A DNA stretch of 32,000 nt from Candidatus Saccharimonadota bacterium (GTDB taxonomy: Bacteria; Patescibacteriota; Saccharimonadia; Saccharimonadales; UBA4665): assembly GCA_963716945.1 (NCBI GenBank), contig OY970322.1, forward strand, positions 870,001 through 902,000, in the 5' to 3' direction. Positions within the stretch are counted from its first letter, which is position 1. Every line of letters begins with the position of its first letter. The notes under the pieces are model-generated. The model was given only the letters and a program-made list of their open reading frames with translations. It did not search any database and was not told where the DNA came from. The position numbers and the translations under genes were made by a program. Shown here piece after piece: positions 1 to 32,000 of the stretch.

Positions 1-190
1 CGTCGCGCCCGCCTTGCTTGATGATGCGGCTAAAACCGGCTGATTCCGGCCGGCCTTCGGGGCGCAGCGTTTCGATGAGATTCACGAAGTTGCTGGTGGC
101 AATCGGCGACGCCAGCACCTTAATGCCGCGGCTGGACTTTAAGCCCGGTCGCTCCAGTGAACCTCCATAACTTTCCGCGTCGTAACTCAT
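1..190 (-). CDS. hypothetical protein, N-terminal fragment; the gene continues past the left edge
   Basis: The frame is open from the ATG at 190..188 (MSYDAESYGGSLERPGLKSSRGIKVLASPIATSNFVNLIETLRPEG...) to position 1. A consensus promoter lies directly upstream. No family recognised. Confidence 0.4.
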   Translation of the reverse strand, partial: MSYDAESYGGSLERPGLKSSRGIKVLASPIATSNFVNLIETLRPEGRPESAGFSRIIKQGGRD

Positions 191-199
191 AATATCCTT

Positions 200-228
200 A
201 TTCTATTACATTACTTTGGATTTGTCAA
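200..228 (-). promoter_or_regulatory. sigma70-type promoter TTGACA-17nt-TAGAAT, with the -10 box 9 nt before the ATG at 190
   Basis: Read on the minus strand: TTGACA (228..223), a 17-nt spacer, TAGAAT (205..200), then AAGGATATT and ATG. Confidence 0.5.
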
Positions 229-264
229 GTATTAGCTCGTCAGCTGACAGGGGTAAGGTGAGAT

Positions 265-2085
<1,821 letters not shown>

Positions 2086-2090
2086 GACGT

Positions 2091-2113
2091 AAAAAGGCGC
2101 TTAAGTCAGCGCC
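2091..2113 (-). promoter_or_regulatory. terminator-like hairpin plus U5 in the short typA leader
   Basis: Minus strand reads GGCGCU-GACUUA-AGCGCC, then UUUUU, then ACGUC-AUG. The stem is 6 bp and ends 10 nt before the typA start. Confidence 0.3.
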
Positions 2114-2130
2114 AAGCTTTCTTATCTGTA

Positions 2131-2139
2131 ATTATACCA
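2131..2139 (-). promoter_or_regulatory. extended -10 promoter (TGgTATAAT) for typA
   Basis: Minus strand reads ATGGTATAAT. It lies about 45 nt upstream of the typA ATG. Confidence 0.45.
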
Positions 2140-2219
2140 TGAGCGCTTATTTCTGGCTAGGGCATGGCGGCGGTTATGTCAAATAACTATTAAAGGTTGC
2201 GATTTTATGGGCGTAATTA

Positions 2220-2248
2220 TTGCGCCTCCTGAAAGCCGGTCCTATAAT
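2220..2248 (+). promoter_or_regulatory. promoter TTGCGC-17nt-TATAAT, with the -10 box 9 nt before the ATG at 2258
   Basis: TTGCGC at 2220..2225, a 17-nt spacer, TATAAT at 2243..2248, then AGGGCTACT and ATG. Confidence 0.5.
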
Positions 2249-2257
2249 AGGGCTACT

Positions 2258-2467
2258 ATGAGCGACTATGACGGAGTATTGCTGGAAGATATGAACCACA
2301 AGCTGGACGCTATCTTAGATGGCCAACAGGCTATGGGCGGCGTACCCCGACAAATCGAAGAGATCGATACCAGGCTTAGAGGTGTCGCGATAGATGTCAA
2401 AGCTATCAAAGCCGTTGTGACAAACCACGAACAGCGGATCACCAAGCTCGAAGAAACAGCCGCTTAA
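2258..2467 (+). CDS. small hypothetical protein (69 aa, probably helical or coiled-coil)
   Basis: This is the ORF-track frame 2207..2467. I prefer the internal ATG at 2258 (MSDYDGVLLEDMNHKLDAILDG...) because a full promoter sits immediately before it. No family recognised. Confidence 0.45.
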   Translation: MSDYDGVLLEDMNHKLDAILDGQQAMGGVPRQIEEIDTRLRGVAIDVKAIKAVVTNHEQRITKLEETAA

Positions 2468-2468
2468 C

Positions 2469-3662
2469 CTACTGGTTGACGAAGGTTAGGGCGTGGCCGA
2501 CCCGCCCGGCGCGGCCGGCGCGGCCGATGCGGTGGACGTAGTCCTGGTAAGAATTGGGCTGCGAGAAATTAATCACGTGGGTGATGTCGATGACGTCGAT
2601 ACCGCGGGCGGCGACATCGGTCGCCACCAGGATCTTGGTCTTGCTGGCCTTGAAGCTGTCGAGCGCGCGCTGGCGCTGGCCCTGGGTCTTGCCGCCGTGG
2701 ATGGCGTCGGCTTTGAAGCCGCGGGCGACCAGCTCGTTGCTGAGGCGTTCGACGCTGCGCTGGGTTTCGTCGAAGACGATTACCTTGTCGACCTCTTCCT
2801 TGAGGAGGATGTCGTGCAGTTTGTCGAGTTTGTCGTGGTTGCCGACGTAGCGGACGACGTCCTGGTTGACGTGGTCGCTGCTCTCACCGGTTTTGACGGA
2901 CACGGTTTCGGGGTCGTTGGAAAAGGTCCGGATCAGGCCCTGAACGCGCGGGTCCATCGTCGCCGAGAAGAAGAACGACTGCCGCTGCGGTGCCAGAGCT
3001 TTAAGAATGAAGCTGACATCCGGCAGGAAGCCCATGTCGAGCATTCGGTCGACCTCGTCGAGCACGACCAGGTTGAAGTTTTCGAGCTTCAGCGTGCCGC
3101 GTTCCATGTGATCCTTGATGCGTCCCGGCGTGCCGATAACGATGCGCGGCCGGTTGCGCAGGTCGCGCAGCTGCGTGCCCATGCCGGTGCCGCCGATCAG
3201 CAGTGCGCCGGTGAAGCCGCCGCCCTTGCCGATACTGCGGCATTCGTCCTCGATCTGCTGGGCCAGTTCGCGGGTCGGCGCGACGATTAGCGCCCGGGCG
3301 TTCTGCCGGGTAACCAAAGCGTTGATAACCGGAATCGCGAAAGCCGCCGTCTTGCCGGTACCGGTGTTGGCGATGCCGATGACGTCGCGGCCTTGGAGCC
3401 CCAGCGGCACGGTCTGGTCCTGGATCGGCGACGGTACTTGGAAGCCTTTGGCCTGGAGGTTGCGCTGGAGAATCGGGTCGATCTCAAAATCCTCGAAACG
3501 GTGCTTAGCCGTATAGTCGGCGGCCTGGGCCGGCTTGGCGACGGCCACGAAACGGGCCGGATTGATATATTCGCCGCGGCGTTTGCCGCCACCGCCGCTT
3601 GATCCGCGGCGCCGGTTGCCTTGTCGGGCCGAATTGTAAACCGAATATTTGTATGAAGCCAT
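2469..3662 (-). CDS. DEAD-box ATP-dependent RNA helicase
   Basis: Helicase motifs present: Q motif GFQVPSPIQ, motif I ANTGTGKTAAF, Ia PTRELA, II DEVD, III SAT, VI HRIGRAGRAG. The N-terminal tail is R/G-rich. Confidence 0.93.
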   Translation of the reverse strand: MASYKYSVYNSARQGNRRRGSSGGGGKRRGEYINPARFVAVAKPAQAADYTAKHRFEDFEIDPILQRNLQAKGFQVPSPIQDQTVPLGLQGRDVIGIANTGTGKTAAFAIPVINALVTRQNARALIVAPTRELAQQIEDECRSIGKGGGFTGALLIGGTGMGTQLRDLRNRPRIVIGTPGRIKDHMERGTLKLENFNLVVLDEVDRMLDMGFLPDVSFILKALAPQRQSFFFSATMDPRVQGLIRTFSNDPETVSVKTGESSDHVNQDVVRYVGNHDKLDKLHDILLKEEVDKVIVFDETQRSVERLSNELVARGFKADAIHGGKTQGQRQRALDSFKASKTKILVATDVAARGIDVIDITHVINFSQPNSYQDYVHRIGRAGRAGRVGHALTFVNQ

Positions 3663-3851
3663 AAAAAATGAATCCCCTGTCGTAACTAGTTAGTATTATC
3701 TCGATTGCCGGTAATGAAATCGAGTAATCTATTGGCTACAAACCCGGATTCATTTAGAACAATACTCTTACATTAGCACGATAAGACTGCCCTGTCAACG
3801 CGAAAGCCGGAGCGCCGGCATTTCCTTATCCTTTTATTAATCTTATTTATA

Positions 3852-3860
3852 TGGTATGAT
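3852..3860 (+). promoter_or_regulatory. extended -10 promoter (TGgTATGAT), 10 nt before the ATG at 3871
   Basis: TGGTATGAT is read directly. No Shine-Dalgarno sequence lies between it and the start codon. Confidence 0.4.
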
Positions 3861-3870
3861 ATAAAGCTTG

Positions 3871-4773
3871 ATGAATTACCATGACAACCCGGTTTTACAA
3901 CCATATTTCGATATTGGCACCGGCCGCGAGGGTATCCAGCACCTGCCGACACTCGAAATGCTTGACGAACGACTGGACGGCTTTTCGGAGGCCTCAGCCT
4001 GTCTGGCCCATGGCTCTATCCTGTCGGAAATCGCCGATATTTATACTAAGCCGCGTTTCTTCGACCCCGGCAAAGCTGACGAAGCTCTGGCCAAGTCCGA
4101 CGCCATGTATGACGCGGCCACGGCTAACAAGCGGCTGGTGCCGGTGGTCGGCCGCGAAGTTATCTTTAATTCAATGCGGCGCGAGCTGGTTGCCGGGCAG
4201 ATGCGAGCCATGCTGCGTCCGGCTCTCAGCGAGCTGACCGGTTTGGCGCTCGACATGTCCTCCAGGGATTATTTGGATGATAGGCACAAAGCCGGCTTCA
4301 TGAGCGAAATTCTGGCGCTGGGCGTACCGCTCTGGTTGACGCTTGAACGGCCCGAGCTTTTGGAAGACGGCGAACAAGCTATGATCGGCTGGCCCAGCTA
4401 CATGCGCCAAGACAAGGCGCGTGAAATTCACTTGGTGGCCGGCCGTAGCTCGGTTGCGCTGCCCAAGTTGGACTTCGATATGCGCCTGTCGACTTACGGC
4501 CAGGACTGGGCGGAACTGGAGGCCAAGCGCAAGGAAATCCAGATCAAATCACGCAAATCACCCGAAACCTACGACCCGAGCGTCATCGTTGCCTTTATGT
4601 GGAAGATCGGCCATATCCGCAAACCCGGCGACGCCGTTTCGATGGCCGAACACCTGGGCAATCTGCCCCGCGAGCTGCCCGACTTAGAGGAGTTAAAGCG
4701 AGTCAGAAAATTAGCCGGCGGCTTCCTCGAGCACGTCGAAGCCGAAGCGGCCGAGCTGGCCCTGGCCGCCTAG
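3871..4773 (+). CDS. hypothetical protein (about 300 aa, soluble)
   Basis: This is a long ORF with host-like GC. The ORF track starts at TTG 3868, and the ATG at 3871 is the adjacent codon. No motif recognised with confidence. Confidence 0.6.
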   Translation: MNYHDNPVLQPYFDIGTGREGIQHLPTLEMLDERLDGFSEASACLAHGSILSEIADIYTKPRFFDPGKADEALAKSDAMYDAATANKRLVPVVGREVIFNSMRRELVAGQMRAMLRPALSELTGLALDMSSRDYLDDRHKAGFMSEILALGVPLWLTLERPELLEDGEQAMIGWPSYMRQDKAREIHLVAGRSSVALPKLDFDMRLSTYGQDWAELEAKRKEIQIKSRKSPETYDPSVIVAFMWKIGHIRKPGDAVSMAEHLGNLPRELPDLEELKRVRKLAGGFLEHVEAEAAELALAA

Positions 4774-5084
4774 TTCTGAGAAGGGTCGGCGCCGGGGTTC
4801 CAACTGGACCGCCAGCGGGAAGACGAGAAAGCGACCGACGTCCGGCCTAACCTGGCCGAAGGCGCGTCGTACGGCTGTCCGTCGACTCTGGTCATTATGA
4901 CGTTATCCGGACTTGTCCCGTGCGCGTCGGCTAGCATTTCACGAGCCTCTTCCGGCCCCACATTACCGACGCAGCTGCCTTCTACAACCGAAGTTCCATC
5001 AGCGAGATAGGTTACGTTTTCGTATTGGCCGGCCACAAAGGGCACGCCGCGGTTCTCACCAGGGTCTTTATTCATAAGGGACAT
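4770..5084 (-). CDS. hypothetical protein (104 aa)
   Basis: The ORF begins MSLMNKDPGENRGVPFVAGQYENVTYLADG. It is preceded by G10-TATTAGT-ATG on the minus strand. Its 3' end overlaps the convergent gene by 4 nt. No family recognised. Confidence 0.4.
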   Translation of the reverse strand: MSLMNKDPGENRGVPFVAGQYENVTYLADGTSVVEGSCVGNVGPEEAREMLADAHGTSPDNVIMTRVDGQPYDAPSARLGRTSVAFSSSRWRSSWNPGADPSQN

Positions 5085-5091
5085 ACTAATA

Positions 5092-5101
5092 CCCCCCCCC
5101 C
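5092..5101. repeat. homopolymeric C10 tract (G10 on the minus strand)
   Basis: Ten consecutive C residues counted directly. The tract lies in the 68-bp divergent spacer between ATG 5084 (-) and ATG 5153 (+). Confidence 0.9.
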
Positions 5102-5140
5102 ATTTGTCAAGTACAAAAATATATGTTTATATATGCCTTG

Positions 5141-5146
5141 TATAAT
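5141..5146 (+). promoter_or_regulatory. -10 box TATAAT, 6 nt before the rarA ATG
   Basis: Sequence reads TGTATAAT-TAGGTA-ATG. No Shine-Dalgarno sequence is present. Confidence 0.4.
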
Positions 5147-5152
5147 TAGGTA

Positions 5153-6334
5153 ATGGACACCAGACCTTTGGCGGAACGGCTGCGGCCGGAAAAGCTGGAC
5201 GACATCGTCGGCCAGGAACATCTGGTGGGCAGCGGCAAAATTATCAGCCAAATCATCGAACACAAGCAGCCGACCAGCCTGATCCTCTGGGGGCCGCCGG
5301 GCAGCGGCAAAACCACGCTGGCCCGGATTATAGCCCGCGAAACCGGCGCCGAATTCGTCGAGCTGAGCGCCGTGACCGCCGGGAAGGCCGATGTCGTCAA
5401 AGTAATCGAGCGGGCCGCGCAAAACCACAGGCTGGGTATGCAGACCATCCTGTTCGTTGACGAGATCCACCGTTTCAACAAAGCCCAGCAGGACGCTTTC
5501 CTGCCGCATGTCGAGGACGGCACGATTATCCTGATCGGCGCCACGACCGAGAACCCCAGCTTTGAAGTTATCAACCCGTTGCTGTCGCGCTCCAGGGTGC
5601 TGGTACTGGAGCCGCTGAGCAAGGACGAGGTCGTTAAGATTATCAAAAGCGCGGCCAAATCGGAGAAGTTAGCTGCCAAAAAGCTGCCGGCCGCCAGCAT
5701 CGACCTGCTGGCCAAGCTGTCCGGCGGCGACGCCCGGGTCGCCCTCGGCAACCTGGAATTGGCCCGCCGGCTGGCCGGCCGCAAAACCATCACGCCTGCG
5801 GTCGTCGAAACCGCCGCCCAAACCCGCCTGCCCGGCTATGATAAGAAAGGCGAATACCACTACAACGTCATCAGCGCCTTCATCAAATCCATGCGCGGTT
5901 CCGACGCCACGGCCGCCCTCTACTACCTGGCCCGGATGTTGCAAGCCGGCGAAGACCCGAAGTTCATCGCCCGGCGGATGGTCATCTTCGCTTCGGAAGA
6001 CATCGGCCTGGCGGCGCCGGCCGCGCTTAACCTGGCCGTATCGACCTTTCAAGCCGTCGAGCTGATCGGCCTGCCCGAAGCCCGCTACAACCTGTTCCAC
6101 TGCGCCACCGTCATGGCCAAAGCGCCGAAATCCCGAGCTGTCGCCGACGCCATGACCCAGGCCATAGCTGCCGCCCGCGACTACCCCGACCTGCCGGTAC
6201 CGTTACAGCTGCGCAACGCCCCGACCAAACTCATGAAAGACCTCGGCTACGGCCAGGGCACCAAATGGGAAGCCGGCTTCAAGCACCCCAAAGGCTTCCT
6301 GCCCGAAGAGCTTAAGGGCGCTGACTTCTTTTAG
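5153..6334 (+). CDS. rarA: replication-associated recombination protein A (AAA+ ATPase, RarA/MgsA)
   Basis: Walker A GPPGSGKTT and Walker B/sensor VDEIHRFNK are present. The N-terminus (PLAERLRPEKLDDIVGQEHL) and the C-terminal MgsA domain pattern are typical. Confidence 0.93.
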   Translation: MDTRPLAERLRPEKLDDIVGQEHLVGSGKIISQIIEHKQPTSLILWGPPGSGKTTLARIIARETGAEFVELSAVTAGKADVVKVIERAAQNHRLGMQTILFVDEIHRFNKAQQDAFLPHVEDGTIILIGATTENPSFEVINPLLSRSRVLVLEPLSKDEVVKIIKSAAKSEKLAAKKLPAASIDLLAKLSGGDARVALGNLELARRLAGRKTITPAVVETAAQTRLPGYDKKGEYHYNVISAFIKSMRGSDATAALYYLARMLQAGEDPKFIARRMVIFASEDIGLAAPAALNLAVSTFQAVELIGLPEARYNLFHCATVMAKAPKSRAVADAMTQAIAAARDYPDLPVPLQLRNAPTKLMKDLGYGQGTKWEAGFKHPKGFLPEELKGADFF

Positions 6335-6974
6335 CTTCCGCAGCTGCCGGGAAAGCCTGCCGGATAGCGTATGGCACCAGTGCCAGCCACACCCCGCACA
6401 AAGTTATGTAGTAATGCTGCGACCAATTGCCGGCCGTCGGTGTCAGGGCTTCGACCAGGCTAAATACGCCAAAGAAGAAGTAGCCGGCTATCAGGGCGTA
6501 AAGCAGCCGCGTCCGATGACGCCACCAGACTAGCGCTAGCGACACGAAGAGGCAGATTGCGGCCAAGATACTGAATACCCCGTGTGCCAGCAGCAGATGG
6601 TCATGCCGCCAATCGGGACAAGCCGGGGCGCCGGGCAGACAGTGTTCCGGCAGCAGCGTATCCATAATCGTGCCGGCGGCAAAAATAACCAGATTGATCA
6701 GGATGGCCGCCAGCAACCGGCGGCCGGGCAGCGCCGTCAAGCGGCGCCAGATTAACCAGCAGATTAGTATAATCAGGCAGCTGCTGGCGACGTCGCCGGT
6801 GATGAAGACCCAGTTATAAGGCTGCCCGATAGCTTCCAAAGCGCTAGCCAGGGCGTTACGGGCCACGTTCGGGTTCAGGACCGGACCCAGCGGCCACGAT
6901 GAATAAAGAACCCCTGACAAAACGGCCAAAATATCCATCCTAAGCCAGAAACGGCGGGTTGAAATATGGTTCAT
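6312..6974 (-). CDS. integral membrane protein, DUF998-like
   Basis: 220 aa with about 6 hydrophobic segments. The N-terminal pattern LYSSWPLGPVLNP...ALEAIGQPYNWVFITGDVASS resembles DUF998. This is judged from memory only. Confidence 0.55.
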   Translation of the reverse strand: MNHISTRRFWLRMDILAVLSGVLYSSWPLGPVLNPNVARNALASALEAIGQPYNWVFITGDVASSCLIILICWLIWRRLTALPGRRLLAAILINLVIFAAGTIMDTLLPEHCLPGAPACPDWRHDHLLLAHGVFSILAAICLFVSLALVWWRHRTRLLYALIAGYFFFGVFSLVEALTPTAGNWSQHYYITLCGVWLALVPYAIRQAFPAAAEAKRSQRP

Positions 6975-7040
6975 GCACCCCTTATTGTAACGCTTAAGTT
7001 TAATTTTTGAAGGTTTTGAATTTACGAATTTGACAGATAA

Positions 7041-7049
7041 TGATATAAT
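7041..7049 (+). promoter_or_regulatory. extended -10 promoter (TGaTATAAT), 6 nt before the ATG at 7056
   Basis: Sequence reads TGATATAAT-ATAGTT-ATG. Confidence 0.45.
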
Positions 7050-7055
7050 ATAGTT

Positions 7056-8264
7056 ATGTCGGAACCACAGGAGTTAATTTTTCCCGGCGTAATACCGGTG
7101 GACAGCACTAAACGCGCTGAAGCTGTTTTCGTGAGCCTGGACGAAACTCTGTATGCTGCCGAGGGTATCGCCGCCAGTTTTGATACCGTCGACGCCCACT
7201 ACACGGCTGACCGGGCCGAACGCCTGCGATTTATGGCCGATAGCGTCTTCACGATGAGCGTATCCTGCACGCTGGGCATACCGGCCCGCATCCATGCCTC
7301 GCTTGAACACGACGACCGTAACACCGATTCCCGCGAACTGATAGTCATCTCTTCTCCGCTCAACGACGGGCCGCCCGAAACTTCGGCCGAAGTCATGGCC
7401 CGCTACGTCCTTAATCCCGAACCGACCAAAGCCGAAATCGCCCGGGCCAAGCCAAACGCCTGGAGTCCGGCCACCAAACTCGATACGGCTTACGAATTCC
7501 TCAACGTCGAAGGCGCAAACGTGCCGGTACTGCAGATCTTCAGCCGGGTACCGCCGCGGGCTCTGACCGTCGGCGAACGGGCGCGCCTGCTGGCCGCCGG
7601 CGACCACTCGGGTTACGGCCGGGTAGCCTTGGCCGGTGTCCAAGAGGCCGACCGGCGACTGCGCGAAGCCGGCGGCAGCGGCATTGAAAAAGTCCACTTC
7701 TTTGGTGCGGGATTAGCGCATAACGCGATTGCCGCGGCCCGCTATTTCGCCGCCGAACAGGACCAATACGAGGTTGGCGGCTTCACGGCCATGAACCTGA
7801 TCATGGGTGAACGATTATCAACCATGGGCGTTGACTATAGCGTCCGCCAGCACACCGGCGAGGCCGCCAAGATCATTTTGCCGGCCGGCTACCGGCGGAT
7901 AGCCGAGCCGGTTATGCGCCAGGAGATCGACGGCAAAGGCGCCGAAGGCGCCATGCGCTGGCGGCAGATCCGGGCCATCGCCGACCTGACCTATACGCTC
8001 TCCCTGCCCAGGTCGAAGCACACCGCTAAAACCATAGAGGAACTTATGGACCGCGGTATACCCGGCACTATCGCCAACGCCTATAACGGCAGCATGACGG
8101 CTAGAACCAGAGACTTCCTGCCGATTGGCGAAGCCGGCCTAAACCTGGTCGACATCGTCGGTGTCGAAGGCAAGAAAGTCGGCATGATGTCTAACGAACA
8201 GGCCTCGCTAGTGGCCCTGGTTATGGGCATCGGTCTGCGCAACGCTGGCCACGAAGCCGCCTGA
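7056..8264 (+). CDS. hypothetical protein (402 aa), possibly an alpha/beta-fold pseudo-hydrolase
   Basis: This is a long host-GC ORF. The segment KVHFFGAGLAHNAIAAARYF looks like a nucleophile elbow (G-x-S-x-G) but has no Ser. Otherwise no family recognised. Confidence 0.6.
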   Translation: MSEPQELIFPGVIPVDSTKRAEAVFVSLDETLYAAEGIAASFDTVDAHYTADRAERLRFMADSVFTMSVSCTLGIPARIHASLEHDDRNTDSRELIVISSPLNDGPPETSAEVMARYVLNPEPTKAEIARAKPNAWSPATKLDTAYEFLNVEGANVPVLQIFSRVPPRALTVGERARLLAAGDHSGYGRVALAGVQEADRRLREAGGSGIEKVHFFGAGLAHNAIAAARYFAAEQDQYEVGGFTAMNLIMGERLSTMGVDYSVRQHTGEAAKIILPAGYRRIAEPVMRQEIDGKGAEGAMRWRQIRAIADLTYTLSLPRSKHTAKTIEELMDRGIPGTIANAYNGSMTARTRDFLPIGEAGLNLVDIVGVEGKKVGMMSNEQASLVALVMGIGLRNAGHEAA

Positions 8265-8312
8265 TTGCCGCCGGTCGTTGCCATAGTATAGTTAGGCCGG
8301 TTTCGCTCAAGG

Positions 8313-8341
8313 TTGCAAATTAATTTATAATATGTTATTAT
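8313..8341 (+). promoter_or_regulatory. promoter TTGCAA-17nt-(TGt)TATTAT, with the -10 box 9 nt before the ATG at 8351
   Basis: TTGCAA at 8313..8318, a 17-nt spacer that ends in TGT, and TATTAT at 8336..8341. Confidence 0.5.
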
Positions 8342-8350
8342 AAATTCCAT

Positions 8351-9250
8351 ATGTCTGAGACCATGCAGCAGTTCGAGAAGATGATCGTCGAGGAGGACCA
8401 CTTAGAGGGCCTGCGGATCAATGAGTTATTTGACGAAAACCTGGGTGACTTGGCGGCGGCTATCGAGGAAACCGAGACCGAATTCAGCGAGGAACACAAA
8501 GCCGGAATGCCCGGTGTCGAACTATACGGGTATTCGGTCGCCAAAAACGCCCGGCGCTGGTGGATGTACGGCACCGCCTACCTTCGAGACTTAGAGACAC
8601 AAGAAGCAAGCCCGCGACTAAGCGCCGGCCAGCTGGCCATTTACGGCATGGAGAAAAACCATGCCGGCGAGAAGTTAATTGAACTTGACCCGACTTATTT
8701 CAAAACTTTTAACCTGCTTGAAAGAGAGCGCGTCCGCCGGCACCTTAACGGCGAGGTCAAGCCAAATCCGTTTGAGCTGGCCAGGGATTACGCGTCGCTC
8801 GTGTTGGCGCAAGCGATTGACGTGGCAAGCGTGGTCGGCATTGATGTCGACCAAGCCCTTGGGCAGCTTGAGAATATAGCTAGGAGTAGCGAAAGTCAGG
8901 AACCGGATGAGCAGCGGGCTTGGACTTTTCATGCTCCGGACGCGGCCTACCACGTGGAGAGAACACCTGACAAACGGGCCAAATCCTACATCATCAGCGA
9001 GTACGGCTATGACGGAGACGACCTGGATGCCGCCGAACCTAGGGCCGTTTATATTATTGACGGCGCCAGGAACTTCTCGGGCCATCCGATCGTTATGCAG
9101 CCACGCGGCACTAACCCGATTGTCGAGACCGGCAAGATCCTCGATTTGGCCAATGCCGTCATAGGCTACAAAGAAATTCTTGAAGAGGCGGTCTTCGTAC
9201 GCGTTGCCACCATCTTAGCTGCCCGCCGAAACGAAACTGCCGAGGACTGA
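8351..9250 (+). CDS. hypothetical acidic protein (299 aa)
   Basis: Long host-GC ORF with no TM segments and no recognised motif. Confidence 0.6.
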   Translation: MSETMQQFEKMIVEEDHLEGLRINELFDENLGDLAAAIEETETEFSEEHKAGMPGVELYGYSVAKNARRWWMYGTAYLRDLETQEASPRLSAGQLAIYGMEKNHAGEKLIELDPTYFKTFNLLERERVRRHLNGEVKPNPFELARDYASLVLAQAIDVASVVGIDVDQALGQLENIARSSESQEPDEQRAWTFHAPDAAYHVERTPDKRAKSYIISEYGYDGDDLDAAEPRAVYIIDGARNFSGHPIVMQPRGTNPIVETGKILDLANAVIGYKEILEEAVFVRVATILAARRNETAED

Positions 9251-9253
9251 GCT

Positions 9254-10381
9254 TCAAGAAACCGGTTGGCTTTTGACCTGTTCCCACGGCAGATCGGCTT
9301 TGCCGAAGTGGCCGTAGGCCGAGGTTTGGCTGTATATCGGGCGGCTCAAGTCAAGGGTATCGCAAATGCCCTTGACCGACGTGTCGATCAGTTTGTCCTT
9401 GAAAGCGTGCAGTTCTTCTTCACTGACGGTGGCGGTTCCAAAGGTATCAATGGTCTGCATTAGCGGCCGGGGCTGGCCGATAACGTAAGCCAGGCCGACT
9501 TCGCATTTGGTCGCCAGGCCGGCAGCGACGATGTTTTTGGCGATGTAGCGGGCGGCGTAGGCACCGCTGCGGTCGACTTTGCTGGGATCTTTGCCGCTGA
9601 ATGCGCCGCCGCCGACGCGGGCATAGCCGCCGTAGGTGTCGACGACGATTTTGCGGCCGGTCAGGCCGGCGTCGCTCTCCGGGCCGGGAATGTGCCACAG
9701 GCCGGTGCCGTTAATCGTGATATTGCCGTCTGCCGGCAGCTCGAATTTGTAGTGTTCGAGGACCGGTTTGATGATGTGTTCAATGGCGTCGGCGCGGACC
9801 TGTTCGGCAGTAGTTTGCTCGTCATGGGCCAGGGCCAGCACCAGCTTAGCGATTTCGACCGGCTTGCCGTCTTCGTAGCGCACGGTTACCTGGGCTTTGC
9901 CGTCGGGGCGGAGCCAGGCCAGCTCTTTGGACTGGCGGGCCTCGTCGACGCGGCGGGCCAGTGCGTGGGCCATGGCGATCGGCAGCGGCATCAGTTCGGG
10001 CGTTTCCTGGCAGGCGTAGCCGAACATCATACCCTGGTCACCGGCACCGTCCTGGTCGACGCCCATGGCGATTTCCGGCGATTGCTGGTGGATGTCGTTG
10101 CTGAATTCGGATTCCGGGCCGAAACCCCAGTCGGGATTGTCATAACCGAGCTCCTTGACCTTGTCGCGGACGATTTTCTCGAAGTTGAGGTTGGCCTTGG
10201 TCTTGATCTCGCCGAACAGGGCGATTTTGTTGGCACCGGCGACGGTCTCAATACCGGTACGGCTGTGGGGATCCTGTGCAAGCGCGGCGTCAAGGATGGC
10301 GTCGCTGATGGCGTCACAAATTTTGTCCGGGTGGCCGGCACAAACTGATTCGCTGGTAAAGTACTGGATCACACTGGGCAT
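9254..10381 (-). CDS. metK: S-adenosylmethionine synthetase
   Basis: 375 aa. The N-terminal SESVCAGHPDKICDAISDAILDA and the GGGAFSGKD loop are hallmark MetK motifs. Confidence 0.96.
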   Translation of the reverse strand: MPSVIQYFTSESVCAGHPDKICDAISDAILDAALAQDPHSRTGIETVAGANKIALFGEIKTKANLNFEKIVRDKVKELGYDNPDWGFGPESEFSNDIHQQSPEIAMGVDQDGAGDQGMMFGYACQETPELMPLPIAMAHALARRVDEARQSKELAWLRPDGKAQVTVRYEDGKPVEIAKLVLALAHDEQTTAEQVRADAIEHIIKPVLEHYKFELPADGNITINGTGLWHIPGPESDAGLTGRKIVVDTYGGYARVGGGAFSGKDPSKVDRSGAYAARYIAKNIVAAGLATKCEVGLAYVIGQPRPLMQTIDTFGTATVSEEELHAFKDKLIDTSVKGICDTLDLSRPIYSQTSAYGHFGKADLPWEQVKSQPVS

Positions 10382-10524
10382 AAAAATATCCTTCCCCCGG
10401 CTGCCGGGAAAGGATATTCAACGCGTAATATCTTTCCCTGGTGCGGGACTAGATGGAGCACCAACACCTTTTGACAGGCAGGTTGCCGGCAGGTCGTCAA
10501 GCTAGATCTCTCGCTGCACTCTTT
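10382..10524 (-). promoter_or_regulatory. candidate SAM riboswitch (SAM-I clan, SAM-IV or SAM-I/IV-like) with an SD-sequestering expression platform
   Basis: The minus-strand leader of metK contains GAGUGCAGCG, GCCGGCAACC (rc of 10481..10490) and AAGGUGUUGGUGCUCC (rc of 10455..10470). It is followed by three mutually exclusive pairing segments at 10427..10438, 10406..10418 and 10385..10398, and the last one contains the SD. Confidence 0.55.
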
Positions 10525-10570
10525 ATACTTATGAATTGTTAATGCACATATTGTAACATGGCCTGATTTG

Positions 10571-10688
10571 GCCGAAAGCCATAAAGTTTTCCAACCGTAG
10601 GGGTTGCAAGTGCAGTCCTGGCCGAATCTGCGTGGGCAGATTCGCCAAGACAAACGCCTGGAGGGCGGAAAACTTTATGGCTTTCGGC
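10571..10688. repeat. 118-nt structured element closed by perfect 22-bp inverted repeats
   Basis: 10571..10592 (GCCGAAAGCCATAAAGTTTTCC) is the exact reverse complement of 10667..10688. Nested inside are a 9-bp hairpin (10623..10631 / 10636..10644, loop GTGG) and a 5-bp hairpin (10592..10596 / 10601..10605). Confidence 0.8.
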
Positions 10689-10700
10689 TCCGGTGGCCGG

Positions 10701-11726
10701 CTAGTAAGGGCGGTCCTTTTCGAAATCTTCGGACCACTTGCCTTCGGCGGCCAGCGAGTTGGCTTTGCCGCGGTGGAGGTAGGCGGCGAGGGCTTTGTCC
10801 TGCTCGCCGGCAGCCCACAGTTTGAGGACCGGGTTCTGGATGGCGCGGCTGTAGGAGAAGGTCAATGTCCACGGCAGATCGCCGAGCTTGTTCATGGCGT
10901 CCAGGTGGGCGGTGGCTTCTTCGTCGCCTTGGCCGCCGGACAGGAAAACGATGCCGCCGATGTTGGCCGGTACGTGTTCTTTGAGGCACTTAACGGTTTG
11001 CTCGGCGACGGTCCGGACGTCGGCCCGGTCGGGCGCGTCTTTGCCGGAAATGACCATGCTGGCCTTCAGGATCACGCCTTCCATCAGGACATCCTGGTTC
11101 TTGAGGGCGGCGAAGAGGATGTCGAGCGTCTGGGCGGTAACTTCGTAACACCGTTCGATCGAGTGGTTACCGTCGAGTAGAACTTCCGGCTCGACTACCG
11201 GCACGATGCCGGCCTCTTGGGCCAGGCCGGCGTAAAGCGCCAAGCTGTGGGCGTTAGCCTTGTAGCAGGCCACGCTCGGCAGCGTGTCGCCGTCAATCGT
11301 AATCACCGCCCGCCATTTGGCGAAACCGGCGCCCATTGAGGCGTATTCGGCGAAACGCTCGCGCAGGCCGTCGAGCCCCTCGGTGAATTTTTCGCCGGGG
11401 TGCAGCGCCAAGTCCTTGGCACCCATGTCGACCTTAATGCCGGGAACGATGCCCTTCTGCTTGAGCACGTCGGCGAAAGGCGTGCCGGCGTCGTCCTTCT
11501 GCCTGATGGTTTCGTCATATAATATGACGCCGCTGAGGAAGTCCTCAACGCCGTCGGAGGTCAGTAATAATTGCCGGTATAGCCGGCGGTTTTCTTCGGT
11601 GTTCTCAACGCCGACGGCATCGAAACGCTTGGCCGCCGTGGCGCTGCTTTCGTCAGCCGCCAGCAGGCCTTTGCCCGGTGCCAGCATGGCCTTAACGGTT
11701 GCTTTGAGTTGGTCTTCGTATTTCAT
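10701..11726 (-). CDS. fba: fructose-bisphosphate aldolase, class I
   Basis: 341 aa. The GKGLLAADES motif and the Schiff-base lysine region EGVILKASMV match class I (Schiff-base) aldolases. SD AAGGAG lies 5 nt upstream, inside the 3' end of fbp. Confidence 0.92.
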   Translation of the reverse strand: MKYEDQLKATVKAMLAPGKGLLAADESSATAAKRFDAVGVENTEENRRLYRQLLLTSDGVEDFLSGVILYDETIRQKDDAGTPFADVLKQKGIVPGIKVDMGAKDLALHPGEKFTEGLDGLRERFAEYASMGAGFAKWRAVITIDGDTLPSVACYKANAHSLALYAGLAQEAGIVPVVEPEVLLDGNHSIERCYEVTAQTLDILFAALKNQDVLMEGVILKASMVISGKDAPDRADVRTVAEQTVKCLKEHVPANIGGIVFLSGGQGDEEATAHLDAMNKLGDLPWTLTFSYSRAIQNPVLKLWAAGEQDKALAAYLHRGKANSLAAEGKWSEDFEKDRPY

Positions 11727-12688
11727 GGCTTCTCCTTAACTATTTGTTTATTACCTATAGCAAGCGCTACGCGTTCATGCAGTTGTCGGGGAACAATATC
11801 AAGAATATCACTATTAGGCGATACGGCCGCGCCGCCGGCCTGTTCGGCCAGGAAGGCCATCGGTTTGGCTTCGTAATTAAGCCTCAGTTTGGGTTTGAAG
11901 TCTTGCCGGCCGGAAGTATCGACTGCCGGATAAATAAGAACCCCGCCTTTAATCATATTACGATGGAAGTCAGCCACCAGCGAACCTATCCAACGCTGTT
12001 TGCCGGCCTGCCGCCGGATTTTTGCCAGCAGCGCCTTGTCTTCGTCCGAAACGTAATCGGCATAAGCTTCGTTGAAGCTGTAATAAGGGCAGTCGGCGGG
12101 GATTTGAAGCCGTTCCTGGCTAAGCAGGAACTCGCCCAAATCGACGTCCAGCGTGAAAGCGTGCACGCCGTCGCCCCAGCTAAAAACCAGCATCGTGCTT
12201 GAACCGTACAAAATATAGCCGGCCAGCACCTGGTCGCGCCCGGGCTGGAAGAATTGCTTCTCGTCGCCGGCCTCGACACCGGCCAACTTCTTATGGACCG
12301 AGAAGATCGTGCCGATACCGACATTGACGTCGATGTTGCTGCTGCCGTCCAGCGGGTCGAAGGCTATGACGTAGTTGGCCTCCGGGTTATGGAGGTCGAC
12401 GACCGTTTCTTCTTCTTCGCTGGCCAGGGCCGCGAACAGCCCGGTTTGGCTCAAGTATTCCTTGCACAGGTCGTTGGTATAGATATCAAGCTTGGCCTGG
12501 GTCTCGTCCTGGACGTTGGTACTGCCGGCCGAACCGATAATATCGGTCAGCCCCGCGCGGTTGGTCCTGGCCGAAATCAACTTGCCGATGGTCGCGATGT
12601 CGGCCATCATCATGACGAGCTCATAGCGCTCCGGGTGGTCCTTGAGTTGTCCGAGAAGATATTGCTGAAGGGTTTTCGGCACGGTCAT
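11723..12688 (-). CDS. fbp: fructose-1,6-bisphosphatase, class I
   Basis: 321 aa. The metal-site motif DPLDGSSNID and the overall FBPase pattern are present. ATGA overlaps the fba start. Confidence 0.92.
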   Translation of the reverse strand: MTVPKTLQQYLLGQLKDHPERYELVMMMADIATIGKLISARTNRAGLTDIIGSAGSTNVQDETQAKLDIYTNDLCKEYLSQTGLFAALASEEEETVVDLHNPEANYVIAFDPLDGSSNIDVNVGIGTIFSVHKKLAGVEAGDEKQFFQPGRDQVLAGYILYGSSTMLVFSWGDGVHAFTLDVDLGEFLLSQERLQIPADCPYYSFNEAYADYVSDEDKALLAKIRRQAGKQRWIGSLVADFHRNMIKGGVLIYPAVDTSGRQDFKPKLRLNYEAKPMAFLAEQAGGAAVSPNSDILDIVPRQLHERVALAIGNKQIVKEKP

Positions 12689-12696
12689 GTCTTATT

Positions 12697-12702
12697 ATTA
12701 TA
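12697..12702 (-). promoter_or_regulatory. -10 box TATAAT, 8 nt before the fbp ATG
   Basis: Minus strand reads GGCATATAAT-AATAAGAC-ATG. No Shine-Dalgarno sequence is present. Confidence 0.4.
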
Positions 12703-12740
12703 TGCCACCGCCGGAAGCGCCCCAAAACAATCTTCAGCCC

Positions 12741-12769
12741 TAGCCTAAGCGGCACTTTTTGGGTATAAT
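12741..12769 (+). promoter_or_regulatory. promoter TAGCCT-17nt-TATAAT for tRNA-Gln
   Basis: TATAAT at 12764..12769 lies 12 nt before the mature tRNA 5' end. The -35-like TAGCCT resembles the TAGCCA upstream of the typA -10 box. Confidence 0.45.
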
Positions 12770-12781
12770 CAACCCCTGTAC

Positions 12782-12855
12782 TGGGGATTGGCCAAGCGGT
12801 AAGGCACTGGGTTCTGGTCCCAGGATCGGGGGTTCGAATCCCTCATCCCCAGCCA
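12782..12855 (+). tRNA. tRNA-Gln (anticodon CUG), CCA encoded
   Basis: A 74-nt cloverleaf can be drawn by hand. Acceptor stem TGGGGAT/ATCCCCA, D stem GCC/GGC, anticodon stem CTGGG/CCCAG with loop TTCTGGT, T arm GGGGG-TTCGAAT-CCCTC, discriminator G, then CCA. It is close to E. coli tRNA-Gln. Confidence 0.93.
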
Positions 12856-12885
12856 ATTCTGGTAACATACAACCACAGCAACTTC

Positions 12886-14187
12886 TTAGGCTAAACTAGC
12901 CATTTTTTCGAGCTTGTTTTTCGAGAATGATTTTCCATCTAGCATAACTATTGAAATACTTTTAACGTTTCCAATGTGTTCCAAGGGGTTTTTGCTTAGT
13001 ACTATTAAGTTGGCCACTTTGCCATCAGCTATAGACCCCAAGTCAGCGTAAACCCCTAGCCAATGGGCTGCGTTCACTGTGGCAGCCTGTAATGCCTCAA
13101 AATTGCTTAGTCCTGACTCTACTAACAGCTCCAGCTCCTTGGCCAAAGAAAATCCAGGGACAACGAATGGGTTGGGTGTGTCTGTGCCGGCCAGCATTGT
13201 TGCTCCATCTTTAATTATTTTTAGAGCAGGCCTAGCTCCATTATATATAACGCTGAAGTTTTTAAACCACAATGGTTTGACGCCTTTTATATTAGTCGCA
13301 GCATTTTTACTATCTGGATTCCATTCCTCTTTTATGTAGTGAGGTTCTACGTATTTAGCGTCTGTTTCCTTTACTAAAGATTTATAATCCGCCAGGCTAG
13401 AGATTTGCCTGTCCACTATGAGTGTGGGGCAAAAGTAAGCATTGTTAGACTTAAATGCTTCTGTCAGCTTTCTTAGTTCTTTATCTTTAATTTTATAGTT
13501 GGTAAACCTGCTCCACCCCTCATAACCTGTTTCATTCGCATCTTCATAGTCAATTTGACCTATGTAGCCAGTTATTGAAGATAGATGCTCAATGCCATCC
13601 TGACCAACATTGAGAGCTTGTAAGGCAGTCATCTCTTGAGGAACATGTCCAGTCACTTGCATGCCTAGCTTGTGTGCTTCATCAATAATAACTTTGTGAA
13701 GTTCTGGGCTTAAAGTGTGATAAATCTTAACTTGGTCTGCGCCTTTGGCTTTTAGTTCTTTAACAGCTTCTACGGCTTGGGCTTTGGATTTTACGACACT
13801 AAATCCTTCCCAAAACGGGGGATCGCCCTCTAGTATCTTGCCAGAAACGAAAAGCCTTGGGCCTGTAACCTTACCTGAGTTTATATTGTCCTTTAGTCTA
13901 AAGATATCGTCGTCAACATTGCCCAAGTCACGAACAGCTGTGATACCGTTGAGTAAAAAGAGCTTTAGGAAACGCTCTTCATTTACATGTGCGTGCATAT
14001 CAAACAAGCCAGGCATAAGATATTTGTCCGTGCCATCAATTTCGTCGTTGACAACAACTTTTAATGACCCACTTGGCACAATCTTTTTAATACGTTTACC
14101 CTCAATGAGGACATCTTGCTTAACAAGCAGCTGCTCATCGGCCATTGTAATAACGTTGATATTTTTAATTAGGGTCTTGGTTGGCAT
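12886..14187 (-). CDS. amidohydrolase-family metal-dependent hydrolase
   Basis: 433 aa. The N-terminal beta-sandwich is followed by PGLFDMHAHV (HxH metal motif). Later H and D residues are spaced as in amidohydrolase (TIM-barrel) enzymes. Codon usage is AT-rich. Confidence 0.85.
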   Translation of the reverse strand: MPTKTLIKNINVITMADEQLLVKQDVLIEGKRIKKIVPSGSLKVVVNDEIDGTDKYLMPGLFDMHAHVNEERFLKLFLLNGITAVRDLGNVDDDIFRLKDNINSGKVTGPRLFVSGKILEGDPPFWEGFSVVKSKAQAVEAVKELKAKGADQVKIYHTLSPELHKVIIDEAHKLGMQVTGHVPQEMTALQALNVGQDGIEHLSSITGYIGQIDYEDANETGYEGWSRFTNYKIKDKELRKLTEAFKSNNAYFCPTLIVDRQISSLADYKSLVKETDAKYVEPHYIKEEWNPDSKNAATNIKGVKPLWFKNFSVIYNGARPALKIIKDGATMLAGTDTPNPFVVPGFSLAKELELLVESGLSNFEALQAATVNAAHWLGVYADLGSIADGKVANLIVLSKNPLEHIGNVKSISIVMLDGKSFSKNKLEKMASLA

Positions 14188-14193
14188 ACAGAC

Positions 14194-14199
14194 ATTATA
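14194..14199 (-). promoter_or_regulatory. -10 box TATAAT, 6 nt before the amidohydrolase ATG
   Basis: Minus strand reads TACTATAAT-GTCTGT-ATG. Confidence 0.4.
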
Positions 14200-14362
14200 G
14201 TATTTATAATTATTTTTAGAGCCTTATGCCAGCAGAGTTTTCACTCTCGTCATCGACTCAGGGTCAATAGCAAGAGTCAAAGTTCGAAAACCGGACCATA
14301 GTCCCGGCCATGATTTCCCTGGTCTGTTGGTAGCTAATCAGCCATAATGAACTTATGACTTT

Positions 14363-14371
14363 TGTTACTAT
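14363..14371 (+). promoter_or_regulatory. extended -10 promoter (TGtTACTAT), 6 nt before the ATG at 14378
   Basis: Sequence reads TGTTACTAT-TTATGT-ATG. Confidence 0.4.
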
Positions 14372-14377
14372 TTATGT

Positions 14378-14776
14378 ATGAATTGGCAAAAAGTAGACAA
14401 TGCAATAAAGCAACTTAAATCTAAAATTACAGAAAAGCCAGATATTATTATAGGTATTGTACGTGGTGGATTAATTCCGGCCCGCCTATTGGCAAAGTGC
14501 TTAGATGTTAATGAAATGTACGCACTCACTGTCAAAAAAATTGGTGACGAGAGAGTTGTTACAAGTGAAATAAACGAAGACATAAACGGCAGAAGTATTT
14601 TACTAGTTGAGGATGTTTTGGAAACAGGCACAAGCATAATAGTGGCCATGGAGTATTTAAAGTCAAAAGGGGCAAACGTAAAAACTGCGTCCATATATTA
14701 TCAGCCGAAAACACAGATAATGCCCGACTACTACGTATCAGAAAAAGACGGCGTGCCCACTTTCCCGTGGGATTGA
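14378..14776 (+). CDS. phosphoribosyltransferase (purine/xanthine PRT-like)
   Basis: 132 aa. The PRPP-binding motif ILLVEDVLETGTS and the N-terminal IIIGIVRGGLIPA loop are present. Composition is AT-rich. Confidence 0.85.
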   Translation: MNWQKVDNAIKQLKSKITEKPDIIIGIVRGGLIPARLLAKCLDVNEMYALTVKKIGDERVVTSEINEDINGRSILLVEDVLETGTSIIVAMEYLKSKGANVKTASIYYQPKTQIMPDYYVSEKDGVPTFPWD

Positions 14777-14889
14777 AAAATTAATGATCAAGGTTCTACA
14801 CTGAGCCACCACTCTCAGCCATGAGCATAAATTTTACAGGTTAAGCGGTACGTATTTGTGTTTGAGCGGCCGGGCGTTTAAATTTGGCG

Positions 14890-14895
14890 TAGAAT
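14890..14895 (+). promoter_or_regulatory. -10 box TAGAAT, 6 nt before the ATG at 14902
   Basis: Sequence reads TAGAAT-GGTTTT-ATG. Confidence 0.4.
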
Positions 14896-14901
14896 GGTTT
14901 T

Positions 14902-15492
14902 ATGGCTTCAGTGTTTGGCGCGCTTATTTTACTGTTTATCGCTATCAGTACGGGCTGCTTGGTCTATCTGCACTTCCTGCCAACCGGACTCCATCCGTTG
15001 CGTAACGCCGTAAGCGAATACGGCGCGGGCCGGTTCCATTTCTGGTACCAGGCCATGTGCGTCAACCAGGCTATTGCCGCTTTTTTGGCGGCCGCGGCCC
15101 TCGCGACCCGGGTCACGCCGGCCCCTTTTGCGACGGACATGGCCCTGATTGTTTTGGGGCTGGCGCGTCTGGTAATCTCGCAAGCGCCGGTCGTTGTAGT
15201 CCACGGTAAACGTACAACCGCCAGCGGCATACACTTACTAATGGCCGGACTCATCTTTGGCTCAGCTGTTGTAGCTTCGACGTCTTTTGACAGAGCCATA
15301 GCCGGGCACGCCGATTGGGCCAGCGTACTTAGCGCTTTGCACTTATTCAAGCACGCGATAGCGTTCTTTGCGCTACTTACGTTGTTAGCGGTCGTCGTGC
15401 CGCGTGGTTTGCGTTATGTCGGCACGGTCGAACGGCTGCTTTATGCATCGATAATCGGCTGGTTCGTGACCGTCGGCATACATCTGCTTTGA
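14902..15492 (+). CDS. integral membrane protein, DUF998-like
   Basis: 196 aa with about 6 TM segments. The pattern LHFLPTGLHPLRNAVSEYGAG resembles DUF998. This is judged from memory only. Confidence 0.55.
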   Translation: MASVFGALILLFIAISTGCLVYLHFLPTGLHPLRNAVSEYGAGRFHFWYQAMCVNQAIAAFLAAAALATRVTPAPFATDMALIVLGLARLVISQAPVVVVHGKRTTASGIHLLMAGLIFGSAVVASTSFDRAIAGHADWASVLSALHLFKHAIAFFALLTLLAVVVPRGLRYVGTVERLLYASIIGWFVTVGIHLL

Positions 15493-15575
15493 CCAACGGT
15501 AAAATCACTTTATTATCACAAACTTCCAAAGGGGCGTATAATGCCACTACCAGCAAGCTTAACTTAGGAGAGCTT

Positions 15576-16079
15576 ATGCGGAAGTATTGGATTATCTTGA
15601 TAGCGTTAGTGGTTATTGTGGGCGGCGGTTGTGCCATCTGGTGGCTTGCCAGCGGCCAAAATACCAATAATAATTCTAATAGCACCTCAGCCTCGGTTGC
15701 CATAGAAACGTCGACCAAAAACCAAATCAAAGCCAACTGGGTCAAATTCTTCGCCGGCACGACCTCTGCCCAGGACAAAATCAACCTGCTGCAGAACGGC
15801 CAGCAGTTCGCTCAAGTCATTCAGGCTCAAGCACAGTCGGCGACGGCTAAGGCGACAACCGCGACGGTTTCCAATGTGAGCCTTAACGGCAACACGGCGA
15901 CTGTTATATACACCATTGATATCAACAAGCAGCCGGCGCTCAGTAACCAAAAGGGTCAAGCTGTCGATGTGAAGGGTGCCTGGAAGGTAGGTGACGCGGC
16001 CTTTTGCGGCTTACTTCAACTGTCCGGCAGCCTGCCGCCGAATTGCCCGGCTACCAGCAGCAACCCGTCGTCCCAATAG
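15576..16079 (+). CDS. membrane-anchored hypothetical protein
   Basis: The ATG at 15576 is preceded by SD AGGAG at 15566..15570. The ORF-track start at 15489 is a TTG overlapping the upstream stop. The N-terminal TM segment MRKYWIILIALVVIVGGG is followed by an N/S-rich linker and a small globular domain. Confidence 0.6.
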   Translation: MRKYWIILIALVVIVGGGCAIWWLASGQNTNNNSNSTSASVAIETSTKNQIKANWVKFFAGTTSAQDKINLLQNGQQFAQVIQAQAQSATAKATTATVSNVSLNGNTATVIYTIDINKQPALSNQKGQAVDVKGAWKVGDAAFCGLLQLSGSLPPNCPATSSNPSSQ

Positions 16080-16109
16080 CACCAAACCTAACTCTGAAGG
16101 AGGGTTGTC

Positions 16110-17663
16110 ATGGCCGTGGCTGCAGCGCCTATGAAACACCGCGGGGTTTTAGCTGTTGTCTGTACGATCCTGTTTCTGACCTTTTTGGATAACACCGTTG
16201 TGAGCGTTGTTCTGTCGGGCATCCAGACAGATCTCAATGCCAGCGTTCAAGCACTCCAATGGATAGTTGCCGGCTACATGCTGGCTTTTTCGGCCTTAAT
16301 GCTGACCGGCGGTACCTTAGGCGATATATTCGGCCGTAAAAAAATCATGCTCAGCGGCCTGGCCGTGTTTTCGGCCGGCTCGGCAGTTGCCATGTTGGCA
16401 CCATCAACCAGTATATTGACGGCCGGACGAGTGATTATGGGTATCGGTGCGGCTGCCTCGGAACCAGGCACGTTGTCTATGATCCGCCATATTTTCCCGG
16501 AACGAAAATCACGTTCCAGGGCTCTTGGCGTGTGGGCGGCAGTATCGGGTTCCGCGCTGGCTTTCGGACCGATTATAGGCGGGCTCATCAGCGGCATTGC
16601 CAGCTGGCGGGAAGTGTTTACCTTTAACTTGGTGGCCGGCATATTAACACTGATTATCGGGCTGAAAGTTTTGCCCGAAAGTGCCGACCCGCAGGGCCGG
16701 AAAGTCGATATTGGCGGGCTTGTATCAGGAGCGGCAGCGCTTGGACTGGCAGTATTCTCTGTCATAGCCGGTGAGTCGGCGGGATATGGGACGTGGTGGA
16801 TTGACGCACTGTTTGCCGCTTCGGCTTTTTTCCTGGCCGTTTTCATTTACTGGGAACACCATTACCCTGATGCCATGCTCGAGCTGGAGTACTTCCGCAT
16901 GCCGGCATTTAGCGGTGCCAACATAATTGCCTTTGCCACTAACTTCGGCGTGTTCGCGATCTTTTTCTTCACGGCACTCTACCTGGCCATCGTTGCGGGG
17001 TTTTCGGGATACCGTATCGCGCTGTCATTTGTGGCTTTGGCTGTCAGCATGGTGGCCTCGTCATCATTCACCGGCCGCTGGCTGGCTAGGCACGGACCGG
17101 TCTACCCTATGACGGTGGGCTGCTTGTTGAGCGGTGTGGGCATCTTCATAGTCGACGCAATTATGAAACCGGGCGTTAGCACCGGTTCATTGGTTTGGTC
17201 GTTAGCTATTGTAGGTTTTGGGTTTGGTATGACGCTGGTAACCTCAACCAGTCTGGTGTTAACTATCGTACCGGCCGAACGGTCCGGCATGGCATCCTCA
17301 ACGTTTAATGTGTCGAGAGAACTGGGCGGCGTAGTCGGCGTGGCGGTGCTTGGATCTATCGTAAACGGACAGCTGACATCACAGCTGATCCAAAAATTGC
17401 AGGCTTTGGGATTGCCGCATGACTTTCAGGCGCTGGTTACATATGCGATTACTCACGGCGGTAACTTACCGGCCAACAGCCATGTTTCGGCCGGAGCGGT
17501 GCTGAGCCACCCCCAGTTAGTACAACAAGTGACCGAGGCATCGTATCAGGCCTTCGGGAACGGTTTAGATATTGCCCTGCGGTTGGCCGGAATAATCATG
17601 CTGGTATCGGCCGCTATATCGGTTCTGACTATGCGGCTACCGGCAAACAAGTTGCGCTTCTAG
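16110..17663 (+). CDS. MFS transporter, DHA2 (14-TMS, EmrB/QacA-like)
   Basis: 517 aa. Has the pattern LDNTVVSVVLSGIQTDL, the motif GxLGDxFGRKK, and about 14 hydrophobic segments. SD AAGGAGGG lies upstream. Confidence 0.9.
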   Translation: MAVAAAPMKHRGVLAVVCTILFLTFLDNTVVSVVLSGIQTDLNASVQALQWIVAGYMLAFSALMLTGGTLGDIFGRKKIMLSGLAVFSAGSAVAMLAPSTSILTAGRVIMGIGAAASEPGTLSMIRHIFPERKSRSRALGVWAAVSGSALAFGPIIGGLISGIASWREVFTFNLVAGILTLIIGLKVLPESADPQGRKVDIGGLVSGAAALGLAVFSVIAGESAGYGTWWIDALFAASAFFLAVFIYWEHHYPDAMLELEYFRMPAFSGANIIAFATNFGVFAIFFFTALYLAIVAGFSGYRIALSFVALAVSMVASSSFTGRWLARHGPVYPMTVGCLLSGVGIFIVDAIMKPGVSTGSLVWSLAIVGFGFGMTLVTSTSLVLTIVPAERSGMASSTFNVSRELGGVVGVAVLGSIVNGQLTSQLIQKLQALGLPHDFQALVTYAITHGGNLPANSHVSAGAVLSHPQLVQQVTEASYQAFGNGLDIALRLAGIIMLVSAAISVLTMRLPANKLRF

Positions 17664-17801
17664 ACCTTGTCGTCCGGCCGTAAGCGCTTGGGCTTCCGTC
17701 AGTTAGTGTCGATGCCTTGATCATCAAGCACCAGGCGCAGTTTCATAAGGCCGAAGGAAACCTTTTGCATGATAGACCTTCTTGGTACCGGGGGTTTATG
17801 G

Positions 17802-18575
17802 TCAAGTATTCACGACGATGGTTTTGCGCTTATAGACCATGAGTGAGAGGCAGTAGGTAACGACCAGAATGCCCAGGCTCCAGGCGACGGCCGTCCATAC
17901 TCTCGGGCCGGCCGTGCCGTTCGTCAGCAGCGACCTCATCGTTTCGACGATTGGCGTCATTGGCTGGTTTTCGGCGAAGCCCCGGAGAAACGGTTTGATT
18001 GAAGATGTGGGCACGAATGCCGGGCTGATGAAAATCAGCAGCAGCAAGATGTAGCTAAACGCGCCGGCGCCTTCCATCGTCTTGGCCAGCAACCCGAAGA
18101 ACATTGCCATCCAAGTGGTAGCCAGCGTGAATAGCAGCAAGATTCCGGCAAAGATTAACCACTCGGCTACACCGGCGCCGGAACGAAACCCGATCGCGAA
18201 CGCTACCAATAAGACCAAGAACGACGAAAAAAGGTTCGACAGCGTTGACGACAGGGCCTGGCCGCCTAAGATCGACGACGGCGCGACCGGCATCGTGCGA
18301 AAGCGGTTGATGATGCCGCTCTGTAAATCCATGCTCAACCGGACCGCGGCATAGGCGATGCCGCTGACGACCGTCATGACAATAATGCCAGGGGTAATGA
18401 AGTCGACGTACTTGACCGAACCGGTTTGCTGTCCGATCGACCCGCCAAATATATATATGAACAGCAGCATCAGAGCTATCGGCATTAGCACCACGGTGAT
18501 AATAGTGTCCAGGCTGCGCGTAATGTGTTTCAGGCTGCGCTTGGCCATGGTCCAGGTATCTTGAATAGCGTACAT
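17802..18575 (-). CDS. ABC-2 type transporter permease
   Basis: 257 aa with 6 TM segments. Its start overlaps the stop of the upstream ATPase gene by 1 nt. It resembles DrrB/ABC-2 permeases. Confidence 0.85.
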   Translation of the reverse strand: MYAIQDTWTMAKRSLKHITRSLDTIITVVLMPIALMLLFIYIFGGSIGQQTGSVKYVDFITPGIIVMTVVSGIAYAAVRLSMDLQSGIINRFRTMPVAPSSILGGQALSSTLSNLFSSFLVLLVAFAIGFRSGAGVAEWLIFAGILLLFTLATTWMAMFFGLLAKTMEGAGAFSYILLLLIFISPAFVPTSSIKPFLRGFAENQPMTPIVETMRSLLTNGTAGPRVWTAVAWSLGILVVTYCLSLMVYKRKTIVVNT

Positions 18576-19501
18576 TATTTATCCTCCTTGCGGCCGGTAA
18601 TTTTTAAGAAAACGTCGTCCAGCGTGACGGTTTTTTGCGAGAATTCCGCCGGCTCAATCCGGGCGTCCCGTAGGGCCGTAAAAACACCGGCCACCTCGGC
18701 CACGCTGCCGTCTGTCGTAACGACAAGTTTTAGGCCGTCTTCTTTCGATGCCAAATGTTTTTCAAGTATATGCGCGGCCTTTTCGAAATCCTTGCTATTA
18801 TCGAACGTAAGTTCTATGAATCCGCCGGGAACAAGTTTCTTCAGCTCGTCGGCAGTGCCGGTCGCGACAATTTTGCCTTGATGCAAGACCGCGATTTTAT
18901 CAGCCAGCCGATCCGCCTCCTCCAGGTACTGCGTGGTTAGAAAGACCGTTGTGCCATCGTCGGCCAGACTGCGGATCGTCCGCCACATTTCGTTGCGGGC
19001 TTCAGGGTCAAAACCGGTAGTCGGCTCATCCAGAAAAATAACCGACGGGTTGCCAATCAGGCTCATGGCTATGTCCAGACGCCGCCGCATACCGCCGGAA
19101 AAAGTCGTTACGCTGCGGTCGGCAGCATCGCTCAAGCCGAACTTTTCTAATAATTTAGCTGCCGTTCCGGCCGGGTCCTTAACATGCCTCAAGTCACCAA
19201 TGAGCTTTAGATTCTCCCTGGCAGTCAGCCGGCTGTCGACTGCCGCGAACTGGCCGGTCAGGCTAATTTGATTGCGGACCTTGCCTGGCTGCCTTGCTAC
19301 GTCAAACCCATTGACGGCCGCGGCACCGGAATCCGACTTAATAAGAGTCGTCAAAATGTTGATCGTTGTAGTCTTACCCGATCCGTTGCTTCCCAGCAGG
19401 GCAAAGACCGTTCCCTTGCCGACTTTGAACGTGACGCCCTTAAGTACTGCTACGTTTTTGTATGATTTTTTAAGACCTGAAGCTTCGATTGCTACCCCCA
19501 C
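18575..19501 (-). CDS. ABC transporter ATP-binding protein (DrrA-like)
   Basis: Walker A GSNGSGKTT, signature FSGGMRRRL and Walker B VIFLDEPTTGFD are present. GTG start with SD GGAGGG. Confidence 0.93.
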   Translation of the reverse strand: MGVAIEASGLKKSYKNVAVLKGVTFKVGKGTVFALLGSNGSGKTTTINILTTLIKSDSGAAAVNGFDVARQPGKVRNQISLTGQFAAVDSRLTARENLKLIGDLRHVKDPAGTAAKLLEKFGLSDAADRSVTTFSGGMRRRLDIAMSLIGNPSVIFLDEPTTGFDPEARNEMWRTIRSLADDGTTVFLTTQYLEEADRLADKIAVLHQGKIVATGTADELKKLVPGGFIELTFDNSKDFEKAAHILEKHLASKEDGLKLVVTTDGSVAEVAGVFTALRDARIEPAEFSQKTVTLDDVFLKITGRKEDK

Positions 19502-19510
19502 GCTACCCTC

Positions 19511-19990
19511 CTACTTATTATTGTCTAGAACCTTATCCCTGTACTCATGCCATTCTTCGAGCAAGACGGGCATCCTCTGCGCCAGAAAATCATTTAGGGC
19601 GGCGACTTCTTCCAGTATTTGCTTGCGCTCTGCCGGAGCGTCCTTGAGGAGCTTCAAACCCTCGCGGGCCAAATCCCCTTGCTGCACGTATTCGCTGGCG
19701 TTGAAGCCCGAATTCTCCCAACCGCCGGACTTGAGGCTGATCAGGTCGGAACGGCTGCCGGCCGGACGTGCCCGGGTTATCAGATCCAGGGTTTCCAGCA
19801 TTTTGACCGCACCGTTGATGGCGCTGCGGCTTGTCAGCAAGGCCTCGGAAATATCGCCGATTGATTGCTGCATCGGCTGACAAACCGATAAGTAGCCGAT
19901 AAGGCGGCCGACTACCGGCGGAAAACTGTACTGTTTGGCATAAAAACGCCCGACATGATCGGCGTAAATAAGTACTGCATCATTATTCAT
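19511..19990 (-). CDS. winged-helix transcriptional regulator (GbsR/MarR-like)
   Basis: The wHTH segment reads IGDISEALLTSRSAINGAVKMLETLDLI. I prefer the ATG at 19990 (MNNDAVLIY...) over the ORF-track start at 20053, which would lie beyond the operator and -10 box. Confidence 0.7.
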   Translation of the reverse strand: MNNDAVLIYADHVGRFYAKQYSFPPVVGRLIGYLSVCQPMQQSIGDISEALLTSRSAINGAVKMLETLDLITRARPAGSRSDLISLKSGGWENSGFNASEYVQQGDLAREGLKLLKDAPAERKQILEEVAALNDFLAQRMPVLLEEWHEYRDKVLDNNK

Positions 19991-20014
19991 AGTTCCCAAT
20001 ATACATAAATGACT

Positions 20015-20040
20015 GAAATAACACAAATTTGTGTTATTTC
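20015..20040. promoter_or_regulatory. 26-bp perfect palindrome, candidate operator of the regulator-ABC operon
   Basis: GAAATAACACAAA|TTTGTGTTATTTC is verified base by base. It lies 25 nt upstream of ATG 19990 and overlaps the -35 position of a TATATT -10 box (20003..19998, 7 nt before the ATG). Confidence 0.5.
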
Positions 20041-20089
20041 GTCCGCAGGCCAATCGGGTCGAACCTGTGGCCGTGCTATATGACTTGTG

Positions 20090-21004
20090 CTATTTTCTAT
20101 CCAACGCGGTCAGGATGGCCACGACGGTCTTGTCTTTTAGCAAGTCCGGCGCAAGCTTATCCAAGGCTGCAACGCCGGCAGCCGAGGATAGCTCGATGTT
20201 CCAGCCGTGACGCGACAGTATTTCGGCTTTGGCTTTTTCCATCTCTTGGTTAGTGACGAATACCGACCAGCCGCCGCTGCGCGCCTCGACGTCTTCAACG
20301 TATTTGGTAGTCAGGTCGGTAACTATCGATAAAGCCTCCGACCCCGTCCGCTGATTGGCCCGGGCCAGTATGAACCGCGGGACTTTGGCAATCTTGCCGG
20401 CCTGCGCCAGGTCGATGAACTCACGCAAAGCGCCTTCGGCATGGTCGGCAAACGATACCGGCAAGCTGACGATATCGGGAGCATCGTGCAGGGCGCCTAC
20501 GATTTCCGTGCCGGTGAGCCGGTAGGCGTCAACCGCGGGCAGGTCTTGGCCCGCTTGCCGCTGCTTGTGAGTAATACCTAGCGGGAAATAGCCTTGTTCG
20601 ACGAACTTCTCATAGGCCCTCTGCTGCGCCGGTTCGTCGGCCTCGATTACGAAAGACGCGCCATTCTGCTTGTAGAGCTCGAGGTAGACCGGGCTTACGA
20701 CCACGTCCATACATACCAAGCACTCTATATTGGCTTTTTTGCAAGCGTAGGCCAGGGCCAGGCCTTGGTTGCCTTCGGACATGGCAACGACTCTTTTGGC
20801 TCCGTTCTTTTTAGCCAGCTCTACCGCCCCTTCTGCCCACTTATCCTTGTGAGACTTGGTCGGCCCGTACCACTCCGGCTTCAACAAAATATTGCTTTGG
20901 TAGCGGCTGGATAGGTAGTTTGACTCGACTAGCGTAGGTTTATTCATATGGATAGCATGACAAATGGCCGGCCTATTCTCAACTAGGTGGTTATTATCCT
21001 TCAT
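20090..21004 (-). CDS. PLP-dependent enzyme, fold type II (Trp-synthase-beta/threonine synthase/cysteine synthase superfamily)
   Basis: GPTKSHKDKWA aligns to the PLP-lysine motif (nPTGSfKDR), and SEGNQGLALAYA aligns to SsGNhgqAlA. Substrate specificity is unknown. An alternative start is at M20. Confidence 0.7.
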   Translation of the reverse strand: MKDNNHLVENRPAICHAIHMNKPTLVESNYLSSRYQSNILLKPEWYGPTKSHKDKWAEGAVELAKKNGAKRVVAMSEGNQGLALAYACKKANIECLVCMDVVVSPVYLELYKQNGASFVIEADEPAQQRAYEKFVEQGYFPLGITHKQRQAGQDLPAVDAYRLTGTEIVGALHDAPDIVSLPVSFADHAEGALREFIDLAQAGKIAKVPRFILARANQRTGSEALSIVTDLTTKYVEDVEARSGGWSVFVTNQEMEKAKAEILSRHGWNIELSSAAGVAALDKLAPDLLKDKTVVAILTALDRK

Positions 21005-21028
21005 GGAGGCGGGGATTAATAAGCGGGC

Positions 21029-22816
21029 CTACGAGGCGACCAGCTCGCGTTCCCGCGTGCGCGTGGCGGCTAATGAACCGTCGGTCGCGTCATAGGGGAA
21101 GAGTTCGTCGTCTGGCATTGACGATCGGTGGAGCTTATCGCTGACTTTGCGTATACCCCTCAGTGCCAACCGGCGCGCTTGGCTGGCGCTTACACCGAAT
21201 TCGGCACCGGTTTCCCCCCATGAGGGAAGGCCGGGTGTCAAGAAGTAACTTGTTATAATCTCCTTCTCCCGATTGCCGGCAGCCGGCAAGACCTCTTCCC
21301 AGGTTTTGGTCCCGAGAGCTTGAGCTCCGATTCGTCTCACGAGGGCCCACTCGTTAGTTTCAAGGTCTACTTCCCGGGCCGGGAACCGGTCTTCGTCATA
21401 AAAGACTTTTACCATGAGGGCCAGTTCCGGACGGGTGCGGGCACCGACTTTCTTCTTGAGCTGGTAAACTATTTCCCCCAGTCTTTCGACGGTGCAATCA
21501 AGCTCCAGATCGTCAATGATGTCCTGGTAGTTCCAGTGGAGCCGCTGTATGATTCTCACTTCCTGCGCGTGGAAGGCTTCGGTTATAGGCAGCTTGGGCT
21601 CGGCCAGGTCAAACTCCATGCCTTGTTCGTATAGCTCCAGAATAAGGGCGGTCCTGGTGTTATATTCCAGGCCGGCCTTTTGCATTACGGTGCCGACTAC
21701 GCTCGCCACGCCGCTTTCACTCAGATCAATGTCGGGCATGCGGGATATGTCCTTGTTGTGCATGTACAGCGCCCTTTTCATGATTTCGGACTGCAGGGGC
21801 GTGAGCTTCTGCAGCAAAGGCGTTTCCGGCGGATTCAGTTCTTCTTCGGTAGGCTCAAACTTGTGCATTTGAGCCAGCAGCGCCCGTTCGGCGCGGCTTC
21901 TGGCTTGGGTTTTGGACCGCAGTGAAGTCCCCAGCCTCAGCAATTTCCGTTTGGTAAAACCGAGCTCCTCGGCGATGGCGGCGTTAGGCATGTGCAGGCG
22001 GCTGGCCACCAAACGTTCGTCGACCGTGAAATGTTCCCGGCCCGGTATTTCCACTACATCGTAGTTCATACCCTTGCGCCAGGCTTTGACGGCTGCTTCT
22101 TCCCGGGTTTGAGCGCCGAGCTTTTGTTTTATCGAGGCTACGATCTCGTTTACCTTGTTAATACTGCCTATGCCCGTGGCCACACCGATAGTTTCGGCGT
22201 TCAGGTGTAGTAGGCTGGCGACTTTCAATTCCTCTTCATCAAGCCACCTGGCTTCCTGGTCTTCGATTCTGGCCTGCGTTTTTCTGACAGCCGCCGGGCT
22301 AGGCGCCATATAGGCGTTGTCGATGAATTGGTAGATGCCTTCCATCGGCTTCTCAGCTACCTCCACGAATGAGTCGCCGGCTTGTTGCGGCATGGCTACG
22401 CCAAAAGCCTCATGCATGCAGCGCGCAGCATAGTCGCTGAATTCTCCGTCCTGTTCCCTGTCGTAAGTTTTGGCGGCCTTTATCAGGCCGTGCCGTCCCC
22501 TGCTCAGCAAATCTTCCGGACCGAAAGGGCCGCGCTTAAAGGGGTACGCAACGGTTGCGATCAGTCCCCAATGACTGTCAACCAGCTCGCGCGTACTGTC
22601 TAAGCTGCCCTTCCTGAGACCCGCTATCAGCAGGCGTTGCGTGGCCGGATCGGGCAAACTGTCGGGAAAGCCCGCTTGTTTTTGCTCGATAATCAAGGCG
22701 TCTATCTGATCTTGGGGATCAAGATAGATAACCTCTTCGATATACCGGCGAGGGTCATTATTAAAGGTAAAATCCGGCCACTCGCGCGGCAGCCGGACCG
22801 CATCCGTTTCCATCAC
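21029..22816 (-). CDS. sigma-70-family-like protein with four additional LuxR/GerE-type HTH modules
   Basis: A sigma region 2 pattern spans aa ~60-140, and a region 4 pattern spans aa ~512-562. Four modules of about 60 aa (aa 191-473) each end in K-x-G-x-x-[TS]R-x-E/A-like helices. The first codon at 22816 is GTG, and the ATG at 22813 is the likely leaderless start. Confidence 0.7.
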   Translation of the reverse strand: MMETDAVRLPREWPDFTFNNDPRRYIEEVIYLDPQDQIDALIIEQKQAGFPDSLPDPATQRLLIAGLRKGSLDSTRELVDSHWGLIATVAYPFKRGPFGPEDLLSRGRHGLIKAAKTYDREQDGEFSDYAARCMHEAFGVAMPQQAGDSFVEVAEKPMEGIYQFIDNAYMAPSPAAVRKTQARIEDQEARWLDEEELKVASLLHLNAETIGVATGIGSINKVNEIVASIKQKLGAQTREEAAVKAWRKGMNYDVVEIPGREHFTVDERLVASRLHMPNAAIAEELGFTKRKLLRLGTSLRSKTQARSRAERALLAQMHKFEPTEEELNPPETPLLQKLTPLQSEIMKRALYMHNKDISRMPDIDLSESGVASVVGTVMQKAGLEYNTRTALILELYEQGMEFDLAEPKLPITEAFHAQEVRIIQRLHWNYQDIIDDLELDCTVERLGEIVYQLKKKVGARTRPELALMVKVFYDEDRFPAREVDLETNEWALVRRIGAQALGTKTWEEVLPAAGNREKEIITSYFLTPGLPSWGETGAEFGVSASQARRLALRGIRKVSDKLHRSSMPDDELFPYDATDGSLAATRTRERELVAS

Positions 22817-22819
22817 TAT

Positions 22820-22848
22820 ATAATTACATATTAACTCTTATAAGTCAA
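22820..22848 (-). promoter_or_regulatory. promoter TTGACT-17nt-(TGt)AATTAT for the sigma-like gene
   Basis: Minus strand reads TTGACT (22848..22843), a 17-nt spacer ending in TGT, then AATTAT (22825..22820). The ATG at 22813 lies 6 nt downstream. Confidence 0.45.
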
Positions 22849-22972
22849 TGCCCTGTCGGCGGGCCTGGCTCATATGTGACCGTAATCAATTTGGCCTCGC
22901 GGCATTACTCACAGACAAATATACGTTGGCGGCACAGACTATGGATGTCAGCTTAATTCACGGAGGAGGTTT

Positions 22973-23044
22973 ATGGAGAAGCTAGCCACGCGCTGCCATG
23001 AGACGGTCATGGAAAGACGCGATAACCGCGTCACCGTACATTAA
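22973..23044 (+). CDS. possible 23-aa upstream ORF (MEKLATRCHETVMERRDNRVTVH)
   Basis: A strong SD, GGAGGAGG, ends 3 nt before the ATG. The ORF stops 24 nt before the hsp20 start. It is too short to assess coding potential. Confidence 0.15.
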   Translation: MEKLATRCHETVMERRDNRVTVH

Positions 23045-23068
23045 ATTAAGTAAAGAGGAGCTAACACT

Positions 23069-23497
23069 ATGCAATTAGTAAGATACAACCCGCTTCGCGA
23101 TTTGCAAAAAATGGAACGCGATTTAGACAAGTTTTGGGATAGCGGCTGGGGCCTGGTACCGTCGATTGCGGATTCGACCACCATGGATCTCTATGAAGAA
23201 GACGGCAAGCTGGTAGCCGAAGTCAGCCTGCCCAACTTTAAGAAAGAAGAGGTCAAGGTGACCGCCGACGAGGGCGTGCTGGAGATTTCGGCCGAACACC
23301 AGGAGAAAGCAGAGGACAAGGACAAGCGGCGCTACTATTTCCGCGAGAGCAGCAACCGTTACTTGCGCCGGGTCAGTCTCCCCGAAGGCGCCAAAACTGA
23401 TAAGATCGAGGCCGAATTCAAGGATGGCGTGCTCAAGGTAAGTATGCCGGCGGCCAAACCGGCCAAAATTGAAGCTAAATCAGTCCCCATAAAGTAG
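23069..23497 (+). CDS. hsp20: small heat-shock protein, Hsp20/alpha-crystallin family
   Basis: 142 aa. The alpha-crystallin domain pattern is present (DLYEEDGKLVAEVSLPNFKKEEVKV...GVLEISAEH...FRESSNRYLRRVSLPEG...AEFKDGVLKVSMP). SD AGAGGAG. Confidence 0.93.
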   Translation: MQLVRYNPLRDLQKMERDLDKFWDSGWGLVPSIADSTTMDLYEEDGKLVAEVSLPNFKKEEVKVTADEGVLEISAEHQEKAEDKDKRRYYFRESSNRYLRRVSLPEGAKTDKIEAEFKDGVLKVSMPAAKPAKIEAKSVPIK

Positions 23498-23500
23498 GCT

Positions 23501-23773
23501 ATGATGACATACGCCAAACCGCTGCCACGCATTGATAACGTACTCTGGCTGAGAAAATTAGCCCGGCCCTTCCCGGCTACCGCCGGCAAGATATTGGGCA
23601 TAGCCAAAGCCTGGAACTTTAGTGCCGGCACGACTGACTTCCTTAAACTATTTCCCGAAGACGAGGTGTTCGACAGCGGCGATGATTTTTTGACCCGTTG
23701 CGACGAGTTAGAACTCTTGATCCGGGAGGAACGCCGGATGCCGGTCGAAAGCCTGCGCAGTCCGCAAGACTAG
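23501..23773 (+). CDS. small protein, DUF2795-like
   Basis: 90 aa. The start lies 3 nt after the hsp20 stop. The pattern FPATAGKILGIAKAWNFSAGTTDFLKLFPEDEVFDSGDDF resembles DUF2795. This is judged from memory only. Confidence 0.45.
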   Translation: MMTYAKPLPRIDNVLWLRKLARPFPATAGKILGIAKAWNFSAGTTDFLKLFPEDEVFDSGDDFLTRCDELELLIREERRMPVESLRSPQD

Positions 23774-23862
23774 GGGCCCTATATCCGCTTACCGAAGCCG
23801 GCAGGGCTTGAAATCATGCAAGCCTTTCAACTAATCGGTCCGCCCATGCCAAAGACTTTATA

Positions 23863-26661
23863 ATGACAAGTTCTCAAATCTCGGAATTACAGCCGCACCA
23901 GGTATATGAAGCGCTTGATACGTCAGCTTCGGGAATGAGCCAGAGCCAAGCTGAGCAGCGGCAGCGGCAATTCGGGGAAAACACTATTGAGGCGCCGCGG
24001 GGGATATCACTCATTGCCAGGCTGCTGGCAAATTTTACCCATACGATGGCCTGGCTTTTGTGGGGCGGCGGCTTGCTCGCATTCATCGCCCGGATGCCGG
24101 AGCTGGGCATAGCTATCTGGCTAGTCAACGTCATTAACGGCCTGTTCAGTTTCACGCAGGAGTACCGGGCGGAGAAAGCCACCCAAGCCCTGCAAAAACT
24201 GTTGCCCAAAACCGTGCGCGTAGAGCGTAACGGGCTCGAGAAGGAAGTATTGGCCAGCCAGCTGGTGCCGGGCGATGTTATGCTCCTGTCCGAAGGCGAC
24301 TACGTATCGGCCGATGCCCGCTTAGTTAGCGAGGCCGAGTTGCGAGTCGATCAGTCGGTCTTGACGGGCGAGTCGGCCCCGGTCTCGAAAACCTCGGCCG
24401 CGGCCGGCCGCAAAGATTTAATCAGCACCGAAACGCCGAACCTGGTTTTCGCCGGCAGCAGCGTGGTAGCCGGTAACGGCCGGGCTGTCGTCTTCGCTAT
24501 AGGCATGGACAGAGAACTCGGCAAGGTAGCGCATTTGACTCAGTCGCTGCCCCGGGATTTATCGCCGCTGCAAAGGGAAATGCAGACGGTTACCAAAATT
24601 ATCACCCTGATGGTGGTCTTGATAGGCGGCTTTTTCTTCGTGCTGGCGATTAGCTTTGGGCGGATTGACTTTACGGATAGCGCCATTTTTACTTTGGGCA
24701 TGATAGTGGCTTTCGTGCCGGAAGGCCTGTTGCCGACTGTCACTCTGTCTCTGGCTATAAGCAGCCAGCGGATGGCCCGACGAAACGCCCTCATAAAGAG
24801 GCTGTCGTCTGTCGAAACCCTGGGCTGTACGACGGTTATCTGCTCCGATAAGACCGGCACCTTAACCGAAAATGAAATGACCGTCCGTAACCTCTGGCTG
24901 CCGTCCGCCTTAACCGAGACTAACGGCCGGGACTTGGAGGTGACCGGCACGGGCTACAGTATCGACGGAGAAATCATGACTAACGGCAAGGCACGTTCGG
25001 CGGAGCCGGGGGACGGCCTGTACGAACTGCTTCGGGCAGCGATGCTATGCAACAACGCACGGCTGATAGCGTCAACCGACCAAAGCGCCCATTGGAGCGT
25101 GCTGGGCGACCCGACCGAAGCCGCTTTGCTGGTGGCGGCCCAAAAAGGCGGGCTGGATTTGCAAGTAGAGCTGAAGCGCGCCCCACGGGTTGACGAGTTG
25201 CCTTTTGAATCAAACCGTAAACGAATGGCTACCGTCCACCAAATCCCTGCCGGCAACCGGCGGGCGACCGGCAGGATGGCCCTGGTAAAAGGTTCGCCGC
25301 TTGAAACCCTCAGCCTTTGCACAATGCTACTGCAAAACGGCAAAGCCGTACCGCTCGACAAAAAAACGTTTGCCGGTATAAGAAAGGCCAACGACCGGTA
25401 CGCCCGGCAAGGACTGCGGGTGCTGGCCGTAGCCGGCCGGCGGCTGCCCGCGAGCCTCAAGCAGATTACACCTGACACTGTCGAGCGGGACCTGACGTTC
25501 CTTGGCTTGGTTGCCATGATGGACCCGCCCCGAATAGAGGTCAGCAAAGCCGCCCGGGTCTGCCGGACTGCCGGCATTCGGATCATTATGATTACCGGCG
25601 ATTACGGCTTAACGGCCCAGAGTATCGCGCGGCAGGTCGGCATCACTTCCGGCCAGGCGCGGGTGGTGTCGGGGATAGAACTGGACACTATGGATGACCG
25701 AAAGCTTAAGCGGATTTTGGAGCAGGAAGTCATTTTTGCGCGCAGCACGCCTGAACACAAGTTAAGGATTGTCGGCGCCCTGCAGTCACTGGGCCACATT
25801 GTCGCCGTGACCGGCGACGGTGTCAATGACGCGCCCGCCCTCAAAAAAGCCGATATCGGTGTCGCCATGGGCCGTAAAGGAACGGACGTCGCCAAAGAGG
25901 CTGCCGACATGATATTGACCGACGACAACTTTGCTTCAATTGTCAGCGCCATAAGAGAAGGCAGGGCCGTCTATGCCAATATCAAAAAGTTTGTTACCTA
26001 CATCTTCACCAGTAACGCGCCCGAAGCCGTGCCGTTTATTATTTTCGTGCTGTCGAGGGCCGGCATCCCCCTGGCCCTGACCGTTATGCAAGTTATTTTC
26101 ATTGATCTGGGCACCGACATGGCGCCCGCCCTGGCGCTTGGCGCCGAGCCGCCCGAGCCCGACGTTATGGAGCGGCCGCCCCGCAACCGGAAAGAGCATG
26201 TCGTCACCAAGTTCGTGCTCATCCGGTCTTACATTTATCTGGGCCTGCTGCAAAGCGGGGCGGCCATGCTGGCTTTCTATTTTATGTTCTGGACCCACGG
26301 CTACCACGGGCTGCTTGGAATGCCGCATTCAGGCAGCTTGTACCGGGCGGCCACGACTATGACCCTGGCCACGGTAGTCGCCACCCAGGTTGGAAACCTC
26401 TTCGCCCAACGCACCGAGAAGCTGTCGGCGTTTAAGATAAAAGCCTTCGTTAATCCTTTGATCTGGGTAGGCGTGGCGGTCGAACTGACGCTCATACTTG
26501 CCGTAGTTTACGTCCCGTTTTTCGAGCGTGTTTTTCACACGGCTTCCCTATCCTTTGATAACTGGTTGTTCATCCTGGCCTGGACTCCCTTGCTGCTCCT
26601 GGCGGATGAATTAAGAAAGTGGGCCGCCCGAGCTGCCACAAAAGTTACTACTTTGATATGA
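23863..26661 (+). CDS. cation-transporting P-type ATPase, P2 type
   Basis: 932 aa. Has the phosphorylation motif CSDKTGTLTEN, TM4 PEGLLPT, the hinge VTGDGVNDAPALKKADIGVAMG, and an N-terminal Cation_ATPase_N-like segment. Confidence 0.93.
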   Translation: MTSSQISELQPHQVYEALDTSASGMSQSQAEQRQRQFGENTIEAPRGISLIARLLANFTHTMAWLLWGGGLLAFIARMPELGIAIWLVNVINGLFSFTQEYRAEKATQALQKLLPKTVRVERNGLEKEVLASQLVPGDVMLLSEGDYVSADARLVSEAELRVDQSVLTGESAPVSKTSAAAGRKDLISTETPNLVFAGSSVVAGNGRAVVFAIGMDRELGKVAHLTQSLPRDLSPLQREMQTVTKIITLMVVLIGGFFFVLAISFGRIDFTDSAIFTLGMIVAFVPEGLLPTVTLSLAISSQRMARRNALIKRLSSVETLGCTTVICSDKTGTLTENEMTVRNLWLPSALTETNGRDLEVTGTGYSIDGEIMTNGKARSAEPGDGLYELLRAAMLCNNARLIASTDQSAHWSVLGDPTEAALLVAAQKGGLDLQVELKRAPRVDELPFESNRKRMATVHQIPAGNRRATGRMALVKGSPLETLSLCTMLLQNGKAVPLDKKTFAGIRKANDRYARQGLRVLAVAGRRLPASLKQITPDTVERDLTFLGLVAMMDPPRIEVSKAARVCRTAGIRIIMITGDYGLTAQSIARQVGITSGQARVVSGIELDTMDDRKLKRILEQEVIFARSTPEHKLRIVGALQSLGHIVAVTGDGVNDAPALKKADIGVAMGRKGTDVAKEAADMILTDDNFASIVSAIREGRAVYANIKKFVTYIFTSNAPEAVPFIIFVLSRAGIPLALTVMQVIFIDLGTDMAPALALGAEPPEPDVMERPPRNRKEHVVTKFVLIRSYIYLGLLQSGAAMLAFYFMFWTHGYHGLLGMPHSGSLYRAATTMTLATVVATQVGNLFAQRTEKLSAFKIKAFVNPLIWVGVAVELTLILAVVYVPFFERVFHTASLSFDNWLFILAWTPLLLLADELRKWAARAATKVTTLI

Positions 26662-26668
26662 TTGGAGC

Positions 26669-27442
26669 GTGACATTTTCCATCTTTTTTTGGAATATCTG
26701 GTTTTATAACCAAATCGAAGGCCGGCCTAGGGCCGACCGCCTGCTCGTCGAACTCAAACGTTTGGTGGACCGGTACGAGCCTGATCTCATCGCCCTTAAT
26801 GAGGTAGTACGGCCGGCGCAGGGTGAGTCTGTCATGGTAGTTGAATATTTGCGGAAGCTTGGCTACGGCTATGGCCACTGCGCCGAGCTGGCCAACCTCA
26901 ATAATTATTGGCTCTCGGGCGCCGCCCTCTGTTCACGGCTTAAGCTCAGCCGCTCTGAAGATATCGAAATTAGCAAACATGGCTTTGCCGCCAAACGCGG
27001 TTATCCGGGCTTCACCAAAAAAGTCATTAGCGCCCAAGTGGCGCTGCCGGGAGGCCACGACCTGAAAATCATCGTCGCCCATCCCCTGGCCCTGATTGAC
27101 GCGCCCAAGGACCACCGGGCGGGTATGGCTAAGCTCAACCGGCTGGTCCATTCCAAGGCCTACGCCCAAAACACCGTCTTGATAGGCGACATGAACGAAT
27201 GGCGGCTGATACCGGGCTCGTTTAGAAGCAAGGTTTCAGACGTGATGCATTCCCGGACCGGTTCCGTGCTGCACCCGACCTGGCGGTATAACGCCCACCG
27301 TTCCACGCCGTTGCGCGCCAATTTAGACTACTTATATTGGAGCAAAGACAGCGAATTTTCATTAAAAGACTTCCGGGTTTTATCGAGCGACGTATCGGAT
27401 CACCGGCCGCTGTTAGCTACTTTTGGCGTGCCAGGAGGATAA
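26669..27442 (+). CDS. endonuclease/exonuclease/phosphatase (EEP) family protein
   Basis: 257 aa. Has N-terminal FFWNIW, LIALNEV, GDMNEW and the C-terminal SDHRPLLATF catalytic motifs. GTG start. Confidence 0.85.
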   Translation: MTFSIFFWNIWFYNQIEGRPRADRLLVELKRLVDRYEPDLIALNEVVRPAQGESVMVVEYLRKLGYGYGHCAELANLNNYWLSGAALCSRLKLSRSEDIEISKHGFAAKRGYPGFTKKVISAQVALPGGHDLKIIVAHPLALIDAPKDHRAGMAKLNRLVHSKAYAQNTVLIGDMNEWRLIPGSFRSKVSDVMHSRTGSVLHPTWRYNAHRSTPLRANLDYLYWSKDSEFSLKDFRVLSSDVSDHRPLLATFGVPGG

Positions 27443-27938
27443 AAAGCGCGGCTGCGATCACGGCCACCTGAGAAACGAGGCCCAGGAACGCCGGCCAGCG
27501 GCGCTGCAAATCATAGTCCAGGTGCGCCCAGTCGTGGAATCTTGTCAGGTAACGCCAGACCGGCAAACGCTTGGTCGTCTCGGCCCACCACGGCACGCTG
27601 TCCATCAGGTCGGGAAAGACCGCGCCCGCCCCGCCCAAGAAGACAACAGGTCTACCCGGCCCTGGGACCGCAAAAATCAAGATCATAAAAAACGCGGCGC
27701 AGCCGACCAGCGCGTCCGCCAAACCCTGGTAAGTTATATGGGCCGGCCAATCGCTATAGGCAGCCGGCAGTTCGTCATTATAATGGGGGCCGTACAGCCT
27801 TTCCCAATGCGGCACGGCATCAAGTATATAGTGTGAAACGAAGCCCAGCCCGAAGCCCAATAGCTTGATCGACGCCGGACCGGCAGGCAGCAAAGAAGCC
27901 AACGCGGCACCGGCCAATATGTGCGGAGTAGTGGTCAT
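27417..27938 (-). CDS. membrane protein, YdjM/DUF457-like putative metal-dependent hydrolase
   Basis: 173 aa with several TM segments. Has the pattern HILAGAAL...SHYILDAVPHW. Its 3' end overlaps the EEP gene by 26 nt. Confidence 0.5.
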   Translation of the reverse strand: MTTTPHILAGAALASLLPAGPASIKLLGFGLGFVSHYILDAVPHWERLYGPHYNDELPAAYSDWPAHITYQGLADALVGCAAFFMILIFAVPGPGRPVVFLGGAGAVFPDLMDSVPWWAETTKRLPVWRYLTRFHDWAHLDYDLQRRWPAFLGLVSQVAVIAAALFILLARQK

Positions 27939-27946
27939 AGGCTGTC

Positions 27947-27962
27947 ATCATGCTAGCATGAT
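27947..27962. promoter_or_regulatory. 16-bp perfect palindrome in a 27-bp divergent spacer
   Basis: ATCATGCTAGCATGAT is verified base by base. It lies between ATG 27938 (-) and ATG 27966 (+). Confidence 0.4.
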
Positions 27963-27965
27963 TAT

Positions 27966-28442
27966 ATGAACGTTAAAGACATATTCGCCGACAACCACCT
28001 GGTAATACAGCAAGGCCAATCTAACTGCGGCCCCGCCGCGCTCCTCAATGTGCTACACCTAAAAGGCGACTTCTCGCATACGGAAGACGAGTTGGCCCGG
28101 CTGTGCGATGCAAAAGTAGGCTATGGCACTACTCCTGAAAATCTGGTGAAGGCTGCGCGGAAACTAGGCATTGAGGTGGTTGAAGAGCAATCGAACGCCA
28201 GCCTAGAAGATATCAAACGCAATCTTGATAATGGCGCATACGTAATCATTCTCTCTGCTGCTACCTTCTCTGGCAATAGCCACTACACTTGCATTACTGA
28301 ATATGACGATCAGGCATTGTACTGCCGTGACTCAAACTATGGGTTGCTTAGATTAGCTATAGAGTATTTGGAGAAGCTTTGGCATGGGGTTGAGCATGAC
28401 GCCAGCCGCGGCAGCAACCGGTGGTACGCGGCCATAAAGTAG
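27966..28442 (+). CDS. stand-alone C39-like (papain-fold) cysteine peptidase domain protein
   Basis: 158 aa. QQGQSNCGPAALLNVL matches the Q...C catalytic pattern, and GNSHYTCI matches the catalytic His pattern of C39/C39-like peptidases. Two hand-counted lines give about 43% GC, lower than the neighbours. Confidence 0.65.
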   Translation: MNVKDIFADNHLVIQQGQSNCGPAALLNVLHLKGDFSHTEDELARLCDAKVGYGTTPENLVKAARKLGIEVVEEQSNASLEDIKRNLDNGAYVIILSAATFSGNSHYTCITEYDDQALYCRDSNYGLLRLAIEYLEKLWHGVEHDASRGSNRWYAAIK

Positions 28443-28461
28443 ACCCGGGTACGGACACCAT

Positions 28462-28491
28462 AAAAGCACCACCCCTGAAGGTGGTGCTTTT
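28462..28491. terminator. bidirectional intrinsic terminator
   Basis: AAAAGCACCACC-CCTGAA-GGTGGTGCTTTT forms a perfect 12-bp stem with a GC-rich core, flanked by A4 and T4. It lies between convergent genes ending at 28442 and 28507. Confidence 0.75.
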
Positions 28492-28506
28492 ACCTGGCGC
28501 CGCCGG

Positions 28507-28698
28507 CTAACGGTGGTGGACCAGCCAGATGGTTACGCCGGTGGAAATGGCCACCAAAGCGTAAAACAAGCCCAGTCCAACCGGTGAACCCCAGCTGAAC
28601 CATGAGCCCCAAGCCCGCCAGTTCTTCATCGCCCAGTAGTCCTCACGGTGCTGGTCATGCAGTTCCTTGGCTGACTTTTTAGCAGGTTTTTCGTCCAT
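28507..28698 (-). CDS. small Trp-rich membrane protein (63 aa)
   Basis: The basic N-terminus is followed by WRAWGSWFSWGSPVGLGLFYALVAISTGVTIWLV (one TM segment). SD AAAAGGGG lies upstream. No family recognised. Confidence 0.5.
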   Translation of the reverse strand: MDEKPAKKSAKELHDQHREDYWAMKNWRAWGSWFSWGSPVGLGLFYALVAISTGVTIWLVHHR

Positions 28699-28871
28699 AA
28701 GTTTGAACCCCTTTTAATCAAATGAAAAGCCAACATTATCGACCTAAAACGTTAGCTGCTCTCAGATGAAACCACATTCCCTTGATGTCATGAGCCGTGA
28801 CAGGGTTGTTGCTAAGGTGGATTTATATCGTACTTATAGTACCACAGGTAAATACCCAAACCGCTAGCCCC

Positions 28872-29336
28872 CTATTTACGGGCGACCAACTGTTCGAGTT
28901 TCTCGATGGCCTGGTTAAGGCCGGCTTCCATGCCCGCCAGGAAAGGCGCGGCAGCCGGGCCGGCCGACAGGACCCGGGATGTCAGGTTAAGTTCGGCCTT
29001 GCCGGCGGCTTCGGTTAGCACCAGCGTATGCAGAACTTCGAAGAGCGGCTTGCCTTCGCTGTCCAAAGGCGAGTTAGTGAAGGCCAGACGTTCCGGTTTA
29101 GCGACTTCTTCGAACTCGCCGCTGCTGGGGTAAACCGTGCCGTCGGGGCCTTTCATATCAATTCTGATTTTGCCGCCCGGCCGGACATCAAGTTCGCAGA
29201 CCGGGATCGTGAAATAATCCGGCGCGTACCACTGCGCGAAAAGTTCGGGCTGCGTCCAAGCGTCCCATACCGCCTCGCGCGGGACGTCAAACGCGCGGGT
29301 AATATTGATGGCCTTGGACTCCGGTGTTTCAGCCAT
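28872..29336 (-). CDS. SRPBCC superfamily protein (AHSA1/START-like)
   Basis: 154 aa. The pattern ITRAFDVPREAVWDAWTQPELFAQWYAP...GGKIRIDMKGPDGTVYPSSGEFEEV is typical of AHSA1-domain proteins. Confidence 0.85.
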   Translation of the reverse strand: MAETPESKAINITRAFDVPREAVWDAWTQPELFAQWYAPDYFTIPVCELDVRPGGKIRIDMKGPDGTVYPSSGEFEEVAKPERLAFTNSPLDSEGKPLFEVLHTLVLTEAAGKAELNLTSRVLSAGPAAAPFLAGMEAGLNQAIEKLEQLVARK

Positions 29337-29358
29337 AGCTATGGCTCGCCTTTCTTCA

Positions 29359-29775
29359 TTATTGGGGCTGGGCAGGTTCCGGCTGGACCGGGGGACGCAG
29401 GATGCCGTTAACCAGTTGGTCGATCTGGTCGTTCTGCAAGTTGGCTTTCACGACGTAATCTTCGATGCCGAGGTCGCGCAGGTTGGGCTGGGCTTCGCTT
29501 TCGTTCAAATTGGAAATGACCAGCACTTTGATGTTCTTGCCCCAGTCGCTCTTGCGCATCGTTTCCAGGACCTGGCCGCCGGAAATGTCGGGTATCATCA
29601 GGTCGAGCAGGACCAGGTCGGGGACTTCCTTCTGGATGAAATAAAGAGCGGTGATGCCGTTATAGCCGATGAAGCAGGTATAGCCCAGGAGCTCGAGCCG
29701 GGTCTTGTAGATTTCGGCCAGGCTTGAATCGTCTTCGACGATGACTATTTTTTGAGTTTGTCCGGAGTTATCCAT
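29359..29775 (-). CDS. response regulator, receiver domain only
   Basis: 138 aa. Has IVIVEDD, the phospho-acceptor context DLVLLDLMIPDISG, VLVISN and the conserved Lys in YVVKA. There is no output domain, and no kinase lies in the window. Confidence 0.9.
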   Translation of the reverse strand: MDNSGQTQKIVIVEDDSSLAEIYKTRLELLGYTCFIGYNGITALYFIQKEVPDLVLLDLMIPDISGGQVLETMRKSDWGKNIKVLVISNLNESEAQPNLRDLGIEDYVVKANLQNDQIDQLVNGILRPPVQPEPAQPQ

Positions 29776-29824
29776 GTCTGCCGGTATTTTAAACCATGAC
29801 GCCTTACATTACTAACGAAAGGTC

Positions 29825-30400
29825 TTATTCGCGGCCGACCATGGCCAGCAGCTTAGCTTGCGGACTGGCGTCATCGGCCACCTGAAGCGCCGGCGGGAAG
29901 ACGCCCATTTGCCGGTAGCCTTCTATAACCGGGCTGAATTCATCGAGCAACGCCTGGACGAAGGCCGGGTCCATGGTCGTATCGGCACCGATCAGCTTGG
30001 CTATATCATATGAACGGAAAGCCCGGAAGCTGATGATGTGCTGCAGGTAGTCGCGGGCCGGGAAATCGCCGTAAGACAGATGCGTGGTTCTGCCCAGGTC
30101 CTCGAAGCCGCTGACGGCGTCGACGGCCCGCTGGTTGTATTTGTCGTAGTTCTCTCGAATGTCGTCGTCTGCGCTAAGCAACGGCTCGTAAGTATCGCCG
30201 ACCTCCTCTTTGGTCTTGCCCGCCAGGACATCCGGCACCCAGGCATCGTCATAGGTGTGGTAGCGGACGGCGTCCTTGAGCGTGCCCGGCTTCCGGGACA
30301 TGCCCGGCGGCATGGGGATGTCCCACTGGTCGTCGGTTATTCGTTTGATGGACTTTTGAAGCTCCCGGTTAGACGTGATAAATAATTCTTGGATTGTCAT
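29825..30400 (-). CDS. DinB/MDMPI-like superfamily protein (TIGR03086-like)
   Basis: 191 aa. The helical-bundle pattern and the C-terminal KLLAMVGRE ending resemble actinobacterial TIGR03086 proteins. This is judged from memory only. SD AAGGGGG. Confidence 0.5.
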   Translation of the reverse strand: MTIQELFITSNRELQKSIKRITDDQWDIPMPPGMSRKPGTLKDAVRYHTYDDAWVPDVLAGKTKEEVGDTYEPLLSADDDIRENYDKYNQRAVDAVSGFEDLGRTTHLSYGDFPARDYLQHIISFRAFRSYDIAKLIGADTTMDPAFVQALLDEFSPVIEGYRQMGVFPPALQVADDASPQAKLLAMVGRE

Positions 30401-30459
30401 CGTGCTGCCCCCTTACGTTATTTATTAATTCTACACCCGCCGAGCTAGAATCGAGACGC

Positions 30460-30508
30460 AAAAAATCGGCAAGTCCAAAGCCGGGCCACAGGGCTTGCCC
30501 GGACTTGC
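30460..30508 (-). terminator. terminator-like hairpin plus U6 in the leader of the DinB-like gene
   Basis: On the minus strand, GCAAGT/ACTTGC and CCGGGC/GCCCGG give 12 bp in total with a 6-nt internal bulge. The stem is followed by CGA and UUUUUU (rc of 30460..30465). It lies about 60 nt upstream of ATG 30400. Confidence 0.35.
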
Positions 30509-30525
30509 AACGACCGTGTATAATA

Positions 30526-30545
30526 ATAGTTAGTTACCTAACTAT
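30526..30545. promoter_or_regulatory. inverted repeat ATAGTTAG-TTAC-CTAACTAT, candidate MarR operator
   Basis: The 8-4-8 inverted repeat lies immediately after a TATAAT box (30519..30524; TTGCCC is 18 nt upstream). It is 20 nt before the marR-family ATG at 30565. Confidence 0.45.
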
Positions 30546-30564
30546 TTAACAATCCAGGGGTAGT

Positions 30565-30990
30565 ATGAACGGCGGGGAAGAACTGCTTTTGTCGACGCTA
30601 ATCAAGCGTTGCGGCCGGGCGATTGACGATGACATTAACCGGATGCTCAAACAGCATTCGATTGCCCGGAGCCAATACCGGGCGCTCTACTATGTCGCCC
30701 GTTACGGCGAGCCGGCGCAATCGGACCTGATAAAGGTCATGCGCGTTCAGCCCTCGACCCTGACTTCTATCATTGACGGGCTGGTGCGCAAAGGCTGGCT
30801 GGTCCGTGTCAAAGACAAGCACGACAAGCGGATCAACCGGTTGAGGCTAACCTCCGAGGGAACCAAAACATTCGGGCAAATCCCCGACCCGGCGCGCAAG
30901 CTCCAGACACTGATTCTCAAGACTCTGGACAAGCAGGAAGCCCGGCAATTAGGCGTATCCCTCGAGAAAATTATCAACCAACTAAGCTAA
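30565..30990 (+). CDS. MarR family transcriptional regulator
   Basis: 141 aa. The wHTH region reads QSDLIKVMRVQPSTLTSIIDGLVRKGWLVRVKDKHDKRINRLRLTSEG. Confidence 0.9.
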   Translation: MNGGEELLLSTLIKRCGRAIDDDINRMLKQHSIARSQYRALYYVARYGEPAQSDLIKVMRVQPSTLTSIIDGLVRKGWLVRVKDKHDKRINRLRLTSEGTKTFGQIPDPARKLQTLILKTLDKQEARQLGVSLEKIINQLS

Positions 30991-31000
30991 AGGAGGCATC

Positions 31001-31552
31001 ATGGCAAAACAAGACGGCAAAACGGCATTACTGGTAATGGACGTGCAGCCCGGCATAGTCGAGCGGCTCGACAACCCGGACGAATACCTGGCAAAGGTCA
31101 GGGCGGCCGTGGCTGCGGCCCGCCAGAGCCGGATACCGGTCATTTACGTGGTGGTCGGCTTCCGCCCTGGCCTGCCGGAAATCAATCCGCGCAACAAATC
31201 CTTCGGCGCTATCAAGCAAACCGTCCGGCCGTCCATGATCAACCCGCAGCCGGCCCTGCCGGTCGAAGATGGCGATATCGTCGTGGTCAAGCGGCGGGTC
31301 AGCGCCTTCAGCGGCAGCGACCTGGAAGTCGTGCTGCGCGGCCAGGGCGTCAGCCACCTGGTACTGACCGGCATCGCGACCAGCGGCGTCGTGCTGTCAA
31401 CGGTCCGGGAGGCGGCCGACAAGGATTTCCAGCTGACCGTACTGTCGGACCTGTGCGCCGATTTCGATCCCGAAGTCAATGCCGTGCTGCTGGAAAAAGT
31501 CTTCCCCAGGCAAGCCGAGGTCATCAGCAGCGAGGAATGGCCGAATGTTTAA
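31001..31552 (+). CDS. isochorismatase-family hydrolase
   Basis: 183 aa. Has ALLVMDVQ (Asp), VVVKRRVSAF (Lys) and LVLTGIATSGVVLSTVREA. The usual nucleophile Cys position in this last motif appears to be Val. Confidence 0.88.
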   Translation: MAKQDGKTALLVMDVQPGIVERLDNPDEYLAKVRAAVAAARQSRIPVIYVVVGFRPGLPEINPRNKSFGAIKQTVRPSMINPQPALPVEDGDIVVVKRRVSAFSGSDLEVVLRGQGVSHLVLTGIATSGVVLSTVREAADKDFQLTVLSDLCADFDPEVNAVLLEKVFPRQAEVISSEEWPNV

Positions 31553-32000
31553 CCGGCTCCGCGAACACGGCCAGCTGAGCAGCCCCAACTATAAATGGGT
31601 AGCCTTGGCCAATACCACGCTGGGCGTCGTTATGGCGACGATTGATTCGTCGATTATGCTGATCGCTCTGCCCGATATTTTTCGCGGCATCAAGCTCAAC
31701 CCGCTGCTGCCGGGCAACAGTTTTTACCTGTTATGGATGATATTGAGCTTCCTGATTGTCAGTAGCGTGCTGGTGGTCAGCTTCGGCCGGCTGGGCGACA
31801 TGTACGGCCGGGTCAAGATGTATACGCTCGGCTTCTTTATATATACCGTATCCTCGATATTATTGACGGTTACCTGGATGCACGGCTCGTCGGCAGCATT
31901 GTATCTGGTTCTTATGCGGGTAGTCCAAGGTGTCGGAGCGGCTTTCATTATTGCCAACTCGGCGGCCATATTGACCGATGCCTTCCCGGCCAGCCAGCGC
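31545..32000 (+). CDS. MFS transporter (DHA2-like), N-terminal part; runs off the right edge
   Basis: The ATG at 31545 overlaps the upstream stop by 8 nt, and the frame stays open to 32000. Sequence reads MFNRLREHG...LGVVMATIDSSIMLIALPDIFRG...FGRLGDMYGRVKMY...VVQGVGAAFIIANSAAILTDAFP. Confidence 0.8.
   Translation, partial: MFNRLREHGQLSSPNYKWVALANTTLGVVMATIDSSIMLIALPDIFRGIKLNPLLPGNSFYLLWMILSFLIVSSVLVVSFGRLGDMYGRVKMYTLGFFIYTVSSILLTVTWMHGSSAALYLVLMRVVQGVGAAFIIANSAAILTDAFPASQR

Follow-up and report, generated by a model that had tools for sequence, protein, structure and literature searches.

The window, that is, the whole 32-kb stretch of DNA analysed here, carries on its minus strand a class I FBPase gene, a class I fructose-bisphosphate aldolase gene (fba) and an S-adenosylmethionine synthetase gene (metK), the last of which is preceded by a leader with a SAM-I riboswitch. 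A 118-nt palindromic element is located between fba and the metK leader, 12 nt past the fba stop codon. This position of the element had been given correctly by an earlier reading of the window from its letters, without database searches (hereafter the sequence-only reading). The features of the region, in descending order of coordinates, are the following.

12688-11723, minus strand: class I FBPase, the gene upstream of fba
10701..11726, minus strand: class I fba (PF00274, E 1e-124), stop codon 10703-10701
10689..10700, minus strand: 12-nt flank CCGGCCACCGGA from the fba stop to the element, containing the left CGGCCA copy (10699-10694)
10571..10688, no strand assigned: palindromic, rod-like element of 118 bp, read as an insertion, bounded by terminal inverted repeats
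10667..10688, no strand assigned: right arm GGAAAACTTTATGGCTTTCGGC, exact reverse complement of 10571-10592
10618..10649, no strand assigned: central hairpin, perfect 9 bp at 10623-10644 with an imperfect extension to 14 bp
10571..10592, no strand assigned: left arm GCCGAAAGCCATAAAGTTTTCC, 100% complementary to 10667-10688
10572..10577, minus strand: TTTCGG, the last bases of the arm, in the -35 slot 16 nt from TACAAT (putative role)
10556..10570, minus strand: 15-nt flank CAAATCAGGCCATGT from the element to the -10 hexamer, ancestral spacer
10550..10558, minus strand: extended -10 of the putative metK promoter, TGTTACAAT, conserved in relatives and directly upstream of the riboswitch
10425..10531, minus strand: SAM-I riboswitch aptamer of the metK leader (RF00162, 37.2 bits, E 7e-7)
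10393..10411, minus strand: riboswitch terminator hairpin with U-tract (terminator scan)
9254..10381, minus strand: metK (PF00438, PF02772, PF02773)

No transposase, recombinase, invertase, reverse transcriptase or other mobile-element gene is encoded in the 32-kb window. The end of the FBPase gene and the beginning of fba share 4 nt (ATGA, 11723-11726), so that the two gluconeogenic/glycolytic genes appear to be translationally coupled; all close relatives are annotated with this arrangement. Three plus-strand open reading frames have no Pfam match (7056-8264, 402 aa; 8351-9250, 299 aa; 3868-4773, 301 aa); syntenic genes of similar length are called in two related loci, L106 and L115. The SAM-I aptamer of the window scores under the Rfam gathering score of 44.4. 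In the relatives, the aptamer (L106 11077-11182, L002 5348-5453, L112 11761-11867, L110 2514-2620, L003 7047-7147) scores 43.7-54.7 bits, three of them lying at 43.7-43.9 bits and those of L110 (45.0) and L003 (54.7) passing. This Saccharimonadales clade seems to possess a SAM-I aptamer that is slightly atypical and would escape annotation with Rfam defaults.

The two arms of the element form an inverted repeat of 22 nt with 74 nt between them. They are 100% complementary, so the perfect 22-bp stem described in the sequence-only reading is borne out. With three mismatches permitted, the arm 22-mer occurs in the 32-kb window only at its two places (0 matches in 100 shuffles), and no other inverted repeat of such quality is present across the window. 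An inverted-repeat scan also recovers the perfect 9-bp hairpin of that reading, CGAATCTGC-GTGG-GCAGATTCG with the loop GTGG at 10623-10644; the midpoint of this central hairpin is 4 nt off the midpoint of the element. The CGCC/GGCG pair noticed earlier is present as well (10655-10658 with 10664-10667). The CAACC hairpin exists and needs one correction: its loop is the five nucleotides GTAGG rather than GTAG, and the hairpin CAACC-GTAGG-GGTTG spans 10592-10606 instead of 10592..10605. Its first C is the final base of the long arm, and the hairpin is not fully used in the minimum-energy folds.

The predicted fold of the 138-nt region has an energy of -73.4 kcal/mol on the minus strand (z = -8.4) and of -78.7 kcal/mol on the plus strand (z = -8.1), with 0 of 200 shuffles being as stable in either case; the 118 nt folded alone give about -70 to -72 kcal/mol. 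When the whole element is aligned with its own reverse complement, the identity is 70% over 128 aligned positions, which makes it an imperfect palindrome. Owing to this self-complementarity of the whole element, the predicted structure is a rod and not a multi-branched structure. The rod consists of the perfect outer 22 bp, an imperfect middle part with a 9-nt asymmetric bulge, and the central hairpin. The GC content of the element is 55.1%, as compared with 55.6% for the window, with the arms at 45% and the interior at 61%. The 22-bp arm duplex contains zero G-U pairs and is equally perfect on both strands, and for this reason it looks like symmetry or recency at the DNA level rather than the result of selection at the RNA level.

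A U-tract after the long stem is absent on both strands, the following bases being CAAAUCAGG on the minus strand and UCCGGUGG on the plus strand. The terminator scan called the riboswitch terminator and nothing at the element, and the earlier statement that the element is not a canonical intrinsic terminator holds. A consensus scan in both orientations found no promoter-like site within the element. This last result bears on the possibility of an invertible DNA switch, in which the 22-bp repeats would be recombinase sites around a 74-bp segment beside the metK promoter. Perfect inverted repeats do flank a short segment abutting a promoter here, as in an inverton. Nevertheless, such a switch is hardly credible at this locus, with no promoter-like sequence inside in either orientation and no invertase in the 32 kb; moreover, the interior is quasi-palindromic and its inversion would change little.

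Given the rod-like fold with its closing stem, one might also think of a separate small RNA gene or of an established class of structured RNA, for instance a ribozyme, a 6S-like RNA or a retron ncRNA. The Rfam check that had been recommended for the element gave no family: Rfam 15 on 10571-10688 returned no match on either strand, neither at the gathering threshold nor at E<=10 with lax filters. With no promoter-like site, no terminator and no conservation of the element, and with neither a reverse transcriptase nor any other partner gene nearby, we give the small RNA gene next to no weight. Several specific candidates, namely attC, a dif/Xer site, a retron, 6S RNA, small ribozymes, REP/BIME and an IS200/IS605-type hairpin, were dropped on the grounds of the sequence of the element, the lack of partner genes and the Rfam results.

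Between the element and the riboswitch, the window has an extended -10 motif, and TGnTA[C/T]AAT is found at the same place in L106, L110, L115, L116, L002 and L003. Extended -10 sigma-70 promoters have little dependence on a -35 hexamer. A simple consensus scan missed the metK promoter because no -35 is present. In the -35 slot, at an equal 16-nt spacing, TTGCGG is found in L106 and L115 and TTGACG in L116, these three being the relatives with a 23-28-nt spacer. The flank between the element and the -10 hexamer (10556-10570) matches L115 at 11 of 14 bases by hand count (CAAATCAGGCCATG versus CTGATAAGGCCATG), and is therefore regarded as ancestral spacer. The flank on the fba side aligns just loosely with the spacers of the relatives. 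The inferred transcription start of metK lies downstream of the element. The element is therefore placed outside the metK leader and would be transcribed only by read-through from fba, a gene that lacks its own terminator in all relatives.

The closest relatives by fba are Candidatus Saccharimonadales MAGs. In six related loci, with fba 81-95% identical to that of the window, the SAM riboswitch and metK directly follow fba, and none of the six contains the element. The fba identity is 95% for L106-L109, 93% for L110/L111, 88% for L116 (the contig of which stops inside the riboswitch, before metK), 87% for L115, 84% for L002 and 81% for L003. The fba stop and the -10 are 5 nt apart in L002 and L003, 23 nt in L115, 26 nt in L106, 28 nt in L116 and 34 nt in L110. 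In the window they are 145 nt apart, and 27 nt remain once the 118 nt are removed. The riboswitch, the conserved CATTAACAATT block and the extended -10 align cleanly between the window and the relatives, so that a filled site can be set against an orthologous empty one, which is the state of all six syntenic relatives. A single gain in the lineage of the window is far more parsimonious, because the alternative requires deletions in every relative. At the level of sequence comparison, the element is hence shown to be an insertion relative to all these relatives and not a conserved feature.

Of the three readings that had been offered for the element, the MITE-like insertion fits these empty sites best, while the readings as a conserved RNA or a terminator find no support. 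A conserved structured 3'-UTR, terminator-insulator or small RNA is contradicted by the absence of the element from every orthologous fba-metK spacer found, and the same absence means that covariation cannot exist. A functional RNA selected in this lineage alone is a different matter. Such an RNA would sit in the 3'-UTR of fba as a terminator lacking a U-tract, as an insulator or as a stabiliser, and would uncouple fba read-through from the SAM riboswitch. In the relatives, nothing lies between fba and the metK leader, which makes read-through into the riboswitch plausible. The element starts 12 nt past the fba stop and folds on the transcribed strand with the energy and z-score given above (-73.4 kcal/mol, z -8.4), the perfect 22-bp stem could reflect selection, and MITE exaptation of such a kind is known (PMC10969869). 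However, the operon does not need the element, since it is absent from all relatives; the U-tract is missing, whereas the riboswitch terminator of the same organism has one; and a duplex with no G-U pair, equally perfect on both strands, is the mark of DNA symmetry or recency. Taken together, we consider such a selected RNA quite improbable.

A filled site in one genome might also be an artefact of assembly or sequencing in the source MAG. Two Logan contigs of the same strain, L001 and L114 (ERR11523672), end at window positions 10523 and 11357, respectively, and neither spans the element; L001 is 100% identical to the window over its 5,050 nt. On the other hand, a 118-nt imperfect palindrome with clean junctions and an exactly intergenic position is not a typical assembler error, and to our knowledge the element resembles no sequencing adapter. 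We consider an artefact unlikely.

Other changes were observed at the same junction. In a sister group with fba 86-89% identical, a Bac_transf (sugar transferase) gene of 235-245 aa with its own TGTGATATAAT promoter is situated between fba and the riboswitch-metK unit (L112 11054-11761, L117 11054-11791; also L113 and L118-L124). In L110, the spacer past the fba stop (about 2456-2489), CGGGCAAGCTAGCCGGCTAGCCGGCAGTTC, contains a perfect 14-nt palindrome, GCTAGCCGGCTAGC, at the insertion site of the window. Judged from these arrangements, the fba-metK junction has been remodelled repeatedly in the clade and is demonstrably insertion-prone. Elsewhere in L106 (17451-17540), an inverted repeat of 21 nt (81%, 48 nt between arms) is found just upstream of a DEAD-box helicase gene.

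Inspection of the boundaries revealed no direct repeat flush with the arms, the flanks being ...CCGGA| and |CAAAT..., in agreement with the sequence-only reading, in which no target-site duplication was visible. The palindromic GC could be a 2-bp duplication, but as such it would look no different from the inverted repeat. A 6-bp direct repeat, CGGCCA, occurs at 10699-10694 and 10574-10569 in minus-strand reading and is out of register with the arms: the copy at 10574-10569 overlaps one arm by 4 nt and the other copy sits 5 nt outside the other arm. It may be due to chance, or it may indicate that the element really ends elsewhere than its inverted repeat does. On the -10 side, the end of the arm plus the next base, TTTCGGCC, matches the resident TTGCGGCC of L106 at 7 of 8 bases in the same register to the -10. 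Because of this resemblance, the true ends of the element are uncertain by about 6 nt, and resident sequence could have contributed to one arm.

The age of the insertion was estimated from fba. Between the window and its nearest relative, L106, the fourfold-degenerate sites of fba are 76% identical (24% diverged), corresponding to ~0.29 substitutions per site in total, or ~0.14 per lineage. According to our own calculation, 44 arm positions evolving neutrally would escape substitution along the entire branch with a probability of ~e^-6.3, or ~0.002. Hence the insertion is young, unless the arms are kept intact; at a 95% bound, its age is below roughly half the length of the branch. Since the interior is ~70% self-complementary, the unit would not have been made in place as a fresh perfect palindrome and would have arrived preformed. 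The most likely reading of these sequence data is a recent insertion, in one lineage, of a preformed palindromic unit, as in a mobile element or a copy of one.

Further copies would be expected to favour a mobile family, and the search for dispersed copies suggested in the sequence-only reading was negative in every collection searched. The exact arm 22-mer has 0 matches in species-representative genomes and 0 in JGI metagenomes. For the 18-mer core of the arm, 20 metagenome and 3 viral single-arm matches were obtained, with no partner arm and no interior similarity, which by our estimate is about the chance number for collections of such size. The outer-arm gapped pattern and the central hairpin have 0 matches in IMG/VR; blastn against plasmids and phages gave just matches of ~25-34 nt with E ~5; and BLAST over the window plus ~290 kb of relatives found no second copy. 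A covariance model of the element and its reverse complement, run over 287 kb comprising the window and Patescibacteria relatives, recovered only the element. As a proxy for copies hidden in called ORFs, the translated open frames of the element were searched against ~15 billion proteins, with 0 candidates in 5.8 billion protein clusters and 0 in 1.84 billion representatives. The literature search for MITEs in Saccharibacteria or Patescibacteria gave nothing relevant. These results argue against a widespread or high-copy family. More than ~100 copies are unlikely, given that one copy was found in 32 kb of a 1.1-Mb genome; a handful more in the source genome would be possible.

Two candidate matches from these searches were rejected. 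The lone gapped inner-arm match in IMG/VR, L082 (UViG_3300020221_000037), belongs to an unrelated cluster of DnaA-box-like TTTTCCACA repeats at 1960-2120. In this cluster, which resembles a replication-origin-type region although its contig is classed as viral, the two arms of a 20-bp inverted repeat, TATAAAGTTTTCCACAGGTT, are 60 nt apart; only the stretch ATAAAGTTTTCCA is shared with the element. A 19/20 match to window 7446-7465, as well as a similar one in L007, is ascribed to chance, as the contexts are unrelated and 9 of 200 real control segments do at least as well.

The main rival to a mobile unit is a palindrome that arose locally during replication or repair, through a template switch, fold-back synthesis or filler DNA at a break, and that is not transposable. 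A local origin would explain why the element is a singleton in all searches and lacks a flush target-site duplication. It is also consistent with the instability of the junction in the clade and with the 7/8 match of TTTCGGCC to the resident bases of L106, whereby part of one arm could be ancestral. However, just ~8 of the 22 arm bases could be ancestral in this way, and for the other 14 nt of each arm and the 74-nt interior neither the window nor the relatives offer a source, the best local match (19/20) being within the control range (9/200). Furthermore, a fresh fold-back would be perfect throughout, whereas the interior of the element is only ~70% symmetric. For these reasons we regard a local origin as rather unlikely.

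We therefore favour, with somewhat better than even confidence, the explanation that a small non-coding, MITE-like palindromic unit was inserted here recently and in this lineage only. The term MITE is used here as the best available account of its origin, not as demonstrated membership in a family. This explanation immediately raises two questions. First, how would the unit have reached its place? Second, why would it be tolerated directly upstream of an essential gene? As for the first, the unit would have entered, in a single Saccharimonadales lineage, the ~25 nt that separate the stop codon of fba from the extended -10 of the metK promoter, and it may have been mobilised in trans by a transposase recognising its arms, or copied from another locus of the same genome. 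As for the second, the conserved TGn motif marks a promoter of the extended -10 type, which offers a plausible reason for the tolerance; in addition, the terminal TTTCGG would fill the old -35 slot at the 16-nt spacing. The element would presumably be transcribed only as the 3' tail of the FBPase-fba read-through RNA. A perfect duplex of 22 bp is long enough to be an RNase III substrate. By analogy with Correia and ERIC elements (PMC2649163; PMC10969869), the duplex might stabilise the 3' end of this RNA, serve as an RNase III site or form a roadblock; it would not work as a canonical terminator.

A bolder form of the MITE-like explanation may be considered, in which Saccharibacteria/CPR harbour an undescribed family of small mobile palindromic elements that insert without duplicating their target site, the present element being its first copy to be noticed. 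The copy would have been domesticated, with its arm serving as the metK -35 and its duplex as an RNase III-type insulator of glycolytic read-through from the SAM riboswitch. We hold this to be a long shot. If the genome does hold more copies, MITE-type mobile DNA would be documented in a streamlined (~1.1 Mb) Saccharimonadales genome, and the locus would provide a natural example of an insertion between the -35 and the -10 of an essential gene that is tolerated thanks to an extended -10 promoter. Were it a true singleton, the element would be an oddity of a single MAG, without wider significance. Either way, annotation as a terminator or as a conserved regulatory RNA would not be warranted.

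Compared with intrinsic (Rho-independent) terminators, the element has in common a hairpin directly past a stop codon. It differs from them in that there is no U-tract, the stem is far longer, 74 nt are enclosed, and the relatives lack it. The ERIC sequence is an imperfect palindrome of ~127 bp. Like ERIC/IRU of Enterobacteriaceae, the element is an imperfect palindrome in an intergenic position; unlike the element, ERIC is a multi-copy family (30-700 copies) with a conserved consensus. ERIC is intergenic and co-transcribed at gene 3' ends, and affects mRNA stability (PMC10969869).

The criteria for prokaryotic MITEs have been summarised (PMC10969869, section 2.1). The element resembles them in being shorter than 500 bp (118), non-coding and intergenic, in having terminal inverted repeats within the range of 4-30 bp (22), in the predicted stable stem-loop of its transcript, and in its presence/absence polymorphism at an orthologous site (PMC10969869). 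In contrast to them, it is single in all that was searched, shows no flush target-site duplication though its arms look young, is not AT-rich (AT-richness being typical and not obligatory), and has no partner IS in the window. Some MITE families do include genomes with a single copy, MITEAba12 having 1-22 copies per genome.

A parallel in effect would be the Correia elements (CREE/NEMIS) of Neisseria, which are of comparable size, have long terminal inverted repeats and are located at gene ends and promoters. Correia elements are ~100-155 bp long and present in hundreds of copies per genome, and are known only from Neisseria. Unlike them, the element is not flanked by a TA duplication, and no sequence resemblance was noted in this feature-by-feature comparison. 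In mRNA that reads through a Correia element, the duplex of the terminal repeats serves RNase III as a substrate, and promoter hexamers can come from the ends of the element (PMC2649163; PMC10969869). By analogy, these are the same two effects that we propose for the palindromic unit between fba and metK.

Follow-up and report, generated by a model that had tools for sequence, protein, structure and literature searches.

A sigma-70-like protein with paired LuxR/GerE-type helix-turn-helix modules between regions 2 and 4 in a Candidatus Saccharimonadota genome

Sigma factors are seen as proteins of two to four domains in a fixed layout, with extra specificity normally coming from separate activators. 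The systems closest to the protein analysed here are 1) the group 3 sigma factors (SigK/SigE/SigF/FliA type) and the group 1-2 factors SigA and RpoS, which have the same regions 2.1-2.4 and 4.1-4.2 in the same N-to-C order and give its best sequence and structure matches, 2) the ECF (group 4) factors, whose minimal sigma2-linker-sigma4 plan recurs in those of its relatives that lack the inserted modules, and among which forms with fused regulatory extensions exist, the extra domain modulating activity in some groups, 3) the LuxR/GerE/NarL-FixJ proteins (Pfam: GerE, PF00196), whose four-helix fold is that of each of its modules and whose known members have a single domain of this kind in a chain, its fourth helix serving for dimerisation, 4) the AraC/XylS-type regulators MarA and Rob, which resemble it by functional analogy only, having two rigid helix-turn-helix (HTH) domains per polypeptide, with which the MarA monomer reads two adjacent major grooves beside the promoter, and 5) stand-alone arrays that our search brought up (P0081, P0087, P0092 and other giant proteins) with many GerE/sigma4-type HTHs per chain.

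The gene lies on the minus strand of the window, by which we mean the whole stretch of 32,000 nucleotides that was analysed, and its product differs from each of these systems. Unlike sigma-70 factors of groups 1-3, it has no region 3, carries ~290 residues of LuxR-type HTHs between the two halves of its linker and scores under all curated cutoffs. The short sigma2-sigma4 linker of ECF factors is not found in the window protein, whereas its module-less relatives fit this criterion, and the adjacent anti-sigma gene, typical of ECF factors but not universal, is missing at 10 loci; in comparison with ECF factors with fused domains, its extra domains lie inside the linker, not past region 4, and are HTHs of the DNA-binding type. 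It differs from LuxR/GerE members in fusing four domains in one chain, as two heterotypic pairs predicted to be rigid, from AraC/XylS-type regulators in belonging to an unrelated fold family, and from the stand-alone arrays in that these have no sigma2 and other N-termini (WXG100-like in P0087). Whether the protein is an alternative sigma-70-family factor, with A-B pairs of LuxR/GerE modules inserted in its sigma2-sigma4 linker, stands in our judgement evenly balanced; core RNA polymerase binding, promoter-specific initiation and DNA binding are inferred and have not been shown.

Sigma-like ends and a split linker

The 595-codon open reading frame (21029..22816, minus strand) described in the first-pass annotation exists, the strings quoted from it agree with the translation, and the arithmetic of its nucleotide and residue coordinates is consistent throughout. 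The GTG at 22816, there taken as the start, has to be given up for the ATG at 22813, which is the conserved start, the GTG reading GTA in two orthologues; the public gene call has 594 aa and is 100% identical to the ORF product. The features of the gene and its promoter are collected in Table 1.

Table 1. Features of the sigma-like gene and its upstream DNA. Positions are those of the window; residues, here and throughout the text, are numbered with GTG at 22816 as residue 1.
Feature	Position	Strand	Residues	Basis and remarks
-35-like hexamer TTGACT	22843..22848	-		Consensus scan and conservation
23-nt promoter/spacer block TTGACTTATAAGAGTTAATATGT	22826..22848	-		Contains palindrome CTTATAAG; conserved; possible operator
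Extended -10, TGT then AATTAT	22820..22828	-		Consensus scan and conservation; 17-nt spacer from -35
Coding sequence	21029..22813	-		From conserved ATG; 594 aa and stop; mechanical ORF starts one codon earlier
N-terminal motif FNNDP..Y...V.YLDP.DPID.L	22643..22774	-	15-58	Family-specific; near-invariant columns in family alignment
Sigma region 2 (2.1-2.4)	22391..22642	-	59-142	Pfam, NCBIfam, PDB profile
Conserved linker LK	22259..22390	-	143-186	Invariant P..AGDSF, PME.VYQF; first half of split sigma2-sigma4 linker
Module 1 (M1)	22061..22258	-	187-252	A-type LuxR/GerE four-helix HTH
Module 2 (M2)	21851..22045	-	258-322	B-type LuxR/GerE HTH
Acidic inter-pair linker	21821..21850	-	323-332	Within conserved FEPTEEELNPP; flexible hinge between pairs
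Module 3 (M3)	21611..21820	-	333-402	A-type HTH
Module 4 (M4)	21395..21589	-	410-474	B-type HTH
P4 segment	21302..21385	-	478-505	Acidic stretch and helix N.W.LA..LG.KTL; second linker half, into region 4.1
Sigma region 4 (R4; 4.1-4.2 HTH)	21119..21301	-	506-566	Pfam, PDB profile, SigA/RpoS alignment
C-terminal tail	21032..21118	-	567-595	Poorly conserved; predicted disordered

In the N-terminal part, Pfam Sigma70_r2 matches residues 78-136 at E 5e-4, its 20.2 bits falling short of the cutoff of 24; of 10 homologues, 7 are matched as well (best E 3.7e-7), and the family profile finds region 2 of SigA/RpoS in the PDB at E 2e-9. A residue-level alignment to SigA/RpoS keeps the D-L-[LI]..G..GLI.A..(Y/F)D and FS.YA signatures, and conservation within the family is among the highest here. 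The NCBIfam matches at the N-terminus are to SigK/SigE/RpoD/SigBFG; TIGR02937 reaches 38.8 bits, below its cutoff of 42.9, and all equivalog sigma models remain far under theirs. Judged by its sequence, region 2 is closest to the SigK/SigE/SigF/RpoD-RpoS type and not to the ECF-specific models. A sigma-70 region 2, proposed for this segment in the first-pass annotation, is thereby confirmed at the family level through the Pfam matches in homologues and the PDB profile, and nothing showed the segment to be something else. What counts against a sigma factor is that, in the alignment, neither the Q-E pair of region 2.2 nor the tryptophan pair of region 2.3 is seen in the family; group 3 sigma factors, SigK for example, can do without both pairs. 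The motif that precedes region 2 is present in most relatives, module-less forms included, and may resemble a sigma region 1.2 signature.

At the other end, Sigma70_r4 matches residues 516-558 at E 8e-3, again below its cutoff (16.2 against 24.1 bits), and recurs in 9 of the 10 homologues, at E 2.6e-8 in the best case, with r4_2 in 8 of 10. In the PDB, a profile built on this segment retrieves sigma region 4 in most cases and no LuxR-type domain, albeit weakly (E 0.012-0.8). The family profile is collinear with every top solved sigma factor, residues ~73-142 falling on regions 2.1-2.4 and ~494-555 on regions 4.1-4.2; the region 4 part of these alignments is weak (i-Evalues 0.1-13), and the region 4 signal is weaker than that of region 2. 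The matches of the whole model in Foldseek are exclusively sigma factors in holoenzyme structures. By PDB profile and collinear alignment, the C-terminal segment thus behaves as the sigma region 4 it had been proposed to be, and not as a LuxR domain. As some RpoD alignments ran on into M1/M2, these were also considered as the real region 4 and rejected, because the collinear alignments, the sigma-dominated matches of R4 and the module-less relatives favour the C-terminal segment. The tail that follows is found in the four closest relatives only, and residues 570-595 have pLDDT <50 in the full-length model.

Between these ends, ~360 residues, four folded domains included, separate sigma2 from sigma4, and the linker proper is split in two. 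Its first half, LK, has invariant columns at P143, A146, G147, D148, S149, Y162 and F164 in the family alignment and is retained in the module-less relatives; its second half, P4, is conserved in the same alignment, aligns with the stretch leading into SigA region 4.1 and directly precedes region 4 in those relatives. For residues 136-200, Pfam finds nothing at E<=1 in any of 9 members, and the model has two helices and a short strand there, with no three-helix sigma3 domain. A degenerate region 3 in LK was ruled out by this absence of a Pfam match; the earlier statement that modules stand where region 3 would be expected agrees with our failure to detect one.

Four modules in two A-B pairs

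The four modules, of ~65 aa each, are mutually homologous in profile-profile comparison (hhalign 96-99%, E 3e-9 to 6e-17), with 97-98% for M1 against M2/M3/M4, 96-97% for M3 against M1/M2/M4, and E-values of 6e-17 for M4 against M2 and 5e-14 for M4 against M1; module HMMs cross-match within the window protein at up to E 4.6e-11. Each module shows high column conservation, has four helices in the full-length model and keeps a K-h-G-h-x-x-R-x-E signature. Pfam GerE is found at module positions 1, 2, 3 and 4 in 2, 5, 1 and 2 of 10 homologues, respectively, with a best single-module match of E 2.6e-9 at position 1 and E 1.2e-14 over whole homologues, while Sigma70_r4 occurs at position 4 in one of the 10. 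Searched against the PDB, the profile of M1 finds GerE/NarL/LiaR (E ~1e-6), that of M2 ComA/NarL/FixJ and that of M3 GerE (3e-4) and NarL; for M4 there is no direct sequence match. The modelled modules superpose in Foldseek on the GerE/NarL/DegU/LiaR/VraR/DosR domains with TM 0.73-0.84 and rmsd 1.0-1.6 Å at 22-33% identity. The presence of four LuxR/GerE HTH modules, first suggested from their layout, is therefore confirmed by hhalign, by GerE matches in homologues, by PDB profiles and by structural superposition, and the absence of any HTH signal in aa 190-475, which would have overturned it, is not observed: the signal is real.

The modules alternate between two types, A-B, as two pairs. In all of the four-module proteins (28/28), position 1 is matched best by M1 and position 4 by M4, 12 of the 13 two-module proteins consist of A then B, and M1 and M3 share a G-h-x-[YF]-D...P ending. 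The AF2 model of the M1-M2 pair has pTM 0.82 and pLDDT 91.3 (full length: pTM 0.45, pLDDT 84.5), and the sole internal pLDDT dip in the module array (70) is at the inter-pair linker, around which E321, P322 and E326 are invariant in the family alignment. Modelling thus predicts the A-B pair to be a rigid unit; no single PDB chain was found by Foldseek to match a whole pair.

Pfam is blind to all four modules of the window protein itself, also when each is scanned alone, and a sensitive self-BLAST finds no internal repeats, which become visible only with family profiles. One could therefore suspect a mis-assembly or fused gene, a pseudogene, or a chance HTH likeness of helical low-complexity sequence. 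Such an artefact is effectively refuted: the full architecture occurs in 25+ clusters that share <50% identity with one another and stem from independent samples and assemblers, and is conserved down to 37% identity, so that it cannot be an artefact of fusion; the modules are conserved, match each other at E-values to 6e-17 and are modelled at the pLDDT values given above, and promoter and start codon are conserved as well.

The modules differ in net charge (M1 0, M2 +6, M3 -2, M4 -2), and M3 and M4 have the weakest LuxR signatures, with degenerate recognition-helix signatures. Since these two are net acidic and least LuxR-like, not all modules need bind DNA, and DNA binding by any of them is inferred, not shown.

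Relatives, promoter and gene neighbourhood

With 74 clusters at E<=1e-30 in a search of 1.84 billion representatives, the family is a small one, and it is best explained as coming from uncultured lineages. No relatives were found in viral contigs, phage genomes or plasmids, and no true relative in GTDB species genomes, where only a Cytophagales MAG gave a partial match of 24% identity. The window protein stays below the cutoffs of all Pfam and NCBIfam families, automatic naming gives now 'specialized sigma subunit', now 'CsgD family regulator', and no description of the architecture turned up in a literature search that left out most subscription journals. The first-pass annotation had not recognised it as a described sigma architecture; with no curated family and no paper found, this holds, and the objection that it might be a common, already annotated family does not apply.

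Within the family, the modules form a series of 0, 2 or 4 at one insertion point: sigma2 and R4 enclose four modules in 25 representatives, two in 11 and none in at least 4. The last (P0053, P0069, P0088 and P0097) are compact sigma2-linker-sigma4 proteins of 257-366 aa, in which a generic module HMM confirms the absence of modules and which keep the N-terminal motif, an AYPFK motif, LK and P4.

Other relatives temper the interpretation as a sigma factor. In P0032, P0036, P0038, P0040, P0044 and P0060, the four-module and R4 cassette is found without sigma2, joined to an unrelated N-terminal domain and a coiled coil, and in P0028 it is preceded by a distinct and strong region 4 of ECF type; the cassette is therefore able to work without this sigma2. 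The protein could accordingly be a multi-HTH DNA-binding regulator or nucleoid organiser and not an initiation factor, its five HTHs acting as an autonomous array and its sigma2-like head being interchangeable and serving oligomerisation, partner binding or competition with real sigmas for core RNA polymerase. We hold this to be rather unlikely, even though unrelated heads and coiled coils accompany the cassette in at least 8 cluster representatives, tandem arrays occur in non-sigma proteins (14 GerE stretches in P0081, 7 in P0087 and 6 Sigma70_r4 stretches in P0092), one relative is automatically annotated as a CsgD-family regulator, and every sigma-specific score on the window protein is below cutoff. 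An autonomous array leaves unaccounted for that sigma2 is highly conserved and aligns with regions 2.1-2.3 of solved sigma factors and that R4 matches sigma region 4 and not LuxR; and the module-less relatives, plain sigma2-linker-sigma4 proteins with the same motifs, are hard to explain unless the ancestral function was that of a sigma factor.

Upstream of the gene, a -35-like TTGACT is kept in 4 close orthologues despite diverged flanking DNA, and hexamers akin to a -35 element (TTGACT/TTGACA/TTGCTA/TCGCTA) are present at 9 of 10 loci. The -10 hexamer ends 6 nt upstream of the ATG, so that an RNA initiated ~7 nt past it would have the start codon at its 5' end. The promoter, read from consensus and conservation, is thus a conserved, leaderless one of sigma-A type, and the earlier suggestion that the gene is leaderless gains support from this conserved footprint; the gene seems to depend on the housekeeping holoenzyme for its transcription. 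The 23-nt block is a possible operator, a role that is inferred: locus L009 contains an exact match to the block pattern TTGACTTATAAGAGNTAATATGT, though the protein encoded there is only 41-42% identical. The 14-nt promoter core has a single mismatch-free occurrence in the window, at this gene; its other matches there are two with 3 mismatches, which is within chance, so that no repeated target motif was found in the window, and intergenic direct and inverted repeats amount to just short two-copy matches. No target promoters or regulon were identified for the sigma-like protein, which counts against the best explanation.

The gene is separated from hsp20 by the 252-bp spacer reported earlier (255 bp if counted from the ATG). 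The 24-nt gap given for the PLP-enzyme gene on the other side holds for the open reading frames (that of the enzyme starting with the ATG at 21004), whereas the enzyme's public gene call begins 81 nt past the stop codon. Both neighbours are genome-specific, neither being conserved at orthologous loci, and no conserved partner gene or anti-sigma gene lies beside the sigma-like gene across 10 loci. NCBIfam assigns housekeeping functions to the neighbouring genes, and an Rfam scan of the window found one tRNA only.

These surroundings also bear on the idea of a genuine sigma factor whose modules are regulatory and do not read DNA, but could serve as an internal anti-sigma or docking platform, separating or masking sigma2 and sigma4 until these are freed by a signal or by a partner (e.g., a NarL-type response regulator that pairs with the LuxR-type helices). 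The lack of an anti-sigma gene or conserved neighbour at the 10 loci would suit such a device, as would a housekeeping-type promoter, which makes post-transcriptional control likely, the acidic character and degenerate recognition helices of M3 and M4, and the known role of the fourth helix as a dimerisation surface in LuxR-type domains. We nevertheless think it unlikely, as neither the K-h-G-h-x-x-R-x-E signature nor the complete four-helix fold has been lost in any module, M2 is strongly basic (+6), rigid pairs are what would be expected of a unit spanning adjacent DNA grooves, and no partner has been identified.

Possible mode of action and significance

If the protein is indeed a sigma factor with DNA-reading modules, an ordinary two-domain sigma (possibly region 1.2, then region 2, linker and region 4) would have gained LuxR/GerE HTHs in units of one A-B pair, the copy in the window having two pairs. 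By inference, sigma2 would sit on the clamp of RNA polymerase and read the -10 element, the C-terminal region 4 would sit on the beta-flap and read the -35 element, and one of the linker halves (LK or P4) would pass through the RNA exit channel, as the sigma linker does in other sigma factors. Each A-B pair may be comparable to a covalently linked LuxR/NarL dimer or to the two fused HTHs of MarA and may contact about two DNA turns beside the core promoter, so that no separate activator would be needed for the holoenzyme to read a long composite promoter. That the inserted pairs add DNA contacts is probable, again by inference. The geometry is awkward and speaks against a sigma factor, as four folded domains sit in a linker that has to thread the RNA exit channel. 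With no anti-sigma gene alongside and apparent housekeeping transcription, activity is probably governed by how much of the protein is present, by an unlinked partner or by autoregulation through the promoter/spacer block.

A bolder proposal, which we advance only tentatively and regard as doubtful, is that the family is an unrecognised class of sigma-70 factors that unite sigma and activator in one chain, where the LuxR pairs co-read DNA with regions 2 and 4 on composite promoters with as many as six elements, evolution has tuned promoter length and selectivity through the presence of 0, 1 or 2 pairs, and the gene's own 23-nt block is an autoregulatory site.

The protein is of a rare sigma-like type for which we found no description, and it raises the questions of how four linker-borne domains of DNA-binding type are accommodated on RNA polymerase and of whether promoter recognition and activation can be merged in one chain, for which the series with 0, 2 and 4 modules provides a natural comparison set for experiments. 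The rigid LuxR pair represents a new, covalent route to a LuxR 'dimer'. If the modules read DNA, such proteins could serve synthetic biology as highly specific orthogonal sigma factors and would show how regulator-poor lineages might compress their regulatory circuits.

The sigma-factor-like protein and its family

The 595-residue reading frame described in the first-pass annotation is present, its translation agrees with the residues quoted there, and an identical 594-aa protein is recorded in an NCBI/ENA/Logan assembly; residues are numbered here with the GTG at 22816 as residue 1. Taken alone, the protein gives only two Pfam matches, each under its curated cutoff (see table), and N-terminal NCBIfam matches to SigK (1e-10), TIGR02937, RpoD, SigB/F/G and SigE, all under cutoff as well (38.8 bits vs 42.9 for the general sigma-70 model TIGR02937); residues 190-475 have no Pfam or NCBIfam match, and sensitive self-BLAST found no internal repeat. 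By its sequence alone, the protein supports only weakly the proposed reading of two sigma-type ends around four inserted modules, and support for that reading depends on family evidence.

A word-indexed search found nine relatives of 37-71% identity, all with full-length coverage, whose alignment with the window protein keeps the entire layout at a mean column identity of 57%. A Pfam scan of these ten members found Sigma70_r4 in nine (best E 2.6e-8), Sigma70_r4_2 in eight (5.5e-10), and GerE and Sigma70_r2 in seven each (1.2e-14 and 3.7e-7). When 1.84 billion cluster representatives were searched exhaustively with the profile, 74 passed E<=1e-30 and 165 passed E<=1e-10, from which we judge the family to be real but rare. 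That it is an artefact we find scarcely credible. No relative was found in GTDB species genomes (two scans), viral contigs, phage genomes or plasmids; JGI metagenomes yielded one locus, from a single scan, and each locus carries one family member.

In solved SigA and RpoS structures the family profile matches region 2 (E 2e-9), and its HMMER alignments to each top structure split collinearly into a region 2 and a region 4 piece. Against regions 2.1-2.4 the profile aligns over positions 73-142 (reLvdsHlGlvAavaYPFK...eLlreGaralikAaktYd...FsDyAaaaiHeal vs ...NLRLVVSIAKKY...DLIQEG.LGLIRAAEKFD...FSTYATWWIRQAI), and against regions 4.1-4.2 over positions 494-555, lead-in L..L...RE..VL..RYGL included. 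The region 4 part is weak by itself (i-Evalues 0.1-13); a profile of that segment only matches mostly sigma region 4 (RpoS, SigB, RpoD, RpoH, ECF SigE; E 0.012-0.8), with no LuxR-type domain among its matches. The top Foldseek matches of the full-length AlphaFold model (pLDDT 84.5, pTM 0.45) are only sigma factors from holoenzyme structures. Both sigma-type ends are thereby upheld. Unlike SigA, the family lacks the region 2.2 Q-E pair and the region 2.3 tryptophan pair; SigK-type sigma factors presumably lack them too, and we take the local sequence DLLSRGRHGLIKAAKTYD...YAARCMHE to be closely like SigK, consistent with SigK being the best NCBIfam match. Residues 143-186, the linker after region 2, are conserved, with invariant P..AGDSF and PME.VYQF. 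In nine members Pfam returns nothing for them at E<=1, and the model gives them two helices plus one short strand; as far as profiles and model can tell, region 3 is absent and the modules stand in its place, as had been proposed.

Paired modules and the cassette

We divided the family alignment into segments and compared those of the four ~65-aa modules (M1-M4) profile-to-profile with hhalign. The signal was strong between modules (M1-M2 and M1-M3, 97.4%, E 1e-11 each; M1-M4, 98.2%, 5e-14; M2-M3, 96.7%, 4e-10; M2-M4, 98.8%, 6e-17; M3-M4, 96.1%, 3e-9) and weak, in every comparison, between a module and the C-terminal region 4, R4 (E ~3e-3 or worse). Within the window protein, too, the module HMMs cross-match (e.g., the M4 HMM on the M1 region, 4.6e-11). 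GerE is detected in two of ten homologues for M1 (best 2.6e-9), five for M2, one for M3 and two for M4, where one homologue has Sigma70_r4; PDB profile matches are DegU, LiaR, GerE and NarL for M1 (~1e-6), ComA, NarL and FixJ for M2 (2e-4), GerE for M3 (3e-4) and none for M4. The full-length model gives every module four helices, and single modules of an M1-M2 model superpose on the DNA-binding domains of GerE, NarL, DegU, LiaR, VraR and DosR (target-normalised TM 0.73-0.84, rmsd 1.0-1.6 Å over ~60 residues, identity 22-33%). The four LuxR/GerE-layout modules read from the sequence earlier therefore hold, being homologous by hhalign and four-helix HTHs in the models.

M1 and M3 (A-type) end in G-h-x-[YF]-D...P, and in M2 and M4 (B-type) the sequence includes ARSR.ELAL and closes with F-[ED]. 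In all 28 four-module proteins the best-scoring type is M1 at position 1 and M4 at position 4; position 2 is M2, and position 3 M3 or M1, in 27 each; 12 of 13 two-module proteins have an A-type followed by a B-type. In the full model, the junctions within M1-M2 and within M3-M4 have pLDDT 85-90, and the only dip, to 70, is at the acidic, conserved inter-pair linker FEPTEEELNPP; residues 184-326 modelled alone reach pLDDT 91.3 and pTM 0.82 (88.6-91.3 across all five models). No single PDB chain spans both modules of a pair (best query-normalised TM 0.42). We infer from order and models that the modules are rigid A-B pairs. That they serve a sigma factor as regulatory or docking domains seems to us rather unlikely.

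Domain HMMs derived from the alignment, run on the top-scoring relatives from the exhaustive search, found sigma2, four modules and R4 in 25 representatives plus the window copy, two modules in 11, and none in two (P0053, P0069), to which P0088 and P0097 are added by eye. R4 is duplicated in four (P0011, P0044, P0060, P0068), and many shorter entries ending within a module (e.g., P0050, P0043) are probably fragments. The module-less proteins, confirmed as such with a generic module HMM, retain the N-terminal DPID motif, AYPFK, the motif of the 143-186 linker and the P4 helix (aa 478-505 in the window protein) directly before region 4, from which we infer that a compact sigma-like protein gained the modules pair by pair, as insertions in the linker between sigma2 and sigma4.

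The cassette of four modules and R4 is also found without sigma2, in 6-8 representatives behind an unrelated N-terminus and coiled coil, and this weighs most against reading the protein purely as a sigma factor. In P0028, a 712-aa protein from outside the window, the cassette is preceded by an N-terminal segment of its own that has a strongly matching ECF-type region 4 (Sigma70_r4_2, E 1.8e-15, residues 161-210) as well as a long KR/E-rich coiled coil, as if a small sigma factor had been joined to its front. These proteins speak for a non-sigma multi-HTH regulator, a possibility we keep, with perhaps one chance in a few.

Separately, we observed giant proteins of 1,000-7,700 aa, not in the window, with long tandem arrays of the same HTH kind (P0081, P0084, P0085, P0087, P0090-P0093, P0096, P0100, P0126, P0143), among them P0081 (2,854 aa, 14 GerE stretches), P0092 (998 aa, six Sigma70_r4 stretches) and P0087 (1,273 aa, seven GerE domains), whose WXG100-like N-terminus suggests secretion.

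Promoter, start codon and neighbourhood

The sigma-70-type promoter match just upstream of the gene (TTGACT, 17-nt spacer, TGT-AATTAT ending at 22820) is by itself at chance level (one found vs 1.3 expected). In orthologue upstream DNA the flanks have diverged, and one block is kept in the window and in loci L003, L005 and L006, in the order ATTGACTTA, spacer, TGTAATTAT, ATAGT(G/A), ATG. Because this block is conserved and two of the four have GTA as the codon preceding the ATG, we place the start at the ATG at 22813, ~7 nt past the -10, and not at the GTG at 22816 favoured earlier; with that spacing, the suspected leaderless transcript is supported. A similar promoter lies 3-10 nt ahead of the likely start codon in nine of ten loci. 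The 23-nt pattern TTGACTTATAAGAGNTAATATGT is matched exactly by both the window and L009, whose proteins are merely 41-42% identical; it includes the palindrome CTTATAAG, and its 14-nt core occurs once within the window. The block is constrained beyond the need of two hexamers and may be an operator, a role that is inferred. Public gene calls for P0003, P0004 and P0006 seem to start too far downstream, and that for P0008 probably does; a conserved upstream ATG (MEME.../MEAAR...) directly follows the conserved promoter.

By gene content the window is ordinary chromosome (TypA, CshA-like helicase, RarA, amidohydrolase, FBPase, class I aldolase, MetK, ABC transporter, P-type ATPase), with a GC of 55.6% (gene, 56.3%). 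The neighbouring hsp20 and PLP-enzyme genes are adjacent in the window as described; this is not conserved at orthologous loci. The subclade P0005, P0006, P0008 and P0010 has housekeeping synteny in common (Pur_DNA_glyco, 3-dmu-9_3-mt and Carb_kinase upstream in all four, DUF308 downstream in three), with no plausible anti-sigma gene in it.

One subclade has a conserved ORF of 220-242 aa, 33-50% identical from locus to locus, that is separated by a few genes from the sigma-like gene and lies upstream of it. This ORF contains two LuxR-like HTH segments and a faint GerE/HTH_23 signal, is not matched by the module HMMs and is not in the window-clade loci examined. The window and the P0002 genome both have FBPase, class I fructose-bisphosphate aldolase, SAM synthetase and a DUF998 protein in the vicinity of the sigma-like gene, at differing distances and orientations; the single contigs of ~1.05-1.10 Mb with these two copies may represent entire small genomes from related organisms. 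Two short perfect palindromes, seen by eye next to each other 37-73 bp upstream of the hsp20 ATG at 23069, may form a putative heat-shock operator, presumably unlike the CIRCE and HAIR motifs. A Shine-Dalgarno sequence, AAAGAGGAG, is clear at hsp20, in contrast to the sigma-like gene, and the 90-aa ORF 3' of hsp20, with no NCBIfam and no recorded Pfam match, appears co-transcribed with it.

Coordinates of features in the window, its protein and loci carrying relatives (L numbers)
Feature	Location	Details
Sigma-factor-like ORF	window 21029..22816 (-)	
Sigma70_r2	window protein, residues 78-136	Pfam, protein alone; E 5e-4, 20.2 bits vs cutoff 24
Sigma70_r4	window protein, residues 516-558	Pfam, protein alone; E 8e-3, 16.2 bits vs cutoff 24.1
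Palindrome CCATGA-CCGTC-TCATGG	window 22996-23012	upstream of hsp20
Palindrome GACGCG-GTTAT-CGCGTC	window 23016-23032	upstream of hsp20
90-aa ORF	window 23501-23773 (+)	directly 3' of hsp20
FBPase/aldolase/SAM synthetase/DUF998 set	window 9254-12688 and 14902-16079; L003 9510-13782	
220-242-aa ORF	L007 906-1568; L009 2365-3036; L012 1365-2093; L004 2883-3587	
Upstream ATG sites	L005 ~3980-4001; L006 ~3980-4001; L009 ~3985-4001; L012 4001	

Interpretation

No curated family, automatic name or reachable paper describes this layout, in keeping with the earlier claim of an undescribed sigma architecture; all its parts are from known families. The best-supported interpretation, in which we place about even confidence, is an alternative sigma factor with two covalent LuxR-type pairs in its linker. 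These pairs would probably add DNA contacts beside the core promoter, akin to those of a NarL dimer or a MarA monomer.
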